NCBI GenBank assembly: GCA_013239625.1
Contig: MU053758.1
Coordinates: 1,674,001-1,738,000, forward strand
DNA: 64,000 nucleotides
Direction of reading: 5' to 3'
Source: Lama guanicoe
Lineage: Eukaryota
The translations under genes were made by a program, and so were the position numbers. The first letter of the stretch is position 1. Each line of letters starts with the position of its first letter. Positions 1 to 64,000 of this stretch are shown here, one piece after another. The notes beneath the pieces are model-generated. The model was not told where the DNA came from, ran no database searches, and worked only from the letters and a program-made list of their open reading frames with translations.

Positions 1-19
1 GTCAAATCCCATCTGTTGG

Positions 20-200
20 ATTTCAGCTCAGCCATCCAGGTAGGAACTTCTGAATCTCAGTTCTACCATCCAACAGATTTGCTCCCCCTCAAAGCTCTGT
101 GTCATCAGCAAATCTTATCAGCATGCTTTATACATCTTCATCCAACTGGCGGGTGAAAAGATAGACTACATTGCAGCCAAGGACAAAATCCTGTGAGTCA
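20..200 (-). mobile_element. CR1/L3 LINE reverse-transcriptase remnant
   Basis: The minus strand translates LDEDV*SMLIRFADDTEL*GG, which contains the FADD catalytic motif typical of CR1/L3 RT. Confidence 0.75.
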
Positions 201-360
201 GCTCTACCCGTTAAAGTTATCTTGGACTAAGTGCTTACGGCATGCCAGGTGCACAGTCAGCTCTTCACTTTCTTGACCTTATTTAATCCTCACAACAAAT
301 CCTGTGAGTGGGAACCATTATTTTCCAGTTTACACACAGACAAACAGTAGTTCAGACTCT

Positions 361-715
361 AGACTACATTTCCCAGCTTCCCTTGCAGTTAGAAGTGGTC
401 CTTCTAACATCTGACATCTAGCCAATGGAATTTGAGTGGAAGGAGTACACACTGCTTCCAGTCCTGGTCCCTAAAATCCTCCCGTGTAAGCTCCTCCAAG
501 TTCTTTTCCTCTTCTTGTTGCTTGAAAAGCAATGACCCTGTGGATGATCTTGGAAGGCATATATTGAAGATGGCAAAACCTCCGTTAGCCTGGGTCCCTG
601 AATGACTACACAGAGGAAGGCCATTCTGCTAAGCCACCAATGCTGTTTCAAAGGTATGTCAATTACTTTTAAACCACTATCCAATTTGTTATAACAACTA
701 TCCTAACTAATTAAT
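361..715 (+). mobile_element. Ancient ERVL LTR (LTR16-like), inserted in a MIR
   Basis: agactacatttcccagcttcccttgcagttag...gccaatggaa...gaagatggc...agcctgggtccctgaatgac. MIR-like sequence flanks it at about 230-356 and 750-860. Confidence 0.7.
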
Positions 716-3390
716 TAGCTACCCTAACAAAGACAATAGGCTTTGACATAACAAACAAAACAGGAGGCTCAAGGAAATTAAGTAACTTGTCCAACATTAT
801 ACAACTGTTTTGTGGCAAAGCAGGATCTACTCATATCTGACTTCAGCCATTGGTTTCTGCTGCATCTCACTCCCACACTGGTCTAACATCACCTCACACC
901 CATCCACTGTCCCCCTGCCACTCCTCTGCCCAGCCCTTGCTCGGCCACACGGATAAGAACAACTCTCCTTTGCTGTGGGTAATACCTGACTGACTCAGGG
1001 TGGGCCAGTTTTGTAAAATGGTCACTCCCAAACATCACTCTGAGGACAAAGAGACCCTCATTTAAAAGAAGACTCAGGTAAGCCTCTAGGAGGAGATGAC
1101 ACTGCAACTCTCAGGCAGAAGGGATTAGGCCCCCCTTAGGCTCAGCTAACACCTCGATTTTCTGATCATGCAATCTACCAAAGCTTTGGAGCTCCTAACC
1201 TGGGCAGGATCAGATCAGCGCAAGTCTAGACATTGGGATCAGAAGGTGGTTGGGCTCTCCAGACCCAGGTTTAGTCCTGAAGGAGTTGTGAGGACAGAAC
1301 CAGCTATACAATTTAGGGGAGCCTAATGTGAAATGAAGATTTTGCCTCTAGTTTAAAAATTGAGAATTTCAAGACAGCAACAGCAGAGCATTAAACTAAG
1401 CATAGGTCCTTACATGTGGAGCCCTGGGTGATTACACAGGTCACATGCCTACGAAGCTGGCCCTGGTTAGGCCAAGTTAGGCTCCAGAGGTCAAAAGGTC
1501 TCAGTCAGCAGAGGCTGCCCCTAAGGGTGACATCTGGACAGAGCTCAAGTGCTTGGGTAGAAGGACAGGTGAGTGAGACAAGCCGAATGAAGCACAGAAT
1601 CAGCTTTAACTTCCAGCAAGATGACAGGGCAAAAGGAAGATGCAAAGTGTAGCACAACAAGAGCAAGTATACAGGGGCTATAGCCAGAACAGGGGTAAGG
1701 ACGGGCCTGCTGGTCAACCCAATGCTGGGGGAGGCTGTGGGAGCTGAGGTAGGGGGCCCATCCTGGCTAAGGCAAAACCACTTCAGGGCTGGTGTGCAGC
1801 CCAGGACCCACCCAAAAAAGGCAGGAATCCCCTTCAAAGTAGATTGAGGATCCTGCCAGAAGCAACATATTTGCCCTCAAGCTCTCTCAAGCAAGCCGAC
1901 TGAGCAATGGGTTTCAGAACAGGGCAGCAGGTGGGAAGTCTGTGTATTCCTGGAGAACAGATACCCCTAGGAAGCTAAGGACCAGACACTCATATGACAG
2001 CAGCATAAATATGGCCTTTCATCTTTTCTGCCTCTGTACTTTTATATTTCCTTTCCTTTTCCTTTCATGTCTCAGTAAAGTTCCTTTTGAAAATTCCAAC
2101 CCAGCTCCTCTGTGCTGAGTAAAAAGGGGCAAAGAGAGGACAGGAAAGTTGGGTTAATGGAATTCCCTGGGTGAGGAGGTCTGGTAGCTGCCAGTCTACT
2201 TGGAGACCTAACTGGAGTTGTCACTCAGTTTTCACACCTGGAGTGATGTGGTGGCTGCCACCAGCTGATTTCTAAGTGCAATGGCCCCTTATTTCATCAT
2301 GTGAATCTTTGTCCCGTACTTCACTGAAATACCCATGCACCTCCAAGCTGTGGGCCCAAGGCTAAGGAGCAGGGGCCTTCTCAAGGAACCCCTTGCAAGA
2401 GGTACAGACAAATATGACTTAGTGAGGAAGCTGGGCTCCTCTAAGCAGATTCACATTGTTGACCAGCAGAACTCAAACACTCTCTGGAAAGAACTGCAAA
2501 AATTCTTAATACTGGGCACAGAGGATGCGGAAGCGTGTAGAAGGGCAGGCGCTGCCCTGATTGTATAGCCTCACAGTGCTGGAGCTTGACCTCAGGTCTC
2601 TTGTATCCTTGGCCACCAAGAGGGAAACCAGAGGGAGGAGCAGGGCCTCTGTCTCAGACCCCAGGGACTGACAAGGGAAGGCTGCAGTGGGCTGGGGCCA
2701 CTCACTCAGTGGATGGACAGCTTAAGGCAGCTCCTCCCTTTAATGGTGCCAGACAATCGAATCTTGGCCAGACATCCAGTTGCTAAATTTGGATCAGAGG
2801 ACCATCTTCTGTTAACCCTTCTGTGTCTAAGCATTTGGGGGTGGGTGGTTCTCTATTCTTCATTCCTCTGAAAAAGCTAAAGCCCTGTTTCAGCTGCACT
2901 AGGATGGGAGGAGGGTTTTCCTTGGCTATTTCTGGTCTCAGAGATCAGAGAACTGGAGTGGTGGCAACTGTGGCCAGTCAGCACCAAGCTGAACAAGCTA
3001 GCAACACCTGAACACTCTACCTGAATACTCTACTCTGGAGTCGCAAGCCAGAATGAAAGCAGACAGAGGGCAGAGTGAAACCAGGCAGCTGACCACATGA
3101 GAGTAAGGCTGCAGGCCACAGGGGAGCCAGACTGTGGACCATCAGGAAGCATGACCATAGCAAAAGCAGGCATCAAGCCAGAAAAAAAGAAAACAGGAAT
3201 TGTGCCAGATAGTCAAAGGTTTGTGGGTCACAGAAAAATCAGGCCACAGAGGAGAAGGAAATCAGGCTTCAGAACAGACCATCGTCACCTGTGATTCAGA
3301 AGGAAGGGAGCTGCGCCTCCCCGGGGACCAGGCTTCGGGCCACCCAAGCTGCACCCCAAGCCCTCCCCCCGCAGCTGGGCCCGGCCTCAC

Positions 3391-3566
3391 TTGAGCTGCT
3401 GGGTGATGAGCTCCTCGTCGTTGAGGTAGCGCAGCCGCTCCTCCTCCACCAGGGTGCGCTGCCGCTGCAGCGGGTCTTCCTGCCGCCGCGCCGCCTCCGA
3501 CACGCGCATGCTCAGCTCCGCCTCCGTGCCCTTCAGCAGCGCGCGCAACGACTCCAGGTTCTGTAG
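3391..3566 (-). CDS. SRCIN1: SRCIN1 coiled-coil exon (LQNLESLRALLKG...ELITQQL)
   Basis: ccgcag|CTA CAG ... CTC AA|gtgagg; 176 nt; the next exon was not found in 1-3390. Confidence 0.95.
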
Positions 3567-4703
3567 CTGCGGGACGCAGATGGACGGATGGACGGGGGTG
3601 GGAGGGAAAGGAGGCGCGCAGCAGGGAGCGGGCCGGGAGGAGGCGAGCAGAGGACAGCCCGACGCCGGGCGGGCTCCACAGAAGATACGGCTACTCGGCT
3701 GTGGCCTGAGCAGCAACGAAAGGGTGGGTTGGTGGAGGGCATAGGCCGAGAGCTAAGTTCTGGGGAAGAATAGAGGCAGGAGGGGAACAGCCTGGGGATA
3801 GTGGAGGGAGGAGTGCCAAGGTGGGCCAAGCTGAGGGTGCGGCTGCATGGCTGTAGCCTTTAGCTGCGGCGAAGGGGTAAGATGGTGAAGAGCGGAGGAC
3901 AAGGTTATGTTCTGGGTAAAGCCAGAGGCAGGAGAACGGGAGAAAAGTATCTAGGGGGCAAGGGGTGGCCCTACGTAGGGCCTTGCCCACCTTGCGGCCG
4001 CATGGCTGTTGCTTCGATGAAGGACTCAAGCATTGAGGTTTGATAAGAGTTTCCGTGGCTGGGACAGGAAACTAAACGTTCGAACCCACTTCTAAGTCCG
4101 AGTTGGGGCGATAGTGGGGGTGGATGAGATCTTACCCATTGCCCAGATGGCAACTCTCTGCCCTTTCTCCAGCCTGTCTCTGCTCATTATTCTCACCTGA
4201 TGGGCCCTGGGGCCCTCTCGAGGAGCGGGCACAGTGATGCCAGGCTCCTGACTGGTGGGACCATCTGCCAGGCGGGGCAGGCTCCGGAAGACTGTGCGGG
4301 CTCAGGAAGGGAGAGCTGAGGGGACCTGGGGGAAGGGCTTCAGGCCAAGGGAGGAGAAGGCGGAAGAAATGCGGGGTAGAAAGGGACTGGGACAGCCCTG
4401 TGGGATCCTGACAGGAGGAAGGGACTTACTGACGTGGACTCCAGGAGAGCGGTGAGGATTCAGGGAAGGGGAAAAGGGGGCTCAGTGAGAAGAACACGGG
4501 CGAGGGATGGGCTTGGTGAGGGAGTAGAGATTCAGCGAGGTGTGGGGAGTTCCAGGAAGGTTTCGGAGAGCAGCACAGTGAGCGGCGAGGGACTCGGGCT
4601 GGGACAGACTTTGGGGAAGGAGTTTTGGCGCAAGTGAGTGGGTTCTGGCGGGGCAGGGTTTGAAGGGGCAGGGCACGGGGCCAGGCCCCGGAGTGGGTGG
4701 TAC

Positions 4704-4891
4704 CTGGAGCTTCCGCAATTGCTGAAGCTGGCTACGCAGGTCATTGGTGCTGTTCTGCAGGCCACGCAGGTGCAGCTGCATCTGCAAACGGTTGATGGCA
4801 GTGGGCTGTCCCGCAGGGGTGCTGCTGGCCGAGGGTGGGGGAGGGCCAGACACTGGGGTGGCCCCACTGCTCCGGCTGCCTGACCCACAGG
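4704..4891 (-). CDS. SRCIN1: SRCIN1 exon (PCGSGSRSSG...QLQQLRKLQ), start of the coiled coil
   Basis: tctctgcag|CC TGT ... CTC CAG|gtacca; 188 nt. Confidence 0.95.
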
Positions 4892-5189
4892 CTGCAGAGA
4901 GGAGCCACGAGGATGGGAGAAAGGGAATAAATTGTGAGCCTGGGAGGGGCCAGGGCAAGGCTCTCCCCACTCCTGGCCCCACACAGTAGCCAGAGAGATA
5001 CGTGGCTCTGGCTCCCTGCCCCAAGAAGTGGTCAGCCCTTCTGTGGGGAGCAAAGCACCAGAGCAAAGACATCTTGGGCTAAGGTAACTACTCATTTATC
5101 CACTGAAGCCTAGTGATGTAGCCACTTTACAGATTAAGAATGTGAGGCAAGGGCAAGGACCTGTGGGGGATGGGGGAAGGGTCACTCAC

Positions 5190-5233
5190 GTGCTGAGGGA
5201 GTAGCTGCTCCATTGGAGCCTTCAATCTTCTCA
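5190..5233 (-). CDS. SRCIN1: SRCIN1 44-nt exon (EKIEGSNGAATPSA)
   Basis: gccacag|T GAG AAG ... GCA C|gtgagt; phase 2 to 1. Confidence 0.93.
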
Positions 5234-5478
5234 CTGTGGCACAAGGAAAAGATTGCCATCTGGGGATCCAGGCTGGCCCCAAACCATCGAAGCTGGGTGA
5301 GACCTTAACATAATCTCCTCCACTCCCCTGATCTCAGGACAGAGTCCCAGGGAAGGAAAGGAATTCACTCAGGGCAACACGAGACATTAGCAGACCTAGT
5401 CCAGGGCTTCTGCTGCTCACTTTCCCTTCCTCGCCCCAATCACAGGCCCTGGCAGTGATGTTGGGGGAAGAGCCTCAC

Positions 5479-5571
5479 CTGGGGGTCTCAGGCTCCGAGC
5501 CTCGCAGTAGGGCACTCTGCACCAGGCCTGTGAGGCTGGCAATCTGTTTCTCCATGGCCTCCATGCGCTCC
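5479..5571 (-). CDS. SRCIN1: SRCIN1 exon (ERMEAMEKQIASLTGLVQSALLRGSEPETPS)
   Basis: cttctccag|G GAG ... CCC AG|gtgagg; 93 nt; phase 2/2. Confidence 0.95.
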
Positions 5572-6644
5572 CTGGAGAAGATGGTGGCTTTGGCAACCCC
5601 TTCTCTGGACATAGGGTCCCTCTTGCCCAGCCCCCCATTCTTGGAACTGATAATTGATAATTACAGGAAATAACATTCCCTCCCCAGCCTCCAGCACACA
5701 GACAATTCAAAGGGCCTCAATGCCTAGGGATCAAGCCCACAGCCCCTCACCTAACATTGGTAAGGCCCTTCACCATATGACAGTCACCCCCGACCCTCTC
5801 CAGCCTCATCTCTCATCACTGGCTCCCTTTTGGGCCCCACCGCAGCCTCTGTAGGCATCTGCACATGTTTTCCCCTTGCCAGGCATGCCCTCCTCCCTGC
5901 CTCCTCTCTGAAGCCATCTCAGAGTCCCCAGTAGCCTTGAGGAGTCTGTGTACACCCTCCCAAGGGAAGAACAAATATTTTCTACTGTGTCTCCCTCACT
6001 AGACAGGGCAGGAACCTGGTTTGCCCAACTTGGCATAGATAGTGCTCGGTGCAGTGCCTGGCACACAGGCCACAAGAGAACTGTGTGAATAAATGGCTTC
6101 TCCTCATCTCTCAGCACTGCTACTTGAGGGCAGAGTAGGGCAGGTCAGTGCTCTGCTTACCTCCTCCAGCCCTATACCCTTAGGAGGGAGCTGAACGATG
6201 GACAAGAGTTCCCTAGCTGAGAGCTACTTAAAGAAATGTGTTACCAGCACCCCCACCCCGGTGGACTTCAGCCGGCCCTGTGCTGGACAGCTCTCATGGC
6301 TCACATTCTGTGTCTGAGCAGGAAAGGCACTAGAGTGCTGCTTCAGCCTCAATTTTAGTTGCAGAAACTGAGGCTTATGGACTGGATGCAAACCCAGGTC
6401 TCTAGAGTCCTTGTCTGGGGCCCTATCGACCAGCCCTCAGGCCTTGCAGGCAGACAGGAAATGGCACGTCCGTCTCTCCAGTGTCTTCCCTGTCACATCC
6501 AAGATACTCTGGCGACCCCTCAAGACTACTTCGGATCTACAAAGGACTCCGGGTTTCAGAGTTCAGGACACAATATGCCACAGACTGCAGTGCCCTTCTC
6601 CCCACGTCACCCGTGCAGCCCGGAGCCTCGCGAGCGTCCCTCAC

Positions 6645-7507
6645 CTGGTCTCCGTGTCCTTGGCTGGCACAGGCGACCCAAACCCAACGAGCGGCCGCTC
6701 TCCAGGCCCGGGGAAGAGCTCGGGAGGCGGGGCCCCGGCCGTCGAGGAGCCCCCTGTGCTGCGGGTCTTGCCTCCGGGGCTCTCGGCGAAGACTGACGAG
6801 GAGCCCGAGTCTTTGCGGAAGGACTGGCGCACCGGCGAGCCGCGACTGGGCGGCCCCGAGTAGGGGCTGTGCGGCGGCGGGGGGCCTCCGGGGGGCGCCG
6901 CCACGTCGGACAGCTTCTGCGGTGACGAGGGCGGCAGGCGGAAGCCGTAGGCGTCGCCGTAGAGCGGGCCGCCGCCCGCCGCCTTGTACAGCGAGTCCTC
7001 CAGGTCGGACTGCAGCGCGGCGGCCGAGTAGGTGCTGAGCGAGCGCACCGAGCCGCGCTTGTACAGGCCGCCCGCGCCGGGATAGGCGAACGGGTCGCCA
7101 GCGGCCGCGGCCAGGCTCAGGCGGCCTTCGTGGAGCAGCCCGTAGGGGTCGGCGTAAAGGCCCTCGCCCTTCACCAGCACCATGCCGCCCGCTTTGCCCG
7201 CCAGGTCCTCATCCGGCTTCACGTCGCGCCGCTCCAGGATGGCGCTGGGGCTCGGGCTGACGCCCGGGGCGGCGGGGGCACCTCCCAGCCGCTCCGCCGC
7301 GTGGTGCACCGGGCTGCCGGCGTAGGAGGGCGGGCGCCCCGCGGCGTAAGAGAGGCGCGAGCGCGAAGGCGAGCCCGACGGCAGCCCTGACGGCAGCCCG
7401 GACGGTAACCCTGGCGGCGGCGAACCGGACGCCAGGTGCGGCGCCGGTGACAGGTTGTTGAGGCGCCGCGTGGGCGATGACTCCCGCGACGCATACACCA
7501 TCTCTCT
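6645..7507 (-). CDS. SRCIN1: SRCIN1 large proline/serine-rich exon (REMVYASRESSP...AKDTETR)
   Basis: ctgcacag|AGA GAG ATG ... ACC AG|gtgagg; 863 nt; corresponds to ORF 6641..7501; contains EGLYA; CpG-rich. Confidence 0.97.
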
Positions 7508-7996
7508 CTGTGCAGGAGACAGTCCCGGAACCCCACAGGACTGGTCACAAAAGGGATCTCTTGCCCCTTGCTTGAGGAGCCAGCGGCTCCCCTCTGACGC
7601 TTAGGAAGTCCCTTCTGTTCTCTGCCTTCCCTCCCTCCTGCTGCCCCTTGGGCCCCTTTCCCATCAGGGCTCCCAGCACAGGGGAAGAAGTGGCAGGTGG
7701 AGAGGCACAAGAGGAGCAACCCCCAGCCACCCTATGGTGAGGGATGGAGAAGCAAAAACGGAAGGGTGGTTCCTGAGAGAGGCCTCAAACAATATTTAGA
7801 GGCTGTTCGATCTTGATCGGACAAGAGGGGAAAATGGTAGGTGAAGGGAGGGACTCCTCCATGACCCCACGATTAATGGAGGCCACCCTCTGCTTCAGCC
7901 TCCACGTTCCCTTCTCCAAAGCTGGCCCTGGTCCCCGGTGACATGTGACTAGGCTCTGTACAGCCTCCCCAATGCCCTGGGCATCCCCAACCATAC

Positions 7997-8090
7997 CCGG
8001 AGGTCCCCGTTGGTGAGGTGTGAGCCAGGGAAAGCGGCGTAGAGTGGCTCCTTCCTATAGATCTTGATAATACTGCGGTCCTGGATGTCC
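7997..8090 (-). CDS. SRCIN1: SRCIN1 exon (DIQDRSIIKIYRKEPLYAAFPGSHLTNGDLR)
   Basis: ctcccccag|G GAC ... CGG|gtatgg; 94 nt; contains the EPLYA motif. Confidence 0.96.
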
Positions 8091-8534
8091 CTGGGGGAGG
8101 GAGGGGTGCAGAAGGTCACCATCCCCCAGCCCTACGATAAAGAGGGGCAGCTACTCCAGGCAGAAGAAAGAAGAGTGGCAAGAGGGGCCAGGAGCCCCAA
8201 CCCCTTCCTAAATACTTGCTCAATGGTTCTCGTGCCTCAGGCTGCCTGCCAACACCCACACCCAGCAGCTTCCACCCGCCCACCTCCTCGGCCTCAAGCG
8301 CCATTTTCAAGGTAGCGCAAACCAAAGCCAACCAGCAGGGTGGAAGATATAAAGGGGAGGGTAGGGCCAGCGACCGAAGAAAGGGGAGGGGCAGTAGGGC
8401 TCCGGGAGGAGATGGGAGGGGCTAAGTTTGGGTCAGGAGCGGGTTGGGGAATGGCCTGCGGAGTCGAGACCCCCACCCCCGCCCCAGGAGGAGAATGGGG
8501 AAGCCCACTCCATCCCCCCGGGGGCCACGCCCAC

Positions 8535-8733
8535 CGGACATCCTCCAGCTCATAGAAGACGTTCCGAGCCTCGTCTTTGATGAGGATGGCTGTGTTGGGC
8601 GACTTAAGCATGCCCATGGTGAGCTTCTGCGGGAACATGTGAGCGATGAGTGCGTGCAGGGTGTCCAGGCTGCTGACCTCGTGCGTGATGTGCACGCGCC
8701 GAGTCTCCTCCCCGAACTGCAGGAACAGCACCC
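8535..8733 (-). CDS. SRCIN1: SRCIN1 exon (GVLFLQFGEETRR...FYELEDVR), AIP3/actin-interacting-like region
   Basis: ctccttcgtag|GG ... CG|gtgggc; 199 nt; phase 1 to 2. Confidence 0.96.
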
Positions 8734-9353
8734 CTACGAAGGAGACGCCAGGCTCTCTGTCAGTGCCACCACCACTACCATCACCACGTCGCCGGCCCAG
8801 GGAGCCTTCGGGAGCCTCGCTGGTCCCGCAGAGGCAGGGCCTGAGGCCAGACGCTGCCCCAGAGTGCAGGTGCACCCAGGCACTCCTCATGCTGTCGGCC
8901 TCTCAAGGCACCTCCCCGACCCTAGGCAGATTGGAGTCCGGACAAGGAAGTGGAATTGGAGGCAGGAGCAGGTGGGGCAGAAACAGAGTAAGTCGTTGCT
9001 GATGGGGAGAGAGGTGAGAAGGGAGTGGATGAAGGAAAGAGGGGCTGCTGAAGAGGGATGGAGAGAGGAGCTTGGAGAAAGAGAGGGCAGCAGATGCAGG
9101 GGATGCTGAGGGAAGGAGAAGTGAGGGAAGAGGGAGGTGGAAGAAGGCTGGGAAGAGAGAAGCTGAGGAGGGAGAGGCTCTGAGAGAAGATTGCCAGGGG
9201 CATGAGTGGGGAGGAAGGGAGCCAGAGGCTTCATAGAAAGATGGTTAAGGAAAGGCTGGGTAGTGAAGAGGACACGAGGTTTCCAAGGCGGAGCAGAGCA
9301 GAGGGAGGAGCCAGTGGCTGGGAGGGAAGATGGACAGGGCAGCTGGGTAGTAC

Positions 9354-9549
9354 CTGGCGAGCGCAGCTTGGTCTGGCTGGCTGAGCGGGAGAGGGGCAGG
9401 CTCTGTCGGAAGCGGTTCATCCTACTGAAGCCCAGGGGCAGCTCTGCCTCCGACATGGTCTCCAGTGACTCAGCAGAGGCGTAGGACAGCTTAGCTGCCT
9501 GGTCTGCCAGTCCAGGCTGGGCTCCCTGAGTGTGGCGCGAGCTGCGGGT
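9354..9549 (-). CDS. SRCIN1: SRCIN1 exon (TRSSRHTQG...QTKLRSP)
   Basis: cccctgcag|ACC ... CCA G|gtacta; 196 nt; phase 0 to 1. Confidence 0.96.
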
Positions 9550-11879
9550 CTGCAGGGGCAGGGCCGGGTGAGGGGAACCAGGCATGAGCCCCTTCTCTCT
9601 GTCCACTGCTCCCAACCAGGGGAGCCCCAGCCAGCCAGAAAGACACACACCCACCCCACCCCACACACACCCACAGGGGTCTCCTGGATTCCAGACTCGC
9701 TGTGTGGCTGCAGGAGAGTTCCCCAGCCTCTTGGGGCCTTGGCCTCCCTGGGACACTCAGCAGGTAAGGAGTGGGCAAAGGACTCAGGCACCCTGGGAAG
9801 CCAGATCAGAAACCATCTGAGCTGGAGCCATGGGCACACCTGCTATTTTGAGCTCCCAAAGAACAACACCACAAATTTGTCACCGAGGTGAGCAGCAGAA
9901 TCATTGAGCAAATTGGGGCATTAGTTCCAGACATTAATTAAGCAGTGGTTTTGTGAGCGGTGAATTTATACTTCGTGGAGTTCAGAGGGTTGGGGTGGGA
10001 GTGGGAAGCAGGGCCCAGGGAGGAAATAGAGAGCTACGGCCCACAGGATCCCAGCTCTGGGAGGCATGAGCCCTTACAGTGGCGGGCACAATGTCCCGGA
10101 TCTAGGGCGACTGAGAAAACCACCCTAAAACTGAGCTGGACCTCAGTTTCAAACAGACTACTTGCCTAGTACATGCAATGCGCATGCTCAGCCCAGTGCG
10201 GTCCACACAAGCACATGGCATCAGTGCCAGACCTCAGCCCCTCCTTGCATGGCACATGCTGCCACACAGCCACCTTGCCTGGCTGGCCTCCTGGAAAGGC
10301 CTCCTCCAGTACCCAGCAGGGCAGCTCCTTGCCCTGAAGCTACAACTGAGGCTAGGAAAGGTGTCACCCAGGGACCATTCCCTGCCCCAGGGACAGCTCA
10401 ATTACTCTCTCTTTGAGGGAGGGAGGGGTGACCAGGATTTCAATTGCATTCAGGAGCCTACTTCTGGCTGAAGCAGAGCTATCACTGGGGCACTCCTGAC
10501 AGTATACCCTAGCCCCTTCCCTCAAACCTGGTTGCTGTTGGAAACTCATTTATTTAAGGGAGAAAGATAAGGAATCAGATCTACATCATTCTATGTTATG
10601 TAACATTATATACCTGTGTTATATGGATAATATATATATATATATATTATCGAGAAAAAATCATGTTGCCTAATTTATTTTTCTATGAGATAAACTGCCT
10701 GTTTTAAACAACAAATCACTCAAAACCAGTAACATTGGTTATCTTGGGGTTGAGACAGAGCTTTCTCTTTTTACATTACACATTTTTCTGCTGGATGACT
10801 TTTGCACAGTCAGAATATATCACATTTATAACTTAAAAAGACAGTAAAACTCTCTCTTAAAAGGAGTCATTTCTTCTTCTCCTAAGCTCCCTCCTTTCCC
10901 AAATCCTGATTAACCCCTAATTAATCTCCATTTTCAGATTAACTCAATTTAATGTTCCAATCAGATTAGTACTCTCAGAAAGAGAGAGCATCTTCCTCTG
11001 ATGGGCAATATGCTCAGCTGTCTCCAAAGTGGCCTCAAGGGCTTAGGGATGTAGCAGGTCAGTTTCGAGGACCTTAATGGGCATCCAGCCTCAAGCACAA
11101 TTCCTTGACCAGCAGGTGGGCATGGGTCTGGGGAGGAGGGAGGCAGCATAGGAACTGGGCCCACTTGGGGGATGTCTGTGCCCAGACTTTGGACCCTGCA
11201 GCTGAGTTCTAGGCTGATCACCAGTGCCGGCCATGGCCCTCTGTCTCACTGCTGTGTGGGGAAACAGGCCTGGTCTGATGGTCATGGGGTTGCCAGGCAA
11301 CTGGAAGGTCAGCGGTTGCCAGGCTGGTGAGGATAAGGGGCTATAGAATTCAGGCAGAATAAGGCAGCTAACAGGGATGAAGCGTAGGGGTAGCCAGAGT
11401 GCCTGGCGGGGACACAAGTGAGTGGCCAATAAGAAGATGGAACAGGGGCCAGAATGAAGTGGGGCAGGGATCCTAGGGACTGAGAAGGCAGCCCCCTGCC
11501 CAAGGAATCCTGGGAGAAGAGTTGCCCACATTCCCTGCCCCACCAGTTCCTGCCTCCATCCTGGTCTTCTAGGCACCTTTCCATTCTCAGTTTTTGTAGA
11601 AAACCCTTTTGAGAAGAGAGAATGCCCATTTGCGCTTCTCTCCAGCCCTAGGTTGGGAGAACAGGGCAGAAAAAATTGAGACATCCAGAAGGACTTCCTC
11701 ACTACAAGGGAGATGGCAAGAGAACAAAACAGTAATTCAAGCAGAGCTCTCCAAAGATAGGAAGGGGCTTCCCGAAGAGGGAAACAGTGAGCACCGGTCC
11801 CTGTAGATGCTCCAGGGAGAAGCCGATGACTCAGAGATCAGTCAGATGGAACCTTGAGTAGGGGCAGTCAGACTAGGAG

Positions 11880-12040
11880 CTGAGGTTCCCAAAAGCTGTA
11901 CACAGACTGGAGCAGAATCAGTTGAGTGCTTTTAAAACCACTCTTTTCAGGGCCCCACATTCATAGAATCTGAATCTCTGGGGGTTGGAGTCTGTGGTTC
12001 AAGGTTTTTGACAGGTTCCCAAGGTGGTTCTGATTTGGGA
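11880..12040. mobile_element. Degenerate MER5-like DNA transposon remnant
   Basis: agaatcag...gggccccac...gaatctctggggg...acaggttcccaaggtggttctgat pattern. Confidence 0.55.
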
Positions 12041-13068
12041 GTCTAGTCAGTATCCATGATTCTAACAGCTAATGAGGTAAGGCTCACTATGAGCCAGGCA
12101 CTGTGCTTAGGACGTTCGATCTTGCATTTCTTCTATCTTTATAAAAACTCTCTGATGCAGATATTGCTCCATTTTATGGAGGAGAAACCAAAGCCAGGAA
12201 ATTATGTAAGTTGCCCCAGGTCACCCAGCTAGTTAGTAGCAGACTAGAATTCCCACCAGGCAGACTGACTCTTGGACCCATGCTTTGAACCACTACACTC
12301 TACTGCTTCCTCTAAAAAGGCTGTATGCTCGATGCCATGATTCTGTGATTCTCTGATTCAAGGACTTCTCTCTGGGATGATGCATGCAAACAAGATGCTT
12401 GGAGCAAGATGACACTTGCCTCCCACCCCTGTCATGATGCCCAGGACTTGAGGGGCCGGAGACTCCAGGGCACAGGCAGCAGTCTAACTCTGTTAGATTC
12501 TGAGCCTGGGTACCAGAGCGTGCTCCCCCCAGGGGTCAGTAGGATGCCTCTCAGGCTATGGATAGTCCAAACTCTCCAGAGGAGGCAGGAAGGCACCATC
12601 CCTGAGCTCAGCCCTCCACCTGGGCAACAGATTTGGGAGTGCAGGGCTCTGAGTCTCTTGCTGGGCACTGACCAGCTCCCCAAAGTGGAAAGTAGGAAAG
12701 GGATGAGGGACCCATCATAGTCACAGGGCCTCCCTGGAAGATGAAATCTGAGTTCAAAGAACAGGGCCCTTCCTCAGAGCCAGCAGTCTCTCCAGGCTGG
12801 GGGGTGGACATGCCTGTCTTATTCAGGGAAACGCCTGAGTATCCCCAGCCCAGATCTCTAGCAGGAGTGGCACAAACTCCCATGCTGGATCCACAAGCCC
12901 CTGGCAGGCGAACCCAAACTCTCTCAAAGCAGCAGCCACAGCCTGCAGCCCCAAGGCCCACCGCCCACACCTTGCAGACGCACACCCTTGTGCAAAGCGT
13001 GTGCAGGGAGGGGCAGGGGCGGGACAGCACATGCAGTTGTCACAGAAGCAGAAGCACCACGCACTGAC

Positions 13069-13092
13069 CTTGAAACTCCAGTAGTTTGGCTG
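13069..13092 (-). CDS. SRCIN1: SRCIN1 microexon (Q)PNYWSFK, 21 or 24 nt via a tandem CAGCAG acceptor
   Basis: ttattttcatcag|CAG|CCA AAC TAC TGG AGT TTC AAG|gtcagt; phase 0/0; absent from the ORF track. Confidence 0.92.
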
Positions 13093-13439
13093 CTGATGAA
13101 AATAAGAGAAGAGATGGTTACGCAGGGGCTGGGAGGACAGAGGAGGACGAGGGATAGGTTAGAGACCCTTGGTGCTCAGCACTCAGCCCTGGGAAGTGGG
13201 CCCTCCACCCTCCCGTGAACAGGAAGGTGGCAATGCCTGGTACATCCCATGCTCTACCGAGATTCAGGATGGCCCTGAGCAGGCTCCAGGCCTGCTGGTT
13301 GGGACAGGGGAGAACCGTCCCAGATGTTTATAAGCCACGCAATCTAGTCACAGTAACTGTCCTTGGAGAATTACAGGCAGGAAAAGACGCAGATGACCGT
13401 GACGGAAGGAACACACAAGATACTGGCAGAGATGAAGCA

Positions 13440-13760
13440 GAGCTGCGGGGTCAGAGTAATGGCATCTGGTTGTGGCGGGCCAGGGAAAACTTCCAGGAGG
13501 AGGTGGCATTTGAGCTGGGTCTTGAAAAATGAGCAGCTGGAGATTGGGAGGAAAGGCTGGCTGAGCAGAGGGACAGAGTGGGCAAGGGCCTGGGGTGGGC
13601 ACATGGAGAGTGTGTTGAGGGAATAGCCTAGCTTCAGCTGCAAAGAGGGGGCTGGGGCCAGGGGGCGCCCTTGAATGTCAAGTGAAAGAATTTAGACTTG
13701 ACTGGGTGGACAAACAGAAAGCATTTGAGTGAAACAGAGTGGGATGGGAACTGGACCCAG
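13440..13760. mobile_element. L2 fragment
   Basis: ggaaaacttccaggaggaggtggcatttgagctgggtcttgaa, a typical L2 3' region. Similar fragments occur at about 36470-36960 and 56860-57120. Confidence 0.65.
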
Positions 13761-16700
13761 GAGGGCTGATGGGGCAGGGAGTGGAAGAAGGAGGCTGGGG
13801 GTAAAGGCCAGGGCAAGGAGGCCTGTATAACATGATGGCCTTGGATTACAGGGAAAAGTGGACGATGCCAATTACCCCACAGCACCAGGCAATGGATGGG
13901 GAGCCGTGGCCATCAAGGCAGCGTGGCAGTGTCCTGTGGCAGGACAGATGAGTGAGGAGGGCTCCCTGCTCCCCTAGAATGAGGGGCCTCAGGTTCTCCC
14001 TCACTCACAATGACCTAGGGTCACCCTGACTTCCCTAGAGACCAGAAGGCCCCTCCAGATGGCTTAGGACAAGGGAGGAGTGGCCTGGAGGCCGAGTTGG
14101 TTCTTGGCAAAGCTGAGGGCACCCTGCTGACCGGTGCCAGCCTCAGCAGGAAAACAGAGGCAGCAGATGGCCTGGCCCTGGGGTGCCTGGCACCAGCGGA
14201 CAAGATTCCCTAGGCTTCAGAGCCACTGGCAGAGGGGCACTGCGGGTCCCTGATGGGGGGAGGACACCATGGCAGGATGTCCTGAGCCACCTGAATACTT
14301 TCATGAATGGCAGGAAGGAGCTGGGGAGGGGTACTGTTGAGGTGGAGGCTTCAGATCTCTAGGGTGGAAGGGATGCCAAGCTGGGGCTGGGATGAAGAGG
14401 TTTACTCTCCAGGACAGTCCCATTTGGGCCACAGTCCCCACCTCTCCCCCCAGCAGGGCTCCAAGAGATGCAAAATAATAGTCACATGCCAGGCAGAGGA
14501 AGGGGACAGCAAAGTCTGTGCCCTAACCAGTGCCTGGAACAATCTGTGGATACATGCCACCTCCATGGGTGCCAGGGGACAACCACAGGTGCTGAGGGGA
14601 GGGGAGGGGCTGGAGTAACAGGCTCTAGTCACAGCTGCCTGTGGCCTTGGCAAGGGGAGGGGTAGCCGGGGGAGTGGACACATGGAGGTGGAGGGGGGCA
14701 TGGCAGACCCAGGCAGAGGGCATGGGAAGGTTTATGATGAGAGTCATGTCTGCAGCCCCGGCGGCGATGGACAGCTCTGCAGAGAAGGCGGCCATCCCTC
14801 ACCTATCACCACCATCACACCGTGTACGCACAGGCCACCCAGAATGGCCTGCAACACCAGGCCCCACACAGCGCTGCGTGCAGACTCGCAGGCAGTGTCC
14901 GATAAGGACATCGCTACACACACACCCAGAGCAACAAAGACAAACCTACAGAAGGACACACGCCCCCGGAGAAAAGCCCTCCACGGTTATAAACAACCCC
15001 AGAAACAAACAGAAACTCAGAGACAGAGATACTCATATGAGGATCACCCCCACTCATATAAAACATGCACCCCCCCCACAGGACACTGACTTGCTCACAC
15101 ACACTCCCACAAGCACCACTCCAGTCAGAATCACGGAGGTGCTGGCACCGTTCACACACCCCTAGCCCCTACGAATCACAGAAACACACAGAGACATGGA
15201 TTCCCATTCACACATATGTACACACACACACAAACCCAGCTACAGAAACACAAAAGCAAAACACTCACTGTACGTACACATACAAAGAGAAAGTCTCATC
15301 CCGCCACCCCCCAGCTAGCCAGGTCATGGTGCCTCTGGCCACCTTAGCCACTGTGCGATGTCCATGATGTCCCAGGTATCAGGTGTCAGGTAGGTCAACT
15401 TCTGATTCAAAAGAAGCAGAGATCTTCCCCACCCCAGCCCCCAGAAGTCAACACTTGAGACTCAGTACGTAAAGATGGCTGAGGCCCACTTCATATCTCT
15501 GGAAGGGAGACAGGGATGGGGCCTGGCTACAGCCACACTAGCTATGCCCTCAACATGGGCCTGCCTCACACTCTAAGACTGGGCACATCCACAGGGCAGT
15601 CAGACCTGGAAAGGAAGGATCACTCACTGGGGCCCGGGGAGAGGACTGGGTGACATCATTGCCACGGGACAGGCCAGCAAAGCCCCACTAGAAGGTAAAG
15701 ATGGAAGAGTTGCTGTCTTTGTGCTTGGCGAACTGAGAGCGCGGCTGAGATCAGAGTCCTAGGACTTTGGGTTCTGGCCTGGAAAGCACGCTGAGTGAAC
15801 CCCACCCCTACGTCACCTCTGGAAAGTGAGAGGGATGATCCTCTCTCCTGTTGGCCCCACCAGGAGTGAGACAGAGTCTCCCGGCAACTCAGTGTCCTTG
15901 GAGGAGAGAAACCATTATGGGAAGAGGTCCTCAGGGATGCCGTCCATCCTCTGTCTCTGCCTCTTTCCAGGGTGTTAAGCCCGTGGGACAGCCTTGGGTG
16001 ACTGAGAGCAGAGGGCTCTGCCTGTTTGCTAAAGAAGGGCTCTCCTCTTCCAGCCTCCAGCGCCCTTTACTCCTCACCCTGTTCCTGGTTGTCTGGTCCT
16101 CCTGCCCTGCCCTACACTGTGGCTGGTATATAGTAGGCTTTCAACAAATATTTGATCATGAATGAATGCCAGGAGAACAGGACAGGCCACTGGCAGAGGG
16201 GGATAGTTCTGAAATGCTTGTCTGGCAACTCTCTGTCTCCTGGCACCCAGAACTGCTCAGCCTTCTAGGTCTTTTCTCTTGGAATTCCCCAGTACCAGAG
16301 AACCCCTGGAAGGAGGACAGAGGGCAGGAAGGGTCCAAGAGAGGTCTGGCTCCCCAGCCCAAGCAAAAACCTCTAGTAACTAGGGTGAAGCTGTCTCCAC
16401 TGAGAGACAGGCTGGGGTAGGGGGCAGTGAGAGGGTGAAAGCAAGAAAGGGTTGAGTAGGAGAACCCCTGCCAGGGTAATCACTTGCAGAGAAGAATCTT
16501 ACAGCAACTGGGGCAATGAGAGGTGTTCTAAGAGGATAAGATGGAAACCAGCCATCTACTCCGCAGGGACAAGGCTTTCAGAAATATGCAAAGAGGAGCT
16601 TCTTGGAGACCCAGGGCCAAGGGTCATCAAGCTGCCTGGTGAGTAGAGGAAACAGCTTCTTCCTTCTGGGGGATAAGGAGTTAACTCCCTCCCTTCTCCA

Positions 16701-16890
16701 CCCTAAGCACCCTGTTGGGGTGGGGGTGTCCTTCCCTCGGCCAGCAGCTGGCCCTTTCTCCTGCCCTGGGAGGGGTGGGGCCGTGTCCCTCGGGAGCCCT
16801 AGAGCAGCCAGCTGAGGTCTCTCCCCTGTCCTGGGCAGACGTGCCCTGTAGGCTAGGTGAGTGCGTGACCCCTCCCTGACCTCGAGCCCC

Positions 16891-16911
16891 GACGACGACG
16901 ACGACGACGAC
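16891..16911. repeat. (GAC)7 trinucleotide repeat
   Basis: gacgacgacgacgacgacgac at the edge of the CpG island. Confidence 0.9.
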
Positions 16912-17621
16912 GCATCCTCTCGAGAGGGAGGACAACCTATAGGTCGCATCCCCGCTCTTTAGTCCCCTAGCTCCGCGTGCCCCAGCTCACACACCCACCT
17001 CTCAACTCCTGTGAACATGCGTCCACATAAACACTCGCCCCACACCCCCCGCCAAGGCTGGGGCTCCTCAACCCCCCCCCCCAGGACGCCGGTCTCCCAC
17101 CTCGACGCACGTGCACGACCACCCCCTCCCCTGGCGTGCCCATCCACACGGTCACCGAGCCCTTCCCGATGCAGAGTGCGTGAGGTGGGGGTGTGTGCTG
17201 CGGGACCTCCGCTAAGCCGGGGGCGAGGGCGCACCCCGGAAAGGTCATGACTTTCCGAGGTTGGGGGAGGGGACGCCAGCCGCATTTTGGGGTGGGGGCG
17301 GGGCTCCTGCGGAAGGCTGCCAACGCGATGGAGGAGGGGAGGGGGCGTTTCTCAGAGATCCGGAACCGCAACGGCCTGCGCGCCCCCCACCCCCGGACCG
17401 CCCCTCCGATCCATGGGACGGGCTCCCCATCTCCGCGCCTCAGCCCCCGCAGAACCCGAGGCTGCAGCCCGCGCCCCCGCGGCCGCTCCCCCTTACCTGC
17501 GGCCACAGGTGTACGCGCCGGGCCCCCAGCCCCAGGTCCCGCGTCGGGTGGCGGAGGGAGGGCGGCCCCCTACACCCACCCACCCGGGCTCTTCCCTCCC
17601 CCGGCCGCCTCCGCAGCCGCC

Positions 17622-17756
17622 GCCGCGGGTGCCCTTTGCTGCAATGCGAGAGCCGCCGCCGCCGCCGCCGAGCCGGCCCGGGCCCCGGAGCCGCGGGTGC
17701 CCTTTGCTGCAATGCGAGAGCCGCCGCCGCCGCCGCCGCGCCGGCCCGGGCCCCGG
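17622..17756. repeat. 68-bp-period tandem duplication (2 copies, near identical)
   Basis: gccgcgggtgccctttgctgcaatgcgagagccgccgcc...gccggcccgggccccgg occurs at 17622 and 17690, with one internal mismatch. Confidence 0.95.
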
Positions 17757-19734
17757 TCGCCCCGGTAACCGCGACTCCACCTGGCGCGGCACGGCGCGCA
17801 GCCGTGCACATCCTCTCTCCGGCCCCCTCCCTGGCGCGGCCCCGCCGGCGCAGCCCCGCCGAGGAACGGCGGAGGCTGGTGGCTGCGTCGCCGCGGTCAC
17901 CCGATACGCCGGCCCGCCACCCGGGACTCGGGTTGCAGCAGGAGGGAGGGAGGTTAGACAGCCTAATGGAAGCGGGGGAGGGGCTGCGGCTTGGAGTCTA
18001 GCCTCTGGTCCCCTCCCAGGATCCTCTTCAGGACCCCTCTCCCAACGGTCTGGCCTAGGGTGTGAGGGGAGGAGAGTGGCCTGCCTCCCTACTCGCCACC
18101 CTCTGAGCTTACAGCCTCTCACCACCAGGGTCTCAGCTGTGCACCATTGCCCTTCTGGCTCTCCTGTGACTCAATTCCCAGCCAAACCTGGGAGACCTAG
18201 AAATTTCCTTGGTGGCCTCTGATCCTGCTCTGCTGTGTGACTCTGACATTTGCTGAACGTCTCTGGTCCTGCACTTTACACAAAGGAGCCTCAGATCCAG
18301 CCATGGGAATGGGAAATGCAATGAGCACTAAGTATAAAGTGAAGACAAGATCATATGCGTAGCCACTTTCCTCTGGACCTATGAAGCCCTGGGGTGAGGG
18401 TCCCTTCAAGCTCTCCCCCTTCCTCCATCAGAGCAGATTTCAGATATGGACAGGCCTGGAATCTCATATCCTGGGACAATGGAGATGACCAAGTCCAGCC
18501 TCACTCCCCTCCATCACCCCAACCCAAGACCCTCCATCTCCTCCACCTGGGGAGCACACCTGTCCTCTGCCTCATCACCATCCCTGTCTCAGCCCCACTT
18601 TGACCTCCACTGCACACCTGGCCACTCAGGACAAGTCCATCCCACTTGCCATGCAGCCTTAGGGCAGACACATCTCTGCTCCCTAAGTTCAGTCAAGACG
18701 GAGCCGAGAGCTGGGGAAAGAAAATGGGCTGGGTGCCCTGTGAGTGATGCCAAGCTTGCCAGTCTGTTACTAGACTTGAGTTACACTCAGCTAAAAGTCC
18801 GTTCTCTGGAGCTTTGTCCTTTCCTAAGCTGTCACATTTTTCTTTCTCCTAATTCTCCTCGAAAAAGTCAAGCTTTGCTGCCCCTCCCCAGGAGGCGTGG
18901 GGTATGAGGGTAAGAGAGGATGGCACCCAGGTGACTCACTGGGTTCTCTGCCTCTGCTCTTCCTCTGCTACCCTCAAGTCATGGTCCCCTCAGAGCTGCC
19001 CCTGGCCTGTTGCAACTCTGACTCCCTGCCCCCTCCTCCCCTCTGGGGCTTCAATGCCTGTTTCCCCCCAGCTTCCCACAGTAATGTCCAGGCCTGAGCT
19101 GGGGGCCCAAGCCCTTAAAATCCTGTCTCAGTGTGTTCCTGTCCATCTGCCCATCAGGGAAACTGAGGCATGATAAGGATTCAGGAAATGGGTTCAGAAC
19201 AAATGGCTAGGTGTCAAGGTCCTCTTCCTTTTGAAACTAAGCCCTGGATACAGCAAGAGGGATGGGAGAGAGCCACCATGAACTTCCTGCTGGGGAGACA
19301 GCGGGGGATGATTGGGTCTGCTCAGAGATGGAGGGTAGGGTGGGGAGAGAGGAATGAGATGACCTGTAGTGGGGCTGTGAATTGGGTACAGGGGACAGAG
19401 ACTCTTGAAAACCAGTGGGGGGAGGAGGGAGGTACTCCTGTTTAAAGGAAAAAACGATCAAAAAAAATTTTTAACCTGACTATTCTCCCTCAAAAAAAAA
19501 AAAATTCCTTCCCCAAAGCCAAATTTTGCCATGAGTTTGGGGAGGTGGTGGTAGGAATTAGACAATCAGGGGGAGAAAACAGGGCATAGGAATCTCCTGA
19601 AAATGGGAGGGGGGTCTTACAGAAGAGAAAGGGATGCAAAATGAAAATCCTGGATATCCCCCCTCCAAAAAAATCCTCCTCAAAGCCCAAGTCGGCTATG
19701 GGTTTGGGGGGTGGGGTGGAGGTGGGTGACTCAC

Positions 19735-19833
19735 CTGGGCCGGCTGGCCAGCCCCGGAGGGGGCAGAGTCGCCATGGAGGTGGGAGCAGAGGGAGCTGAG
19801 GAGGCACACGGGGTCCACGGTCCAGCCGCCAAC
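19735..19833 (-). CDS. SRCIN1: SRCIN1 99-nt cassette exon (VGGWTVDPVCLLSSLCSHLHGDSAPSGAGQPAQ)
   Basis: acacag|GTT ... CAG|gtgagt; symmetric phase 0/0. The peptide matches the insert recalled from the long rodent isoform. Confidence 0.85.
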
Positions 19834-22800
19834 CTGTGTGTGCGAAGCGGGGGACACCCCATTAGGGGGAGCGGGCAGGAGCCGCTGGGGGCCTGTGACG
19901 GGGCAGGGAGGGGCGTTCCTGGGTGAGAGTGGCACAGAGCTCACATCGCAGAGGGTCCCCGCAGCTGGTTGCCTACCAAGGCTGGGTCTCTAACTAGAGC
20001 CCTGGGCCTGTTTGCAGGGTGTTTCTCTCCTGTCAAGCTGGGGGCTCTTTGAGCCCAGGGCAAGGTCTTCCCCAACAGATACTCTTGAAGTCCTTATCTT
20101 CACTTCTTGGCTGCCTCTTGGGACACTCTGCCAGGGAGCTGTCCCTCCCCTCTTCCCTCCTCCAGCTCTTCATCCCCTCCTCACTGAAGATGTCACCTCC
20201 CACCTCACAAACATGAGAACCATTCCACGGGGGCCTTATCCGAATGTGCCTCTGCCCCGAAAGGGAAGAGGCTTTCTTCTCCCACACCACACCTAAGGCT
20301 CAAAACCCGTGCCCTCCTGACTTCCCCAGGCCCTTTTCCCCCTCAGCATCCTCAGATTCCTCCATATCTCATCCGGTCACCCCTCAAACAGTTACTGAGG
20401 CAGCGTTATCCAGGCGTAGGCACTGAGCAGTCAATTTAAGTGAAACAGTGGTAGATCCTACCCACTTAAACCCTCAGGAAGGGAATGGATAGGTGAATGA
20501 ATGAATAAAGGAATGAACTTGTGAGTGAGCGGCCGTGCTTTGATTCATTTACTAAGTATTTACTGAGCAGCTACTCTGTGCCAGTGAACGTGTGAGACAC
20601 ACTGGAGGCCCTCAAGCACGCCCACGTCTTCTCTTGCAGGCCTGTTGCCCCTTGAAGCCGCCATCCTGGCTGCTTTCATCTCTTTTCTGGCCAAACCTTC
20701 CCAGACAGGCCTGCAGCCCAGCGCTCCTGGTCCCTCACCACCTCCAGCCTCTTCCACCCCTGACACTAGACGTTACCTCACCACAGAACGAGAAAGGCAC
20801 TCTGGAGAAAGGAGATCCTGGCCAGTCCCAACGGCTGTTTCTCTCTCCCCACCCCTCCTGACTTCAGAAATGCAGGGGGCCCTCCTGCTGGGCCTCTCTC
20901 CTCTTCCTCAGGAATGCAGGACATTCCTGGTTCCCCACTCCCCATCTGTCATGGGCCCTGTCCCATCTCAGACTCCATTCTGCCTTTGGTGACCACGCTT
21001 ACGTCAGGTCCCACCTCCATTTCTGCCCAGGTCATGCTCAGTCCCCCTCCTGAAGCTGTGGTCCCTTCAGAGTCTTGAGTTGCACATTTGGTGCCTAACA
21101 AACATCCCTGTGAAACCCCTACCCCTCCTCCAGCTCATCTCCCACTGTTCTGTCCCCCACTTGCTATCCCTCTGGTTTCCACCCAAGGCACCGACGTCTC
21201 CCTGTCACACAGGTTTTTCTGTCTTTGCCTCCTGGATCCAGGCTGCAAACAAACCTCACTCATCTTCCCTCCAACCCCACTCCCACCACATCCCTCTCCC
21301 TTCCTCCTTCCTGACACACTCTCTTCCTCCTCTCCTTCTCCTGCCTCCAGCCCCTCCCTCTCATCTCTTCCTAGTCACCATCTAAAAACAACCACGGCCT
21401 TCCTAGTCACCACCATCTGGCCCCCACACCTCCCACTGCCTCCCACCCCCAGCCTTCTGCATCAGCCAGTTGGACCTTAAGGTGCCAGTCCCCAAACCAA
21501 CTCAGGCCTATGCTCACCTCCCACCCCCCACCTCGTAAAACAACATTCTCTTCCTCCATGACTATTCAGACCTTTTTCATCCTTCTATGCCTAATTTATG
21601 TACCTCCTCCTCCAGGAAGCCTACCCTGATCAGGCCCATCCACCTGATCTCCTTTCTTCCAAACTGTCTTCCAACTGATTATGCCCTTTATACTTAAGTA
21701 TAACCATCTTTTCACCCCACCTAATCACAATGCCCCTGCCTCCTCCTCCTAAGCCAGAGCACACAGAGGGAATCCACTGAAAGGGATCCCTGAAGATGAG
21801 GACCAGATCATTGACCTTACCCCAGTTGGAACTCTGCTCCCAGGAGGACTCTGGAGCTGATAAAAGCTGGACAGAACTGGAGGTAACATCAGGGGCAGAT
21901 AAGGTACCGGAAATGCACCAATGTGCCCTTGTTCCCTACAGTGAGGCTAGGGAACAAGGACACATTGTGACAAGGGTGGCAAACTCTTCCCTCTTCCCAG
22001 CCACACCAGTAGGACTTGGAAAGAGGGACCAAGCAAGACAGGTGTGGGAGCAGGGATTGACACCCCAAGGCTTGATTAAAAAGATGCTGATTGGATATCA
22101 CCCTCCCCTGGGTCCTTTCTCGCAGGTAGGACAATGCTTGAATCTCAACAGCCAACGTGTAGCAGCGGTCAAGGCCCCTCACCAATGTGGGACTGGGAGC
22201 AGAAGGCCAGTCCCAGAGAGAACTCTCCTGCAGACAAGAAGGTCAAACTTGGATGCAGAGATGCATCCAGGAACCCAAGTATCTGGGAGGGATTTACAAA
22301 GAAAGCATTGCATTCCATGTAGAAGGAGATAGGTTCTGGACCAGAGGCAGGAACCCTGACTCCTGTCTAAGCCTTACTGATGGCAGGAGAGAAACAAGGC
22401 ACAGAGAGAGGTGTCCTCTAGCTCAAAGTCACACAGCGAGTCTTGGGGGAAGAAACAAATGGGGTAGGGGAGGGAAGAGGAGGTAAAAGGCCCCAGGAAT
22501 TCTGGACTCTGTTCTTGCAAGGGTGGGGCACATCAGACCCAGCCTTCTGAAGCTCCCAAAGCCTGATCTTTCCTTAGGGGCCATATCACAGAGGTGCTGC
22601 CTCCAAGGTCTCAACTCCACCACCTGATGGACCCTCAGACTCAGAACAGTCAGTCCACAAGGCTGTCCCCTCTTCCTCCCCACCTTGGCCTCCAAGACTG
22701 CCTTCCTCTGCTCAGTCCAACAGCCTGAGTGAGAGACTGGGCTCTCTCTGCTCAGTCCCAAGCTCTAAATTCCAGGACTGCAGCCAGAGGTCTGGGGGCT

Positions 22801-22969
22801 GAGCCCGCACCCCTTCCTCCCCAGGCTCCAGAAAAGGCCAACCAGGGCAACTCCAGGACTTATGCTCTCCCCTCTCTGCCCCAGACACCTCTCAGAATCA
22901 GGATGAGCCGGGGAGCAGGGGAGCATAGACCCCCCCTCCCCAGCCTTTATAGGGGGGGCCCCCACTCAC

Positions 22970-23271
22970 CTGCTCCCGCATCCTGTCTTGCTGACCTCGC
23001 AGGGCTAGGGCGTGCTGGGGGTACTTGCTCTTCAGATGGTCCATGAAGGCATCGCGCTTGCGATCGGCATCGGCCTTCTGGAGCCCGCTGAGCGCCTCCA
23101 GGCTCTGGGCAGCGATCACCGTGTGCCGCCGCTCCGACGTGTGCACCAGCCCCACGTTGGAGAAGCGCCGGCCCCCGCTGCCCCCGCCGCCCCCGCCCCC
23201 CCGGGTCCGGTACTCCCGCGGGTACTCGGCATCGTCTGCAGACAGCATGGGGGGGCTGCTCCGCTCCGGAT
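22970..23271 (-). CDS. SRCIN1: SRCIN1 exon 2 (DPERSSPPMLSADD...QQDRMREQ)
   Basis: Acceptor ctctcgcag|AT and donor CAG|gtgagt; 302 nt; ends in phase 0. Confidence 0.96.
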
Positions 23272-24767
23272 CTGCGAGAGGGGAGAAGGGGGACGGCGGG
23301 GTCATGGTGCGCCCAGCCTGGGGCTGCCCATGACCCTTCGGGGTCACTGCGAGGAGGGGCAGGCCTAAGGTGGGAGGTGCCTCTTGAGGCTCCTAGCGTG
23401 AGGCGGGGGCTGCCCAACCTCCTTCAGGAACAGAAGAGGCAGAAGAGAGGATGGGGTGGAAAGTGAGCCCTGAGCTCCAAGGAGGGTGGAGAGCAAGGGC
23501 AGTGTCCAGCTTCCTGCTCTTCTGCCGGTGGGTTTGGAGGGATAGTGACTGCAGATGAGGTGTTGCCCTTTGAGGCCAAGGAGAGGTTGAAAGCAGGAAG
23601 GTGCTGAGGACACCTCCTCTTTTTTCCTTCCTGACGCTGGTGTGAGCAGGGGAGGGAAGGGGAGTTCCCTTTTAGATGCTTCCTGGAAACTGTGGGAAAG
23701 AGCCTGCACCATCTTTCTTTCAAGAGCATCCTCTAAGGAGAGGCAGGATGGAATGGGGGTGGGTCAGACTAGACTTTGGGACACATTTGTCCTAAAGGCT
23801 GGAGGTTGGCTTGGAAAGGGCCCAGCACTAGGAAACATAGGGGGAATGGGGGCAAAGATCACATTTGGGATTCCCAAAGGGATGGAGGCCCAGAATCTGG
23901 GGCAGGGGACCCCCTTTCCCCTCCCTCCCCAGAGACAGACAGACAGACAGACAGGAGAGGCTGGGCACAGAGAGGACAGTGAGAGATGGACTGGGGACAA
24001 ACTCAAAGAAAGCAGACAGAACAGCTCAAGCTTTCCCTCTGGGACTCGCCCCTCCCCTATCCCTCCCCTCAGGCTCCCTTCCCAACAAACAGACACAAGT
24101 TCAAGACCTATAAGGGACGCATGGGGGACAAAGGACAGTACAGAAGCAGAAAAAAAAAGAGAAGGCCGGGGGTTGAGGTCTCCATGCAGAACTCTAAATC
24201 CGTCCCCACACGTCCACCAGCGCTGAGCTCCTGGTCTCCCCTAGGCCCAGCTCTGCTGTCTCCCACCATCCAGCCTCAGTGTTGTCTGACCCTCCCACAG
24301 CCCGGCAGGGGACAGTGGTTCCAGAGTGTCACCCATTCCAGGGGTGGAACTGCTTGGGCTTACTTGAACCTTATTCTTGGGCCTAAAACAGGTTTGCCCT
24401 CCCTCATCCCCAGACATCACCCTCATTGGGAGACAAACACAGTCTTCGTGGGGCACCCACAGCCTGACAGTCCACTAGCCTCAAAGCAACACCCTCTAAG
24501 TGTAGCCCAGGTCTGGGGAACCAAGCACTGTAGCAAACAGGCACCCTGACGCAGGGGTGGACTCCCAGGGTTGACAGGAGCAAAAGAGGAGGAAGCTGGG
24601 GATTCTGGGATCCCACTAGATTCCATCCAGCCCAACCCTTGTCAGTCCCCTCCCTCCACACATCCACTGTTCAGCAGGCCCCCCGCCAGGCCTCAGTCTC
24701 CTCCTGTCCACCACGGGAGGAAAGAGGCGATTCAGTCATATTCCTGGAAAAGCCACCCCTCGCCCAC

Positions 24768-24796
24768 CACACACACACACACACACACACACACAC
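24768..24796. repeat. (CA)n microsatellite
   Basis: About 14 uninterrupted CA units. Confidence 0.95.
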
Positions 24797-25378
24797 CACA
24801 CACCCCTCTTTGGGCTGCGGCCGAGGCATGCAGATCTCGGGGACAGATCCCTAGAGGACCCAGCACCTCCCACCAAAGCCAAGGGAAGGATGGCTCCCGT
24901 GGACACAGAGCTTCGCAGCTTCCAAGATGGCTGACTGACCGCCATCACCATGGCCTTCAAACTTCCCAACACGTCTGTGGAGGTGAGGGGTATTACTGTG
25001 GCCCCATTTCAGAGATGGGGCTACTGAGGTCAGAGAAGTCTAGTCACAAGCACAAAGCCACAGTGAGTGGTAGAGGCCAGATTTGACCTCAATATTTATT
25101 ACGTTCACCTCATTCATTCCCACCACACCTTCCTGGCCAGAGGACAATTGTTTATTGATGGAACAATGACATCACCATCATTTCTTGTTTACCTGTCATC
25201 TCCCTACCCTGCACTGGGGCTGGGGTCCCTCCCGCCTCACTCTTGTAGGCATCTGTCCCTCTTACCACAGTCATAACCCTTGGCTGTGCTCCCCAAAGTG
25301 AGGTCCAGATACACTAGAGATGACTGTGGGAGGAACTGTTTCATAGTGTAATAGTTACACCTTTATTTTCATAAGGAT

Positions 25379-25442
25379 TTTTTTCTTTTTCCTTTTTTAA
25401 CTTTTTTTATTGAGTTATAGTCATTTTACAATGTCGTGTCAA
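25379..25442 (-). mobile_element. Ultra-short L1 3'-terminal insertion of the same family
   Basis: Reverse complement of the 27227-27270 L1 tail plus poly-T; TSD ataaggat at 25371-25378 and 25443-25450. Confidence 0.85.
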
Positions 25443-26731
25443 ATAAGGATGTTTGAAAAAACTGACAAGAAGATACAATCGCTGATTTCATAAATATTGT
25501 TCCTTGGGATGGGAGTGAGGTAAGGTTTCCTTTTAAGTAAATCTATTAAGTTCAAAGTGAGTTAATGAAGAACATATTGAGTTAATACAGCACAAAGGTT
25601 CCCTGATAGGGAGGAAGTTCCTGGAGCTGGCCCCTAACTGAGGCTGGGAACCCCGGGGCCATCTCGGTGGGGACCCAGTCCTAGCCCTTGAGGAGCTGGT
25701 GGCAATCTAGGGTGGCCAGTGAACATGGCCGGAAGGGAGTGACTTGATAACCACCCAGAAGAAGGAGGGCCAGGATAGGGATGCTCTGGCCGCTGAACCA
25801 GAGTCTGGAAGCTGCCTCCCATGACCCTTAAACTCCCTCATCTACTCACCCTGTCCACCAGCTGGAGACATGCAAACTCATGGGGCACAACTGAGCAGGA
25901 GGAGCTTCTCTGTGGCCAAGTGCCCTGGACACTCCATAGTCGTCCCTTTGCCCAGGGTGGGGAGGACTCTGCCCATGGTCTCACCGCTGGAAGCCCGGCT
26001 CTAGAGCCCAGCCGGAGCCTTACCTGGGCCAGAGGGCCCACCCCCTGTGCCAGACAGCCAGGCTCCTCATGCCTCCTCAGGCTCTGGACACACACAGGTG
26101 CACAGGGAAAGGTCTCCAGTTCTCAGCTGCCCTCCTACCCTTCTGCCCTCCTGGACCCAGAAGAGAGGCTCATGGGTTACGTAGGAACCTCACCTCTTTC
26201 CCTGAGCCCACTGACACCCTCCACGCCAGCCCTTCCTTCCCTGGTTCCTCAGGTCGGGGGTGGGGGGTCTCAGTGCATCTGGGGTGAGGCAGATAGTATG
26301 CCAGCAACCTTCAAGAAGCAGAGACTGTGGGGACGTCGGGGGTCACCGAGTCCCTCCCGGGTCGATTAAAGGGGCCCAGGTGGGGCTGGCAGGGAGGGGT
26401 CCAGGCTACTAGAGTGGGGAGGAGGAGGCTCCAGACAGTGGATGTGCGTCCCCAGCCCCATAAATCTCACACAGTACGGGGGAGGGAGGCGGTGAGGAGG
26501 GGGCTGCTGAGCAGGTCTGAACAGAGAGTGGAGCAAGGACCATCTCCTCCCCGGCTCCTCCAAGGCAGGGCTCACCCCTCAGGTGCCCAGGCACTGGCGG
26601 GGGGTGGGGTCAGGGGGTGGGCAGGAGCTGGATTCTGGAGGGTGGCAGAGAGAGAGGAGGGGGTAGGAGAAACAATCTGCTGTCTCTGAGGGGAGGTGGA
26701 AAAGAGGGGTTTTGATTTTGAAAAGCTTTAG

Positions 26732-27316
26732 GTACAAAAGCCAAGACATGGAAGCAGCCTAAATGTCCATCAACAGATGACCGGATAAAGAAGATGTGGT
26801 ATATTTATACAATGGAATACTATTCAGCCATAAAAACCGACAACATAATGCCATTTGCAGCAACATAGATGTTCCTGGAAAATGTCATTCTAAGTCAAGT
26901 AAGCCAGAAAGAGAAAGAAAAATACTATATGAGATCGCTCATATGTGAAATCTTGAAGGAAAAAAACATAAATAAAAGGCAGAAACAGACTCATGGACAT
27001 AGAATACAGGCTTGTGGTTGCCAGGGAGGCGGGGCGTGGGAAGGGACAGAATGGGATTTCAAAATTTGTAGGTACTGACAGGCATATGTAGACTAGATAA
27101 ACAAGATTATACTGTATAGCACAGGGAAATATATATAGGATCTTGTGGTAGCTCACAGCGAAGGGGAAAGTGACAATGAATATATATATGTTCATGTATG
27201 GCTGAAAAATTGTGCTCTACACTGGAATTTGACACAGCATTGTAAAATGACTATAACTCAATTAAAAAATGTTAAATAAATAAATAATAAAGGAAAAAAA
27301 TTTTAAAAAAGAAAAA
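26732..27316 (+). mobile_element. Young 5'-truncated L1 (ORF2 end, 3'UTR and poly-A), antisense to SRCIN1
   Basis: L1 3' sequence (cctaaatgtccatcaacagatga...atggaatactattcagcc), an A-rich tail, and a perfect 12-bp TSD gaaaagctttag at 26720-26731 and 27317-27328. Confidence 0.93.
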
Positions 27317-30300
27317 GAAAAGCTTTAGAATCTGTTTAAGAACCTTTGAGACCCTTGGCTTTATTTACCAAAGAAACTACACTCAGGGAAAGAGGTGAGG
27401 TTCCTGCGTAACCAGGAGTCCTAGCTCCCTGCTCTGAGATTTCTTCCCTCTCTGCAGGGCCCCAGTAGATTGGGGCGACTGGCCTGGGATTCTGGATTGG
27501 GGGACCATCCTGTTACCCTTGGGGGAAAAAGGCCACTGGGGGCTCGGAGTGCTCAGGAATGAATTTACCTCTGAGGCAGCCCAGGCACTTGACATCAGAA
27601 TATTGGGAGAAAAAGCACCCAGGCCAGAGACACTCTGAGTTTAGAGTCAGCTCCTTCCCCGAGGGGCCCTGGGTTAGCCATTCCTTTAGTTATCCATTCA
27701 GTCAACAAGCCTCTTCCCTCACAGAGCCTGAGGGCACTAATCTGTAAAATGGGGTCATGGAACCTCTAAACCCTACTCCTGGGCACTGGGTGAGAAGCCG
27801 GCAAGACAAGAAGAAAGCACATTGTTCTGAATTAAAGAGATTCCTGGCACAGGGGCTGTTGGGACAGCAATCTTCCCATTACCCCTGTGCCTGCTCCAGC
27901 CACCGTCAAGTCCTCTAGCGGCCCTGACCCTCCCTAGACTGAGAGCCTCCCTAGACTTGGGCTAGTGAGCAGTGGGCTCTGGGCACCAGTGGCCCTGAGC
28001 AGATCAGTGCTTGCTGTTCACCAGCAGGGGGCTAGGGAGGGATCTATCTGGGCAGGGGTCTTGCGGGTAGGGAGGGAACAGAGAGACAGGCAGATGGGAC
28101 AGGGAAGGCTTGGGGGTTAAGCAGGACTACGTTCTACTGGGGCAGGGACATGGAATTGGAGGACTCTAGATGGAGAGGCAGATTCAGGGAGCTCTGAAAG
28201 CAGGGGGAAAGGGGGGGAGGTACTGGAGGGGGCCCTAGAATTGGGGTACACTGCTGGAAGGGGCGTTAGGACTGAAGGCCCCTGAGAGGTGGGGGTTGGG
28301 GGAGCCTGAGAGATAAGTTGGGGCTGGAAGGCTTGAGGTTCTCCAAGAATCCTCAATCCGCAAGGCTAACGGTAATTTTTGAGTCAGAGATTCAGGACGC
28401 CCAGGACTGGTGAAATGAGGGGAAAGGGGAAGTGGGGAATGGGGGACTCCAGTCACCCTCAGCTCAGCCTTCCCAGCCTGCGCAATGGGGAAGTGAACTG
28501 GCCAGAGGCTGGGATGATCGGGGGCAGTGGGCGCCCCCCAGTGGCTGGCTGCGGATGAAGGCGCAGGTGCTTGGGAGGAGAGCCACACTGTTATTTGTTC
28601 CACCAATTCCAAATTCCACGTTTATTTATGAGCCCGATTTATTTTTATCCTCCACTGCATTCTTTCACACTAGATCACTGTAACTCATGATGAGAATTAA
28701 GAGCTCAAGGTTTTAGTGACACTGTCTCATAAGCCATCGAGCTCCCCCCGACCTGGCGTCTTTACCCCAGGTGTCACCATCTACTCTGTCCTCTGGCTGC
28801 CACTGGGTGACATCCACACATGACATCATCTTCAGAGGAAGAGAGTGTGAGAAAAGGAGGGGGGGGAGAGGGAAGAAGAGAGGGGAAGGGGAGGAAGTAG
28901 AGAGAAGAACAAAGCTACGAGCTACAGAAAAGAGATGGCTCTCACTGGGGCTCGCATGGTGAGGACCTGGAGTTCAGGTCCCTGTCTCCCTCTCCCCAGA
29001 GATTGGGAGGCTGGACAAGGCCCCTCCCCTGGGGACCTGAGAAACTTCACAGTTGTGTTCCCATCTACTGCCTGAGCAGAGGTGGTGGCTGGGCACCAGC
29101 TCAGGGAACCCACAGGGTTCCTAGATCCCAGTGAGGCCCTCAAGCAGGGCAAGGGGAGGGGTGTCTAGCGATTGCTGGAAAGGTGGAGGGTCTGGCTCAG
29201 ACCCCAAAGTGCCTCGCCCACACACACACGCACATGCACACACAGTGGAACACAAGCAGCTCAAGGATCTGCCAGCCCCATCATCTGCAGCCAAAGCAAG
29301 AGGAGCCCAAGTCACCCAGGAGGAGCCCCGAGGCGACTGCCACCATCAATTGTGCCTGACAACTCCATCCTGCTGAGCAGCTGCTGCCATCAGGAAGCAC
29401 ACTCTGCTGGGAGGTCAGAGGCCAGAGGACAAAGGTCAAGCTTGGCAGAAGCTCTAGGAACCCGGATGAGGGTGAAGGGATCATCCCTTCACCCCCATCC
29501 CCACACCCTGTGAAGGAACCACTTCTCTGTCTTTGGGCGCCCCTGGCTCTGGACTCCCAGTGTGCCCGTGGCCCTGAGTCTGCTGTCTGTCTCTGGGTCC
29601 TTGGAGCAGAGGCCCATCTGGGTCTGTTTTCTAAAACCATCTTTTCCGCCCCATACCACAGCAACCAAAGTCATTTTCCGGGCAATTGCCTTTCTGTAAA
29701 CATTCCTGTGTAATATCCCCCCAAATTGCTAATGCCCAGCACCCTGTCAAGTCTCCCTGTCACTCCAACCAGAGCCTCAGAGGTGGGGGCGGGTGGTGGG
29801 AGGAAGGGCGATCGAAGTGGGGAGGTAGCTGCCCTGAGGATTAAAGACAGGGCTTCTGTCCAGCTCCTCGCATGGAACCCCCACCCCTGCGCCCTCAGGT
29901 TTCCCCACGTCCACCAACTCAGCGCCACTCCCTTGAAGGTCAGGCTTCCTCGGGAGAGCCTGTCTGGACTGAGAGGGATGGCAGAGAAGAAGGAGGAGGG
30001 GAACCCACGGAAGGGAGGCCGGGGGGGGGGGAAGGGAGCCTACTTGAAAGCATGCAGCAACTGTTAGACAATAAAGTTGACTTCCTGGTGCCTGGGAGCA
30101 CAGGGGCAAGGCTGGGCAAACTGTCATCGTTGGGTCCCCAGGGAAGGCAGCTCGCCTGTCCCCTGAGATGTGAGAGGGAGGACCCAGAAGTGGGGAGAGG
30201 CCAGGTGGAGCCCATCGCGAGTCAGACGGACCCCTATCCAGGCAGTGCACTGGTGCGGGGAAGGTGGGCAAGGCAAGAGGGTATTAGAGGCTGGATGGTC

Positions 30301-30937
30301 CTTGGCTGGTGACACTGATGCTCGCAACCCAACCCCTGGCACGGATCTACAGAGCCACTGTGAAGAAGGGCCTGGGTCGATTCTTCTCCCAGGACAGCAG
30401 GGAAACCAAGGCCCAGGGAGGATAAGGAATTAACAGATCACCATGTGGACTCCCTTCCTGGGCTGGGGGGGAGGGGGAGTGGGACTGTGGCCTGGGACCC
30501 CCTGGACTCTTCTACTCCCATGCCCAGGGTCCCTGCTACCCTCTAGCCCCCGGAGAAGCTGGGCTTGTAGACTCAGGTGAGGAGGACAGAGTCCAGGAGG
30601 GAGCCAGGAGGCAGGGGAGGGTGCAGGGCACTGCCAGTCACAGCCTCATGCCAGCAGGAAAACACAAACCTATTTGCGCAGATTTAAAACCCACCCAAGG
30701 CCACTTAGTTGGTAAACGAGTTGGAATGTAATTAAAGGACCTCAGCAGGGCTGGAGAGGGAGAGCTCGCCTGCCTGGGTCTCAGCTGCTCCCAGCAGAGC
30801 TTCTCGGGCTTTCCCCAGGGAGACGGAATCTGAGGGGGGGTGTTGGGCTCCCTGGGATAAGGTGGGCACGGTCCCTGCCAGCTCAGCCTTCTCACTGGTC
30901 TGCAGGCTGCCTCTGAGCTGCTGAGTCTGTCCACTTG

Positions 30938-31254
30938 CTCAGACTGGGAGCACCCCCAGGGCAGGGCCTCTTCCCTCAAACTAGGCACATCCCAGGGCAG
31001 GGCCGACGTCCCCTCTCTCAGATTGGGTATACTTCCAGGGCGGAGCCTTTGTCCCCCACTTAGACTGGGGACACCCCACAGCAGGGCTCCTGTTTCCCCC
31101 ATCAGACTAGGGGTTCACCTAACACAGAGCCTTGTCTCCCCTGTGCCTCCTCCCTGAGGGTTGGGCCTCTGTTTACCTCATTAGATCGGAAGCTCCCTCA
31201 GGGCAAGGCCCTTGTCTCCTCCCTCAGACGGGGTCCTCCTTGATGGCAGGGATA
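30938..31254. repeat. Degenerate tandem array of about 42-bp units (about 7 copies)
   Basis: A recurring ctcagactggg...cagggcagggcc...tgtctcc unit at about 30938, 30975, 31017, 31059, 31101, 31180 and 31223. Confidence 0.75.
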
Positions 31255-34200
31255 CCACTGCCCCCAGACCTGGTGGTCTTGCAGGACTGAATTAGGTGGG
31301 GTGAAGAGATCCACTAGCCACCTTGGGAGTGGGGTGGGGAGCAGGGGACAGTGAAAGATGCCAGGCTTGGCCTCACTGCCACCTCTGCCGGCTGCCCTGG
31401 TCTGCGTGGCCACGGAGACCTTGCGACCTTCTACCTGCTGCCCTCTCTCCCCAACTCCCCACGTCCACAGGCCATGCAGCCCAGCTGCCCTCTGACCCTG
31501 GCGAGGTGAGCCCCCGCTCCCAGCTCTTGTCTCCCGGGAAGACAGAAGTGATGTCTCCAGACCATTCTGCTCGCCCCTGCCTACATCCGCTTTCCCTCCA
31601 GCCTAATGCCTTTCCCAGGAAAGAAATCAAGGCTCAGAGAGCAAACCTGACCCAGTCCCACAGGAGCTGGAAACAGCCAGAAATGGAACCTAGGCATCTT
31701 GGCCCCCTGGGGACAAGGACTCTTCCACCCTTCAATGCCACTTCCTGGAAAGACAATGCCAGGGGAGCCCTTCTCCAGGCCCCAGGCCCCAGGAGGCCGT
31801 AGACTAACAACCTCCTTAGGAGGAATCAGCAGCAAGGTGGAACGTGCCATGCAGAACCCCAAAGAGAGAAGAGCCGTGGGTCATACCCCAGCTGCACCCC
31901 CAGGTGCCCACCTCAGCCCAGTGGGATGCTCACCAACAGGAATCAGGCTCCCCACGTGGCGTCTGGACCATACGCCTCAGCTAAGAGCCCCACTCCTTGC
32001 AAAAGGGCCAACAAGTCAGTCCCTTGTCCAGAATTTCGGAGATACAATCCTTCCTCTTCTCCCTGCACCCCTCCCCCGCAGAAAGCAAAGCTATGGCATT
32101 ACCAAAAGTCGCTCACTTTGGGGGCAAGTAAGTGCTGTTCAAACCCAGCTGCGCCACTAACTAGCTGTGAGACCTTGAGCAGGTCAGCGGCCTCTCTGAG
32201 CTTCAGTCCTTTCATTTGTTTAGGAAAAAAAAGCTATTAACACTCAGACAGGCGTGCAGGTTGTGCACTGCATGAAGGCACTGGCCCAGGGAGCAAGTGG
32301 GGGGGGACAGTTCCTTCCTGATCTGCCCCATTGCCTGATTTCCTTTCACTCCATTGTCAGAGTTTTATGAAACCCAGGATGGTAGGGTTTGGATTTTTAG
32401 CTACTAATGAAGATCTGGCTAATTGGCTTCCCCAGGAAGGGTGGGGGCGGAGATGCGGGGGGGAGCATGTCACCCCTAGTCTGAAGCCGTCGCTGGAAAA
32501 GCTGGGAACAGCCCTGGCGTGTGCCCACACGGCACCGCGCTAACAAGCTAGCTCCTGCATGGCATCTCCACCATCACGCGCCCAGGGAAGGTGTCCTGTC
32601 AGCTCCACATCTCCTTGGAGAGGCAGTGGAGAGAACACAGGCCGGGAGGCTGGGAAGGGAGGGAGGCAGATGCCTGTCCTCCAAGCTCTGCCACTGCTCT
32701 GGGGAGCTACCAGAGCTCCTTCTCTCTCGGGGGGCACTCCAGCCTCAGGGTGCTATGGCCAGGTTGGCGGGTGTGGGCAAAAGGGCCTTTACCACACCCC
32801 TAAAGCTACCTCAGGTTGAAAGCATCCCAGAAGGAGGCATCCTGTTCCCAGGGGGAGGGACCCCAATCTGTTGGAAGTGAGGGGTAGAAACCCCACCCAT
32901 CACCCATCTCCCCACAGGGAAGTGTTGTGAACCCCCAGGATTCAGCAAGGGCCTCACCAACATTGGACAGGAGCCTCAGCGCTGCTGGACCCCTCCACAT
33001 CCTCCTCCAAGACACCGCCAACCCTTCATGGGGTCAGGTTCTCTTAAGGAGGCCTTTCCCAGCCCACAACCCCGACACCCAGACAGCTCCCTTGGCCACC
33101 AGAACGATCAGGGTCCTGGTGCCTCCAGACTCCAAGCCCAGGCACACATTTCTGCTGATCACACCTCTATGGTCATGCCTGTGCAGCATAGCACATGCCC
33201 ACATGCCCAGCACAGGCTCACAGACGTGTGCCACTCACAACCGGCCTCCCCTGCACCCACTACAGGCACCTACATACAGTGGGACACACCTGTGCCCCGC
33301 CGGGACTGGTTTGCCGTAGAGACGCCACCCTCACTCACCACTCTACCATCTTAGATGCCACGTGGACAGACAGGGCACTGTGCCCATGCGCACACATCAT
33401 GAACATTTAGGACCCCACAACAGATTGCATGCATTTAGGGGCTCCCTCAAATGCCAGCTCGATGCATCTCCAGCTTGGGGGTGAAAGACAGTAGGGACCC
33501 CATTTGCCCAACTTGAGTCTAGCTACTGCCTTCTCAGAGAGGCAACTTCTTCAGCCCCTGTCCTACTTTGCCAAGTTCAGTCTCCTTCTTGAAGTGTTGA
33601 CCTTCTGCCTTGAAATAAAGGCAACTCCACTCTGACCAATGTTCATCCAATCAGGCAATGCTAAGGACTGAGACACTCCTCCTGGACCTGGTACCCCAGC
33701 TCTTGTCTCCCTCTACAGGTGCTCAGCCTCCTGCACCAGGGCGAGGGGCCAGTGGGCCTTGGACCCACTTCCACCTGTTGCTGGAGACTGACAGACACAG
33801 CTGCTGGGCTCCAAGGTTCAGCCCTCACCTCCCAGGTTCATTACTCTACTGCCCTGCAAGCCAACCTAGAACAAACAGCTGAATTGGCATCCCATTATGT
33901 TCTCTCCCTAGGGATGCTGAGATGAGTACCAGGAGAGACTCTGGAGGAGGGAAGAGGGGGTGGAGTCCCGAGAAGGCAGGAGGAGACTCAGCGAGTTTCC
34001 TGCCTGACCTCTGGGTCCAGACTGACCTGAGAAGGCTGATCAGACCCCAGGGGCATCTTTTGGAAGTTCTCCCTGTGGTCTAACCTGAACTGTCCTACCA
34101 GAGCAGGATCCGGGAAGGTGGAGCACAGGCTGGAAGGCAGGAGAGAAATAAAGTCTCCCCTTTCATCTGCAAAAGACTCAGAGATTCCAAACTTCTGGCC

Positions 34201-37200
34201 TTAGTTAAATCCACCCATCCATCTGGAGTGATGAGGTTTAAATTCAGCACCAGGCTTGCTGGGTGCCGTGGAAAGTATGGACCAGCCACGAATGACAGCA
34301 CTCCTGCTAATGCCCCGACTCAGGACAGTCTACAGGCAGCTCTGACAGCCACTGTTCATTCAGTTTTTAGAGTCATTTTGTGAGGTTGCTCTCTCCCATT
34401 TCACAGGCGAGAAAGCAGAGGTTCAGGAAGGGGTGACTTGTCCAAGGTCACAGTTGGTAAGTGGAGAAGCCTGGTCTCAACTGCGGGTGTTCTCAGCCCA
34501 GATCCCCCTCTTCTCCTCTACATCCTGTTGTCCCTGAGGAAGACGCTGATTCTGCCACCAAGGCATCCCTGAGTCCTCATCTAAGCCACTGGGCCAGAAC
34601 CCCTCGCGTCCCCTCATTCTGTTCCACTCCCTGAGAAGGGAACACTCAAACGGTCCCCCTCCCTGGTGAAGCACAGAGATCCTCAACCCCATCATCTTTG
34701 GGGAGAACTGACACCACAAGAGTAGGGATTCTTCCCCAGGGCAGGGCTGAGAGAGGTGGAGGAGGGGTAGGGAGCAGAGCTGCCCCAGGGCCACAGAAGC
34801 CCAGGCTAGGAAGGGGGTCCCACCTTTCCACTGCCCTCCTCTCACACCTTAGCTTGGCACAGAGCCCTCCCAGCCCCTGCCACAGGCTGTGCCGAGACAG
34901 AACTGCAAGTCCTCCCTATTACAGGAATGCCATCCAGCCAGGACTTGGATACCTCCAGAAATAGAGAGCTTGTTACATCTAAAACACCAGTCATCTTGTG
35001 GGGTTCTTCCTTAAAATGAGCCAGAGTCCATGCCCATGGCCCTCAGAGCGGCCTGGGGGGCAGGTCATGACCTCTCCCTTCAGGCCAGGATGGAGACTCC
35101 TGAATCTGAATCTTCTCTCTTGAGCCCAGTGCCTCAAGTCCTTCTTTCCGTGGCCTGGCTTCAGCCCCGGGCCATCTTGCACTGCCCTCTGTTGGCTCAG
35201 CCCCATGTCATCACCACCCGTTTTAGCTGGTGGCCCTCAAAACTCTCCAGGGAGGGCTGGATGAGGGCTGAGCAGCCCAGGTGACCTCTCTCTGCTTCTG
35301 CTCCCGACAGCCCTCCTCCCGCCCCCAGTATGTATGCCGGGGGAAACAAAAGCCCAGGGCGCACCCAGCCTTGCTCTGGGACCAGAACGTTATCTTTCTT
35401 GCCTCTTGCTCCTAATTCTCAGGCCTCCTCTGACCTTGGGTCTTGGGGGCCAACTTGACGACTCCTGCCTGGGATAAATGACTCTCCTGGCCAGGTCAGC
35501 TCAACCCGCTTGTTCCTTCTAGGCATTTCCATCTGCCCTCTGCTACCTGGCCTTGCTAGTATGATTCGAGGAGTCTGCTCTGCCTCTTAGGGGCTAGCAA
35601 CTAGGCCCCTCACAGCCGGCAAGGCATATCATAGCTCTGGGCACCAAAGTGTAGGTCCAGGAGCCTGGGGGTGCCGGGGGCATCTGCTCTGCCTGTAAGT
35701 CTCTGGTTAATGGCCTGAGGCTCTTGGTGCCCTGTCCGGCAGCCAGCCATCTCAGGGGTATGACCAGCCACTTAGGACTGGAAGACCACAGCCCACACAC
35801 TAACATCTGATGCATATTAACCACACAGTGCTTCCTCCTTGTTAACCTACTTCCTCCTCCCCAGACTCTGCCCACTGCCAGAGGGCCCCAGGATTGAGAG
35901 GAGAGGCTCATTCACCCCCAGCTGCTTCCCAGCACCCTGCCCCATATCTGCATCCCATGCTCGCTCAGTGGCTAATTCTGGCATCTCATCAGACAGTAAT
36001 TATGGGGGAATCAGCAGTGCTGTCATCTCTGCAGCTCGGCACCTGTCACCATGCCACCCTCCCCAGGCTGCTGGGATGGGACCGGAAGCTGAGGGAGGAG
36101 GGGTGTGCTGGGGTGAGGGGCTTCTGCTCTCTCCCCACCTCTGCCGCACTCACCTCCTTCACCCTTACCTCTGTATAGGTGTGCAATGCATGGCAACCAA
36201 GTGGCCACTAGCCACACAAGTGCTCCCTGTTACCCAGGCCAGGTCCCAAATGCATGTGTCCTGTGTCACATGTATGCACGCTCATGCCCAAACAGCAGGA
36301 AGGATACACCAAGCCAAGGCTCAAATGTGACTTTCCCATAAGTGTGACCTCGAACAAGTCTTTTTTATTTCTCTGGAGGTCAGCTTCCCTAATGGCAAAA
36401 TGAGGAAAATAGTGCTTCCCTTGGGAAGGGGGAAGAAATAAATACATACAGTATCTAGCACAGCACCAGACGCATGTGTGATCATGTATTCATTCAACAA
36501 ACAATTAGTACGCACTTATTGTGCACTGGGCAATACAGGGGATGCAAAGATAAACGAATCACAGTTTAGCAAAGATCACACTGGGGCCACATTGGGGTGT
36601 GGGCATTTTGTTTGGCTGGTGGTGTTTTGTTTCATTTCTTTGAATTTCAGTGCCTTTAGGGAACAGAGTCACACATACCACAGACCTCACCGTTCCCTAC
36701 TGTCCTCATCCACTGCTTCACTCATTTCTGGCCCCTGAAAGCACTGAGTTTGCTGCTCCAAGAGCAAAAGTGAACTAGTTGGCTCAGTCATGTCTAGAAC
36801 CAATGCCAGGAGAGATTTGACAGCACAATGGGAGTCCAGAGGGGCGAGCCTAGAGGTGTTCAAGGAGGGGCACTTCCGGGAGGAGCAGAAGTAGGAGGTG
36901 ACAAAGGGAGGGTGTTCCTGGAAGGAGCGATGCAGAAGCAAAGGCTCACAGAGGGAAAGGGCAGGCCTACTGGGAGCTGATGACATCGGCATCATCTGAT
37001 GAGACAGAGACATCTTGGGGGTCCTTCCTAGTGTTGGATCTCCAGGTCCTGGGCTGCAGCACCTCCCACTCCTCCAGAACATTCCCCAGGCGGGTCTTGT
37101 TGGTGGACCTATGATATAAGACCATGTTCCCTTGCCTCACAGGCAGCATCTGCTGTCACAACCAAGTCATTTAGTCACTTCCCTGGCCCCAGAAGTCTTT

Positions 37201-40200
37201 ATCCCCCACCCCGAGGTGGAGAGGAACTCTGGCTGGAACCAAAAGGAGGTCTGCAAATGGGAACTCTCTAACCTCCAGTCCACCTCCTAACCCTCCAGTC
37301 CAGGGTCTGGGAGTCTCTGAGACTCCCCCAGGGGTGAAACCAGGAATGAGGTAGGAGGAGGGAAGTGAGGATAAACCTCAGAGTCAATTCTCAGAGGCGT
37401 GAATCATAGAGGAATCCTGCTTTCGGGAGCACGGAAAGTGAGGCAAAGTCATAGCACTCTACACACAGCATGAGGGATTGAGGCTAGACTTGAGAACAGC
37501 TTCAGGTGGAAGGCAACATGGAAGGAGGGGGAGTAGGGCTGCGGCTGCCACGATGGATTGTCTGTGTGACCTTGGGCATGTTAGTTAACCCCCCTGGTCT
37601 GTCACCTCCTTGGTAAAAGAGACACTACAGCATTGAGCTCATAGGACAGCTGTGAGGATGAAATGAATGAACACACGTATGGCGCTTAACCCAGCCTATG
37701 GCTTGTATATTTTTGAGTAAACATTCAATAAATATTGGTCATTAGTATTTTCATTATTACCAGGCATGATTTTTTTTTCTGAAACTCACTAACGACTAAA
37801 TGAGCCCCCCATACCTTGCCAGCCCCCCACTCTCTTGAGGGAGTCACAGAGGGAGGTGGAGGTCTCTCCTAACTGAAACCAGAGTCAACAGGGAGGGGCT
37901 GACCCCACTGGCTCCACCTCCACGGAGGCTTCTGGCCCCAGACAGAGGATGCCTCTCCCACTGAACTCAGGGATTCTACTAACCCTCAAAACCCCCCACA
38001 TCAATTCCACTCTGGGTGGTAAAGCAGGACAGAGGTTGCTCCTGCTCTTTACAGATGTAGATAGTAAATCTTGGAAGGGATTGAGCTCTCTGTCTCAGGG
38101 AATATTCCAGAAGAGGGTAGGTGAAGGAGGAGGGCGTTCAGGCCCCCTCCTCGATTCCCTGCCCCTGAGCCTCGGCCCCTCTGCTGTTTGTGCGGGGAAG
38201 GGGAGGGTGGCTGGCATGACCAGGATGGGGTGGCAGGGAAGGGCTGCAGCTTCAAGTCGCTCCAGACTTCTCCTGGCAGCAGCCACGGATGGGGGAGGGA
38301 GGGGAGCAGTATCGTTGCTCTTTTAGGAAAACGGTAATTTTAATTAAGAGGCAGACAAACGAGCGCTCTGCAGATTGTCTCCGAGCAAAGTTATTAAAAA
38401 GCCATCAAGGCGGCAGCAGCCACAGTGGCAAGGAGGGCTGCCTCCCCCATCTGCCTGCCCGGATTGGGGCTGGAGCATCCTTCAGAGAGCTGGAGAAGGG
38501 CTGGAGGATGCGGAGCTTGCAAACAGCCAAGATAAGGATTCCGCAGCCCCTCACCCGAGGGGGCGGTCTGAGCAGCATTCAGCCAGCACCCAGGGCCCAG
38601 CCTGCCCAGCCCCAGGGAGGGGCTGCAGAAAGGGACCGAGCTATCGGGCAGCCCCTGCCGTGGGCCAGGCTCCGGTCCGGCTGCTGCTCTTCCTGTACTC
38701 TTCTCAACAAGCCGCTGTTTTACAGACAAGGACACTGAAGCTCAGAGATGGAAAATGGTTTTTCCAAGGCCACACAGCTGGGAAATGGCGTAAGTGAGCA
38801 ACTGAACCCAGGTCAGTCTGACTCTCAAGTCCAGTACTCCGGGCTGGGCACAGAACCGGGAGGTGGGCTCCCAGAGGCCCTCTGAAGTGGTCCCAGCTCT
38901 GGCCCGAAAATGCTGCCCACAGTCCCTAGGGGCTTGGGGCCTTAGTCTCTGCTTTCTTGGTGGGGACACATTATGAGAGGAGAGCCATCGGGCAGGGACA
39001 CTCTACAGGGACATGACATGCAGAGCAGCTGCCAGCAGGGGGAGCAGGGGCGGACAAGGCATCAGCGGACAGAGGGTCACAGCCCTCTCCAGCCAGATCG
39101 CCAGGCCACAGCCCGAGGCCCCACAGATGGTGAATTCAGCCAATTCCTTAACTTCCATCTGCTCACCACTTAAGCAACGAAAGAACCTTATCTGTCTTGA
39201 TCACTGTTGGACTCTGAGCCTAATCCAGTGCCTGGCACTGAGAAGGTGTTCAATAAACCTTTAAATCTTTATTCAATGAATGGATGGATGAATGAATAAA
39301 CGATTGAATAAATAAAATGAGATCACAGGTTTATAAGTGTCTATAAACTAAACAAAGCTGTACTGAGGTCGATGTGGTCTCATCTTCTCCCATCCCCCAC
39401 CCTCTAGCCGATGCTGGAACATGGGCTTCCCCCATAAGAAGGGTCCCTTGCTCCTGCCCTCTGCCCAGGCCGCCAGTCCCCTCAACAGAGGGCTCCTGCC
39501 TCCTCCCTCCTCCCCAGCCCCCCATACACGGAGCTTTGCAGCCAGAACACACATGTACATGCACACGCACACTAACTCACATGCACACACGTGCACACAC
39601 AGACACATTCTCTGCCAGGCAGGGTGCCCTCCCCAGAGTCAGGTCTCTGCTGCCCCCTCCCCTGGCAAAGGCCTGGGCCCACCAGGGATAGCCCCCTCCC
39701 CCATTTCTGGCCTTCTAGGCTGGGGACAGGCATCTGGCTACGGAGCAGTGGGAGGCAGGATGGCGGGGAAAGGCCCCCCTCCTGGCTTACCAACCTGGAG
39801 ACTTTAAACAGAGGGAACAGAGTCCTGGAGGCTTCCCTCCCGCTGCACGCTGGAGCCCTGGGTGAGGGACAGGAAAGGAGGAAAGTCGTGAATGAATGCC
39901 CAGAGGAGAGCCGGAGGAGAGGAGCTGGAGAGAGGAAGGGGCCGGGGCAGGGCTCCCTGGGGGATGGGCCTGGGCGGGGGCCTTGGGCCAAAGGGGCGGA
40001 GGGGACAAGGACAGAGCAAGGCAGAGCCTCAGGAGCTGTCCCTTTGGGGGTCACTGAGAGCTGGGTGACAGGCAGGATAGAGACTGGGCATTGCAGGAAC
40101 AGCAGGGGCTGAAGGGGCAGAGACACAAGTGGGAGACAGACACAAGGACAGACAGCACGACAACACAGAAAACATGGGGTCTCCATAGTGGGGTCCCCAG

Positions 40201-41269
40201 GACAGACAGCCAATAATCCAGGCCTGGTTCTCCTCCCAGAAACAGGGGCAGCCTCTTTACTGGGGTCCCACACAAGATCCCCAACGACAGCACCTTGGGG
40301 GCCCATCTGCCTTCCCCAGCCAAGGTCACCACATTCTGGAAGGCTGGAGGGTTCAGACCCTGCCGTCATCGCTCTGCTGACAAATCCCTCCCAACCTAGG
40401 AAACCCCCTTTGGCTCCACTCACCCCCTAGCCCTGAGGAAGGGTTCCTCCTCCGCTTGCAACAGAGGAAACAGAGGTACTTCACACCCAACCCACATGCA
40501 CACACTCTCACTGTGACAGGGGCTGTGAAGGAAAACGGTGCCCCTGCCCAAACTGCCTGCAGCCCGATACCTAGACCCACCCCACACCCACCCCATCCTA
40601 AGACTGGCAGGGTAGGCCCCCCTCAGCTGTCCATCATGCTGCCTCCCTCCCACTCTGCAGGAAGTCCTCCTAACTGTGCTCCTCCGTGGTGCAGCCATGC
40701 CCATCTACTGCCTTCCATCCCAGGGAACGCAGCATTAAGACCCTCCCTGCCGAGAAAGCTGTGGCCCAGGCACCCTCTCAGGCACAGCCCTCACTTGGCT
40801 GGCTCAGACCCATCCACACCCACATCCTGTCTGGCTGCACGCATTCTCAGAGCCCCCTGCCAATCTCATGGTTCCAATTTTCCCACCGATTACCCAAGAC
40901 GCAGGCATCCTGGGGAGAAGCAGCTGCTGTGCCCAGATGTTGGGACCATGACTGGGGGAAGCAATCAAGAATGTTCACTAACTTCTCTAGCCCCATAGGG
41001 CTTCCTGGACAAGGCAGTAGGGGTTGGGGGCGGGGCATGGAAGGGGCTGATGGCCAAAGGGGCACAGAGTGGGGACAGGAAGACTCAGGAAACCCAGCTT
41101 GCTTCTCACCACCAGCCTTAAGTGGCAGCTCCAGGGGCTCAGCCCCGGATAGGCTGAGGTGAGAATCTGGTTTTTAGATAAGACCCAAGAGGTGTTTTCA
41201 TGTACGTCCAAGAGAATGGTACCCCATTCACTCATGCAATTGGACAGTGAGGAGGAGGATGAAGACAAA

Positions 41270-41520
41270 GACATTACTATTTACTGAAGGTTCACAATGT
41301 GCCAGAAATTCTGCCTAAATTATCTCATTAATCCTGGTATCCACCTTATGAGGAAACCACTGTTATCGGCCCCAACTTACAGATGAGGAAACTGAGCCAC
41401 AGAGAGGTGAAATGACTTGCCCAAAACCACACAGCAAGCGAGTGTCAGGCCTAGGATGTGAGCCCAAACCTGTCTGACTCCAGAGCATGAGCTCTCGACC
41501 CCTGAGCAAAACTGCTTCCC
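41270..41520. mobile_element. MIR SINE (representative; further MIRs at about 12070-12310, 37560-37730, 38715-38830, 59985-60190 and 60350-60620)
   Basis: acagatgaggaaactgagccacagagaggtgaaatgacttgcccaa core. Confidence 0.85.
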
Positions 41521-44500
41521 ATCCATTTTCCCCAGTCTTTGGCAGTCTCCCATTCAGTGCCCTCTGGGAAGTTCTGCCTAAAGTCTAACTTCTTGCTAGC
41601 TCCAGCATAAACTAGTTTTTACGGACAATAAGTGGAGGAGAAGGCTTCACTTCAGTCTCTTTCTGCCTCATCCTAGGAGTGGGAAGCAGGTCATTCTAAC
41701 CGTAGGCTGCAACTGGACCAGGGATCAGGAGAGGGGGATGAGCCATTGGGTTCAGGCGAAGTGAGTTCAGGATCTCCTGAGCTTCATCTTCAAGTGACTT
41801 CTGGCTCTCTGGGAGCACCTTTCCTACTCTCCCACCTCCATCATGGAAGAGGCTCCAGGAAGCCCTTCAAAGGCCTATTCTTGTTTTAATATCTGGAAAT
41901 CCTCTAAGCACCCAGTCTAGGAGGAGCCTAAAAAGTCAGGGGGCACAAATCCAGAGTCATTGTCAGTCCTAAGGGCCCCAGCTTTTCCTCAGCATCCCAG
42001 TTTCAACTTAGAAGGAGGTTGGGACAAGAATGGGGACTCATCAGGCCAGCCTGGCCACTGGGTGGGGGCAGAGTAGGCAGAGGACAGCCCAGGAGAGGAG
42101 GCAGAGAGGCCCGGATGTGTCTTCAAGGGCTTCAGTGAGCTGCGGAATGCCTTCCCGTTGACCTGGGATCGTTAATTCTTCCCCAGTGAGGCAGATGCTG
42201 GTGTCTGGGGTGTTGCCACAGATGCCTGCTGTGTCTGCATTTATCAGACGCCCTGGGGTCTACACACACACCCTCCACCTCCTATCCGGTCCACAGACAT
42301 CTCCAGGTAGGTCTGCTCCATAGGGGTCTCTGGCTCTGGGAATGCCCCTGTGGGATGCTGGGTCTGGGGTCTCCAGCCTTCTCTGTGGCTGAGGTGGAAC
42401 AGAAACCGGTGTGCTAGGGTGGGAAGGTTTGCTGAGGGTAAGGCCAGCGTGTGAAAACCCAATTCCTTCCCAATCTTAACGCTACTCCATACCGGGATAT
42501 GCAGGCAACTGGGCCAGGTGGCGGAGGCTACCAGGAACCAGGAAGAGGTGTGGGGGAGATGAGCCACCAGCTGGTAGCGCCTCCGCAGGAGAAAATATGG
42601 ACTGGATTCTAGTCCCCGGCTGGAACGGAGTGCGGCAAACCCTTTTTTTTTCCTGGAGTGGGAGGAAAACAGCAAGTAGCTGAATTCGATAGCCCCTTCC
42701 TTATCTATCCTCTGGGCTGAGAGGACAGATTTAGGCAAGGTGTGCCTTCGGAGCAGGAGGGACTGTTTGTAAGGCACGCACGCGTATGTGTGCGTGCGTG
42801 CGCACTTGCGCACACCAATATTCTTTTGGGCCAAATCTCCATTTTTTCCTGGTTTAGCTGGAGCTAGGAAGTATCCTTCCCACCCGCTGTGTGGCGAGGC
42901 ATGTATTATCTCAGGAGAGGGGAGGTGGGGAGAATCTGTGACAGTGGAAAGGACCTTAGAGATTCTCTAGTTCCACTCTCTTCTCACACCAAGGACACCA
43001 AAGACCAGAGAAGGCACCTAACTTGCCCAAGGTCACACAGCAGTAGGGGATGCAGGCAACCTGACAACAGTCGGATGCTTGCTATTTACACTGCACTTTA
43101 CCTCTCTGCCCCAGGAATCAAAGAGTGACTTCCCTGTCCTCTTCTTTTCCTCAGCAGCCCTGAACCCCTCATCATCATGGGCCCCTACACTCTGCCAAGC
43201 ACCACAGCCACAAGAGATTAGACTCTACCAAGCTCTTTAGGATGGCCCAAAGGTCATGCCAACCAGTCCCCTGCTCCTGGGTACAATACTAGCCTACTCA
43301 CGTTCATATGCACTTATCATTGAGGTAAAACATGCACAAACACCACCTTGGCGTGACCACCCTTTAGGGACTGGGAGGTTTCCTTCCCATCTAACCTCGA
43401 CTCCTCCTGCTGCAGCGGGGGCCTGTTTCCCCTCCAGCTGTCCTGTGCAAAGTCAGGGGAAAGGGGAGAAGAACAGGTTTCCTGGCCTCCAAACCCTTCT
43501 GTTTGCCCACCTGCAGCAGAGAGGATGGGGGCAGGGTGTCCCAGGGTGGGTGGGCCCCGAGCTCAGTGCCTGCGTGGGGTGTGAGGGTTGCGGTGAAGCA
43601 GCAGCCTGGGTGTGGGAGAAACAGCTCTTCTGGGAACTATCCTTCTGACTCCCCATCCCCTGCAAAATCCGACATCTCAGGATTAGGGGAGGGTCTTCTC
43701 TGGGTTCAGAGACAGCCACTGTCTCCCTGATAACCTTTAGTGAGTGTTTATTATGTGCCAGGTACTTTGCTGGACATTTTCATCTATTATTTCATCTAAG
43801 CTTCACAATTGCACAGTCAGAAACTAATCTGTCCCCTGGGTCAGTTCCTCCCTAAGACTAAATCTAACCTTAATCCCTCTTGCTGCATTTCCTCTGGACC
43901 AGTCTCCCTGGGTGGTAGAGGGCATTTTTGTTCCTGTCTTCAGAAATCCTCACCCTACTCAGTGGCCCCACCTTATCTTCACCAGGCTGCCAACCTCTAC
44001 CCAAGGCTTGCCCCGTTGGATGGGCATCATGGTGGTGAAAGGAATCGGGGCAGGTTGGGGCCTGAGATCCAGGGTACTGGCCTGTGACAGACTCAAAGCA
44101 CAGCCCAGGTGGCAGGGAAGGAGGCCCTGGGGGTCGTCCCTGTGAGATCAGGTTGGGCTGATGGAGCTGGGGGCCAAACTGAGGGCAGGGGTTCTTACAG
44201 GGAGTATGAGGCCTCACCTGTGGTGTGGTGACCAGGCAGGGCCCAGAGATATAATGATTTGGTTCTCTCTCAGTGGCCATCTCTCAGTTCCAACACACAC
44301 ATACCCAGAGCCCAGGGCCTGAGCAAAGTGAGCAGGCGCACAAGAGGGCAGGACTTGCCCTGGGCTGTGGGAGGCAGCTGAAACCCGAGGAGGGACTCTT
44401 ACACCTACCTAAGCTCCTGGCATCTAGAGGGTGCTCAGGCTCTGAGAATGAAGGAGGCAGACCCCTAAACCCCTCTGCCAGGCTCAGTGGGGTTTCACAT

Positions 44501-47500
44501 ACCCTGTGGTAGACACAGGCAATCTTTAATGAACTCACATCCACTTGGTTTTCCTGTTTGGACTTTTGGAGCAGAGTGATGAGGGCAGGGTCCCCTCTAC
44601 TAGGGCTATCCCCCCATCCTGCCTCCAGCAGAGCTGGAACCCAGGAACCAGACCCACCTCCCCAGGGAATGCTCAGACCTCAGCTTCCACCCCTCTGGGA
44701 GATTCCAGCAATGACAGCCTGGGCCAATGGGCAAGGGCAGTCGGAATGGTGGGTGGGACTCTGGTCTCTGTGGGTGGCACCCTCCCCTTCAAGCAGGCAG
44801 CATTAATATATGCAAAGCACATGCAAATCACCCAGAAGAGAGACACAACATCGGTGGAATGTCAGAAGAGACCTTGGAGATGATCCAACCCACACCCCCT
44901 CATTTCACAGGTGAGGAAAGAGGCCCTTGCTAGGAAGGGACTTGCTCAAGGTCACTCGGACATTTGGGCACTGAGGAAAAATCTTAAGGACGTCTCTCTA
45001 CTCAGTCCCATGCGCTTTGCACGACAGTCTTGCCTTTCATATGAGGGGCTTACAAGACGGTGAAGGGGTCACAGAGCCTGTCTGGGTTTCCCTTGGACCC
45101 CTCCCTTCCCCCTCTGAGCCTGCAGACAGTGTAGTGGGTGTGAGGGGAACAGTGGACAAGGGTGCAAATGATGCCTGGGCTGTGGGTGACCAGAGGCATG
45201 GAGAGGCCAGAGGCCAGAGGCTTTGGTTTCCAGCCGCCAAGCAGTAGAAGGCGGCAGGAGAACTCGTGTCTGAAGCCCAATGTCAGGGCAAGGTGCCCGC
45301 TGCGTGCGGGGAGGGAGATGGCGCCTTCACTACACACACATCCCTAAGTGCTCGGCAGCCCCCTTCCGCCTGGACTCTGATAACTGTGGCACCTGACAGA
45401 CCATAATAGTCAACTGGGGCCCGTCCCTTCCATCCCTTCTGTGGCTGTGGCTGTGGCTGCTCTCTACCCCACCCCCCAACCTGGCTTCTCAACCTTCCAG
45501 ACAGTCCTAGAAAGCAGGACAGACGCTGGGGAAAGAAGACAGACAGATGGGAGGGGGCAGAGAGGAAAGGGGAGACTAAGGAGCAGAGAGGGGAAGGCGA
45601 AGAGGAGAGAGAGCAGGAAGGGCAGAGCAGGAGAAATGGAGGGGCAGGGAGAGGGGACACATAGGGGGGATGGGGGAGTCTGAGGGGTAGACCGAGGACT
45701 TGGGGAGCAATGGAGCAGAAGAGGGGCTCCCGGTCTGTTTTCCGGAACTGAAGGACAAGGCTGGAGCCCAGGCCGTGAGGCATAGGAGCCCCATCGAGGC
45801 CCCAGGCTGTCTAGCAGGAGTGGGGTACCATGTCCCTGCCCCTCTGCCCACCTCCCCAGCAAATCCTCAAGCGGCTGCCAGGAAATCAGTCCTCCCTCCT
45901 CTGCCTCCCTCCCACTCTTCTCCCCTCCCTCCCTCGGGGCAGGCAAGCGCTGCTTCCCAGCCAAATCCAAAGCCTTCATCTCCGCTTTTCAGAGTCGGGA
46001 ATGAAAGAAGGGGAAGCGAGTGCAGCCCTCAAACCCGCTGACGGCCAGATTTTTATTATCTTTGCTCGAATGGGCCCTAGGAAGCCAACAAGGGATTCTT
46101 CAAAGAGCATCTGAGTGGCTCATTGAAGCCTGCACCTGCACTGGCCTACCCGTGACAGGCAGCCAGGGCTTGAGGGGCACAACCTGTCCCCCACCTCCCA
46201 CCAAACCCAGAGACCAGATGGGGGGGCTGCCAAGAGCCTCACCCTCAGTTCCCTGTGCCTAGGCAGAGGCCACTCAGTCAGGTAGCCAAGCTCAAAGGCC
46301 AGACTCAGGCCAGCTGGACCTCTGAGGCAGTCTCTGTCCCTCTCTGGGCCTTGAAGGCACAAACGAAGGAAGAAATCGGATCTCCTTGCCAGGGCTTGGA
46401 GAAGATAAGTGCTTGGGATTCCTCGAAAGAGAAGCTTTTATGGCAAGCCCTAGATCCCTCCCCTGAACTCTCTGCCTGCCCCACATCCATGGGGCCCCTT
46501 CAGTGGCCTCCTGACTCCCTCCCAACCACAGCTGCCCTGTTGTTCCTGAGCCCCAGGCCCACTGTTCAGGATGAACCTCAAACCCCAAACACAGCTCCCT
46601 CAGTTCAAATCCTCCACCCCATCTCCCTTCTTTCCCTGAGACCTAACCTGGGGTGACAAGGCTAAAACAGACCTGGTACTTCAGAGCCCAGGCCCCTCCT
46701 TCCTCAGTTTGTATTTTGTCAGAGAAAGCCAAGGTTGGCACTGGGCAGACAGCAGCCCTGCCACCACCACCCCCAGCTCTGACCACACCGGTGAGATCAA
46801 TGCCCACAGCCCAAGAAGGAATCAATGGCTCTAATTAAACCTTTTTTCCAGGGTGGGTCCCTGGCCAGAGAGAGAGAAAGAGATCATCAGAGGTTCTGCA
46901 TCCCAGCACCAACCTGGTACCCTGCACATATTTAAGAAACTTGGAAGCCAGCAGGAATCGGGCCAGAAGACCCCAGACTCCCCTGCATTAGGCCAGCAGA
47001 AGGTATGGGGTGGGAGCAAGGCTCCCAATGGCTCATTCTCAGGGACCCTTCCCCTAGAAGAGCTCCCCTTCTCCACACAGTACTGCCTGAGGACCACAGT
47101 TGCTTCTTCCAGATCTCCAGAGCACATGGGGGACCTACATCTTCAGCCCAGCCCTGAGGGTCATCACAGAGAACTGGCCATCACGGTAAGGGCGGAAGGA
47201 GCAGGACTGGGGAGGGGTGCGCTGGACAAAGACCCTCTTGTCCCCAAGGCGGGGTGGCAGGAAGCCAGGGCAAAGCCTTTGCACTTGCTGCCAATGGTGC
47301 CTGGGTGCCAGGCAGTCTGGGTGGAGGGGAGAATCTTATTCTTGGAACCCCTTCCCCTTATGCCCAGAGCCTTTACCCCCAACCCTTGCTTCTGCAGTAG
47401 GCCACCAGCTAAGTTTCTGCCCAAACAACTCTCAGCTTGCTTGGAACCTTCCTTCCTGTACGAATGCTGGGCACTGACACTTGCCCACAGTGGCCCCAAC

Positions 47501-48039
47501 ACCAACTAGAACCCGCAACAGCCCTCACACATAAACCATAACTGTTCCCAACATACAAACACACGCACAACCATGCCAGAAACCACCACCATCACAGCTG
47601 CCAGCAATGATGACAGAGCCTCACATTTTCACAGTGACAGTCTCTGTCAGATGCATCACCAATTCTTTAAGACCAGCAAGAGGGATAGGGAAGGGAATGA
47701 GAGAAACTGAGGCACGGAGTTAGCAAAGCGGTTGGCTCAAGGTCACCCAGACCAAGCTATCCAGAGTTGGAAAGAAGGTATCCTACCCCTCCCCTCACCA
47801 AAGTGCTCAAACCCATTATCAAGGAATATTCAGGCCCACAAGCCTGGAAGTCTGGTCATCTACCCTCAACTCCCAGCCCTCATCTGTATTCCCCTCCCCA
47901 AAACAACAGTGTCTCCAACATCTCCACTTGAAAGACTCTATCCAGGAATCCTCCGCTGGGGAAACCCACTTCTCTTAAAGTTGGGGGCTGCAAGACTGCC
48001 TGATTTCATAGTATTTGGGGACAGGGACTGATAGTCCGG

Positions 48040-48430
48040 GATCTTCTCCTCGCACAATCCCTGTTTCCGCTCACCTGGCTCCCCTCGGCCCCCGGGGTCC
48101 CTCGGTCCAGCCTCCTCCCTGGTAGATCGGGCGCTGCCCTCCGCTGTCCTCTCCCACCAGGCCAGGGCAAAGCGCCGCAGGCACTGCCAGGGCTGCATGG
48201 GGAGAGGTGGGGCGGAGGGGCTTGCACTAGCAGCCGCACACGCCCCGCCAGGCCCTGCCAGCCGAGCTGCGGAGGCACCCGGCCGGCCCCCTCTGCTTCC
48301 ACCAGCATCCTGCTGCCCCCACCGACAGGACTCGGAGCTGGCCCGGGAGTTTCTGACGTAGCAAGGGGGTGCGTGGGAGGGGAGGGTGGGCCAACACGCG
48401 TCCCCTCCCCAGCCCCGCCCTCTGCCGCTC
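48040..48430 (-). promoter_or_regulatory. CpG-rich promoter and 5'UTR region of exon 1b
   Basis: CpG-enriched segment surrounding ATG 48198, with a GC box (ccccgccc, about 48413). Confidence 0.6.
48075..48198 (-). CDS. SRCIN1: SRCIN1 alternative first coding exon 1b (MQPWQCLRRFALAWWERTAEG...GGRGEP)
   Basis: 41 codons + 1 nt, then CCAG|gtgagc. Phase 1 fits exon 2. Matches the recalled rodent p140Cap N-terminus. Confidence 0.88.
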
Positions 48431-48999
48431 AGCCTCCAGCAATCCCTACCTCCTCAGTCACCCTAAATGCTCTCCCCAGCTGGGGGCGCCCTCCCCTGCC
48501 CTCTGGTCTTTACAATGGGAGGGCTTAAGATCAAATGGGCCCTCCCCCAGCCCCTCCCCCTCGTGGGCCCTCCCTATCCGCTAGCGGAGCGTGGAGCGGG
48601 TCCCCAGTTTCTGCAACTGCTGCCTAGGCTCCGAGGTCTCCAGGGCTAGGGCCTCGAGGTGAGGGGGGTGGGGAAATACAAGCTTGTATCCTGGCAACAC
48701 AGCCAGCCCCAGAATATACTCATCCCCTTCCTTCCCCGGGGGGCTGGCGCAAAGCGCCTACCACCACCATCCAAGGGCGTGCACCCCATTCTGGGACCTG
48801 CGATTAAGAGAGGCCTTTGATGTTCCCACCACTTCTCCATCCCCTTTGCCTCCCCTTGCGTCTTCTTCGTCCACCTGGGATGGACCACTCCCCTCCCCCA
48901 CTCTCCTCACTATCCATCTCCCTTCCTCTTCTCTCTCCTCCTCCCTCCTCCACACAAGACCCTTGAAATTTTAGCCCCTCGGGCCCCCTCCCCCAGGCC

Positions 49000-49790
49000 T
49001 CACGAGGCCCTCCCCACCCGCTCTCCAGCCGCGCCAGTGCCTGACCCATTCTCTGGTCCCAACACTCCTCTCGCCCGGGTCTTTCTCCCAAGCCCCGCGC
49101 GCCGCGGTCCCCTGCCCCCCACACACCTGCGTCCCGAGCATCCCTAGCCCAGCCGGCCGCCGCCTCCCCGGCCCGGCCGCCGCCCCCGCCCCCGGCCGAG
49201 GGGAAAACACACAAAGAAAACAGAAATACCTTCCACTTAAGCATGGAGGCACATTAGGGAGGAGAGAGACAGGGACATGCCTTGGGACGGAGCGTTCCCC
49301 ATCGGGCGGGGGCGCGGGGGGCGGGGGCCCCGGGCCGGCCTGCCTGGCTCTCGCCCTCTCGCTGCCTCTCGGGCTCCTCGCTGGGCCCCAGCCCCGGGGC
49401 GCGGTGCCAGGCGGGCGGGCCGGGGGCGCGGGCCCCGCCGGGGTGGACCAGCTGGGAGGGCGCCGGCGGCCGGGCGTGTGGGTACGCGCGCGCGCGGGCG
49501 TGTCACCGAGTGTGCGAGAGCGAGAGTGTGTGTGTGTCTGTGTGTGTGTGCGCGCGCGCGCGCGCGGGCCGGCGCGGGTGTGTCACTGCGGGCGGGCACG
49601 CGCGCGGGGCGGGCACGCGCGTGTGGCCAGAACGCACAAAGGGCCGCTGGGGTGGCGGGGAGCCGGTAGGGGAGCGGGCCGGCGCCTCGCGCCCCCCAGC
49701 TGCATGGCGGGATCTCGCAGAGCGCGGCCGTGCCGGGGGTGCGGGGCTCACTCACGCTCCCCTCCCCGTTGCACCTGCTTCTCCCACCCC
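49000..49790 (-). promoter_or_regulatory. CpG-island promoter and 5'UTR of SRCIN1 exon 1a
   Basis: Very high GC and CpG density, GC boxes, and (CG)n/(TG)n tracts around the first ATG. Confidence 0.85.
49281..49302 (-). CDS. SRCIN1: SRCIN1 first coding exon 1a (MGNAPSQ + G), with a non-canonical GC donor
   Basis: ATG GGG AAC GCT CCG TCC CAA G|gcatgt inside a CpG island. Phase 1 joins AT CCG GAG of exon 2 to give the known MGNAPSQDPERS N-terminus. Confidence 0.88.
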
Positions 49791-50084
49791 AAGCAATCCT
49801 CACTCTACGGTAAAGACAAATGCCTAGGACCCAGAGCTGGCCTCAGAGGAGGGGGCTGCACCTCGAGGGTGGGGAACTTCTCAGTCTCCAAGCCCTCGGG
49901 TTGGAGAAGCATTTAGAGAGGGACGGGGCAGGGAGAGACCGGGGGACCACTCTTTAGCCAAGGTGACCTCCGAAAGCCACAGTCGCCCTATGAAGAGAAA
50001 ATCTGGACCCTCCTCTGCCTCTGCCGGGAGGACCCCCTCACCCTCTCCTTAGACGCGCCTCAGCCGAGGGGACCCAGGACCCCG

Positions 50085-50098
50085 GCGCCCCCTGCTGG
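50085..50098 (-). promoter_or_regulatory. Candidate CTCF site upstream of the SRCIN1 promoter
   Basis: The minus strand reads CCAGCAGGGGGCGC, matching the CTCF core consensus. Confidence 0.55.
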
Positions 50099-51559
50099 GC
50101 TATCTCCTTGCCCCCAGCTCGGGTTGCGGCCCCTCCTGCAGGAGTCTGCTAGAACTGCAGGGGTCGGTGCTGTGAGTGAGGGGAGTTGGCCCAAGCAGGA
50201 CCCCAAAGGAGGGCGCTCCAGCTCCTGCCCCTTCTCACGCCGTTGCCACCTCCACCGAAGCCTGCAGAGAGCCCCTCTGCCCCATCCCTGCCTTATCCCC
50301 ACCCCGTCCCACCTTGGCCTACCTGTTGGCTCCACAGACTTCTCCAGGTGACTCTGACCCCTCCTGTTGTCCTGGTTGCTTGCTCCCTCTCTCTCTCCAA
50401 TTCTCTGTCCTGTCCCTTCTCTCCCAAGCTTCTCTCTGGGAAGGGAAGGTGGGCCGAGTCCGCTGCCCCTTGTATTTACTCCAGACATTACCAAAGCCAG
50501 CTTAGATGAGCAAGAAAGGGGAAGAGTACATGGCTGCGCTATAGGCCACCAGGCAGAGTGGCAGGCAGGCAGAGGCAGGAGAGGAGACCCCACCCCAAGT
50601 AGCCCGAATGACAAACCGGTTTCCCCACTTCCTGGTCTACCCAGTTGCAGCCTTAATCTAGGTTCTCCCACTTTCCTTACCCCTGCCAGGCCTGCCCTGA
50701 GCCAGCCACATGCCTGGCTAGGGGCAAGTCCCAGATGCCCCTTAGAGATTATTCTCCAGTTGCAGTAACTTAGGTGGCCCGGCCAGGATAGGAAGAGGAG
50801 GGGCCCTTCCCAGCTCCAGTGGGACAGCTCAGGAGGGCAGCCAAGAGCTGTGTCCGGACATACTGTCTGGGCTCACGACCCCAGCAGTCGGCACCCTGAC
50901 TGCTCCCCTCCTGGGCCAGCTGCCTCTCCCTCTGCCAACTGGACGGTGCCCATCTTTTGGCCTTTGAGCGTGCTGTGGGCACCTGTCCAGCTCCCTGCCT
51001 GGCTGCCTGCCCAGGATGGGCACAGAAGGAAGCAGGCCCTGTGTAGGGGAGGGGTCAGCATGGGAAGAGGTGTCTTCCCTTCAGCTGCATGGACACCACC
51101 TCCTAAGCCTCTCAGAGCCCAGAGGCTGGGGCCCACACTGCTGCTTCTCCATCCAGGCCCCCCACTCACCTACACAGGACCCTGCCCTTCACCTCCCCCT
51201 CAGGTTCTCCCCATGAGACGAGGTCTCTTCCCTTCCCCACATTGTACCCGCCTAAGAGGAAGGGAATCAGCAGGTACTTTACCCTTATTCTCTAATTTAA
51301 GCCTCTCAACCATCCTGCAGAAGTGGCCATTTTCAGCCCCATTTCAGAAATATAGGAGTCGAGGCTCAGAGAGGCATAGCCCCTTGCCCAGTCCAAGAGC
51401 AGCAAGGGTGAAATTCAAACCCAGACGTGCCTGGCTCCAAAGCTCCCAGCCTCTCTTTCTCTCTTTTTTTTTTTTTAAAATCACCACCATCATCATCTAA
51501 CCCTGTGGGCTGCCAGAAGCAGGGACTACCATCTGACACCCGTCTCATGACCATAAAGG

Positions 51560-52436
51560 ACAAGAAGAGAGCTGGGCTCAGGAACGTGGCTGAAAGTTAA
51601 GACAGTTATTTATTTCAGGGTTAAGGAACTGGGCGTTAACCCCTGGATGACAACTGGAAAGATGCTTGTCCCCTCACATGGAAGTTTTTCTGCTCTTTAC
51701 ACTAAATGCCAAGAAGCTACTGGTTTGGGGACTTGGAGAGAAGGACTCTGTGAACTAGCCCCCAGAGATGGGGAATAATTCTAAAGGTGTCAGCAAGACA
51801 ATAAATCCATCGGTCTCCACCCTAAGGCGACCCCTGGCATCAAGAGGGCCTCTTTGATACTGAGGAGCTAAAATCAGAGTCAGGGCTTTAAAATCAGTTG
51901 ATTTGTGTAGCTCGCTTTTGAAAGACAGAGCAACTGAAGACAGGACAAACTGGTTAGAACCAAGATAGCAAAAGATTCGACTTCCAGTAGACCTTGAGCC
52001 TCAAGGCACACCCACAGGCGCCATGACAGTTCCTGGACTGACCATAAAAGGTCAAAAAGTGGGCGGGGGGGCCTGATTCCTGGAAATCCCTGCCCCTTCC
52101 CCAAAATAGTTGGAATAATCCTCCTACTCATTAGCATATGAAATTACCGAGCCCATAAAACCTAACAACTCTGCACCTTGTGGTCGCTCTCTCTCTTGTT
52201 GTCTGAGGCTGCCCACACTCTGTCTATGGAGTGCGTATCTGCTTTTGCTTTAAACTAAACACCCCACACCTCTCGGTCTCTCCCTCTCACCTTTCCAAGA
52301 TGGCCCACATTCTGCCTATGGAGTATGCATCTCCTAAGCTGTTTTCTCTCTGAGTGAGACAGACTGCACTTTGTCTATGGAGTGTGTATGTCTCTAAATA
52401 TACTTGCTTTCACTTTAAAAATAAATAAAAAATAAA
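51560..52436 (+). mobile_element. ERV1/MER41-like LTR-derived sequence ending in poly-A; 5' boundary uncertain
   Basis: MER41-type motifs (ggaataatcctcctactcattagcatat; three ctctgtctatggagt-like repeats; aatatacttgctttcacttt) followed directly by an A-rich tail. Confidence 0.7.
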
Positions 52437-54043
52437 GACGGGTCCTTAACATTTCTGATTATCATCATAGCTGTGAACTCATTTGACTCCCTCCTCCCCT
52501 CAATGACTTCATCCATAGCTGCCCGATCCAGGATAGGGGACTCCATGGGCCCATGGAAGGGTGAGAAGGGATACAGCTCCTGAACAGGAACAAAGACCCC
52601 TGACGCCCAAGTTGAGCCAGAGAATGGATGGCCTGACACCAGTGACCCTCGCTGATCCCACCCAATCCCCTCCAACCCCAGGAAGATAGGTGCCTCCTTG
52701 CCCTCCTATCAGATCTCTAAAGCCAAGGCTCCTGGTGAAGGGAGAAGGCTGAGGAAGCTAACTCCTCTGATCAGGGCGAGAGCAATCCAGGTATTATTTC
52801 TCCAGCCGAGAGACCAGAATTGCTTCTGGAAGCTGGCATGGTGCCCAGGCACAAGCAATGTGCCAGCTGCCTCCACCTGAGATGCCTCAGGTGCCACCCC
52901 ACCCCCACTCTCATCCCTCAACAGGTAACTTTCCTCTCGCCTTTCTCTCCTGCCTCCTTGGCATTGCGCTTGGTTGGGAGAGGGCTGCTAGCTTGTTTGA
53001 GGGACTGGAACCACCCACCTTGCCCTTCTCACTCTGCCCAGCTTACTCGCCTGTTCCTGGGAGCCTGTGGGAGCGGGAGCTGGGTGGTGAGGGAGCACCC
53101 TAGAGGTGAGAATTCTCAGCCTCACTTCTTTCCCAAGGTGCGTTCTGAACAGGGGTTGCACCTGGACAAATGTCTGGGCAGGAAGAGGGAGGTGGGCCTC
53201 TGGTGGGCAGAGAGGGGCACATGGGCCTCTAGGGAAAGGCACAGGGAAAAGGGTGATATGAAAATGATGACTGGGACACCCCAAATCACTCACTCTGCCA
53301 CCTTGGAGTCCACCACCCCAGATCCTCGAGAAAGCACTCTGCCAGCAGGGTTACTGTCTGGCTAGGGCATTTCTTGAGTCCCATTTGGACCATCCAAACT
53401 CCACCAAGGGTGGCCCAAAGGCATTGAGGGGGCTGTGGAGAGCCCCGTTCTGGAAAGAAAGTGGCAAGCAACCTGACACCTGGGGCTCGTTTGGGTTGGG
53501 GAGTTGAGGAAGTGGAGGCTGCTTCCCTCCGCCCTAGACTGGCAGACTTTGGACCACAGCCTAGCCTTCTAGAACCCTTAAACTTCTCCTGTTGCGTTCC
53601 TCACTCCCATTCCACCCCTCAACCTATAGGAGAGGAGTAAATAGCAGTAAGTTTCAGAAGCTCCTCCTCCATTTCTTTTGGTTCCCCCTCCCTTGCTTGT
53701 TATTGTAATGAATGCTAATGAAGCTCAATAATTGATGTCCTCATTAGCACTTCAAACCTGCTTTCTGAAGAATGGAGAGAAAAAGTGGAAGGGGAAGATT
53801 CTCTGGGGTCTTAACTGTAGCCAGCCCCCTCCAAAGAAACTGGTGCTGCAGTAGGGAGGGACCCTACGAGAGGGACTTGCATGGAGAAACCTAGCTGTCC
53901 CCCTCTGACTGAGAATTTTCTGAGCACAAGGCTCTGTCTTCCCTGTCAGATGGCAAGCAAGGGTCCTGTCTCCCCCATCAGACTGGGAGCACTGAGTGCC
54001 CCTCATTAACTGGGGCTCCCCCTCAGGGCAGGACGGTGGTTCC

Positions 54044-54158
54044 TTTTTTTTTTTTAAGTTTTTTATTTTTATTTTTTATTTTAATGGAGGTACTGGGGAT
54101 TGAACTCAGGACCTCGAGTATGCTAAGCATGCGCTCTACTGCTAAGCTGTTACCCTCC
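54044..54158 (-). mobile_element. tRNA-derived SINE of the same family, minus strand
   Basis: Reverse-complement match to the 58343 element (ggaggtactggggattgaactcaggacctc...gctaagcatgcgctctac) with a T-rich tail. Confidence 0.85.
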
Positions 54159-54209
54159 TTCTCTGGGCTTCACTTTTTTTTTTTAATTTAAATTTTTAGT
54201 TTCTTAGGA

Positions 54210-54390
54210 TAGTGGTTTGTAAACTAAAGCAAGAATTAGAATCACCTGGAGGCCTTGCTAAAACATGGGTTGCTGGATCCCACCCCCAAAGCTACTGAGT
54301 CTGTCAGTTTGAGGAGGAGCCTGAGAATTTGCATTTCTACCGAGTTGCCAAGCGCTGTGGGGGTAGGAACCACACTTTGAGAACCAGTAG
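54210..54390. mobile_element. MER5A-like hAT-Charlie MITE
   Basis: agaatcacctggag...cctgagaatttgcatttcta...accacactttgagaaccagtag with terminal inverted ends. Confidence 0.8.
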
Positions 54391-55334
54391 GGTAGAGACT
54401 ACCTTCTTGCTTTCCCAGCTTAGGGCTTTGCCTGCTAGTATGGCTCAACTGGCAAGTCACATAGGGAGTGTGGAGGAGAACTTTGTGACACAGGTGAATG
54501 TACCTCTCCTCTCCTTTCCTTAAATCACTACCAAAGCCAGTTCCAGCCACCGTAAGTGCCTCTGGTGACTCCTCCCTCTCCCAACCTTGACCTTTGTTAC
54601 TGAGGGATGGAGATGACCAGAACTGGATCTCCTGCCCCTCAGCTGCATGCCACCATGCTCGGTGCTGCAGATGCCAATGGGTTTCCTCTCCTGGGAGGAG
54701 GAGGTAATAAAGGCATGGGAGAGGGTTCCCAGCATCCCGCTTCACTTTGGGATGACCTCCTGGAGCCTAAATGGGTGGGGAAAAGGGCTTGTGGATATAG
54801 TCCACGAATATGCATACAGCTCCTCACTTCCTTTCTATTCAGTCATCCAGACATAGAAAGAAAAGAAAGAGACGAGAAAGATGAGAAGGGACTAGCGCAG
54901 GGAGAAGAAGGCAGGCAGTCTGTATCCATCATTGAGAGGACAGATTGTGAGCCACTGGGGCTTTTTTGTTGTTATTGTTGTTCTCTATATTATTGTTTGA
55001 TTAATGACAACTTAAATAAGGCTTTGTGCAAAGCAGTGAAGTTCCTGGATGCCCAGACCACAAGCCCAGCTCCTGTAGAACCACACCCTGCTTAGCTTTG
55101 AGGCTCGAGATTTCACCATCCATTTGCTTTGGAAAAGAAAAGCAAAGACACTCCCTCTCCGGACTCCAGGCAGCATCCTTCCCAGGCCTGCCAACCAGAC
55201 TTACAAGCCTATGGTTGGGCAGTAGGAGAATGGAGCAAGTATCATCCTCACCTATTTCACCCATGCTAGCACCCGGTAACCATCTCTTTGCCTTCCAGTT
55301 TCACAGCAATCACCTGTTTAATAGTGAAAGTGGA

Positions 55335-55847
55335 TGGAACCCTCATACACTGCTGGTGGGGAGTTAAAATGGGTCAGTAGCTATGAGAAACAGTTTGTCA
55401 GTTCCTTCAAAAGTAAAACATAGAGTTACTGTATGACCCAGCAGCCTAAATGTCCTTCAGTGGATGAATAAATGAACTCATTTGTGATCTATCCATACAA
55501 TGGAATACTATTTATTCATGAAAAGGAATGAAGTCCTAATACATGCTTCAACATGGATGGAACTCCACATCATGTTCAGTGAAAGAAACCAGCAAATACA
55601 GGTCACATATTGTATGGTTCCATTTATATGCAATATTCAGAATAGGTGAATTCATTGAGATTTGCCTGGATGGGAGGGGTTGGGGGCAGAAATGGGGACA
55701 TGGGGTTTCCTCTTGGGATGATGAAAATGTTTTGGAAGTAGATAGAGGAGGTGGTTCCACAACATGGTGAATGCACTAAATGCCACTGAGTTGTTCAATT
55801 TATAATGGTTAATTTCATGTTATATGAATTTCACCTCAAAAAAAAAA
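55335..55847 (+). mobile_element. Old L1M (L1MB-like) 3' end with internal deletion
   Basis: ggaaccctcatacactgctggtggg...tatgacccagca|cctaaatgtcc...gttatatgaatttcacctcaaaaaa. Confidence 0.8.
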
Positions 55848-57549
55848 GGAATAATGAAGTAGGAGTTTTTCAGGGAGTTCATTAAGTAGACACATCTGCA
55901 GATTTGGAGTCTACCTTTCTTGGAAACAGGAGCTTGAACCCAAGTAAGTCACAGCATTTCCCAATGCTCTGGGGCAACAGGCATCCATTCTGAAGATTTG
56001 GAAGATGCTCACTGGATCCCAGGATGCTATTTTCTGAACTCAGGCTGCATCCCAGCAGCCTCCTGCTCTGCCTGGCTCATATCCCAAGGGAGCCTCCCTT
56101 TCAGATTCCTCCTTCCCGAGCAGGCAGCAGACGCCTGATCAAGCTTCCCATCTCCAGCTCACATTGTGCCATCTGCCCCAGTGGCAGGCCCACCACCCCG
56201 ATCATTCTTACTTCAAACATAGCTTTCAAAAGGCCTCTTCTTTCCCACAGATTATTTTAATCACCCCCTAATTGGGGCCCCGGCTCTCTGGAATCTCTCA
56301 CTCCCCTTAATCCTTTCTCCCTGTGCTAAGCCCTGGGCTGGCTCCTCTGGGTGCAGGTGGGGAAGGGAAGGGTCTCAGGATGAATCAGACACATCTGCTG
56401 CTCCCCCACCCCTGGCTCTAAAGCCTCTCTAGATCCTTCCTCTCAAAGACCTTCAGTGACCACTCCCTAGAGCAGAGGATTGTGGCCTATGGGGACCCTG
56501 AACCTTTTGGAGTCCTGACAGCCGCTTTGCACCCTCTCCTTAGACAAATGAACATTCATGCCCAGCCACAGAAAATCTGTGGGCCTCTCTGACCTCTGCA
56601 GCCCCTCCAAGGACTCCTCAGGCAAGGCTACTCAAATTGTAGTCCACAAGATGAGTACAGAAATGAAGAGTAGTCTTTGAGAAACCTTCAGATTAATTTG
56701 ACATTGCCACACAGCCAAGTGCATGGTCATTTGTGCTCTGTTTTATAAAAATAACGTAGGTTCACAATCAACTGGAAATGAAAAAAAAAAAATAAAGGTC
56801 CTTCACCACAGAGAGTTGGAGAAGCATTGCCTTAAGAACCGGTTCACCTCAGAGGAGGATGCCTGACCCACTCAGTAAATTTCTTAGGCTGGCATTCCAT
56901 GCTCTTCATGGTTCTCTCCCCAATCTTTCCGTCCTTATCTCTGGTCACCTCCAACAAAATACACACACACGCATGCCCTGTCTTCCCTTCATACTCCACG
57001 CCATCGCCCATACTATTCCCTACCTCGGGGTTGTCCTTTCCTTTCTCTGCATCTGTCAACACATGACCACTTCCAGGCCCAGATCAAATTCCACTTCCTC
57101 AACCAAGCCTTACCCAACTCCACCCCAGCCCTCCTCAAACACAGGAACACAAACACAAACACATTCTTGCTGAAATTCCCTCTCCCCTGGGCTTTCTTAA
57201 CACCAACTTAGCTTTATTTGTGACCATCTGTCTGCTCCACACGGGCAGAGCTTTCGTCCCCTTGGTCCCCTCTGTCTCCTCCACCCTCGGGGCAACTGTT
57301 CTGGGCATTCTGCTGTCCCAGTTCCCCCAGGCCCTCCGATGGCTGCTCCTCCATGTCCATCTCTTCCATGCTAGGGGAACTTGGAGCATCTTCCCAAGAC
57401 AGGACCCAGGCCTCTATAACACTCCCTGTCTCATCCATCCCTGGCTTCACCTTCCTCACCCAGGGTCAGACCTTCTCAGTCATAACCACTGGGATATGAC
57501 TGGGGCCAAAAATGAGTACAGACAAGATTTTTAAGGACTGGAAAAAAAA

Positions 57550-58020
57550 ATTCATTTGACTTTTTTTAAATAGGAAATTCTTTCTGCATGTGATGTAAAA
57601 TTCAAGAAGTGCCAAAGAGAGAAGTCAATTTCCCCACCACTGCCTCTATTCCTGATCACCCAGGACCAGCCCTGCAAGCAAAGACCACTCCCCGTTTCTT
57701 TGGTCTTCCAGGGCTTGTCCGTGTGTTCAGAAGCACTTCCTCTGTGTCCTATTACCCAAGTGGCAGCATACTCCACACACTCAACAACATAAACTAGAGA
57801 TTGTTCTGCGTCAACACATATAAAGGTGCCCTGTTGATGGATATTTAGGCTGTGGTGCAAGAGCTATCCTGGTAGTTACTTTGTTTTACACAATATAAAT
57901 TTATGTGTGCAATAGATTCCAAAAAGTAGAATGGCTGGATAAGGGGTATGGGCATTACAAGATTTTTGCATATGAATCATTATTTCTGGTTTTGCCCTGA
58001 TTAATGGCACCATAGCAACC
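57550..58020 (-). mobile_element. Highly degenerate L1M 3' fragment
   Basis: AT-rich segment with atagattccaaaaagtagaatggctggataagggg, resembling an antisense L1 3' end. Confidence 0.5.
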
Positions 58021-58342
58021 AGTTTTTTCCCAATTCGGCCACTTGTTTCTCTCATGGTGTGCCAGCTAGGGAAACTGAAGCAGAGACTGCCCACCTCCAT
58101 CTCATCCCTCCATTAGGAAGAATCCAAAATTGAGGGAGGGACCTGACAGCATGAAGAAGCCCAGCTTCATCAGAGTCAGAAAAATGCCCCAAGGATCCTG
58201 CCCACCTCAAGAAACAGAGGGAGTGGAGGAACATCTAGCTTGAAAATGGAAAAACTAAAATAATGATCACCTCATGTGTAAAGGAAGAGACAAACCAGAG
58301 GATGCCTGGGGGTTCCATGTCAGCAGGAGAGACTGAAGTTAG

Positions 58343-58484
58343 GGGGGAGGGTAAGCTTAAGTGGTAGAGCCCATGCTTAGCATGCATGAGGTCCTGAGTT
58401 CAATGCCCAGTACCTCCTCTAAAAATAAATAAATAAACCTAATTACCTTCCCCCCCAACAAAAAAAAAAAAAATGAGAGAGAGA
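58343..58484 (+). mobile_element. tRNA-derived SINE (camelid Vic-1-like)
   Basis: A-box/B-box-like head (agcttaagtggtagagc...gagttcaatgccc), an A-rich tail, and a 16-bp TSD gagag(a/g)ctgaagttag at 58327-58342 and 58485-58500. Confidence 0.88.
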
Positions 58485-61400
58485 GAGAGGCTGAAGTTAG
58501 CTCCCAATGTGAACTTCCTGCCAATGCAGCAGGGATGATAATGGCCTGGCACCACGCAGGGACAGTGGGTGACTCCCTACTTAGGGATCCTTAAGCCAGG
58601 ATTAAGGGTGGAGGCCTCACCAGGCCTGCTGGGATGCAGAAGTCGGGAGCAGGTGACTGCTTAAGCCACCGTGTGAGGCAAGGTGAAAGGCTGGGGACTG
58701 GCAGGGCCCTTTACAGTCTTCAAAGCAATCCCATAATCAAGCCTCCTAGCAAGGATTATGACTAGCCCATGAGTAGCCCAGTCTGCTGATGAGAAAACCA
58801 AAGCCCAGAGAAGTTAAGAAATTTGCCCGAGGCTTCACAGGTGAACCAGGACTTGAACCCAAGCCTTCAGCCCTCAAGTCCAATGAGATGGTCTCCACTA
58901 CTGGGAGATTCCCAAGATAGGACCCAGGCCCTCTTCACCCCTACTCCTCCACCAACAGCCACACAACCCCAGAACAGGGTGGAGACTGTAGGGAGAGGCT
59001 GCAAATCCCTGTCCTGTCTAACAACCGAGCTGAGGAAGAAAGAGGTGGGAACGGGTCCCAAACTCCCATCTCACTTGTCCTCGCCCGTCTCAGTCTCAGA
59101 CTCTCTCGTGATAGGAAAGTAGGCCAGTTTGGAATATGTCACGGATATTTTCAACATCCCCATCTGTACTATACAGCTTTGCACACTGCCAAGTGGGGTG
59201 GAGTCAGACCTTCCTGCTAGATGACGGGTATACCTGCTACCTCTGGGGCTCAGAGCCCAGATGGGGGCTGGGAACAAGCACAGGAGACCCTGGAGGCCAC
59301 TGGGCAAGTGTTCAGCCAAGAGCTGTCACCTGCAGACACCATCCCACTACCCTCCCGTGAGCAGTGTGCCCAGCTAGCCTGGGGGTTGAGCAGTTTCCTG
59401 CAGGGGAGTGGGTCTGGGAAATGTGATTCTTGGAGAGGTGATTAATATTTGAAGTGGGCCTTGAAAAGAGAGCAGGACTTTGCTGGTTGGAGAAGATGGA
59501 GGAGGGTGTTCCTGGCCAGGGGGTGAGCTTGGGGTGGGCTGGGGTGGGGGGCGGGGGCATAGAAGGCTGACCAGGAATATTAGCAAGAGAGAGTGGGCAC
59601 AGGTGGGCTAACATTGAAGAAGGCTGCTTAATGGTGAATGCCCAGCTGAGAAGCTCGGGGTACGTCCTGCAGATGCCCGCAAGGATTTTGAGTGCCGTGA
59701 TTTGGAAAGAACATGTAGCCATGGGCAGGGAGGAGTCACCTAGAGAGGGGCAGGGGTGCAGGGGATGAGTGAGCATTTTCTTCAAGCTGCCAGCCACCCT
59801 GACCACGTCCTCCAGTCTGTTCGAAGGGACATCTCTCCTGATTGGGGAGGGGAGACCCAAGTGAAAAGTGAACTCTTTGCACAGATGTTAGAGACTAACT
59901 AGTTTCAAGGGGCCAAAATTGGGGTGGGGGTTGCATTTCGAGAGAGTCTCCTGGAAAGGATGGTAGAGGGGGTACCCGGACACTGTGTTTATTAAGCACC
60001 TACTAGGGGCACTTTGCACCAGGGCTTCATTTCGTCCTGACAACAAGCCCAAGAGGTAGATAGGCTCTCCCCTTCTTCACTGATGTACAAACTGAAGCTT
60101 AAATTTCAGTAGTAAAGAAGTAAAGGGAAATGTAAGTCCCCTCCCGGAGGTCACACAGTGAGTAAGTGGGCTAAAAAGTCACGTCTGTTGGTCCCCAAAG
60201 CCCCATCCCCTTCACCTCTCATCACCTCCCAGGAAAGAGACAAGGCTCCTTCTACCCAAGAAATGACTCAGGCCTCAATCTTCAGTCCTCTCTCACTGTC
60301 TCCACCCTGGACCAGGCCTCTAGGGCCCCACACGGATCCTATGAGATAAGCCACTCTCAGATAAGCAAACCGAGGTTCAGGGAAGTTAAGTGACTGCCCA
60401 AGGACACAAAACTAATTAGTGGCAGAGGCAGGATATAGACTCAGATCCCTTCTCACACCTGATAACTCTGCCATCTTCCTTCCTAAGCACATAACTTCTT
60501 TGTTCTCCTGTTTCCTCATCTGTAAAATGGGCCTAGGAGGATTAGAGGGAGCATGTGCAGATATAAGCCACTTGGCACAGTGCCCAACAGTCCTTCAATG
60601 GTCAACAAATATTTACTGACTTGAGGAGTAGGACTATCTTCTAGACTTTGGGAGGCAAGAGGAAACAGAAACCAGCCCCTGCTGTCCCCGGGTGGATACT
60701 AAGACAAGGACTGAGCCACAAGTAGAGACAGCGCCCCGTAATTGCTCACACTAACTCCCACCTCAAACTGTGGGAGCTTGAGCAAGTCACTCTGGGGTTC
60801 TCTGCTTCTGGGTCTAGAAAACGGGAAGAGTGCAGAGGGCAGATGCTTCACTCTGAGTAGCCAGCTGTGTATTCCATCACTACCAGCCGCCTAGGTGAGC
60901 AACCCTGCTCCAGCTCCGGGAGACCAGCAAATCTCCTTCCTCCCCTACCATGCCTGGCCCAGAAACTGGTTGTTTCCGGCTCCCTCTCTTTCCGGGACCT
61001 GCGGCCTCTGCTCCTTGTCCTGTTGCAGACTAATGGCTGCCCAGCCTCCTGTCCAGGACCAGCCCTAAATCTGAGGCAAGTAGCCCAGAGGTTGTAAGAG
61101 CCTGTGGTTCAGGTACCACCTTCAAAGCTCTGAGGCAGCCCTGAGGAGTGGGTCCCCAGCTCTTCATGTCTAAGGGGTGGGGCAGATTCAGCTTGGGTCG
61201 GGGGTGGGTGGGCTTCTGGTCAAAATCAGGGAGCTCCTCATAGGGAAACAGGAAGATCGGAATCTAACCCAAGGAATATAAGATAATCATAGTTGAGGCA
61301 ATTCCTAAAGACTTAGGATATTAATTTATTTAATTTACCCACTACGTGTTTAAAATCGCATTTTAGAGCTGATAAAACTGAGGCTCAGAAAAGTGAAGTG

Positions 61401-62369
61401 AGTCATCCAAGGACTCCAAAGCCCTTGCTCTTCTCTACCTCTGGGCTGCTGGCCACACTCAGCCCTGTTGTCCCTGGGCTCTGGGCCAGGGCTGGACCCT
61501 AATCCCCAGGTGTAACCAGAGGTAGGGGAGTTGGAACCCGAGAAGTGGGAAGAAAGTCTTGCACCTCCCCTGGGTCATCATTGGTCCTGTCACTCCTTCT
61601 CGGGCCACTCACTCAGCTTCATCCCCAACCTCAGGATCAGGAAGTGGGGCCAGATTTGGGAGGTGGGATCAGATCCTTCTGAGCTCCCCATTGCTGCTTC
61701 CATCACTCTGTCACTTTCTTGCCAAAGCCCTGCTCTATCCACCTGTGCCACCCTCTAACCCCCTCCCTGGTGTTGTCCACTGACCTCCCAGCACTGCCTC
61801 TCATTTGTTGAAAACTTTTGGCATCCCACCCACTAGTGCCCTCTGGGTAACTAAAGTCCCAGCCTCTCCATTCTATACCCTTCACATGACTAATCACTTT
61901 CTCCTCTGCCCACAAGCTTGTTCAAATCCTGTACATCGTCATCACTGGTAAGTGCTCACATTTCCCTCTCTGACCTCATCTTCTGCTCCTTTTGTTCAAT
62001 TGTTCCTCAGACAACTGTTCTTCACTCCTGTGTCATTTGACCTGGAGATGTTTTCCCACATCCATCATCTCCCTTCCTTCAGTCTCTTCCCTTTACAGCC
62101 TAAAGTCTCTGCTTTATCAGATCATCTTAACTCTTTACCTCAGTCTTTTGTGGTTACATTTCCCTGGTGAAACCCTAACACTGGGCTTCTGATTCAAGAA
62201 GGCTGTATATGTTTACCACTCCATCCTCAAAAATTCCTTTGAAATGACAAAGAAAAATGTACTAGAATTTTAAAGCAGATTAGATTGTACTAACAGTAAA
62301 ACCCAACAGAGAAAGGAATCCAAGACCCTACAGGGAGCCACTCAAAGTGTAAATTTTCCTGAAAGAACC

Positions 62370-64000
62370 CTAGATTTCCTGCTAACATCAAGAACAAAGC
62401 AAGGATGTCACTCTCATCATCACAATTTAATATCGTACTGGAGGGTCTAGTCAGTGTGCTAAAGCAAGGGGGAAAAGGCATCTAGAATTGAAAGGAAGAA
62501 GTACAATTGTCTTTATGTGAAGATGGTGTGAATTTCCATGTAGAAAATCTGATGGGCTCTAAAACATAGCTGTTAGATCTAAAAGATGAGTTTATCAAGA
62601 CTGTAAGTTATAAGATCAATATACAAAGTCAATTCTATTTCTATAGACTAGCAATGAACAACTGGAAATTGAAATTTTAAAGAATAATACCATGTACAAT
62701 AGGATCAAAAAAAGTGAACTACATAGGGATAAGCCTGGCAAAGACCTGTACACTGAAAATATATAAGACCTGTACACTGAAAACTACAAAACACTGCTTA
62801 GAGAAATTAAGGAAGACTCAGTAATGCTGAGACATACCATGTTCATGGATCAGAAGACTTGATACAATTCTCCCCTAATTGATCTATAAATTCAACACAA
62901 GCCCAAATTCCCATCAGACTTTTTTGTAGAAATTGAAAAGCTGATTCTAAAATTCTTATAGAAGTGAAAGGGACTTAGAATAGCCAAAACAACTTTGAAA
63001 AGGAATTGTGGGGGAAACGTTTGTGAGCCCTTACCTGACTGGCAGTAAGGAGACCACACACGCCTGGAGTTACTATAAAAGATGTGAACCAACAGGAGAT
63101 CTTCAGAGGTCTGGCAGCCTCCCTAAGAGAGTCCAGGAAACTAAAACTCCCTGAATGTGTGGACACCATCAAGCTGGCCAAGCATAAAGTGCTTGCTCAC
63201 TACAATGAGAGCTGGTTCTTACACAGAGTGGCTTCCACATTGCTGCACCTCTCTCTCTGCGGCTGTGCTAGGTTGCCTCCATGACCAAAGTCTATGGGGA
63301 CATCCTAGAAACCATATCATGCCCAGCCACTTCAGCAGGGATCCAAGAACATAGCCTGCCAGGTTCTCCAAGCCCTGGAAGGGCTGAAAATGGTGGACGA
63401 GAACCAAGAGCAGGGCCACAAGCTGATATTTCAGGGACAGAGAGAGCTGGACAGAAGCTCCAGACAGGTGGCAGCTGCCAACAAGAAACATTAGAACAAA
63501 AGCTGGGTTAATAAATTGCCTCACTCTTTAGAAAAAAAAAACAATTTGGAGGACGTACACTACCTAACTTCAAGATTATTAGAAAGCTACAACAATCAAG
63601 AGAGTGCATGTAGGCATCAAGATAGACAAATAGACCAAAGGAAGAGAAAAGAAAGTCTATAATTAGACCCATACATATATGGTCAATTGATTTTTAACAA
63701 AGATGCAAAGACAATCTAGGGGAGAAAAATACAGTCTTTTCAACAATGGTCCTGAAACAAATTGATATCCATATACAAAATGATAGACCTTACACCATAC
63801 ATAAAAATTAACTCAAAGTGGATCCTAGACCTAAAAATAAGCCTAAAAGTATAAAATTTCTTGAAGAAAACATAGGAGAAAATCTTTGCGACCTCGGGTT
63901 AGGCAAAGATTTCTTAGATAAAACATCATAAAATTAAAAAGTGAAAAATTGGACTTTATCGAAGTTAAGGATTTCTGCTATTTAAAAGATACTTTTAAAG
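62370..64000 (+). mobile_element. Old L1 ORF2 fragment (RT to C-terminal region), interrupted by the RPS19 retrocopy
   Basis: Degenerate L1 ORF2 sequence (aagaacaaagcaaggatgtcactctca...; gatcaatatacaaagtcaatt; aacataggagaaaatctttg) is colinear on both sides of 63003-63541. Confidence 0.9.
63028..63541 (+). pseudogene. RPS19: Processed pseudogene of ribosomal protein S19 (eS19)
   Basis: Intronless (M>T)[12 protein letters not shown]...[10 protein letters not shown]...MPSHFSR...QVAAANKKH* at 63060-63494. The start is ACG and there are several frameshifts. AATAAA at 63510 is followed by an A-tract. A 5'UTR-like leader is present. Confidence 0.93.

Follow-up and report, generated by a model that had tools for sequence, protein, structure and literature searches.

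A 68-bp tandem duplication predicted to shift a conserved upstream open reading frame of SRCIN1 into the main frame in one Lama guanicoe assembly

How should a near-perfect tandem duplication inside an internal exon of SRCIN1 be read: as the source of a new N-terminus for the encoded protein, p140Cap, as a change that leaves the coding sequence untouched, or as an error of the assembly? The reading preferred here for the window (the whole stretch of 64,000 nucleotides that was analysed) is that a real but incidental and unselected duplication of 68 bp shifts an old 57-codon upstream open reading frame (uORF) and puts its ATG in a frame that would continue into the main protein, the exon itself being likely an alternative first exon served by an internal CpG-island promoter. 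To this reading, taken as a whole, we give a probability of slightly less than one half.

Judged by its sequence, the gene is the orthologue of SRCIN1, as the initial annotation had it: two human p140Cap peptides quoted in the available part of PMC12510028 agree with the window at 13 of 14 residues (at 6952) and 12 of 14 residues (at 6700), and one exon matches the start of the Pfam family AIP3 (E 4e-05), a single-exon match that lies below the curated cut-off. A protein atlas search with one large exon gave no usable match, and a PDB sequence search with one exon returned weak, unrelated matches only. The intron between SRCIN1 exon 2 (22970–23271, minus strand, phase-0 donor at 22970) and the following microexon contains a CpG island at 16800–17950, or about 16.8–17.95 kb, so that the exon under study does lie inside an internal island as previously annotated. 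Its 5' edge, in the sense of the minus strand, is sharp: near 17950, about 140 nt upstream of the ATG at 17811, the number of CpG dinucleotides per 50 bp passes from 0–2 above that position to 6–11 below it. At the 3' tail of the island lies a short (CGT)n tract of about seven units (16891–16912). A conserved block at 17880–17965 (minus strand), upstream of the ATG, is likely the core promoter or the 5' end of the alternative first exon. Downstream, the microexon (13069–13092, minus strand) is of phase 0 and measures 21 or 24 nt, owing to a tandem NAGNAG acceptor at which the exon starts at 13089 after cagcag or at the alternative position 13092, and which permits the gain or loss of one Gln. 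The next coding exon opens with its first codon at 9547–9549 (minus strand) behind another phase-0 acceptor, and its codon 32 is the first in-frame Met, likely the start for transcripts that carry a single copy of the duplicated unit.

Other candidate starts of the gene lie further upstream. The coding part of the distal first exon (49281–49302, minus strand) has a CpG island of its own; a GC donor, AAG/gcatgt (49281–49275, minus strand), seems to be needed for its phase-1 join to exon 2, and the intron between the two is probably a GC-AG intron. A second alternative first exon (48198–48075, minus strand) contains an ATG of its own and a canonical donor whose phase, 1, is compatible with exon 2; with this exon and the internal one the candidate starts of SRCIN1 number three.

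Inside the island, an ATG on the minus strand (17809–17811, with A at -3 and T at +4) opens 105 stop-free codons (315 nt) that end in WPQ at the splice donor CAG/gtaagg (17491–17499, minus strand), the last exon base being 17497. The donor is in phase 0 relative to this ATG, and the acceptors at 13092, 13089 and 9549 are all phase 0 as well, which places the stop-free frame in frame with the downstream coding sequence; both the 105-codon frame and the matching phases had been claimed before and passed an independent check of frame and coordinates. The heptamer AGGTAAG occurs five times on the whole minus strand and only once in the island, namely at this donor. The predicted 105-residue N-terminus (17497–17811, minus strand) holds 23 Arg, 22 Ala, 15 Gly and 11 Pro residues and carries a net charge of +22; neither this peptide nor a 57-residue orthologous uORF matches any Pfam family. 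Predicted folding of the exon as RNA does not surpass that of shuffled sequences (z +1.1), and Rfam gives no match on 16500–18500. It is nevertheless important to stress that the in-frame state taken alone is weak evidence, with about even odds for any frameshift in the exon: because the DNA is about 80% G+C, two of the three frames of 17497–17950 are without a stop, and of the two possible classes of frameshift one puts the uORF in the main frame.

A CpG island, a donor and the lack of a convincing upstream acceptor are found together here, as expected by sequence of an alternative first exon that starts from an intragenic CpG-island promoter. A cassette exon was considered and rejected, as 18300–17812 contains six AG sites whose pyrimidine content is 60% or more, none of them followed by a frame open to the donor, so that a first exon is favoured. 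Within the same region, a conserved CTAAC and pyrimidine run followed by GAG (17926–17960, minus strand) resembles a weak branch point and acceptor; joined to exon 2 it would meet a stop, and it could at most define a decay-inducing exon.

Within the 105-codon frame lies a tandem duplication with a period of 68 (17622–17689 and 17690–17757), the copies of which are identical at 66 of 68 positions and differ at 17671/17739 and 17689/17757, in keeping with the near-perfect repeat first annotated. No other tandem duplication of period 30–399 and at least 85% identity exists in the whole 64 kb, and this one can therefore not be put down to chance. On the minus strand, the 5' copy (17690–17757) is read as poly-Ala followed by LALQQRAP, and the 3' copy (17622–17689), in the shifted frame, as poly-Arg followed by LSHCSK, so that translation confirms the different reading of the two copies. 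The 5' copy carries a derived base at 17739; orthologues read Ser at the codon concerned, agreeing with the 3' copy. Since 68 leaves a remainder of 2 when divided by three, the duplication amounts to an indel within the uORF that is not a multiple of three, and the TAG at 17570–17572 (minus strand), the ancestral uORF stop, has moved out of frame with the ATG at 17811. The distance from ATG to TAG is 239 nt; subtraction of 68 leaves 171 nt, or 57 codons, and a single-copy exon would therefore stop at the TAG at 17572–17570, exactly as the initial annotation had proposed.

The ancestral state can be read from 40 orthologous gene calls that fall into 15 clusters among the matches listed, one cluster being represented by 15 of its 19 members. 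Since their reading continues past the donor into intron sequence and no gene name is attached to them, these calls were apparently made by machine on genomic contigs, and they are evidence on DNA, not on translation; nucleotide distances were read from motif anchors in their translations, without the underlying DNA. All 39 calls that cover the 68-bp unit have a single copy of it, the 40th ending before the unit, which makes the single-copy state ancestral, as had been assumed. Thirteen of the 15 clusters share both the ATG and the stop, in frame and 153–180 nt (51–60 codons) apart. The open reading frame had been called merely a would-be uORF, an understatement given a start and stop kept so widely; that the ATG at 17811 belongs to a uORF which the duplication shifts into the main frame agrees both with the frame arithmetic and with the orthologues. 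An upstream ATG followed in frame by a stop ahead of the coding sequence makes this, on sequence, an ancestral uORF whose translation is putative. The two divergent orthologues in clusters P0031 and P0041 show frame changes inside it, and with these frames broken the predicted uORF is dispensable in some lineages. Moreover, its changes in length occur in GCG tracts; slippage there proceeds in triplets in any case, and the keeping of the frame is therefore weaker evidence than it appears.

Among the seven clusters with both anchors, the distance from the stop to the donor is 76, 78, 72, 76, 67, 72 and 74 nt (76 in the window), corresponding to phases 1, 0, 0, 1, 1, 0 and 2; all three phases thus occur, and the stretch up to the donor preserves no coding frame. 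For the same reason a conserved coding exon is not supported. Translations compatible with the donor itself are found in all ten clusters that reach it. The 23 codons that follow the ATG are 0.91–0.96 identical to the window in the uORF frame and 0.83–0.96 in the shifted frames, by a coarse test that draws on different species for each frame and on translations only. Upstream of the ATG, in the block at 17880–17965, identity is 0.93–1.0 (26–28 of 28 residues) in 11 of the 14 calls tested; two of the other three end before the block and one has a frameshift inside it. A uORF with a conserved peptide is not supported either, since identity in its frame is not above that of the shifted frames or the upstream flank. 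Identity that is alike in all frames and upstream of the ATG argues for constraint at the level of DNA, not of a peptide, as would be expected for a promoter and 5' UTR, and suggests that the exon is the non-coding first exon of a conserved internal promoter rather than a coding one. The comparison with these unnamed gene calls, from whose translations the predicted conservation of ATG, stop and donor is read, thus upholds the uORF start and stop and speaks against any frame or peptide constraint on the exon. The protein searches that gave the 40 calls returned no camelid-like call, with one copy or two; the 105-residue peptide (P0001) and its read-through form are absent from a collection of 15 billion, and an exact 21-base scan of metagenome contigs gave no match.

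One cluster of orthologues offers a parallel. In P0011 and P0012 (nine contigs) the frame ends at the uORF stop; in P0004 and P0013, two contigs of the same cluster, the same ATG runs in frame to the donor over 243 nt with one copy of the unit. The difference between the two pairs reads as the loss of one base at the stop, and the stop-less form could be an allele or an assembly error. As an observation in its own right, the two pairs may represent a uORF-to-main-frame allele that segregates in another mammal. Because P0004 and P0013 are in frame without a duplication, in-frame fusions arise easily and no special event is needed to explain one.

The duplication is probably real in the animal. 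The window is free of any N, with no gap near the duplication, the flanks of the duplication have exactly the lengths seen in orthologues (171 and 76 nt), and the copies differ at two sites. It is on the whole unlikely, though the most serious of the alternatives, that the duplication is an artefact of assembly or consensus, in which two alleles or overlapping read ends were laid in tandem within an island of 80% G+C, the animal having a single-copy exon with its uORF. What speaks for such an error is that the two-copy sequence is found nowhere else, in none of the 39 covering gene calls, but no near-identical genome is among these calls, and their single copy is therefore uninformative on the source species. 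The one internal difference between the copies would also fit two alleles, and false duplications are described in the available part of PMC8081667 as a common assembly error, with GC-rich regions hard to assemble; the SRCIN1 duplication resembles them in being an almost identical tandem copy, confined to a single assembly and set in regulatory DNA rich in GC. In contrast, the false duplications of that source are as large as haplotype contigs or reads and sit at contig ends, whereas the SRCIN1 duplication measures 68 bp and lies in gap-free sequence, with flanks of exact length. A search of a run index adds that 14 of the 24 rows listed hold 0.83–0.94 of 163 sampled words, under three organism labels, a measure that cannot separate one copy from two: words specific to the two-copy state number 49 of 1552, or about 5 of the 163 sampled (range 1–10), and the best holder fits either state. 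Six RNA rows of the index hold 0.05–0.29 of the sampled words. If the duplication were an artefact, it would still serve as a warning that gene models in this assembly may gain false N-termini in GC-rich islands.

Taking the duplication as real but unselected, we infer the promoter, the splicing, the translation and the very presence of the duplication in the animal, and the following course would result. An internal promoter near 17880–17965 would start a non-coding first exon, spliced to the microexon or to the next exon, and its transcripts would skip exon 2. In other mammals this exon would be a predicted 5' UTR, on which ribosomes would translate a short uORF and stop about 70 nt before the donor; with a single copy, re-initiation or leaky scanning to the first Met two exons downstream would then yield an N-terminally shortened p140Cap. 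With two copies, a ribosome would miss the old TAG and continue via the donor, the microexon and later exons, so that a basic, low-complexity head of 105 residues would replace exons 1–2 and the brake exerted by the uORF would be removed. One may speculate that a head so basic could alter where the protein goes or lower its stability.

Whether the ATG and donor are used at all is a further point on which readings diverge. CpG-island promoters have dispersed transcription starts, and the island, be it an enhancer or a promoter, could give rise to transcripts that begin downstream of 17811 or skip the donor at 17497, leaving a duplication without coding effect. Such an outcome fits the enhancer but not promoter activity of intragenic Srcin1 methylated regions reported in the available part of PMC4869176, which may not be the same region; we hold it to be clearly less probable than an artefact, given a strong donor inside the island, compatible with conservation in all ten clusters that reach it, and a conserved block and island edge that both lie upstream of the ATG. 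At the other extreme, the duplication might be real and common or fixed in the lineage, with an Ala/Arg-rich head that is translated, selected and alters the localisation or dose of p140Cap. An ATG with A at -3, an open frame, a strong phase-matched donor, two differences between the copies that suggest some age and a second lineage (P0004/P0013) with the same kind of fusion would all suit this, but about half of all possible frameshifts in the exon would end in frame, relatives show no frame or peptide constraint, the head contains no domain, and no spliced SRCIN1 isoform bearing it was met, a weak negative based on four matches of 8000 candidates scored and a further seven matches. This selected N-terminus is accordingly placed last, as very improbable. 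Hardly better placed is a broader proposal, that new N-termini have arisen repeatedly from an old uORF at an internal SRCIN1 promoter (through the 68-bp duplication here and a one-base loss elsewhere), giving a translated poly-Ala/poly-Arg isoform of p140Cap that is common or fixed in camelids. Since relatives show no constraint on the frame, a chance change without selection is judged most likely; it is followed in order by an artefact, by an unused ATG or donor and by a selected N-terminus.

If the duplication is real and translated, the locus would offer a clean before-and-after case of a uORF that becomes the N-terminus of a protein, and one in which a translational brake on a short p140Cap isoform is removed. 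Should the recurrent, camelid-wide extension also hold true, a synaptic scaffold that inhibits Src would provide a dated, natural example of a protein terminus that originated in a uORF. Apart from the duplication, the conserved internal first exon and its uORF point to a third SRCIN1 promoter, of which no description was found in the literature searched. That search of the SRCIN1/p140Cap literature, mostly of open-access articles, found no account of the internal first exon, its uORF or the N-terminus; browser annotations and CAGE or uORF tables may already list the exon. An internal SRCIN1 promoter was likewise not located in the available parts of PMC8542790, PMC13128493 and PMC4869176. SRCIN1 figures in the uORF literature through one table entry, in the available part of PMC3575844, and p140Cap is stated to run as a doublet in that of PMC12510028.

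The closest known systems come from the study of 5' UTR variants. The tool UTRannotator (10.1101/2020.06.03.132266), which covers indels of 1–5 bp, names a class of variant uFrameShift, and an upstream start in frame and without a stop is described as giving an N-terminal extension (NTE) in the available part of PMC7617937. The SRCIN1 exon shares with these classes an indel in an existing uORF that is not a multiple of three and bypasses the stop, with a predicted N-terminally elongated protein; by its sequence it is a uFrameShift that leads to a predicted N-terminal extension. Unlike the uFrameShift variants of UTRannotator, it arises by a 68-bp tandem duplication; the exon affected is a presumed alternative first exon, and the change is known from one assembly, not from genotyping. 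Two further cases appear in the available part of PMC7617937: the insertion c.-66_-65insT in the NF2 5' UTR, which creates an out-of-frame overlapping ORF with predicted lower protein output from a uORF for which there is evidence of translation, and frameshifts of the PAX6 uORF, which are named in the title of a reference. Both of these share with the SRCIN1 exon a native uORF that, once frameshifted, misses its stop codon. In contrast to NF2, the SRCIN1 uORF is predicted from sequence, and its shift lands in frame and would extend the protein. What is added to this known background is a conserved internal exon whose old, predicted uORF has, in this one sequence, been moved to the main frame.
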